From IMG/VR virus record IMGVR_UViG_3300033233_000005: a stretch of DNA of 18,124 nucleotides; one strand, written 5' to 3'. The notes beneath the pieces were generated by a model that saw only the letters and a program-made list of their open reading frames with translations, was not told the origin of the DNA and did no database searches. Made by a program: the position numbers and the translations under genes. Of this stretch, positions 1 through 18,124 are shown piece after piece; positions within the stretch are counted from its first letter, which is position 1, and each line of letters opens with the position of its first letter. This DNA is from a virus. Taxonomy: Duplodnaviria; Heunggongvirae; Uroviricota; Caudoviricetes.

Positions 1-2406
1 AACACGAATGCTCCAGCGTTTTCAACCACTGGCATAACTGGCTCAACGCCATACTCTACAGGTAGGTTAACCGTTTCTGGTAGAACCCCATCATCAGGCA
101 CAGAGGACAGATACGTATTCATATCACATGTACCCGTAGTTAGAACCAAGTCAACATTTGATCCTACCCCAGCAGCGCCTAATCATCAAACCTCAGTGGG
201 GTCCGTAGTAACAGCCGCAAATAACCGTAATAAGCCAGTAACCGGCATTGACCAGAAATTGGGTCAGGCTCATGCGGATCATATAATCAATGGGTACCGC
301 ATATTTGTAGCTATCGGGGCGGGTTCTACTCTTGGCCCAACTGAAGTCTCATTCGATCCGGATGGAACACCTCGTCTAATTGCCGGTCTATTTACTGCGT
401 CTGAACCAGATTCTATTAATGCTATCTACATCGGCAGATTTACAATCACCAGCTTGAATGTTATAGCTATATTCGCATTGCCAGATAGCATTAGGCCACG
501 CGACCTGATGCAGTTCAGACCGTTGGAATCAACGCAGCTAGACACCGGCAATCCGACTACCATATATGCAGCCGGTCAGATTGTTAGCGGACAACAGCAT
601 ATTAATGCCTTCGGTACCGGATCTACATTGGACGCTAACAATCCACATAGACAGAGTATCTTCGATCTAGATGACGTCAGTGCCATCACGGGACAAGCCG
701 TTCAACCGATTGGAGATGTATTAACTACTGGTATAATAGACAAGGCGCAGGATAGAAACGCTATTATACCAACCAGCAGCACCGCAGTTCAGCCATCTCT
801 AGTAACAACAGGCAGTGCTACATACACCAGTGCTACATCGCTTGCTATAGTTACTGGAGGTATATTAACCACAACCACTATTGCAGCTGGTACTGTTATC
901 TCTAAGCGTGCTGAATTAGTAGCCGACCTCATATCTCTACCGATACAGGCGATTTACATAGACGGGACCAGAATTACCAAATTGCGCCCATTTATCCCTG
1001 GCTCTCTTGTTACTGCGGCAATACCGTTTGTTGGCACAGGACAACCAACGCTGATTGACGCCACTGGCACTTATACCTTATTTATAGCTAACCCTGACGC
1101 TGCCACTCGCACGTTACTAGGGCTGGCCGTAGATGAGGGACTAATAGGTAAGACTACAGAAGATATTTCAGCCGTGCGCAATACGATCGCGGTGGCCACA
1201 GTATATTGGGATTCTGCAACGGAAGTTTTACGGTACACGAACCTAACTGCTGTAATAACTACTGGCACGCCACCTACCGCCGATTTGCGTAGATTCGGAC
1301 TAGTCTCTACACCACAGATCTCAACGGAAGCTCTGTCCAGCGCGAGTAAGGGGTTGATGGCGAATCAGCATTTTGATAATCTTACCTCAGCCAATTCAGA
1401 CTTCAGATTCGGCTTTGCCAATTGGGTATACGCAGATGCTGATACTTCACCAGTATTTGGCGCTGGTAATATATCAGCAGTAGCATTCTTAAAGGCTGCC
1501 GGTGGTTTACCAGATCCACTTGGATTAACCAATCCGACTGGTATACCGGCACCGACGATCATTACGGATGCAGAATTATTAACCCAGGCCAATGCATACT
1601 ATGGCGTTAAATATACATTTGCACCAACACCACCAGCATTAAGTGTAGCAATACGCACATCAGTAGGTGGCATCAAACCGAATACTACATATACATTTTC
1701 GATGCAGATTAAAACACCAGCAACCAATCAAGTTAATGCAACAGTCGCTCTAACCAATGCCACTGGTGGTAGCCCCTATAGCAATAGACAAGACATGCGG
1801 TTCACACGCGACGACGACTATCATCGCGTTGCAGTTACGTTGCGTACCAATGGTACACCAGATATTACTACATCGACTGTGTATCTAGAGATAAAATTCG
1901 GCAATGACGGCAGCTTCGGTGTCTTTACGGCCAATCCAATATCCATATCCAGTATTATAATGACCGAGGGAGAATTTGTACTGGGTAATCTGGTAAGAAC
2001 CCCAGTTACATACAGTATCGGTTCAGCTAGCATCATCTCCACATCATTTACAGCAGGAACAGCCGACTCATTGCCGCTATCATTCGTATCAACCGGTCAG
2101 CACATGCTACTTAGAGCTGCAGCGTCTATCGACATAGAAGACCTAAGCGCCTTTACAAGTGTGATTACTCAGTATTTTCTACAATTGGTACTAGATGGCG
2201 GTGTTCTAGCAGCACAGAATTTTACCACAAGATATATGCTAAAGGTAACTGGCGTAAATGCTCAAGTGGAGGTGCCTATGCTATTGGCGTCTACTTTCTA
2301 TGTACCAGCAGGCACTCATAGCATGGTACTCAGAGCAATCCGCATCGCACAAAACACTGGTGTGTTTGTCGCTAGTAACATCAGATTGGATGCAACCACG
2401 CTATGA
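1..2406 (+). CDS. Tail fibre / virion structural protein with a C-terminal carbohydrate-binding-like (CBM/galactose-binding) domain; 5' end lies outside the window
   Basis: Frame 1 has no stop from base 1 (NTNAPAFSTTG...) to TGA 2404-2406, so the GTG at 196 is probably not the real start. The protein is rich in T/A/G/S beta sequence. The segment GIKPNTTYTFSMQIK...YHRVAVTLRT...ISISSIIMTEG matches the pattern of CBM-like tail-fibre domains. Confidence 0.7.
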   Translation, partial: NTNAPAFSTTGITGSTPYSTGRLTVSGRTPSSGTEDRYVFISHVPVVRTKSTFDPTPAAPNHQTSVGSVVTAANNRNKPVTGIDQKLGQAHADHIINGYRIFVAIGAGSTLGPTEVSFDPDGTPRLIAGLFTASEPDSINAIYIGRFTITSLNVIAIFALPDSIRPRDLMQFRPLESTQLDTGNPTTIYAAGQIVSGQQHINAFGTGSTLDANNPHRQSIFDLDDVSAITGQAVQPIGDVLTTGIIDKAQDRNAIIPTSSTAVQPSLVTTGSATYTSATSLAIVTGGILTTTTIAAGTVISKRAELVADLISLPIQAIYIDGTRITKLRPFIPGSLVTAAIPFVGTGQPTLIDATGTYTLFIANPDAATRTLLGLAVDEGLIGKTTEDISAVRNTIAVATVYWDSATEVLRYTNLTAVITTGTPPTADLRRFGLVSTPQISTEALSSASKGLMANQHFDNLTSANSDFRFGFANWVYADADTSPVFGAGNISAVAFLKAAGGLPDPLGLTNPTGIPAPTIITDAELLTQANAYYGVKYTFAPTPPALSVAIRTSVGGIKPNTTYTFSMQIKTPATNQVNATVALTNATGGSPYSNRQDMRFTRDDDYHRVAVTLRTNGTPDITTSTVYLEIKFGNDGSFGVFTANPISISSIIMTEGEFVLGNLVRTPVTYSIGSASIISTSFTAGTADSLPLSFVSTGQHMLLRAAASIDIEDLSAFTSVITQYFLQLVLDGGVLAAQNFTTRYMLKVTGVNAQVEVPMLLASTFYVPAGTHSMVLRAIRIAQNTGVFVASNIRLDATTL

Positions 2407-3956
2407 TAATAGAATTTGATACTACTACGCTAAGTGTGTTCGTTGCTGAGGCTGGGTCCGATGCTGCTACTATAGCCAATTTAAACACAAATAAACCAGC
2501 TAGCCACTCAGTACAGACGATAGCTGATGATACAGATGTATTGGATAATAAGTTCCAATTATCGATATTCATAGCCACCGTAGCAGGGCCAACATTAATA
2601 TCGGTAATCAGAAAGAATGTCGTAACGATTACTCCCATCCCTGGAACGATAAATTTAAACGATGTCTCAATTATACAGGTGCAGCTTAAGCAATCAGATG
2701 GCGTTACCAACCTAGCTGCCGTAAAGACAGTGACATTCAGTACCTCATTGGGTACATTAGCTGATGCTACAGTAACTACCGATGGGTCTGGATTCGCTCA
2801 AACGGCATTCAAACCAGCCAAGGGTGGCTCCTCCGTTATCGGCGCAACGTCGCCTGGGCTCATTGGCGCAGTAGTCACTGTAGTTATTAATATACCCACC
2901 ACGGCAACCGCACAGGGTTGGATAGAAACCGATGACATCAAGCTTGGAGCCATCACCGATGCTAAAGTAGCCAAGATCACTCCACCGGCCTGGTGGTTTA
3001 TCCCAGACATGTTCACCAGAGCCGCCTTTAATGCCAGCTATGATGCGGCCAGTATTAATTCAGTAGTGTCTGATGGAGAAGGATTTATTTATCTCAATGG
3101 ATTGGTTGCGGCTGTGCCAACCATCACGAAAATAGATATCAGGGACGGCAGTAACGCCGGTACGTTGGCATATACAAACCACAACCTAGCAGATGGGTAT
3201 GATTATATGGCTTATGATGGTGAAAATCTCTGGATACCATCTAATAACGATGTTTTAAAAGTAAGAACCAGAGATATGAGCTTGCAGGCTACAGTAAACA
3301 TTGGTACCGGCAAAGTTGAATCTGCAGTATGGGATGGTAGCTTTATCTATGTATGGTTGAATACGGCATCTGTGGTGTCCAGACTGTGGAAAGTCACCAA
3401 GGCCGGGACCAAGACTGCCATCGGTAGCCCCATCAACCCATTTGCAACTGCGGCACAATTTGCCACGGTGACAGTAGACAAGGATTTCATACATGTAAAT
3501 GGATTTACAGATGGTGCAGCATTCCTTAGTAGGACGACACCTGGATCTTATACCTCGTGGGCAGGTGGTTCCACTCTTGGATTTAGCGCCGCCACTACCG
3601 GCAAAGAATTATGGATTAGTGGAACTGCTGGTGTAAGTGTAATCCAAATCGATGGCACCATGCCAAATTATGGTACTATCGTAGCCACCATACCGGCAGC
3701 CACTATCAACCAGGTAACATTTTTGTACTTTGATGGTTCCAAGATATGGGCTACCAGAACTACCAGCAGTGGTTCCGGTACCGGTAGATATGTAAGCAAA
3801 TTATCCAGAACTGGTTCAACCATCAATATTGATCAAACGGTAGACCTGACCGCGACTGTCGAACCGTATCCAATAGCTTCTGACGGCACTAATCTGTATG
3901 TAGGAGCATTCGGTACCACCGCTGATGATGTTACTAAAATATTTATCGGGAGGTAA
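2403..3956 (+). CDS. Putative receptor-binding/tail protein: Big_1-type Ig-like domain plus C-terminal beta-propeller
   Basis: ATGA overlap with the upstream gene. VTFSTSLGTLADATVTTDGSGFAQTAFKPAKGGSSVIGATS is a Big_1/invasin-like Ig signature. IKLGAITDAKVA resembles a fibre spacer. Repeated blade motifs: YDGENLW, WDGSFIY, FDGSKIW, SDGTNLY. Confidence 0.7.
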   Translation: MIIEFDTTTLSVFVAEAGSDAATIANLNTNKPASHSVQTIADDTDVLDNKFQLSIFIATVAGPTLISVIRKNVVTITPIPGTINLNDVSIIQVQLKQSDGVTNLAAVKTVTFSTSLGTLADATVTTDGSGFAQTAFKPAKGGSSVIGATSPGLIGAVVTVVINIPTTATAQGWIETDDIKLGAITDAKVAKITPPAWWFIPDMFTRAAFNASYDAASINSVVSDGEGFIYLNGLVAAVPTITKIDIRDGSNAGTLAYTNHNLADGYDYMAYDGENLWIPSNNDVLKVRTRDMSLQATVNIGTGKVESAVWDGSFIYVWLNTASVVSRLWKVTKAGTKTAIGSPINPFATAAQFATVTVDKDFIHVNGFTDGAAFLSRTTPGSYTSWAGGSTLGFSAATTGKELWISGTAGVSVIQIDGTMPNYGTIVATIPAATINQVTFLYFDGSKIWATRTTSSGSGTGRYVSKLSRTGSTINIDQTVDLTATVEPYPIASDGTNLYVGAFGTTADDVTKIFIGR

Positions 3957-3959
3957 ATA

Positions 3960-4214
3960 GTGAAAGAGATTGCCGACCTAGTTCAGATGATTGGAATACC
4001 AGCATTAGTAATAGTATTCTATATATACAAAGACCTAACACAGGGCAATAAAGCTATAGAAACCAGCAACAAGATCATCCAGCTTCTGGAGCAGAATACC
4101 GCAGCCACCACCAAGGTAGTATCGGCGGTAGAAGGGGTCAGCGAGCGAATGACAGAAATGAGAGATGCCATTATCCAGACCAAGGCGATAATAGACATCA
4201 AAATGGGAAGGTAA
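3960..4214 (+). CDS. Holin-like small membrane protein (one N-terminal TM helix plus C-terminal coiled coil)
   Basis: SD GGGAGG before the GTG start. Hydrophobic segment IGIPALVIVFYIY followed by a heptad-like tail. Lies upstream of the lysin genes. Confidence 0.55.
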   Translation: MKEIADLVQMIGIPALVIVFYIYKDLTQGNKAIETSNKIIQLLEQNTAATTKVVSAVEGVSERMTEMRDAIIQTKAIIDIKMGR

Positions 4215-4215
4215 T

Positions 4216-4413
4216 ATGAGCATCACCATGATAGGCTCTGCGATTATATTAATACTCATAGTAATAGCAGAGGTATGTAGTAAAAAGAATGGCAATGGTA
4301 AGAACTTCAAAGATATCAATGCCAAGATAGAGACCTACAATATTGCCCAGAAAGCCGTACTGAAGCGGTTGGATACTCTTACGACCAGTCTAGAAACATC
4401 CCATAGGGGGTAG
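4216..4413 (+). CDS. Second holin-like small membrane protein
   Basis: SD GGAAGG. N-terminal TM segment MIGSAIILILIVIAEV with a polar coiled tail. Tandem with 3960-4214. Confidence 0.5.
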   Translation: MSITMIGSAIILILIVIAEVCSKKNGNGKNFKDINAKIETYNIAQKAVLKRLDTLTTSLETSHRG

Positions 4414-4417
4414 TACC

Positions 4418-4621
4418 TTGTCCAAGATACATACTCGTTTCTGTGACCTATGCGGCATGGATTTTCAATCCCCATCCCCATTTGCCCAAATATGCACCGA
4501 ATGCAAGAAAGTCAAGTTTAAAAAACCTATGAAAGGGGAAATGTATAGATTCCAGGGGATGAATGCATTATTGCCATCATTGCGTGTATTAGAGTTGGCT
4601 AAGAAAGAACTCAAGACTTGA
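4418..4621 (+). CDS. Small basic zinc-ribbon protein
   Basis: CDLC...CTEC, Lys-rich. TTG start preceded by AGGGGG. Confidence 0.55.
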   Translation: MSKIHTRFCDLCGMDFQSPSPFAQICTECKKVKFKKPMKGEMYRFQGMNALLPSLRVLELAKKELKT

Positions 4622-4647
4622 CCGGGGTATTTCAGGCATGGTAGACT
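4618..4647 (+). promoter_or_regulatory. Sigma70-type promoter upstream of the endolysin
   Basis: TTGACC (4618-4623), 18-nt spacer, TAGACT (4642-4647), with an extended -10 TG at 4639-4640. Confidence 0.5.
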
Positions 4648-4748
4648 ATACGCATAAATTATGGCAGCTAATCAGAACAATCTGGGACCGCATCAGACGG
4701 AAACCTCGCGCACCACAGGGTACAGCAGAGGGACTATGGGATCTATGA
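4638..4748 (+). CDS. Possible 36-aa basic amphipathic peptide (MVDYTHKLWQLIRTIWDRIRRKPRAPQGTAEGLWDL)
   Basis: Translated by hand. It fills the gap between 4621 and 4750 and ends TGA-T-ATG against the endolysin start. The SD is weak and the ATG lies inside the predicted promoter. Confidence 0.3.
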   Translation: MVDYTHKLWQLIRTIWDRIRRKPRAPQGTAEGLWDL

Positions 4749-4749
4749 T

Positions 4750-5490
4750 ATGGGTTGGTTAGATACTATATCTGGCTTAATAGGGGGTGCTGCAAAGACC
4801 CCAAGCCAACCGGTAGCTACCCCTAAACCCGTATCATCCCCTACCCCTCCTCCCCCAGCTCCTGCCAAATATCTGGATAAAACATTCATGGCGCGTATAA
4901 AAGCTAATATGGCGGATTACAAGAATGCCGCCAAGTTAACCAATATACCCTGGCAGGCTCTAGCCGCCATACATTTCAGGGAGGCAGAATTTGCCAGAAC
5001 AGTCAAAGAACCAGGTGGTCCCTTCCAATTGGACCCAGGTGGTGAGAAGAATGACCTTAATAAAAGGTGCTGGGACTATACTGTAAAGGTATGCAAGAAG
5101 TACGGCGCTAAGGCTACTGACATTAATACCAATTTCGATTCTGCTGCTCTAGTCGGTGCACACGAATTCGTGTCCAAGCCCGGAGCATCCCTATATGACG
5201 ATAAGGGTAATCCAATCAGAGAGAATATAGCTGATAGAATGTTCAGCTATAATGGTAGATCAAAGCACTACTCTGAAAATGAGCAGGTCGGACACGGTAA
5301 TACCACCCCAGCATGGGAGTGGTCCCCATACGTAAATAACAACCCTAATATGGGTAGGGTCCTCAAGATAGTAGCAACCCAGCTGAATGACAAGGGAGAA
5401 AGAATCACAATAGCTGGTACACCAGATCCCAGACCCGGCTCGATCATAATTTATGACGAGCTGATGTCCAGGGGATTTGAGCTAGTCTAG
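4750..5490 (+). CDS. Endolysin, lysozyme/SLT-like fold, with a Pro-rich N-terminal linker
   Basis: PWQALAAIHFRE (candidate catalytic Glu), GGPFQL and MFSYNG match the three lysozyme-superfamily motifs. Downstream of holin-like genes. Confidence 0.7.
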   Translation: MGWLDTISGLIGGAAKTPSQPVATPKPVSSPTPPPPAPAKYLDKTFMARIKANMADYKNAAKLTNIPWQALAAIHFREAEFARTVKEPGGPFQLDPGGEKNDLNKRCWDYTVKVCKKYGAKATDINTNFDSAALVGAHEFVSKPGASLYDDKGNPIRENIADRMFSYNGRSKHYSENEQVGHGNTTPAWEWSPYVNNNPNMGRVLKIVATQLNDKGERITIAGTPDPRPGSIIIYDELMSRGFELV

Positions 5491-5540
5491 GCGCTTCAGC
5501 CTAACTTACCTGTTAGTTTCCCTATAGGAGGAATTAACCT

Positions 5541-5663
5541 ATGGACATGAGATCCTTAACCCGACCTGAAATCAAGGTCATTTTTAATAACCGACGTGTG
5601 AGACGTTTATCTCATAAAGTCAGCGGGAGACAACCGTTGCGCTCTCCACGTCGGCCTAACTAA
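5541..5663 (+). CDS. 40-aa arginine-rich peptide (MDMRSLTRPEIKVIFNNRRVRRLSHKVSGRQPLRSPRRPN)
   Basis: Translated by hand. Strong SD AGGAGG at 5526-5531. Fills the gap between the two lysins. Confidence 0.55.
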   Translation: MDMRSLTRPEIKVIFNNRRVRRLSHKVSGRQPLRSPRRPN

Positions 5664-5693
5664 TAAAATAAATTAGAAAATAGGAGGATGCCG

Positions 5694-6413
5694 GTGAATA
5701 TACTACGACATCTAATAGTACTAGCAGCCATGACAGCGGCAACGGTTAAAGCTGATCCCACAGTAAGTGCCACTGCATTGTTTGAAAGCACGATCCATGC
5801 TCATTTTGACAATGCATTGCCCTGCTGGAAACCAGCCAGAGGCATACCATCTCTACGCACTATAGATAAAGAAATCAGGGCCACTATTGAGGCCGCCACT
5901 ACATTTTACGATAGTGATCCGGAGATGATGTATCTATTGTACAATATCGGGCTAAGTGAGGGTGGCGGGCATATTCGCAATAATGTTAAACCAGGAGAAA
6001 AGAGCTGGGGATGGACGTGCATGACGATACCAGAAGTGCGTAGAGTATGCAAGAAATATGAATGGCTTAAGCAGATATGCCCCAAGAGAGATGTAGAAGT
6101 ACAGGAAAAATTAGATGCCGATCCTAGATTTTGTATGCTTATGACGGCGGCCACTATGAGAATTTACCAGAATGAATGCAAAGGTGATTATATCAATGCC
6201 TTAATGATATACAAACATGGAGAAAGGGGATTGCTTGCTGCTATCAATAAATTACGCAGAGAGAAACCAAATGCTCCAATGACAGAATTGTATGAATGGA
6301 AGAAATATATAGGATTATTGGACTGGCTACATTGCATCAGAGACAGGGTATTGGTAGACTCGATTATAACCTGCGGATGTATGGCGGCCGAGGAGGCCAC
6401 CCGTGTTAAATAA
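5694..6413 (+). CDS. Secreted lytic-transglycosylase (SLT)-like protein
   Basis: SD AGGAGG abuts the ATG at 5688, so GTG 5694 is the better start. Signal peptide MNILRHLIVLAAMTAATVKA/D. IGLSEGG (candidate catalytic Glu), GWTCM (GLMQ-equivalent), DPRFC and ALMIYKHG (ALAAYNAG-equivalent). Nine Cys. Confidence 0.6.
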   Translation: MNILRHLIVLAAMTAATVKADPTVSATALFESTIHAHFDNALPCWKPARGIPSLRTIDKEIRATIEAATTFYDSDPEMMYLLYNIGLSEGGGHIRNNVKPGEKSWGWTCMTIPEVRRVCKKYEWLKQICPKRDVEVQEKLDADPRFCMLMTAATMRIYQNECKGDYINALMIYKHGERGLLAAINKLRREKPNAPMTELYEWKKYIGLLDWLHCIRDRVLVDSIITCGCMAAEEATRVK

Positions 6414-7011
6414 ATTAATTCATTCTGTCACAACGATAGCGATAGTAATATTATCTATTATGTTGGTCATTAAAACCAAACAGTTCAATGTAGAGCAGGA
6501 CAAGAACTTATCCAGTGCTGGTAGCATAGAATCGCTAAAGAAGGAACTAAAATTTAATTCGGATACAGTAGCAGCATTAAAGATCGAAAATGGTAGGCTG
6601 ATTATATTAACAAAGGATAAAAATGGCAATGTGGTGCCTCAACATCCATATGTACCACCAGAGGGTGGAGTGAGAGTTAGAGTAGATGGCCCAGTAGTAT
6701 CTGGTACGACCACCGGACAGCCGAGGGTAGTTATAGATATCAAAAACAAAGGTTTTACCTTCAAGCCAGGTATCGGGATGGTATACTCTAGCAAAATATA
6801 TCCTGAATTTGATATCAAATTCGCTTATTGGAATAGATATAGTGTCAAGGTTGGTACTACCCTCGACTTTGTAGACGCAGCGATCACTAGACACGTAGAC
6901 GACTTGATACCATGGGTCAATCTACAGAATCTGGAGATACAGCTAGGCGGCGGCATAAATTATATCGATGCAATCAGACGTATTATGTTTGGAATACGTA
7001 TTAACGGATAA
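6403..7011 (+). CDS. Membrane-anchored protein with amphipathic beta-strand C-terminus (spanin candidate)
   Basis: SD GAGGAGG. N-terminal TM SVTTIAIVILSIMLVI. The C-terminal half has alternating polar/hydrophobic strands (FTFKPGIGMVY, LEIQLGGGINY, IMFGIRING). Last gene of the lysis cluster. Confidence 0.5.
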   Translation: MLNKLIHSVTTIAIVILSIMLVIKTKQFNVEQDKNLSSAGSIESLKKELKFNSDTVAALKIENGRLIILTKDKNGNVVPQHPYVPPEGGVRVRVDGPVVSGTTTGQPRVVIDIKNKGFTFKPGIGMVYSSKIYPEFDIKFAYWNRYSVKVGTTLDFVDAAITRHVDDLIPWVNLQNLEIQLGGGINYIDAIRRIMFGIRING

Positions 7012-7041
7012 TTGATATGTATACTCTGGATACGTTAGAAT
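7012..7041 (+). promoter_or_regulatory. Sigma70-type promoter, probably giving a leaderless mRNA for 7048
   Basis: TTGATA (7012-7017), 18-nt spacer, TAGAAT (7036-7041). The ATG is 6 nt downstream and has no SD. Confidence 0.5.
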
Positions 7042-7047
7042 AAATCC

Positions 7048-7308
7048 ATGAAGGGCATAGTTACCATGACAGCCATCGATGCTGAGGATAGAACAGCGGA
7101 TCTTACAATATCTGTGTCCTCTGATGCCAATGTATTGCTTTCTACACATAAGATACTGGTGAATATAGATACTTTCTCAGAAGCGATAGTGATAGACCGC
7201 ATGCGTGGTCTACTACTCGATGAGATAACTAACGCATCGGCTATCCCGCTTACTCAAGCTCAGCTTGATGACATGATACTCGGTCTACAAGTAGTGGTCC
7301 CAGGTTAA
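7048..7308 (+). CDS. Hypothetical acidic protein, probably virion-associated
   Basis: 86-aa ORF coupled to the next gene (TAA-A-ATG). Confidence 0.6.
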   Translation: MKGIVTMTAIDAEDRTADLTISVSSDANVLLSTHKILVNIDTFSEAIVIDRMRGLLLDEITNASAIPLTQAQLDDMILGLQVVVPG

Positions 7309-7309
7309 A

Positions 7310-8638
7310 ATGTCGCATCAGATCGAACACAAACCGTATGAACTAATTAAAGCTGCCGACATAGATCGGATACTGGCGCTTATTCAGAACGGCATTTTCC
7401 AATCGCCATCAGCCATTAGAGCTTTATTGACCGGTCAGATTTCCATATTTGATCTGGACCCGACATTGCAGGCTTTCTTATCTGTTGTTCCATTTGAATC
7501 GAATGCCATCGGTGATGGCGTAACCACCACATTTATATTGACTGCCATACCAACGAGTGGAACCGACGAGGTATTTATAAACGGTATCTTACAACAGAAT
7601 GGATCTGATTATACAATCACTGGCACTAATGCCATATTCGTTTCCGCTCCTTTACTTGGTGATATCGTAATAATTAAATATAAATCCGCTCAGGCCCTAA
7701 TTGTGTTCGTGGTGAATTCACTCGACATTCCATATAAGAACATTATAAACACCCAATACTCATTAACACACATATTCATTTATGGCATTAATGAGACTAC
7801 TTCCGATATTGAAGTGGCTAAATTCGATCCATTGTCATTTACCCAAGTCGGACCAGCGGTGAATGTCAATGCTAGCCTCATCAGCAACAATGTAACTACA
7901 CAAGCTGGTGGATACCTATGGGCAACTGGTGCAGCTGGTCTAATTACGGACCCCAAGCATCAGATCACCAGGATAGACCCAAGCACCATGGCTTCTACCA
8001 TTTTCCCTGCAACAGTAGATACATCAGCTACCGTCGCGTCTATCACCACCGATGGAGGCTTTGTTTATGCATTCTTGGCTGGTGGAACACTAGTCCCCAA
8101 CTCGATAGCTAAGATAAATATGGCCGGGTCCCCAGTTGGTGCTATACCATCAGGATTTGCTCCTGGACCGATTGGTACTATCGACATGGCTATAAATACC
8201 GCTGGATTCTTATTCGTGGCGTATACCATCAATGGCCAGATTCGTAGATACGATACGACATTGGGAACCGTTTTAAATATCTACACGTTTACCAATCCAA
8301 TCAGAATCCTACCAGTAAATGACAAGATCTACGTATTAGACGGTACCACCAATACATTGTCTTCTATCTCAGCAACCAACGTAGTGACCGATATCATTAC
8401 CTTCACATTTACACCAACCGACATGATGTTTGATGGTGCTGATCTTTGGGTATCAACGGGTGACGTACTTAGAAAGATGGATAAGAACGGCACAATATCA
8501 AGCACTATCACGCCAGCGACTGGCCAAACGATTAGAGACATCACGTCTGGACTAGGTTTCGTATGGACGACGTATTCTAATGACACTAATGCCGGGCCGA
8601 ATATCACTAAGATATTCCCCGGACTCCCAACACCGTAG
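7310..8638 (+). CDS. Putative virion protein: phage structural beta-domain plus C-terminal beta-propeller (paralogue of 2403-3956)
   Basis: GDGVTTTFILT...VFINGILQ...DYTITG...APLLGDIVIIKY is a module typical of phage tail/baseplate proteins. Blade motifs TDGGFVY and FDGADLW. Ends ITKIFPG, compared with VTKIFIG in 2403-3956. Confidence 0.7.
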   Translation: MSHQIEHKPYELIKAADIDRILALIQNGIFQSPSAIRALLTGQISIFDLDPTLQAFLSVVPFESNAIGDGVTTTFILTAIPTSGTDEVFINGILQQNGSDYTITGTNAIFVSAPLLGDIVIIKYKSAQALIVFVVNSLDIPYKNIINTQYSLTHIFIYGINETTSDIEVAKFDPLSFTQVGPAVNVNASLISNNVTTQAGGYLWATGAAGLITDPKHQITRIDPSTMASTIFPATVDTSATVASITTDGGFVYAFLAGGTLVPNSIAKINMAGSPVGAIPSGFAPGPIGTIDMAINTAGFLFVAYTINGQIRRYDTTLGTVLNIYTFTNPIRILPVNDKIYVLDGTTNTLSSISATNVVTDIITFTFTPTDMMFDGADLWVSTGDVLRKMDKNGTISSTITPATGQTIRDITSGLGFVWTTYSNDTNAGPNITKIFPGLPTP

Positions 8639-8650
8639 GAGGTGAGCTAG

Positions 8651-9028
8651 ATGAGCATGTTCGCTGGTATATTCACTCCAGACATCGAAGTGATCCCGTT
8701 CAGTTCTGCTACTGCCGTTATCAGAAAGGCTGTACGCATCAATGATACTGCTACAGTAACGGAAACTGACCGTGTCTGTGTAGTCGCCGCCGATATCACC
8801 GGGAATGGCGCTACAGGAACCATCAAAGTCGAAGTTGGTGTCGGAGATACGGTAGCTGGATTCACGGCTGACCAGATAATCGGATATGCATCAGCCGTCA
8901 ACGGCACCACCAATCAGATATTAATTCTAAGTGTGGTCGGCAAGAGCAAGACTATCAGAATTACTACCACTGGTACTCTGATCGGAGCTGTCAGAATCCA
9001 GGGTAAGACCACACAGATCGATCCATAA
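8651..9028 (+). CDS. Small beta-rich structural protein (hypothetical)
   Basis: SD GGAGGTG. V/T/G/I-rich composition like its structural neighbours. Confidence 0.6.
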   Translation: MSMFAGIFTPDIEVIPFSSATAVIRKAVRINDTATVTETDRVCVVAADITGNGATGTIKVEVGVGDTVAGFTADQIIGYASAVNGTTNQILILSVVGKSKTIRITTTGTLIGAVRIQGKTTQIDP

Positions 9029-9040
9029 AGGAAAATTCTA

Positions 9041-9718
9041 ATGGCTTGGACGATTAAATCACAGGAACGGTACGAGGATCAGGTTAAATCCTATCTAGAC
9101 AAAGTCAAGGCTGACATAGCATTCGGCATACAATTGGCTGAAACAGAAGTTCCTAAACTAGCCGAGGGCAAAGTGAATGAAGACAGCCTCCGTGGTGCAC
9201 TAAATAGCATCAATGAAGGCATAGAAGCCTTAACCCAAGCCAGACATATAGTGGAAACATATCCGAATGAGGTTATGGAATCTAGCCTATTTAGTACCCC
9301 GCTGGAAATGCTGGCTAAAGCCGTATTTATATTAGAGGTGAATGTAGACGCCGTCACCAATGAAGATACTGTGCTAGATAGACAGGCACATCCGGCTGCT
9401 ATAACTCGTGCCATCGCAGATTTAAAGGCAAGCTTAGACACGATAAATAAGATTTGGATACCACAGTTCTTCACTCAACCAGGTGAAGGTATCCCACAGG
9501 AATATGAAACCGGAATGTGGAATACAATGCGCAAGCTCATTCGCAATCTTGAGCAGACCAAGGAAAAGAGCAAGACTGAATTGCTTCAGGAAGAGATTTA
9601 TGGGGTACCCGGCATCAAATGGAAATTTAGAAAGCCGCGCAGGATGACCTTGCCCCCACATTCACAGCAGATGGAGCGTGAACGGGAGAAGCGTAGCGTA
9701 CCTAAGAAGTTCTTCTAA
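9041..9718 (+). CDS. Hypothetical helical protein with basic C-terminus
   Basis: 225-aa ORF with SD AAGGA. No motif recognised. Confidence 0.65.
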   Translation: MAWTIKSQERYEDQVKSYLDKVKADIAFGIQLAETEVPKLAEGKVNEDSLRGALNSINEGIEALTQARHIVETYPNEVMESSLFSTPLEMLAKAVFILEVNVDAVTNEDTVLDRQAHPAAITRAIADLKASLDTINKIWIPQFFTQPGEGIPQEYETGMWNTMRKLIRNLEQTKEKSKTELLQEEIYGVPGIKWKFRKPRRMTLPPHSQQMEREREKRSVPKKFF

Positions 9719-9725
9719 ACAGTGA

Positions 9726-9749
9726 TGGGGAGGCCACTTGGCCTCCCCA
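9726..9749. terminator. GC-rich hairpin between convergent transcription units (likely bidirectional terminator)
   Basis: Perfect inverted repeat TGGGGAGGCCA-CT-TGGCCTCCCCA between the stops at 9718 (+) and 9772 (-). U-tracts are weak. Confidence 0.6.
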
Positions 9750-9771
9750 CCCTGAATTACCTGCCAGACGC

Positions 9772-10149
9772 TTATTTTACTTCGTAGGAACTCTCAGCCA
9801 GGACCTTGTCACCAGATAACACTCTTACCTTCCACACGCCAACTGCTCGGTAGGTCTTCCCTTTCTCGCTCTTCCATGAAAGGGTCCTATAGGCGCGGGT
9901 CCTGGCCTGGCCAGCATCCTTGGAACAGGACTTCCAAGGAGCCTCATAAGATGAGGATTCAAACATTTCATTCGGGCTAGTAAATTCTACCGTCACACTA
10001 CCTGATGTCGGGCAATCGGCAATACCGTTCAATGCGATGTTTGCCCATAGTTTATTGCCCTTCTCGGCTAACTGTAACTCGGCAGTTACAGATGCCATAG
10101 CTGCACTCGCTAGAGCTACAGCAAATACGGCTGCCATCATCTTCTTCAT
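9772..10149 (-). CDS. Secreted small Ig-like (beta-sandwich) protein
   Basis: SD AGGAGG. Signal peptide MKKMMAAVFAVALASAAMA. Two Cys. The C-terminal GVWKVRVLSGDKVLAESSYEVK is a typical Ig-like final hairpin. Confidence 0.7.
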   Translation of the reverse strand: MKKMMAAVFAVALASAAMASVTAELQLAEKGNKLWANIALNGIADCPTSGSVTVEFTSPNEMFESSSYEAPWKSCSKDAGQARTRAYRTLSWKSEKGKTYRAVGVWKVRVLSGDKVLAESSYEVK

Positions 10150-10158
10150 TCGTTCCTC

Positions 10159-10557
10159 CTATCTGATTGGTTGGTCGTATCCTTGCATCTCGCGTATTAC
10201 TTCTTCTAGTAATACATCTGGTTCTTCTATCGTTAACAACAGAGGATCAACAAAGTCTGTCGAACGAAATTTATACATATTGATGATCCTGTAATGATCT
10301 AATCCATCCCACATTATGTGTGATTGTCCATCAGCCATTACATATTCACTTGTTGGCCAGTCTGCCATTATACTGCTGACACGAGATCCAATACACATAT
10401 ACACATCGCCTTCTAAGCGGACTATACCCACAGAGTCAGCCAGTGTCACCGCTCTGATAAATTCGTTCGGTCTGTCGGCTGATATCCAACTGTAAATGCC
10501 TTCTTTTTGATCCCATGGCGGGAAATGATAGAACTCATGGATTCTAAACGCTTTCAT
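10159..10557 (-). CDS. Hypothetical protein, DP[L/F]-motif family
   Basis: 132 aa. C-terminal STDFVDPLLLTIEEPDVLL. Confidence 0.7.
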   Translation of the reverse strand: MKAFRIHEFYHFPPWDQKEGIYSWISADRPNEFIRAVTLADSVGIVRLEGDVYMCIGSRVSSIMADWPTSEYVMADGQSHIMWDGLDHYRIINMYKFRSTDFVDPLLLTIEEPDVLLEEVIREMQGYDQPIR

Positions 10558-10565
10558 GTGATTCC

Positions 10566-10574
10566 ATTGTAGCA
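10566..10574 (-). promoter_or_regulatory. Extended -10 promoter (TG-C-TACAAT) 8 nt upstream of the 10557 ATG
   Basis: Minus strand reads ...cacTGcTACAATggaatcacATG. Confidence 0.4.
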
Positions 10575-10594
10575 GTGCGAGCTAAATGGTATAG

Positions 10595-10617
10595 TCTCAT
10601 GCCTACGGCGCATGAGA
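10595..10617. other. Intergenic hairpin (possible terminator or processing site)
   Basis: TCTCATGC-CTACGGC-GCATGAGA, 8-bp stem, just downstream of the 10629 stop on the minus strand. Confidence 0.45.
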
Positions 10618-10628
10618 TATCATTACCA

Positions 10629-11060
10629 TCAAGCCCTTGTGGGGAGATTGCTCCTGCTATATACATCTTCTAGTATGGCCCTCACCATGTCCTTTACATT
10701 CTTTATGGTGGTGATAAGCGGGTCTAATAATTCATTGCTGTCTATCCAGTAACCAAGTATTGGATAATATACTATGCCAGCGTCCGATTTCATTATCATC
10801 TTCAATCCATTCCCGCCCCTAATAGAGCCTATTAACATGTAGATGTGGTTACTAAATTCTAAACCGAACATGCCGATTGCATCTATTTGACTACCATTAA
10901 TTCCACCGAAATCCAGCAATGGAATCAATTCCTGTATACGTTTAGCATTCAAATGCATGATCATTATTTCATTGGCACTAAGCGCCGCCATAGCCATATC
11001 CGGTTTGGAATACGGTATCCTAGCAATCCGGAATACGTCTACCTGGTCCAGGGCATTCAT
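10629..11060 (-). CDS. Hypothetical protein, DP[L/F]-motif family
   Basis: 143 aa with SD AGGA. C-terminal DSNELLDPLITTIKNVKDMV. Confidence 0.7.
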   Translation of the reverse strand: MNALDQVDVFRIARIPYSKPDMAMAALSANEIMIMHLNAKRIQELIPLLDFGGINGSQIDAIGMFGLEFSNHIYMLIGSIRGGNGLKMIMKSDAGIVYYPILGYWIDSNELLDPLITTIKNVKDMVRAILEDVYSRSNLPTRA

Positions 11061-11255
11061 GACATTTTTCCTACATCGTTTTATACCCCAAAGAAAGCAA
11101 GACGAGGTATTTCCAAGCCATTCAGAAGTATAGGATGGCTATCTCAATATTTTTGATCCATCCGCATATGTCTCCGGGCTTCTTCTTTGCAGGAAGAGTA
11201 TATACTAGATAATCTACGGCATACCAATACAGGAACCCTGAACGCTTTAAATATA

Positions 11256-11296
11256 TTGTTATGATCGTCAGAATCTGTATAAAATAGGATACAGAT
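11256..11296 (+). promoter_or_regulatory. Putative operon promoter with overlapping palindromic operator
   Basis: TTGTTA (11256-11261) with TAAAAT (11280-11285) 18 nt downstream. Inverted repeat ATCTGTAT-N8-ATACAGAT (11273-11296) covers the -10 box. Confidence 0.4.
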
Positions 11297-11320
11297 GAAA
11301 TCGCTCTGGAGAGCGTAACC

Positions 11321-12553
11321 GTGGGACAGCCGGGTCGTAGACCCAAGATCTCCCCTGAAACAGTAGTAAAGATCTTAGAAGCCCACAAGAATAGTACCTT
11401 CCCCAGTGCCAAAAGGATGGGGGAAGCATTCGGCATATCTAGGCATGCCGTTGAAGACACACTAAGAAGGCACGGAATGGGCAAGAGCAATTTTAATCCC
11501 CACACTGTACAGGCTGTACTAGCACTGTTAGATTCTGGTTTAACTCATGAACAGATAGGCCAGCAACTGGGCTTAGCTAAAAGCTCAGTCAGTCAGGCAG
11601 TATATGAGAATCAGACCAGCATACTAAAACCAATTGAGCAGGAATACCACAAAACCGTCGCACACAGACAGTACATAGCGGCCAGATGGAAACCGGGTAG
11701 ATACGTCGTAGGTAATGACTCTCATATCAAATTTCATTCTAAAGAATGCTTAGACGCTATCATGGCATTAAAAGGCGATTTTGATGGATTCATAATGGCT
11801 GGTGATTTAATAGACGGATATTGGGTATCGTCGTTCCGCAAGAGCACTTACGCTCCTTTGTCACAGGAAGTAGCAGTTGCCACAGACATAATGAAGATGT
11901 TCGCCAAGAAATTTGGCCGGGTGCTCTACTTCCATGGGAACCATGAGGAGAGACTATGGAAGTACTTACTAACAGAAGGTGAAGGTCTAGTCAAAACCGC
12001 TGGACCAGCGGCTGAGATACTAATCAAAGCCTTTGAAGACATCCGGCACTGGTACTTCGGTAACATGCCAGGAGTACTGGTGCATTACGGCTGGTTCGTC
12101 CAGATTGGTAAGACTGTCATTTCACATGCCGACTTGTACAGTCAAATGCAGGGTAGAACAGTACAGAACATCCTTGAACACTTCTTAAATCGTGCCAGAG
12201 AATGGCAGACAGGCGAGATAGACGCTGTATTAGAGGCACACTTACATCGCCATTCTGGACCACAACGCAAATGGGGACGATATCTATGGGAATTACCCTG
12301 CATGTGCGGACCACTCGACTATCAGATGGGAGCCAGAGCCAGCAAGGGACAGACGGACACCGGTTACAGTATAATCGTCATAAATAAAGACGGCACTTTT
12401 AATTTTAATGAAAGCAGGAGCTATTTGGTTGATGTTACGCCACCCAATATGCCAGATCCGGAATCTGAAATGATAGAAGTTGAGAAACCGGATTTTGAAA
12501 GACCGAAGATTATGTTTGGTAACGATAGGATAGTACTAAAAGACAAGAAATAG
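11321..12553 (+). CDS. Calcineurin-like metallophosphoesterase with two N-terminal HTH domains
   Basis: All five MPE motifs are present in order: ND-S-H, AGDLID, GNHEER, SH, AHLH. The N-terminus has GRRPKI (resolvase/Hin-like arm) with SAKRMGEAFGISRHAV and LTHEQIGQQLGLAKSSVSQ as HTHs. Confidence 0.85.
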   Translation: MGQPGRRPKISPETVVKILEAHKNSTFPSAKRMGEAFGISRHAVEDTLRRHGMGKSNFNPHTVQAVLALLDSGLTHEQIGQQLGLAKSSVSQAVYENQTSILKPIEQEYHKTVAHRQYIAARWKPGRYVVGNDSHIKFHSKECLDAIMALKGDFDGFIMAGDLIDGYWVSSFRKSTYAPLSQEVAVATDIMKMFAKKFGRVLYFHGNHEERLWKYLLTEGEGLVKTAGPAAEILIKAFEDIRHWYFGNMPGVLVHYGWFVQIGKTVISHADLYSQMQGRTVQNILEHFLNRAREWQTGEIDAVLEAHLHRHSGPQRKWGRYLWELPCMCGPLDYQMGARASKGQTDTGYSIIVINKDGTFNFNESRSYLVDVTPPNMPDPESEMIEVEKPDFERPKIMFGNDRIVLKDKK

Positions 12554-12561
12554 GAGGTCCG

Positions 12562-12816
12562 ATGCCTTATATTAAACCAGATGAAAGAAAGGCATTCGAT
12601 GAAGCAATAGCTCGCCTTGGGAATATTACCACTCCAGGCGAGTTAAACTATGTCATCACTAGGCTATGCCATCAATATTTGCTAAATAAAGGCACAAACT
12701 ATGACAATCTAAATGCTATAACTGGAGTTTTAGAATGTTCTAAACTAGAAATAACACGGAGATTGACAGCGCCCTATGAAGATAATAAAATCAAAATTAA
12801 CGGAGATGTATTCTAG
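12562..12816 (+). CDS. Conserved small phage protein (resembles DUF6899, recognised from memory)
   Basis: SD AGGAGG. MPYI...GELNYVIT...GVLECSKLE..RR..APYED.KI..NGDV pattern. Confidence 0.7.
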   Translation: MPYIKPDERKAFDEAIARLGNITTPGELNYVITRLCHQYLLNKGTNYDNLNAITGVLECSKLEITRRLTAPYEDNKIKINGDVF

Positions 12817-13303
12817 TCGCAAATTACAATGGGTAAACAATAATCGTGACAAGATGCGCGATTATCAGAACAAGTATTACATCAAACACAAAGAACAGAT
12901 TAATCAAAGAGATAAACAACGACGAATTATCGCTCGTAAACATAAGAAATGTAAGTTTTGTAGTAAACCATGCCTCGATTTAGATAGACGTATATATTGT
13001 AGCGAGAAATGTTTTAACGAAGCTAGTAAAATCATTACAGACAAACGCAGGAGGCAACGGGCACAATGGTATTCTGAGTATAAAAGGTCATGCGGTGGGT
13101 GCGTTAAGTGCGGATATTCGAAATGTTTAGCAGCATTGGGGTTCCATCACACAAAAGATAACAAATCGTACAGTCCAGCTAGTATGAAAAATGTGGCCAA
13201 ACGAAATATCATAAAAGAACTGAATAAATGCATTGTCTTGTGCGCCAATTGTCATATGGAGGAACACGAAATGAGTAAAATAAAGGAGAATGGTGATGTC
13301 TAA
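12806..13303 (+). mobile_element. Free-standing HNH homing endonuclease gene
   Basis: CVKCGYSKCLAALGFHH...ELNKCIVLCANCHMEEH is an HNH with Zn ligands. Basic N-terminus with a further CKFC...C...C cluster. AT-rich. The likely start is ATG 12806 inside the upstream gene's end (the track gives 12776). Confidence 0.85.
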
Positions 13304-13760
13304 AAATTTGTCGCTGTACATATCACATCCTTTATCGGGATTAACTGTAGAAGAAGTTGACGAATGGTATGAACGTTGGATCAACAGATTTAAAGATAAA
13401 GGCTTCAGAGTTTTTGATCCTATATCAATGCAATCAGCATTAAAAAATATGAAGAATACGACATTAGGACACACAGTACCCGATGGCCTAGGTGGCATAA
13501 CTAATGATAAAGCGATTTTTGAACGCGATAAATGGGCCGTAACACAGGCAGATATTATATTAGTAGACTTATCTACAGCTACTAAAGTGTCTATCGGTTG
13601 TCTATCTGAATTAATTATAGCCCACACATTAAATAAACACACTATTACTATCATGGATAAACACAATTGTCATTGGCACAGTTTTATCATTCAAGCATCT
13701 GCTATAATATTAGATACTATGGATGAAGCATCGCATTATTTAGAGGCCTTAAACAAATGA
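13296..13760 (+). CDS. Nucleoside 2-deoxyribosyltransferase / DNPH1-MilB-like nucleotide N-glycosidase
   Basis: LYISHPLSG, VFDP, RDKWAVTQADIILVDL and SIGCLSE (catalytic Glu) match the NDT-like Rossmannoid fold. SD AAGGAG is 7 nt before ATG 13296. Confidence 0.8.
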   Translation: MSKNLSLYISHPLSGLTVEEVDEWYERWINRFKDKGFRVFDPISMQSALKNMKNTTLGHTVPDGLGGITNDKAIFERDKWAVTQADIILVDLSTATKVSIGCLSELIIAHTLNKHTITIMDKHNCHWHSFIIQASAIILDTMDEASHYLEALNK

Positions 13761-13858
13761 GAGATGCATTAAAACACAGGCTACATAACAAACGATATAG
13801 GGATAAACACAAAATCCTTGGTATGTGTTCAAAATGCGTGATATTCATCTCCATTTAA
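13757..13858 (+). pseudogene. Probable remnant of a second homing endonuclease (33 aa: MRDALKHRLHNKRYRDKHKILGMCSKCVIFISI)
   Basis: Translated by hand. ATGA-coupled to the NDT stop. The basic RYRDKHK...CSKC resembles RKHKKCKFCSKPC of the intact HNH. Starts MRD like the deaminase. Confidence 0.45.
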
Positions 13859-14739
13859 GTGGTGCCACCCCACCCGAGATTTTATGGGAGATCGTGCGTG
13901 AGAGCGGATTTAAGACCGGTTCCAAGAATTATTGGCATTTTGCTCAGAATATCACGATGGACCGCACCAAGGTCAAAGACCTTGATTCGTATCTCCAGGT
14001 GCTGCATGCTATCGAAGAGGCTCAGAGCAGTCCATTAGCCGTTCAGGAATCGGTTTATAGTGCCTACCGCGCCTCTTATATGTATGGTTGTACTTATATG
14101 GAACTTAGGTGGAACTGTGTTAAGCGTTCTCAGAAGGGACGCATCGATCTGGATTCCCTGATCGTGGCTGCACGCGCTGGTTACGAACGGGCCAAGATGA
14201 TTTACGGCATAGAAGGCGGCATGATCCTCTGTTTGGGCCGCGATTGCTCAGAAGAAGAAAATGCGGCATTGTTTAAAAAAGCGATCCAATATAATGACAA
14301 AGGTATTATTGGGTTAGACATAGCTGGCCCCGAACATAACAGCATCCCCAAGGAATTCGTGCACTATTATAAAGCTGCTAATGCATCCAAGATGATTACC
14401 ACCTGTCATGTTGGTGAAACTGACCATAACAAGGTAGAAGATGAAATCGCATTCGTGTTAGAGAAATTGCAACCACAGCGTATTGGCCATGGAGTACAGA
14501 TAGTTAAATATCCAAAACTATTGAAGAAGGCTGCTAGCATGGGTATCCATTTCGAAATATGTATTTCATCCAATCTGGTTACCAGAGCAGTAGCTGACCT
14601 ACAAGAATTTAGAGATATATTTAGGACGTTTGAAAACAATGGTATAAACTTTTCTATCAACACAGATGCCTTGTTCCCTCTTGGCACCAATATCAAGAAG
14701 GAAAACGAATTGTTCCAACAGATTAAAGAATTGGCGTAA
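13834..14739 (+). CDS. add: Adenosine/AMP deaminase family metallo-amidohydrolase
   Basis: DIHLHLSG, GLDIAGPE, CHVGE, RIGHGV, EICISSN and INTDA are the ADA-family motifs in order. ATG 13834 (MRDIHLH) is preferred over GTG 13825. The substrate is uncertain, so the symbol marks the family only. Confidence 0.9.
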   Translation: MRDIHLHLSGATPPEILWEIVRESGFKTGSKNYWHFAQNITMDRTKVKDLDSYLQVLHAIEEAQSSPLAVQESVYSAYRASYMYGCTYMELRWNCVKRSQKGRIDLDSLIVAARAGYERAKMIYGIEGGMILCLGRDCSEEENAALFKKAIQYNDKGIIGLDIAGPEHNSIPKEFVHYYKAANASKMITTCHVGETDHNKVEDEIAFVLEKLQPQRIGHGVQIVKYPKLLKKAASMGIHFEICISSNLVTRAVADLQEFRDIFRTFENNGINFSINTDALFPLGTNIKKENELFQQIKELA

Positions 14740-15188
14740 TGGGGAGATCAAAAATGGATCAGAAACTAGACGACAAATTAGTCAAAGACTTCCCACTATT
14801 GTATAGGGATAGAAATGAAGATATGTCTAAGACCTGTATGTGCTGGGGATTTACATGCGATGATGGCTGGTTTAAGATAGTCTACGATGCTTCCAAGCAG
14901 ATAGAGAAATTAATAACGCACAGCCTTAAGTACAGAGAATTTAAGGCCGCTCAAGTTAAAGAAAAATATGGCACTCTGCGGTTTTATATGAACCTATCTG
15001 ATGCCAGGGTAGAAAAGATCATAGACAAGGCTGAGGCATTATCTGCCAAGACTTGCGAAATGTGCGGTAAGCCAGGCAAATTGTCTTCTACTGCACAGAA
15101 TCGAGGCTGGTTAAAAACTCTATGCGATTCCTGCAGAAAGGCTCACAAATATCATATCGTAACAAAGCAAACTGGTATTGGACCTTAA
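14739..15188 (+). CDS. Conserved phage protein of the GW...QVKEKFG.LRFY type with C-terminal Zn ribbon; function unknown
   Basis: CDDGWF, QVKEKYGTLRFY, TCEMCGKPG...WLKTLC..C. TAATG-coupled to the deaminase. Confidence 0.75.
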   Translation: MGRSKMDQKLDDKLVKDFPLLYRDRNEDMSKTCMCWGFTCDDGWFKIVYDASKQIEKLITHSLKYREFKAAQVKEKYGTLRFYMNLSDARVEKIIDKAEALSAKTCEMCGKPGKLSSTAQNRGWLKTLCDSCRKAHKYHIVTKQTGIGP

Positions 15189-15508
15189 TCCAACCAATAA
15201 TTAACTGCCATAACCAACATTACCTTGGTGTTCTTGGTTTGGCAGATTAGCGGGTCATCTACGTCATCCTGCGACATGTACAGATATTTGGGCATCCCAG
15301 GGTCCGCATATGGGTTCTCAATGCAGAACCCCTTGCTATTCCGCCAGATCGTCGTAGTGTACGACCTTGTCATTAATATATTTCTTAACTGCTCAGCCGA
15401 TTGTGCATCGTTGACCTTACGGTAGATCATCGCGAATCTGGCCTGCCTAGTCCAATCGCGCTGCACGTTCCTAATAATCAGATTGCAGTCAACATCGTCC
15501 ACGGTCAT
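15185..15508 (-). CDS. Hypothetical protein, DP[L/F]-motif family
   Basis: 107 aa. SQDDVDDPLICQTKNTKVML. TAATG-coupled to the upstream gene. Confidence 0.65.
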   Translation of the reverse strand: MTVDDVDCNLIIRNVQRDWTRQARFAMIYRKVNDAQSAEQLRNILMTRSYTTTIWRNSKGFCIENPYADPGMPKYLYMSQDDVDDPLICQTKNTKVMLVMAVNYWLD

Positions 15509-15813
15509 TAGGATGCGTAAACGCGCCGCGTTCCACCACCTCTAGTCTTCACGATTTTACCGCCATCAAGGGGGTCGTGCAGTACACCCTGATTGCCCAC
15601 GATGGTTTTGATAACTTCCTCGATCGGTTTGGTCCATACTGTACTATGGTTGACGCTGGCACCATCAACGGCCCAGTATTTGATCCGATTCGGTAATTTA
15701 CCGATTGTAACATAGTATCGATCATATCTGCCAGTTTCGCTATCCACTTGAAATTCCAGTCCCACGGCTACACCACGATTAAAACGTACGAGTATTCGCG
15801 TTTTCCGCTTCAT
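15508..15813 (-). CDS. Hypothetical protein, DP[L/F]-motif family
   Basis: 101 aa with SD AAGGA. GVLHDPLDGG. Confidence 0.65.
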   Translation of the reverse strand: MKRKTRILVRFNRGVAVGLEFQVDSETGRYDRYYVTIGKLPNRIKYWAVDGASVNHSTVWTKPIEEVIKTIVGNQGVLHDPLDGGKIVKTRGGGTRRVYAS

Positions 15814-15814
15814 A

Positions 15815-16210
15815 TCATTCCTTTTGTGAGATCCTGGGTGCTACTGTATATATCCCGCTCTCTTCCCATTGAAAGGGATCACATACATCATCAGTTAAAT
15901 GCATATTTAAATGTCTCAACACGTCTTTAACAAAATATACGTAACGAGAGCTATAATGCATCGGGCTAGGGGCCAGAATTCCATCAACCGTCACCATAGG
16001 ACTCTCGTTCCACCAAATCTCCCAAGACACCATATCAATACTTTTAAGATCGAATAGTTTAATAAAATGATTGCCATGCACATCTTCTGCTAGTTTAAGA
16101 GCCGTACGCGCATGTGGTAACTGGACGCCTAGACTCTTATCAGTCAACCTGCCATGCTGGTCTAAATACTTGGTAACGCACAACAGGATTTCAAACGATC
16201 TACCTTTCAC
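15815..16210 (-). CDS. Hypothetical protein, DP[L/F]-motif family
   Basis: 131 aa. LTDDVCDPFQWEE. Confidence 0.65.
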   Translation of the reverse strand: MKGRSFEILLCVTKYLDQHGRLTDKSLGVQLPHARTALKLAEDVHGNHFIKLFDLKSIDMVSWEIWWNESPMVTVDGILAPSPMHYSSRYVYFVKDVLRHLNMHLTDDVCDPFQWEESGIYTVAPRISQKE

Positions 16211-16622
16211 TCCAACGCCCCTTTTGCCGATCCCAATATTCCTGGTCTTCCTTGTTTAGACGAGAGACCCATAGGACCTTACATGTTTCGCACACGTGAT
16301 AGCGATGGGCTACACTGATATGGAATCTTCTACTGAAATATTTATTCCAGTTTAATCTATAAGTATGGGCCTCTACCACCTGGCTATATGTCTTACTGCC
16401 ACCACAATATATGCATGTTTCAGATATAGAAGCTGCGTGTAGGTACCTATCTTCCACTGCCTGACCGGACATGGGATACTTAATATACCACCACAACCAT
16501 GCGCCACCGATTATGGCTGATATTAACAGTACGCTAGACAGCGTTCTAATCGGATATTTAACCAGGCGCTTGGGCAGATGCTTCTTGTGGTCTAACTTGA
16601 CGTCACCTATTACAAATTTCAT
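16200..16622 (-). CDS. Single-pass membrane protein with Zn-ribbon-like CxxC...CxxC domain
   Basis: TM LSSVLLISAIIGGAWLWWYI, then CIYC and CETC. ATG 16622 is preferred over GTG 16634. Confidence 0.65.
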   Translation of the reverse strand: MKFVIGDVKLDHKKHLPKRLVKYPIRTLSSVLLISAIIGGAWLWWYIKYPMSGQAVEDRYLHAASISETCIYCGGSKTYSQVVEAHTYRLNWNKYFSRRFHISVAHRYHVCETCKVLWVSRLNKEDQEYWDRQKGRWSER

Positions 16623-17020
16623 GCTGACTTCCACACTATTTTAGCATCTTTAATTTTTAATGTAGCACGGTGAACAATAGGTAATGGGATATACGCATTC
16701 ACCACTGTAAATTCCTGACCATGTGCGCTATTCATATACGGCTCCCAAGCAAATGGATCATGTGTTCTGTCTATAATAGATAACAACGTTTCCAAGCCTC
16801 TCTTAACCGTTAAAACTCCAATGTGAAACGGCTTCCTCTTGGTTCCCACCTTGTCGGATACGCTTTTAAGTGCGGCAAAAGTATCTGTTTTTCTCATTTT
16901 ACGCTTAACCACTATGACGTTTCCTCTCCTAGAATTCCATGGATCAAGCCATAATACGATCCTGCCCCATTTAACAGCGATAAACGCTTGGTTAAAGATA
17001 CCTACTGTCGGCTTACCCAT
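16619..17020 (-). CDS. Hypothetical basic protein, DP[L/F]-motif family
   Basis: IDRTHDPFAWEP. ATG 17020 overlaps the upstream stop. Confidence 0.65.
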   Translation of the reverse strand: MGKPTVGIFNQAFIAVKWGRIVLWLDPWNSRRGNVIVVKRKMRKTDTFAALKSVSDKVGTKRKPFHIGVLTVKRGLETLLSIIDRTHDPFAWEPYMNSAHGQEFTVVNAYIPLPIVHRATLKIKDAKIVWKSA

Positions 17021-17171
17021 ATACAATATTAGCCACTACTATACAATGAATTAATTCAATCATGCCAAATGCTATTAATCCTGCGCCTGGACTATGGTTT
17101 ACTAAGGCTACTCCCACGCCAAATATCGTAGCTATTAATATTACAGCATGGTTTAAATTGGGCTTGAACAT
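17013..17171 (-). CDS. 52-aa two-TM membrane protein (not in the ORF track)
   Basis: Hand translation: MFKPNLNHAVILIATIFGVGVALVNHSPGAGLIAFGMIELIHCIVVANIVYG. SD GGAG 8 nt before the ATG. Fills the gap exactly. Confidence 0.65.
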   Translation of the reverse strand: MFKPNLNHAVILIATIFGVGVALVNHSPGAGLIAFGMIELIHCIVVANIVYG

Positions 17172-17174
17172 TAC

Positions 17175-17363
17175 TTATTCTCCTTTTAATCTAATTTTTA
17201 CTGGTTCAACTTCTGATTCATGGTCGGGGTTGTCTTTATTATACATCATCATTCCAACCAGAGCCTTGGCCTCAGATGAATATATCGCTAGCCCGCCCTC
17301 GTGAGATTCCAAGATATTCCCATGGTCTTTGCAGACTAGCGCATATACGAGGCCGTCGTCCAC
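17175..17363 (-). CDS. Small acidic hypothetical protein
   Basis: 62-aa ORF tiling with its neighbours. Its last codons provide the SD of the next gene. Confidence 0.55.
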   Translation of the reverse strand: MDDGLVYALVCKDHGNILESHEGGLAIYSSEAKALVGMMMYNKDNPDHESEVEPVKIRLKGE

Positions 17364-17371
17364 ACTCAGAT

Positions 17372-17533
17372 TTATACTTTAAGAACTGTCAACGTCATAG
17401 CAATACTACAAAGCATTCCATATAATATATACTCAGTACTGGCTGGGCCATACCAAGACGGTACAAACATAAATCCTGCCATTACGCTGGCACCTGCTAT
17501 CGACCCTAATATCAATTTTAGATTATTTTGCAT
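17372..17533 (-). CDS. 53-aa two-TM membrane protein (not in the ORF track)
   Basis: Hand translation: MQNNLKLILGSIAGASVMAGFMFVPSWYGPASTEYILYGMLCSIAMTLTVLKV. Overlaps the end of 17523-17717. Confidence 0.6.
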   Translation of the reverse strand: MQNNLKLILGSIAGASVMAGFMFVPSWYGPASTEYILYGMLCSIAMTLTVLKV

Positions 17534-17717
17534 TGGGATTACCAACCTTTACGGTCATATTAAAGTTCACACCTTCTATAGGTAATCTGACATTGAGAGG
17601 TTCGTCAGAACCTCTCAACCACATTTTATAGGCTTCTTCTGCCATCAGCAATACCTCTCTACCCAGCTTTTCGGCCTTTTCAGCCTCAACCTCTGCTGCC
17701 GATATGTATTTGGTCAT
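17523..17717 (-). CDS. Small hypothetical protein
   Basis: 64 aa, TAA-ATG coupled to the upstream gene. Confidence 0.6.
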   Translation of the reverse strand: MTKYISAAEVEAEKAEKLGREVLLMAEEAYKMWLRGSDEPLNVRLPIEGVNFNMTVKVGNPNAK

Positions 17718-17918
17718 TTACCCCTGCTTTTTTGCCCTCAGAACCCTCTCCACACCTATATACCACATTATCCACATAGCCGACAGTGGCATAATCCATA
17801 CCAATGCCTGGTACACTCCCATAGTTATCCAAGTCATAACTGCCATGCCAGTATAGACTCCATTACAGGCTAGGGATATCAGCTGTACTATTCTAACCTT
17901 TACTGTTCTATCTAACAT
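17718..17918 (-). CDS. 66-aa two-TM membrane protein
   Basis: Two hydrophobic segments and a basic tail. SD GGAGAG. TAATG overlap. Confidence 0.65.
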   Translation of the reverse strand: MLDRTVKVRIVQLISLACNGVYTGMAVMTWITMGVYQALVWIMPLSAMWIMWYIGVERVLRAKKQG

Positions 17919-18028
17919 TACATCTCTCCAGGTTCCCTGGTATTTGGACCCTGTCTTAATAGCCAGTCATACCCATAGCAGATCGCTGCTACCGCCCCAA
18001 CTATTACCAGAGATACGACTATAACCAT
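17918..18028 (-). CDS. 36-aa single-TM peptide (not in the ORF track)
   Basis: Hand translation: MVIVVSLVIVGAVAAICYGYDWLLRQGPNTREPGEM. The stop overlaps the next ATG (TAATG). Confidence 0.55.
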   Translation of the reverse strand: MVIVVSLVIVGAVAAICYGYDWLLRQGPNTREPGEM

Positions 18029-18033
18029 CCCTA

Positions 18034-18124
18034 TTACACCTTCAACTTCTTTCGCCGCTCAATTACAAAAGCAATATAATGCATAAGCGCATAGCCAAGA
18101 ATCACAGTCGCGTAAAGGTATCCC
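18034..18124 (-). CDS. 3' end of a small membrane protein running off the window
   Basis: Hand translation: ...GYLYATVILGYALMHYIAFVIERRKKLKV*, a TM segment followed by a basic tail. Confidence 0.5.
   Translation of the reverse strand, partial: GYLYATVILGYALMHYIAFVIERRKKLKV

Follow-up and report, generated by a model that had tools for sequence, protein, structure and literature searches.

The DNA analyzed here is an 18,124-nt window of a 163,875-bp uncultured phage record; the data on co-occurrence with PurZ come from the contigs of other phages. According to the ORF map, a block of six genes, all on the plus strand, occupies positions 11321-15188. It begins with an HTH-metallophosphoesterase (MPE) of 410 aa (11321-12553; PF00149, HTH_23, phrog_221) and an 84-aa DUF6899 protein (12562-12816; PF21840, E 4e-29), continues with a free-standing HNH homing endonuclease of 175 aa (12776-13303; phrog_2255, E 1e-18), a DNPH1-type protein of the NDT superfamily (13296-13760; PF05014, Nuc_deoxyrib_tr, E 5e-6) and a predicted zinc deaminase of the ADA family (13834-14739; 301 aa; PF00962, A_deaminase, E 1.5e-40), and ends with a Zn-ribbon protein of 144-149 aa (14754, or 14739, to 15188), which carries a QVKEKYGTLRFY motif and has no Pfam family. 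A preliminary description of this DNA had counted five co-directional genes; the ones it named are indeed on the plus strand and in the families it gave, but the HNH gene had been overlooked.

The block can be regarded as a unit by its geometry, because genes on the opposite strand lie on both flanks and a 260-bp divergent intergenic region (11061-11320) precedes it. Spacing among the first four genes is tight (an 8-nt gap, then overlaps of 41 nt and 8 nt), in keeping with the translational coupling proposed for the block, but a 73-nt gap separates the NDT gene from the ADA gene. The block had also been credited with a promoter of its own. The intergenic region contains a single weak sigma-70-like site (11256-11285), and the promoter scan returned promoter-like sites at chance level (14 observed vs. 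12.5 ± 3.5 in shuffles), which does not sustain that prediction.

The product of the first gene (11321-12553) has two N-terminal HTH motifs and a Metallophos domain (PF00149, E 2e-5, above its cut-off; phrog_221, 1e-12). Its translation retains intact metal-binding motifs, DSH, GD (GDLID), GNHE (GNHEE), SHAD, and HLHRH (AHLHRH), which satisfy the DxH, GD, GNH[DE], H, and GHxH pattern of calcineurin-like metallophosphoesterases. In the Atlas, the HTH-MPE is a widespread phage architecture, and a C-terminal MPE fragment is found upstream of the NDT gene in L013 and L014, the two closest relatives. DUF6899 lies between the MPE and NDT genes in L014, is absent in L013, and at six loci is found no farther than 6 kb from an NDT-like gene. 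The HNH gene is a mobile insertion that overlaps both of its neighbors; L014 lacks it at the corresponding place, between its DUF6899 and NDT genes. The Zn-ribbon protein faintly matches the N-terminal portion of the HNH family phrog_2255; it is one of a widespread phage family, found in Atlas phage clusters and in one of them fused to NADAR. The gene was not found after ADA in L013, and its product probably stands outside the pathway considered below. The HTH-MPE, DUF6899, and Zn-ribbon proteins are generic phage families, which we read as neighbors inherited within the phage lineage; no link to the pathway, or role in it, could be demonstrated for them. The five-gene pathway previously envisaged for the block is not supported: these three families are widespread, the Zn-ribbon gene does not follow ADA in L013, and the wider NDT-like family is unlinked to PurZ or ADA. 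Joint recurrence of MPE, DUF6899, NDT, and ADA had been suggested as a check. NDT and ADA do adjoin in L013 and L014, but DUF6899 is missing from the former and the adjacency is confined to ADA identities of at least 72%. On the best reading, the functional core of the block is the NDT-fold/ADA-fold gene pair.

Though its Nuc_deoxyrib_tr match falls slightly under the curated Pfam cut-off, the NDT-fold protein (13296-13760) has the features of a DNPH1-type deoxynucleoside monophosphate N-hydrolase: a Tyr-Asp-Glu triad, a serine six residues before the glutamate, and the NDT fold. The active-site pattern consists of Y8, D78, S99-x-G101, and E105, with Y8, D78, S99, and E105 conserved at 96-99% in the NDT-like family. 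Serine rather than aspartate at the sixth residue before the glutamate defines the DNPH1 type and leaves room for a 5'-phosphate. The profile of the protein aligns with Rcl (SLGVGYE) and with T. brucei NDT, and its AF2 model (pLDDT 94) has DNPH1 as its best Foldseek match, with NDT and MilB also among the top ones. The protein is therefore predicted to be a deoxynucleoside 5'-monophosphate N-glycosidase. With DNPH1/Rcl (2'-deoxynucleoside 5'-phosphate N-hydrolase) it shares the Tyr / Asp / Ser-x-Gly-x-x-x-Glu pattern and the fold; on the other hand, identity is about 20%, and H128 and F130 are invariant residues particular to the phage NDT-like family. Its Ser14 stands at the position of Arg19 in Rcl.

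A second point of comparison is DmtZ, an NDT-family enzyme of PurZ0 phages that acts after DutZ and hydrolyzes dAMP (PMC12884076). Like DmtZ, the NDT-fold protein belongs to the NDT superfamily and has DNPH1 and MilB as nearest structural neighbors. However, it lacks detectable sequence similarity to Ghobes DmtZ (BLASTP E 0.6), has Ser14 at the position of DmtZ Asp12 (adenine recognition), belongs to a family that is not PurZ-specific, and is encoded between HNH and ADA genes rather than beside, or fused to, DutZ. Membership in the DmtZ family was rejected on these grounds; by analogy, a functional correspondence with DmtZ is possible.

The ADA-family protein (13834-14739) retains the zinc ligands and catalytic residues of its superfamily (H5, H7, H192, E195, H219, and D278), all of which are invariant in an alignment of its homologs (alignment A1). 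Together with the (β/α)8 barrel seen in the AF2 model (pLDDT 94.7; TM 0.86-0.89 against ADA structures), the zinc ligands and the catalytic Glu and His satisfy the PF00962 superfamily pattern. Its nearest solved structures are classical adenosine deaminases (mouse 1A4L; Vibrio and Salmonella Add, 6N91 and 6N9M), with which it shares the whole fold, the zinc ligands, and the catalytic Glu/His/Asp. In contrast, identity to these enzymes is about 20-25%, the gating helix is shorter, a clade-specific QSSP insertion is present, and both substrate-anchoring aspartates are lost: the position of mouse ADA D19, which contacts the ribose 5'-OH, is serine, and that of D296, which contacts N7, is alanine. 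In a motif census of 120 homologs, the serine was common to nearly all, and aspartate at the D296 position was absent from all common motif variants, which have Ala, Ser, or Gly there. The substrate-site changes first noticed in this single protein are thus confirmed and conserved, and both it and the NDT-fold protein deserve the description as atypical. The mouse ADA D296A mutant is nearly inactive. The same holds for D296A of MAPDA (PMC6451127), and the clade may therefore bind the purine quite differently, or use another substrate.

The protein falls in a distinct clade with about 100 members, separated from ordinary ADA with an SH-aLRT of 100% and recognizable by the signature HxHLSG[AS], D[IV]AGPE, HxGE, IGHG, [CN]TD[AS]xx. 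Assignment of the present protein as a classical adenosine deaminase (Add/ADA1 equivalog) was rejected, as it has HLHLSGA and NTDALF in place of HVHLDGA and NTDD and scores 153 bits with TIGR01430 against a cut-off of 216. A further comparison is with MAPDA/ADAL, the N6-methyl-AMP deaminase (6IJM, 6IJN, 8QCH), a nucleotide-specific ADA relative that has Asn at D19 and binds phosphate through Thr and Lys residues after strand β2 (PMC6451127). The clade likewise has the ADA fold, a small polar residue in place of the ribose 5'-OH aspartate, and basic residues after β2, K97 and R98, which are invariant in alignment A1. Unlike the clade, MAPDA keeps the N7-binding Asp296, and in profile comparisons its similarity to the phage protein (E 3e-20) is weaker than that of bacterial ADA (E 7e-30). 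From the serine at D19 and the invariant K97/R98, by comparison with MAPDA, we infer a 5'-phosphorylated substrate. More broadly, adenine, deoxyadenosine, dAMP, AMP, and dATP are all possible substrates.

As had been supposed, ADA genes are uncommon in phages. Any ADA homolog was found in 8 of 50,697 phage records, and a PurZ-type gene in 64 of them; there was one ADA-bearing IMG/VR contig, and neither gene occurred in 44 control phage records (0/44 for each). Against this background, five independent phage contigs (L006, L008, L096, L097, and L146) each have an ADA-clade gene no more than about 10 kb from a PurZ-type gene, a recurrent association of the clade with PurZ. PurZ-type synthetases are marked by Ser in place of the catalytic Asp; the PurZ-type genes of the ADA contigs encode a GSSGKG motif and have their best phage matches in phiVC8, S-2L, and Acinetobacter Z phages. 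In L008, L097, and L146 the ADA gene is located between helicase and primase genes, and the replication module continues with DnaB-PolA-PurZ-dNMP kinase. A PurB-like lyase is one gene away from ADA in L008. The 67-kb record of L008, searched whole, contains a dUTPase; YfbR-HD (DatZ), DUF550, and NDT genes were not found in it. dUTPase genes are also near ADA in L097 and L146. On three further phage-like ADA contigs (L001, L002, and L004), PurZ was not found within the visible 8-10 kb.

These observations suggest, with a probability of roughly 0.55, that the NDT-fold/ADA-fold pair provides an adenine-nucleotide disposal or re-routing step, with predicted substrates, serving a 2-aminoadenine (Z) DNA pathway. 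In such a scheme, a putative dUTPase-like pyrophosphatase from another part of the genome would convert dATP to dAMP; the ADA-type enzyme would act by deamination on an adenine 5'-nucleotide (dAMP and/or AMP being the likeliest) and give its inosine counterpart; and the DNPH1-like enzyme would split a deoxynucleotide (dIMP or dAMP) into the free base and deoxyribose 5-phosphate. Adenine would thereby be excluded from the dNTP pool, and the purine ring could be recovered through IMP as GMP and dGMP, the latter being what PurZ uses. Genome modification had been one of the roles entertained for the operon, through synthesis of a non-canonical dNTP, and a scan of the genome for PurZ had rightly been advised. 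The association of the ADA clade with PurZ on five contigs, together with the published NDT-family enzymes that destroy dAMP in Z phages, favors DNA base replacement, but the probable task of the genes is to remove adenine nucleotides or divert them, not to make a new dNTP.

If true, the route would be a case of functional convergence with DatZ and the DutZ/DmtZ pair of known Z phages. DatZ, MazZ, and DUF5664-DUF550 (S-2L, phiVC8, SH-Ab 15497) presumably share its aim, which is to take dATP out of the pool and supply dGMP to PurZ; they act by phosphohydrolysis, whereas hydrolytic deamination and N-glycosidic cleavage are predicted here. DutZ and DmtZ of PurZ0 phages (Ghobes gp55/gp53, Gordonia; Arthrobacter phage Wayne) also represent phage-encoded removal of deoxyadenine nucleotides (PMC12884076), and a dUTPase-like gene is likewise present in the ADA-carrying PurZ phages. 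The deaminase is the addition; none is mentioned in PMC12884076. The recurrence of this type of deaminase next to PurZ across other uncultured phages makes it a probable, hitherto undescribed means of removing or re-routing adenine nucleotides.

A tentative alternative, which we consider unlikely, is that the ADA gene alone is tied to Z-DNA metabolism and the remaining genes are syntenic but unrelated accessories, with the NDT-fold protein in an ordinary replication role and no two-step pathway. The wider NDT-like family fits such a role: in 44 IMG/VR records it was accompanied by neither PurZ (0/44) nor ADA (0/44), and its neighbors there are PolA, RecA, QueD, and DUF6899, so it is a general phage replication-module family without a PurZ link. 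The NDT-ADA adjacency is likewise restricted to this lineage, as ADA has no adjoining NDT gene in any relative at 69% identity or below, and the gap of 73 nt in the window points the same way. In L013 and L014, however, the NDT and ADA genes overlap by 4 nt (stop over start) and are translationally coupled, and an NDT-fold relative with 41% identity shows coupling to PF18909, a dGTP/dATP diphosphohydrolase domain. Moreover, dAMP-destroying NDT-family enzymes are an already published component of Z phages (PMC12884076; 10.1101/2025.10.22.683976). Contigs with dZ modification also show an enrichment of NDT domains (10.1101/2025.10.22.683976).

A reading as ordinary purine salvage is improbable. 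In it, the phage would use an adenosine or adenine deaminase acquired from a host, together with a nucleotide glycosidase, to reuse the breakdown products of host nucleic acid, and Z DNA would not be specifically involved. It draws on the classical adenosine deaminases being the closest solved structures, and on bacterial members of the clade in housekeeping surroundings: the neighbors in L015 are DnaK, MnmG, and ankyrin-protein genes, and some clade rows are labeled as 'Rickettsiales' MAGs. Since bacterial members are present, the clade is not intrinsically a Z-pathway enzyme. On the other hand, the ADA-PurZ association is far over background, the ribose- and base-anchoring aspartates are both gone from the common variants of the clade, and the protein scores far under the equivalog cut-offs of the NCBIfam adenosine deaminase models.

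An anti-signaling function, another role proposed for the operon, found no specific support. Like the protein described here, KomA (Kongming), RdrB (RADAR), and Cad1 (type III CRISPR) have the ADA fold, and their substrates are adenine nucleotides, not nucleosides; unlike it, they are larger, encoded by the host, and tied to sensors or effectors. Membership in these systems was rejected, the weak PADLOC match being a partial one to the CARF_ADA deaminase domain (E 3e-14), with the partners RdrA, CARF, and KomB/KomC not found. That the pair serves anti-defense by depleting dAMP or deaminated signals (as for Kongming, whose dITP derives from dAMP), or by destroying adenine-based second messengers, is very improbable: T5 Dmp does overcome Kongming merely by removing dAMP (10.1101/2024.12.20.629578), and any dAMP-destroying enzyme could carry such a side effect, but deamination of dAMP would yield dIMP, which is itself the Kongming precursor, the other five proteins match no defense or anti-defense family, and it is with PurZ and replication genes, not with anti-defense loci, that the strong genomic association is seen.

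In phages that use Z (2-aminoadenine) in place of A, dATP needs to be excluded from replication, and two enzyme solutions have been published: DatZ/MazZ and DutZ/DmtZ. In the PurZ0 phages, DutZ takes dATP and dGTP to their monophosphates (Poubanne et al., 2026, PMC12884076), and the NDT-family enzyme DmtZ hydrolyses dAMP to adenine and can move deoxyribose 5-phosphate onto the Z base (PMC12884076). A 2025 preprint describes dZ-modified contigs as enriched for NDT domains, with one enzyme preferring dA (10.1101/2025.10.22.683976). The word "deaminase" is absent from both texts, and no paper linking PurZ or diaminopurine to an adenosine deaminase was found in the literature searched. At slightly better than even odds (about 0.55), the adenosine deaminase (ADA)-type gene of the present lineage and the DNPH1-like gene coupled to it remove or re-route adenine nucleotides for a Z-DNA pathway. 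Directly established are the protein families, their active-site patterns and folds, the rarity of ADA genes in phages, and the presence of ADA alongside PurZ, the Z-making synthetase, in other contigs.

The two genes lie in a run of plus-strand genes (11321-15188) bounded at both ends by minus-strand genes (ORF map), in a window that sits within the 163,875-bp metagenomic contig ena:ERZ27248239:k141_1314216. The preliminary description counted five genes; the run exists, but it comprises six ORFs, as an HNH gene had been omitted. In order, these plus-strand ORFs encode a 410-a.a. protein with two N-terminal HTH motifs and a calcineurin-like metallophosphoesterase (MPE) domain having every metal motif (11321-12553); an 84-a.a. 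DUF6899 protein (12562-12816; E-value 4e-29); a 175-a.a. HNH endonuclease (12776-13303; phrog_2255, E-value 1e-18); a 154-a.a. protein of the nucleoside 2-deoxyribosyltransferase (NDT) superfamily (13296-13760; E-value 5e-6); a 301-a.a. ADA family protein (13834-14739; E-value 1.5e-40); and a 144-a.a. Zn-ribbon protein without a family assignment (14754-15188). At the nucleotide level, the block has no megablast match among 50,697 phage records. A promoter of its own, also proposed for the block, now rests solely on the 260-bp divergent gap upstream, because promoter-like sites do not exceed their frequency in shuffled sequence.

Aligned with mouse ADA, the window ADA has the two histidines of HxH and the third His in place, together with the Zn-binding Asp and the catalytic Glu and His. 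The counterparts of mouse HVHLDGA and NTDD are HLHLSGA and NTDALF, respectively, so that neither D19, which anchors the 5'-OH, nor D296, which anchors N7, is retained. A motif census of 120 homologues gave HxHLSG[AS] and [CN]TD[AS/G]xx, and the two losses are thus not private to the window phage; the substrate-site changes attributed to this enzyme earlier are borne out and are common to the homologues. In a 67-sequence alignment, R92, K97, and R98 after strand beta-2 are invariant, as is a Q64/P67 segment in the gating helix region. Arabidopsis MAPDA, which requires a 5'-phosphate, has an Asn at the D19 position and holds the phosphate through Thr98 and Lys100 after beta-2 (PMC6451127). By likeness to MAPDA, a phosphorylated substrate may be proposed for the window ADA.

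The AF2 model of ADA is confident (pLDDT 94.7) and matches solved adenosine deaminases (TM 0.86-0.89), adenine deaminases (TM 0.85-0.86), and N6-methyl-AMP deaminases (TM 0.81-0.87). As the model is about equally near to all three, the fold confirms the superfamily and not the substrate. The N-terminal half alone matched nothing meaningful among PDB sequences. Phylogenetically, a clade of approximately 104 sequences (about 100 clusters) is set apart from ordinary ADA with full support and falls below the NCBI adenosine-deaminase equivalog cut-offs; current annotation labels this subfamily, bacterial members included, "adenosine deaminase". Phage members linked to PurZ are found both on the deepest branches and in an inner clade, and a derived sub-clade contains sequences labelled Rickettsiales MAGs. 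One bacterial locus (L015, 9061-10915) has its ADA-clade gene directly downstream of a gene for an HD-domain protein, on a clearly bacterial, endosymbiont-like contig that also encodes DnaK, MnmG, and numerous ankyrin-repeat proteins. From this context, the clade may have a function in cells as well, perhaps the conversion of adenylate to inosinate. The 282-a.a. ORF upstream of ADA in the phage contig L008 was considered as kin of this HD protein and rejected, the two being unrelated.

ADA homologues were detected in 8 of the 50,697 sequenced-phage records, several of which resemble bacterial contamination, and IMG/VR scans yielded one ADA contig (L008, 67.5 kb), in agreement with the earlier statement that such genes are uncommon in phages. 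L008 also encodes a 406-a.a. adenylosuccinate-synthetase homologue with GSSGKG, whose only phage relatives are those of known Z-genome phages (phiVC8, S-2L, Acinetobacter SH-Ab-type, and others; 64 records in total). Its ADA is one gene from a PurB-like lyase; ThyX, primase, and DnaB are near, and PolA-PurZ lies 9 kb off; a search of the whole record found a dUTPase and no YfbR-HD (DatZ), DUF550 (MazZ), or NDT gene. ADA and PurZ are 8 kb apart in L096 (45 kb). The order in L097 (38 kb) is dUTPase-RecA-helicase-UDG-ADA-primase-DnaB-UDG/PolA-sigma-PurZ-dNMP kinase, and this order recurs in L146 (126 kb). In L006 (67 kb), a PurZ-family gene near ADA is truncated by the end of the locus. For three of the ADA-PurZ assemblies, the contig sizes from two independent protein searches agree exactly. 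A large uncultured PurZ lineage repeatedly bears an ADA-type gene inside its replication module. Three phage-like ADA contigs have no PurZ in their visible 8-10 kb. Among 44 unrelated IMG/VR phage records (8 complete) used as a control, neither the ADA clade (0/44) nor PurZ-type genes (0/44) occurred.

These phages carry further genes of note. In L146 (9195-10993), the start of ADA lies in a 4-nt overlap with the gene for an N6-adenine methyltransferase (MethyltransfD12), an odd partner for a PurZ phage from whose genome adenine is expected to be absent. In L097, a stand-alone UDG gene directly precedes ADA, and its family A polymerase carries another UDG domain as a fusion (5137-5871 and 9367-12219), which fits the published association of UDG with dZ (bioRxiv 10.1101/2025.10.22.683976). 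Also present are large glycosyltransferases, of which one is interrupted by an intein/LAGLIDADG insertion, and a small HAD_PNKP phosphatase (L006, 12548-16099; L096, 16961-17383); the phosphatase, two genes from PurZ, is a candidate nucleotidase.

The NDT-like family, recovered in an exhaustive profile-free search, has 972 representatives and conserves Y8, R77-D78, D86, S99-x-G101, E105, H128, and F130. Aligned with rat Rcl/DNPH1, D78 corresponds to the general acid, S99 to the phosphate-accommodating Ser, and E105 to the nucleophile Glu; the Trypanosoma brucei transferase has an Asp at the position of S99. The top match to the AF2 model of the window protein (pLDDT 94) is human DNPH1, followed by bacterial NDTs and MilB, a list identical to the structural neighbours reported for DmtZ (PMC12884076). 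Because the residues align with Rcl/DNPH1 and the model matches DNPH1 first, dNMP N-glycosidase is the best-supported predicted activity. By sequence, the protein was not accepted as a DmtZ homologue, as a BLASTP comparison with Ghobes DmtZ fell short of significance; where DmtZ has Asp12, the window protein has a Ser.

The wider NDT-like family is a general resident of phage replication modules, with neighbours that include PolA, RecA, QueD, DUF6899, and small metallophosphoesterases. It was rejected as a marker of Z phages, since PurZ was found in 0 of 44 records; the sole PF00709 match in that set (G014) retains the catalytic Asp (GDETKG) and is thus PurA-type. The main rival reading, that only the ADA gene belongs to the pathway, is considered unlikely. 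One relative, 41% identical to the NDT-fold protein, shows translational coupling to a dGTP/dATP diphosphohydrolase domain, and in the two closest relatives of the window phage (ADA 72% identical) the genes run MPE-(DUF6899)-NDT-ADA, the NDT stop and the ADA start overlapping by 4 nt. The coupled relative and this overlap tie the NDT-fold protein to nucleotide-pool editing. Across phages, some relatives adjoin RecA and QueD/PTPS of the 7-deazaguanine pathway and some show translational coupling to a DUF5664 dNTP diphosphohydrolase domain (L119/L120, 6001-7908; L099, 9194-10116), and the family may clear canonical dNMPs across several kinds of base-modifying phages.

With regard to the chemistry of adenine removal by the ADA and DNPH1-like pair, the substrate of ADA would be dAMP or AMP rather than a nucleoside or base, deamination would precede deglycosylation, the enzyme would discriminate against Z, and the purine ring would be returned to dGMP. 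More tentatively, and at odds that we place below even, the ADA clade could be a (deoxy)adenylate deaminase distinguishing A from Z, and hence a third, chemically distinct route of adenine exclusion besides DatZ and DutZ/DmtZ; paired here with the DNPH1-like enzyme, it would deaminate first and leave deglycosylation to its partner, and host adenine would thereby feed the pool of guanine and Z precursors. If ADA deaminates adenine nucleotides and spares Z nucleotides, a new reaction would join the Z-DNA pathway, the ability of ADA-PurZ phages to manage without DatZ would be accounted for, a compact synthetic-biology tool would be available to raise the Z content of engineered DNA, and a substrate would be defined for the whole subfamily, from phages to bacteria. 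Phage T5 Dmp defeats Kongming through the removal of dAMP (10.1101/2024.12.20.629578), and a side effect of this kind against host defences is conceivable but not indicated here. PADLOC assigned no defence system to the block proteins.

The five-gene pathway originally envisaged for the block is not supported by its remaining genes. The HTH-metallophosphoesterase architecture is common among phages, with varying HTH types, and DUF6899 and the Zn-ribbon protein each belong to a large family found in phages only; no paper mentioning "DUF6899" turned up in the literature searched. In L013, one of the two closest relatives, ADA is not followed by the Zn-ribbon gene. The free-standing HNH homing endonuclease gene (12776-13303), which overlaps both the DUF6899 and NDT genes, is absent from both relatives; since it is missing at the same junction in L014, it was recently inserted into the coupled gene run, and it is a lineage-specific insertion. 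Given these widespread families and the insertion, the block is not treated as a five-enzyme pathway.

Small minus-strand genes ending in a DP[LF] motif (e.g., DPLLLT, DPLITT, DPLICQ, DPFQWE, and DPFAWE) flank the block at 10159-11060 and 15185-17026, and the gene after ADA in L013 likewise bears this motif. Further upstream, a minus-strand ORF of 125 a.a. (9772-10149) matched no family; it has a clear N-terminal signal peptide (MKKMMAAVFAVALASAAMA) and is a predicted secreted or lipoprotein-like phage protein.

Follow-up and report, generated by a model that had tools for sequence, protein, structure and literature searches.

A conserved branch of the adenosine deaminase family that may help 2-aminoadenine phages clear adenine nucleotides

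Introduction

Which substrate does an adenosine deaminase act on when it has lost the residues that hold adenosine, and what use would a phage have for such an enzyme? In adenosine deaminase (ADA), Asp19 contacts a ribose hydroxyl and Asp296 contacts the purine N7. An open reading frame in the 18,124-nt stretch of Caudoviricetes DNA that we analyzed (hereafter, the window) encodes a member of this family in which both aspartates are replaced. The question is of some interest for phages with 2-aminoadenine (Z) genomes, which must exclude dATP from replication. To our knowledge, the solutions to adenine exclusion described so far are hydrolytic only (DatZ, MazZ, DutZ, and DmtZ). If the reading developed below is true, a solution based on deamination would bring a new class of enzyme into the Z pathway and offer an additional part with which to engineer Z-DNA in cells.

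An adenosine deaminase fold without the two substrate aspartates

The frame is translated without a stop into 301 residues, and we preferred the ATG at 13834 over the GTG at 13825 as its start because the N-termini of the homologs (M-[KR]-D-x-H) fit the ATG better (coordinates of this and neighboring genes in Table 1). The protein matches the Pfam profile PF00962 (A_deaminase) over residues 3-293 with an E-value of 1.6e-40 and a score of 139.6 bits, above the gathering score of 27. Its motifs are HLHLSG (H5-L-H7 followed by S9-G10), H192-V-G-E195, G218-H219-G220, and N276-T-D278-A279. Among these, H5, H7, H192, E195, H219, and D278 align with the metal ligands of ADA (HxH, H214, and D295) and with its catalytic residues E217 and H238. 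The original prediction, made from the sequence letters, had described the zinc ligands and catalytic residues as intact (HLH, HVGE, GHG, NTD), and all of them are indeed present in the translation.

Table 1. Genes around the deaminase in the window, with predicted functions.
Coordinates	Strand	Length	Feature	Basis or remark
11321..12553	+	410 aa	HTH and calcineurin-like metallophosphoesterase, upstream	PF00149 E 2.1e-5; phrog_221 E 1.4e-12
12562..12816	+	84 aa	DUF6899 protein, possible third member of the module	PF21840 E 4e-29
12776..13303	+		HNH endonuclease, probably a mobile insertion	phrog_2255 E 1e-18
13296..13760	+	154 aa	NDT-superfamily protein, DNPH1/DmtZ-like, predicted deoxynucleoside-5'-monophosphate N-glycosidase	from ATG 13296
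13834..14739	+	301 aa	Adenosine-deaminase-family enzyme, HxHxSG / [C/N]TD[A/S] branch, predicted (d)AMP deaminase	PF00962, model, branch signature
14739..15188	+	149 aa	Cys-rich ORF	ATG overlaps the deaminase stop by one base

The same prediction read HLSG where HLDG is usual and NTDA where NTDD is usual, and the structure alignments agree with it. Whether solved ADA structures are aligned with the single sequence or with a profile, S9 lies opposite Asp19 (HLDG) and A279 opposite Asp296 (NTDD). The profile, built from 22 sequences, aligns HLHLSG with HVHLDG and NTDA with NTDD. The top single-sequence structure match is 1fkx, an entry titled as the D296A mutant of mouse ADA. A superposition of an AlphaFold model on ADA had also been proposed. 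The model, computed from the family alignment, has a pLDDT of 94.1 and a pTM of 0.91, and superposes on mouse ADA with a TM-score of 0.87 (range of 0.86-0.89 for mouse and bacterial ADA, at around 20% identity). Adenine deaminases, Plasmodium ADA, MAPDA/ADAL, and Cad1 are at roughly equal structural distance from it.

The protein thus shares with canonical ADA (mouse, 1A4M; Add of E. coli/Salmonella, 6N9M) the TIM barrel, the zinc ligands, and the catalytic Glu, His, and Asp, but it lacks Asp19 and Asp296, is around 30-50 residues shorter, and scores below the cut-offs of all the NCBIfam ADA equivalogs. Its best score among these is 153.3 bits for TIGR01430, where 216.55 are required, and the remaining ones, including the PRK09358 type, give 31-102 bits for cut-offs of 412-549. 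As judged from its sequence, the gene product is most likely an active zinc deaminase of the adenosine deaminase superfamily.

The replaced aspartates are the signature of a branch

To assess how widely the altered pocket is shared, we searched 5.8 billion proteins and obtained 355 hits, the best 120 of which (47-75% identity, 270-337 aa) were aligned with MAFFT for residue counts. Among these best 120 homologs, the position of Asp19 is occupied by Ser in 117, the other three being gapped there. The position of Asp296 is Ala in 85, Ser in 28, Asn in four, Thr in one, and His in one; none has Asp. The zinc ligands and catalytic residues (H5, H7, H192, E195, H219, and D278) are invariant wherever they are present in this set. 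Further invariant or nearly invariant positions are Q64-S65-x-P67, D105, D107, A164-G165, E241, C243, S246-N247, T285, and E290. Such conservation of the altered pocket across the branch implies purifying selection rather than decay. At the level of sequence, the loss of both aspartates is the signature of a conserved branch and not a private mutation. HxHxSG / TD[A/S] marks a sizeable branch, still uncharacterised, within an enzyme family that has been studied intensively.

In a FastTree phylogeny of the family, the deaminase of the window groups with the sequences P0002-P0005 and P0009 (support of 0.98), and the sequences from alphaproteobacteria cluster apart from it, in a derived position. 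Uroviricota is the commonest phylum among the members of known phylum in the nearest ESM Atlas cluster. A megablast comparison of the window with phage records gave no match, nor did a search of IMG/VR with a degenerate DNA pattern for ELRWNPxKRSQ. A Clostridium relative combines HLDG with STDN.

A pocket that may resemble those of nucleotide deaminases

Two characterized enzymes with substitutions in the same pocket suggest what the substrate may be. In Arabidopsis MAPDA, the 5'-phosphate of N6-methyl-AMP is bound by the backbone of Leu16 and Asn17 and by the side chain of Asn17, which occupies the position of Asp19 in ADA, with His65, Thr98, and Lys100 as further phosphate ligands (PMC6451127). 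Compared with mouse ADA, MAPDA has a strongly shortened loop from Lys100 onward (PMC6451127). The MAPDA/ADAL enzymes (6IJM/6IJN; human 8QCH) and the deaminase of the window have the same fold (TM-scores of 0.81-0.86) and a neutral residue at the Asp19 site, which in MAPDA contacts the 5'-phosphate. Both families also have a short loop after strand 2 that carries a basic residue. They differ in that MAPDA is a eukaryotic, N6-methyl-specific enzyme with around 20% identity to ours, which keeps and requires Asp296, whereas our branch has Ala, Ser, or Asn there.

The residues of our branch that could contact a phosphate are highly conserved. In the best 120 homologs, K97 and R98 are found in all, N94 in 119, and H58 in 114, while the adjacent S99 is kept in 117. 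We take S9 to correspond to Asn17 of MAPDA and N94 to Thr98, with K97/R98 near Lys100 and H58 near His65, a register that we assume from the HMM alignment to ADA and from the MAPDA motif. In this register, Ser9 together with H58, N94, K97, and R98 would form a MAPDA-like phosphate site. A search of the PDB with a 56-residue query aimed at MAPDA gave no useful match.

The second enzyme is KomA of the Kongming system (E. coli NCTC13216), which uses dAMP best and dADP, AMP, and ADP less well, and is inactive on dATP (bioRxiv 10.1101/2024.12.20.629578). As read by eye from Table S1 of that work, its N-terminus is ELHVHLNG and its last strand VICSDNP (bioRxiv 10.1101/2024.12.20.629578). Like our protein, KomA is a stand-alone PF00962 enzyme of around 300-330 aa in which, by the motifs read by eye, both ADA aspartates are replaced. 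The replacements are Asn/Asn in KomA and Ser/Ala(Ser) in our branch, and KomA has no N-x-x-K-R-S loop in our by-eye reading of Table S1. The partners differ as well. KomA acts in bacteria with KomB and KomC to make a dITP alarm signal (bioRxiv 10.1101/2024.12.20.629578), whereas the phage gene has an NDT-fold partner. We found no HAM1-like KomB or SIR2-like KomC genes among the neighbors searched in the window and in more than 20 loci.

Since MAPDA and KomA both have a neutral residue at position 19, this feature seems to go with a 5'-phosphate. The original prediction of a probably 5'-phosphorylated substrate is thus supported by comparison with Asn17 of MAPDA and HVHLNG of KomA. It had also proposed a purine lacking or modified at N7, such as a 7-deaza compound. 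This is unneeded, since KomA (CSDNP) lacks the second aspartate and deaminates ordinary dAMP, so that the loss of this residue is compatible with a plain substrate. The Asn of KomA could still form a hydrogen bond with N7, which Ala cannot. Because the fold and catalytic residues are conserved, both aspartates are replaced, and MAPDA and KomA offer parallels, we favor a (d)AMP deaminase. Its pocket would be shaped for an adenine nucleotide with a 5'-phosphate. The likeliest one is dAMP, from which dIMP would form, and AMP or dADP may serve as well; the Asp296-type contact with N7 would be dispensable as in KomA. Taken with KomA and MAPDA, the HxHxSG / TD[A/S] signature may provide a simple sequence rule to tell nucleotide from nucleoside deaminases.

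An NDT-like gene precedes the deaminase

The gene directly upstream encodes a predicted N-glycosidase of the NDT superfamily, with AAGGAG 7 nt ahead of its ATG. Its match to PF05014 is under the cut-off (E-value of 5.3e-6), but the family search gave 511 hits, the majority of which match PF05014. Residues Y10, D80, S101, G103, and E107 are invariant in 38 homologs. The model of the protein (pLDDT of 89) has human DNPH1, the NDT of D. psychrophila, and MilB as top Foldseek matches. Counting back six residues from the catalytic Glu, one finds a Ser in this protein and an Asp in the NDT of structure 7o62. In Rcl/DNPH1, that Ser accommodates a phosphate.

The pair is conserved beyond the window. 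In the sediment metagenome contigs L036, L037, and L050, an NDT-like gene (41-53% identity) lies directly upstream of a deaminase gene (72-74% identity), with a 4-nt overlap between them in L036 and L037. By equal lengths of their longest contigs, the deaminase of L037 (P0003) pairs with the NDT-like P0123 (1,870 bp) and that of L036 (P0004) with P0125 (4,986 bp). The entries P0056 and P0128, for both of which the longest contig has 35,560 bp, suggest a more distant deaminase/NDT-like pair.

A pattern scan of IMG/VR revealed no relatives of the NDT-like protein. Relatives also occur in phages with no detected gene of the PurA/PurZ family, where they adjoin a gene for a ribonucleotide reductase or a dNMP kinase. 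This suggests that the partner family is general nucleotide-pool equipment and not specific to Z.

A possible role in adenine disposal in Z-DNA phages

Some phages with Z-DNA dispose of adenine nucleotides with an NDT-family enzyme. DutZ converts dATP to dAMP, and DmtZ then splits dAMP into adenine and deoxyribose-5-phosphate, a route described in the PurZ0 phages Ghobes and Wayne (PMC12884076). In addition, dA-preferring NDTs of PF05014 are enriched on Z-modified contigs (bioRxiv 10.1101/2025.10.22.683976). The word "deaminase" is absent from both of these papers (PMC12884076; bioRxiv 10.1101/2025.10.22.683976). The set of genes proposed here resembles the DutZ/DmtZ route in having an NDT-superfamily enzyme with DNPH1-like features, and the fold matches of our NDT-like model are the hit set given for DmtZ. 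The proposed purpose, to remove dA nucleotides irreversibly and thereby put Z in place of A, is that of DutZ/DmtZ and of the DatZ of PurZ phages, but the described routes have no deaminase. The resemblance to Ghobes does not extend to detectable sequence similarity in a comparison of the NDT-like protein with gp48 and gp51 (gp58, a faint NDT-like match, lies outside this comparison). Nor did tblastn find the NDT-like protein in Ghobes, where a Pfam search leaves DmtZ unrecognised.

A more direct connection comes from G006, the 67-kb record behind the locus L001 and the only IMG/VR contig that we found with a member of the deaminase branch. This fragment (56% complete) carries a 406-aa PurA-family gene with GSSGKGK, where Ser replaces the Asp13 of PurA, which is the PurZ signature. 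The best matches of this gene are PurZ of phages of the phiVC8, SH-Ab 15497, and S-2L types, and it lies beside genes for a family A polymerase, a DnaB-type helicase, ThyX, and a primase. G006 also carries a dUTPase-fold gene. Its deaminase, with HLHLSS and CTDS, belongs to a different subclade from that of the window. Neither a DatZ-type HD gene nor an NDT-like gene was found in the sequenced 56%.

A role in adenine disposal is suggested because an NDT-like gene is conserved upstream of the deaminase, DmtZ and other NDTs are helpers of Z phages, and G006 has a PurZ-type gene. Our best explanation is a (d)AMP deaminase serving the disposal of adenine nucleotides in a Z-DNA phage, and from the sequence evidence we judge its chances of being right and of being wrong to be about equal. 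In such a scheme, a dUTPase-fold enzyme would convert dATP to dAMP, the deaminase would turn dAMP into dIMP, and the DNPH1/DmtZ-like N-glycosidase would split the latter into hypoxanthine and deoxyribose-5-phosphate. Alternatively, the deaminase and the N-glycosidase may both act on dAMP, in parallel. The outcome would be that dATP cannot re-form and that 2-aminoadenine replaces adenine in DNA, which would make the scheme a deaminating counterpart of DatZ or of DutZ/DmtZ.

Several observations count against this reading. Ala cannot replace the hydrogen bond to N7, and the D296A mutation abolishes measurable activity in MAPDA. The branch also occurs in alphaproteobacterial metagenome-assembled genomes (MAGs) of around 1 Mb, a setting in which it is hard to see what a (d)AMP deaminase would do. 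The 56%-complete fragment of G006 carries the deaminase, but no NDT-like gene was found there, and relatives of the NDT-like gene occur in phages with no detected PurA/PurZ-family gene. Finally, dIMP made by a phage could feed the formation of dITP. More tentatively, and here we would sooner expect to be wrong in some part than right throughout, these genes may constitute a third adenine-exclusion route of Z phages. In it, a Dut-like enzyme would yield dAMP, the ADA-branch enzyme dIMP, and a DNPH1/DmtZ-like enzyme would split the product, all irreversibly, with the purine ring passing through host salvage into guanine nucleotides and then into Z. The branch would then define a class of (d)AMP deaminases, in bacteria and phages, that had escaped notice (HxHxSG, TD[A/S]).

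Alternative substrates and the bacterial members of the branch

The deaminase might instead act on the free base. An NDT-fold, DmtZ-like enzyme would split dAMP to adenine, and the deaminase would convert the latter to hypoxanthine, blocking its salvage to dATP. Adenine is indeed released by DmtZ and by phage NDTs (PMC12884076; bioRxiv 10.1101/2025.10.22.683976). Furthermore, the deaminase and NDT-like genes are tightly linked, and a base-only substrate would fit the loss of the ribose-contacting Asp19. However, the invariant K97/R98 and the nearly invariant H58/N94, at the position of a MAPDA-like phosphate site, are left unexplained by a free base, and the deaminase of G006 comes with no NDT-like gene in the sequenced part. 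The more distant ADA-superfamily loci L021-L029 have HxHxEG and SDDP where our branch has HxHxSG and TD[A/S]. We presume these loci to be of the adenine-deaminase type (Pa0148/AAur1117), taking HxHxEG/SDDP, with Glu at position 19 and the second Asp retained, to be the signature of that type; the branch of the window has neither motif. We thus consider an adenine deaminase unlikely.

Another candidate substrate is an N6-modified or otherwise non-standard adenine nucleotide, such as N6-methyl-AMP or N6-methyl-dAMP, the enzyme being a MAPDA/ADAL-like one for the clean-up of nucleotide turnover in bacteria that phages have borrowed. This would fit the MAPDA-like neutral residue at position 19 and the short loop after strand 2, as well as the aromatic F281, three positions past the catalytic Asp, which may be compared with Phe300 of MAPDA, the residue that touches the methyl group of the substrate (PMC6451127). 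However, MAPDA retains Asp296, and its D296A mutant has no measurable activity (PMC6451127). Identity to the MAPDA/ADAL structures is only around 20%, no closer than to ADA, and the neighborhoods of the branch show no link with methyltransferases.

The bacterial members bear on this question. Among species-representative genomes, the branch was found in MAGs of uncultured gut "Rickettsiales/Alphaproteobacteria" of 0.8-1.2 Mb. In each of the five MAGs checked, its gene is the sole PF00962 gene, with neighbors that are variable and of housekeeping type (ribosomal L25, TrcR, GcvH, flavodoxin, and a cytidylyltransferase-like gene). We found no above-cut-off match to PurH, IMPDH, PurA, or AdoHcy hydrolase (AhcY) in any of the five incomplete MAGs. 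Phosphoribosyltransferase matches are few, and only one of the five has a PNP/Pfs-family gene. As the MAGs are incomplete, each single absence is weak evidence, and the pattern is the same in all five. A sole PF00962 gene in MAGs with no detected genes for purine interconversion suits housekeeping clean-up, but given the points above an N6-modified substrate still seems to us quite improbable. We also considered a deaminase of SAH, MTA, or 5'-deoxyadenosine, which was raised by AhcY being undetected in all five MAGs and by a PNP/Pfs gene being detected in one of them. We set it aside because it has no further support and is at odds with the pairing in phages.

The undetected IMPDH, PurA, and PurH in the five MAGs also led us to reject a function of the bacterial homologs in the interconversion of adenine to guanine purines, and suggest that the enzyme does not act as a classical salvage ADA that supplies IMP for GMP synthesis. 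The protein might still be an ordinary adenosine or deoxyadenosine deaminase, carried by phages as an auxiliary salvage gene and acting, for instance, on dA released by a DatZ-type enzyme. The family name and the fold point this way, and the source annotations of its relatives are adenosine deaminase. Against it stand the branch-wide replacement of both nucleoside-anchoring aspartates, the equivalog scores far under the cut-offs (153 vs 216 bits at best), and the fact that DatZ was not found in the sequenced part of G006, all of which make a nucleoside deaminase very unlikely.

Finally, a deaminase of a signaling nucleotide or of a 7-deaza/N7-modified purine, serving defense or counter-defense, would fit the replacement of the N7-binding Asp by Ala or Ser and the weak PADLOC match of residues 68-250 (E-value of 2.8e-14), which reaches only the deaminase part of CARF-ADA, but it is hardly credible, as KomA uses plain dAMP without the same Asp, the bacterial members are in housekeeping neighborhoods and not in defense islands, no 7-deazapurine synthesis genes were found among the window ORFs searched, and the protein is a single domain with neither the CARF sensor of Cad1/CAAD nor the large RADAR-type architecture of RdrB with RdrA. 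We found no support for the cyclic or oligonucleotide signal of the original prediction either: no fused or longer forms of the branch were found, the only match being an unrelated kinase-ADA protein.

Other genes around the deaminase

The remaining neighbors differ in how far they follow the pair. The Cys-rich ORF downstream has no Pfam, PHROG, NCBIfam, or PADLOC match, and with no homolog in L036-L050 it is not conserved beside the relatives of the deaminase. No homolog of the HTH/metallophosphoesterase gene was seen on the short related contigs. The DUF6899 gene has a homolog with 48% identity directly upstream of the NDT-like gene in L037, where the two ORFs (113-418 and 415-876) overlap. 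In the window, the HNH gene lies between the DUF6899 and NDT-like genes, and since it is absent from that junction in L037, it looks inserted.

Organization of the module in the window

The gene of the NDT-like protein is followed by a short frame (33 codons) whose first residues, M-R-D, are identical to the N-terminus of the deaminase. The start of the deaminase itself lies 77 nt downstream of the ATG of this frame and in a different frame. In two related sediment metagenome contigs (L036 and L037), the stop codon of the NDT-like gene is overlapped by the start of the deaminase, the same arrangement as the ATGA of the window. Because of this matching overlap and of the M-R-D frame, we propose that around 77 nt may have been inserted or shifted at this junction in the window, even if the frame could also have arisen by chance. 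In L037, the DUF6899 and NDT-like genes overlap directly, with no HNH gene between them; the HNH endonuclease gene of the window therefore seems to be a homing endonuclease inserted into the module.

On the other side of the deaminase, a Cys-rich ORF starts one base inside its stop codon; this ORF matched no family and was not found beside the related deaminases. The run of large ORFs in the first part of the window probably corresponds to phage tail-fibre or host-recognition genes.

Features of the window and of the related contigs
Feature	Contig	Position	Strand	Remarks
Run of large ORFs	window	1-9718	+	CBM_4_9 domain; weak Big_1 match; weak tail-fibre PHROG match
HNH endonuclease gene	window	12776-13303		between DUF6899 and NDT-like genes
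33-codon frame	window	13757-13858		ATG overlaps NDT-like stop codon (ATGA)
Cys-rich ORF, 149 aa	window	14739-15188		CxC...C and CxxC...CxxC
ADA homolog, uncultured Clostridium	L019	7953-8984
NDT-like relative, Tunturiibacter phage Tunturi_5	L056	3995-4507		adjoins ribonucleotide reductase
NDT-like relative, Bradyrhizobium phage BDU-MI-1	L057	3995-4462		adjoins dNMP kinase and T5-type A1 gene
Divergent PurZ	L058	7838-9058	-	GSSGKGK
Family A polymerase, 997 aa	L058	9732-12725	-

Relatives in phages and bacteria

Among cultured phages, Tunturi_5 and BDU-MI-1 carry the nearest relatives of the NDT-like protein; a PurA/PurZ-family gene was detected in neither phage. A divergent PurZ is encoded in an IMG/VR phage contig carrying the deaminase branch (L058, G006:C1:22000-41500), separated by one 203-aa ORF from a family A polymerase and near genes for a DnaB-type helicase, ThyX, a primase, an RNR-like protein and a thymidylate-kinase-like protein. 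A gene encoding a TauE/SafE-type membrane protein flanks the deaminase on the same contig.

The branch also occurs in five gut alphaproteobacterial MAGs of 0.8-1.2 Mb (G001-G005, behind L002, L003, L005, L011, and L013), where it is the sole PF00962 gene of each. Searches of these MAGs for PurH, IMPDH, PurA, and AdoHcy hydrolase gave no matches above the cut-off, and neither did the TLC transporter, used as a control; a PNP/Pfs-family gene was found in only one of the five. More distant ADA homologs from uncultured Clostridium (L019 and L020, 27-29% identical) keep HLHLDG and have STDN at the second motif. In them, only the second Asp is replaced, by Asn, a pattern intermediate between ADA and KomA.
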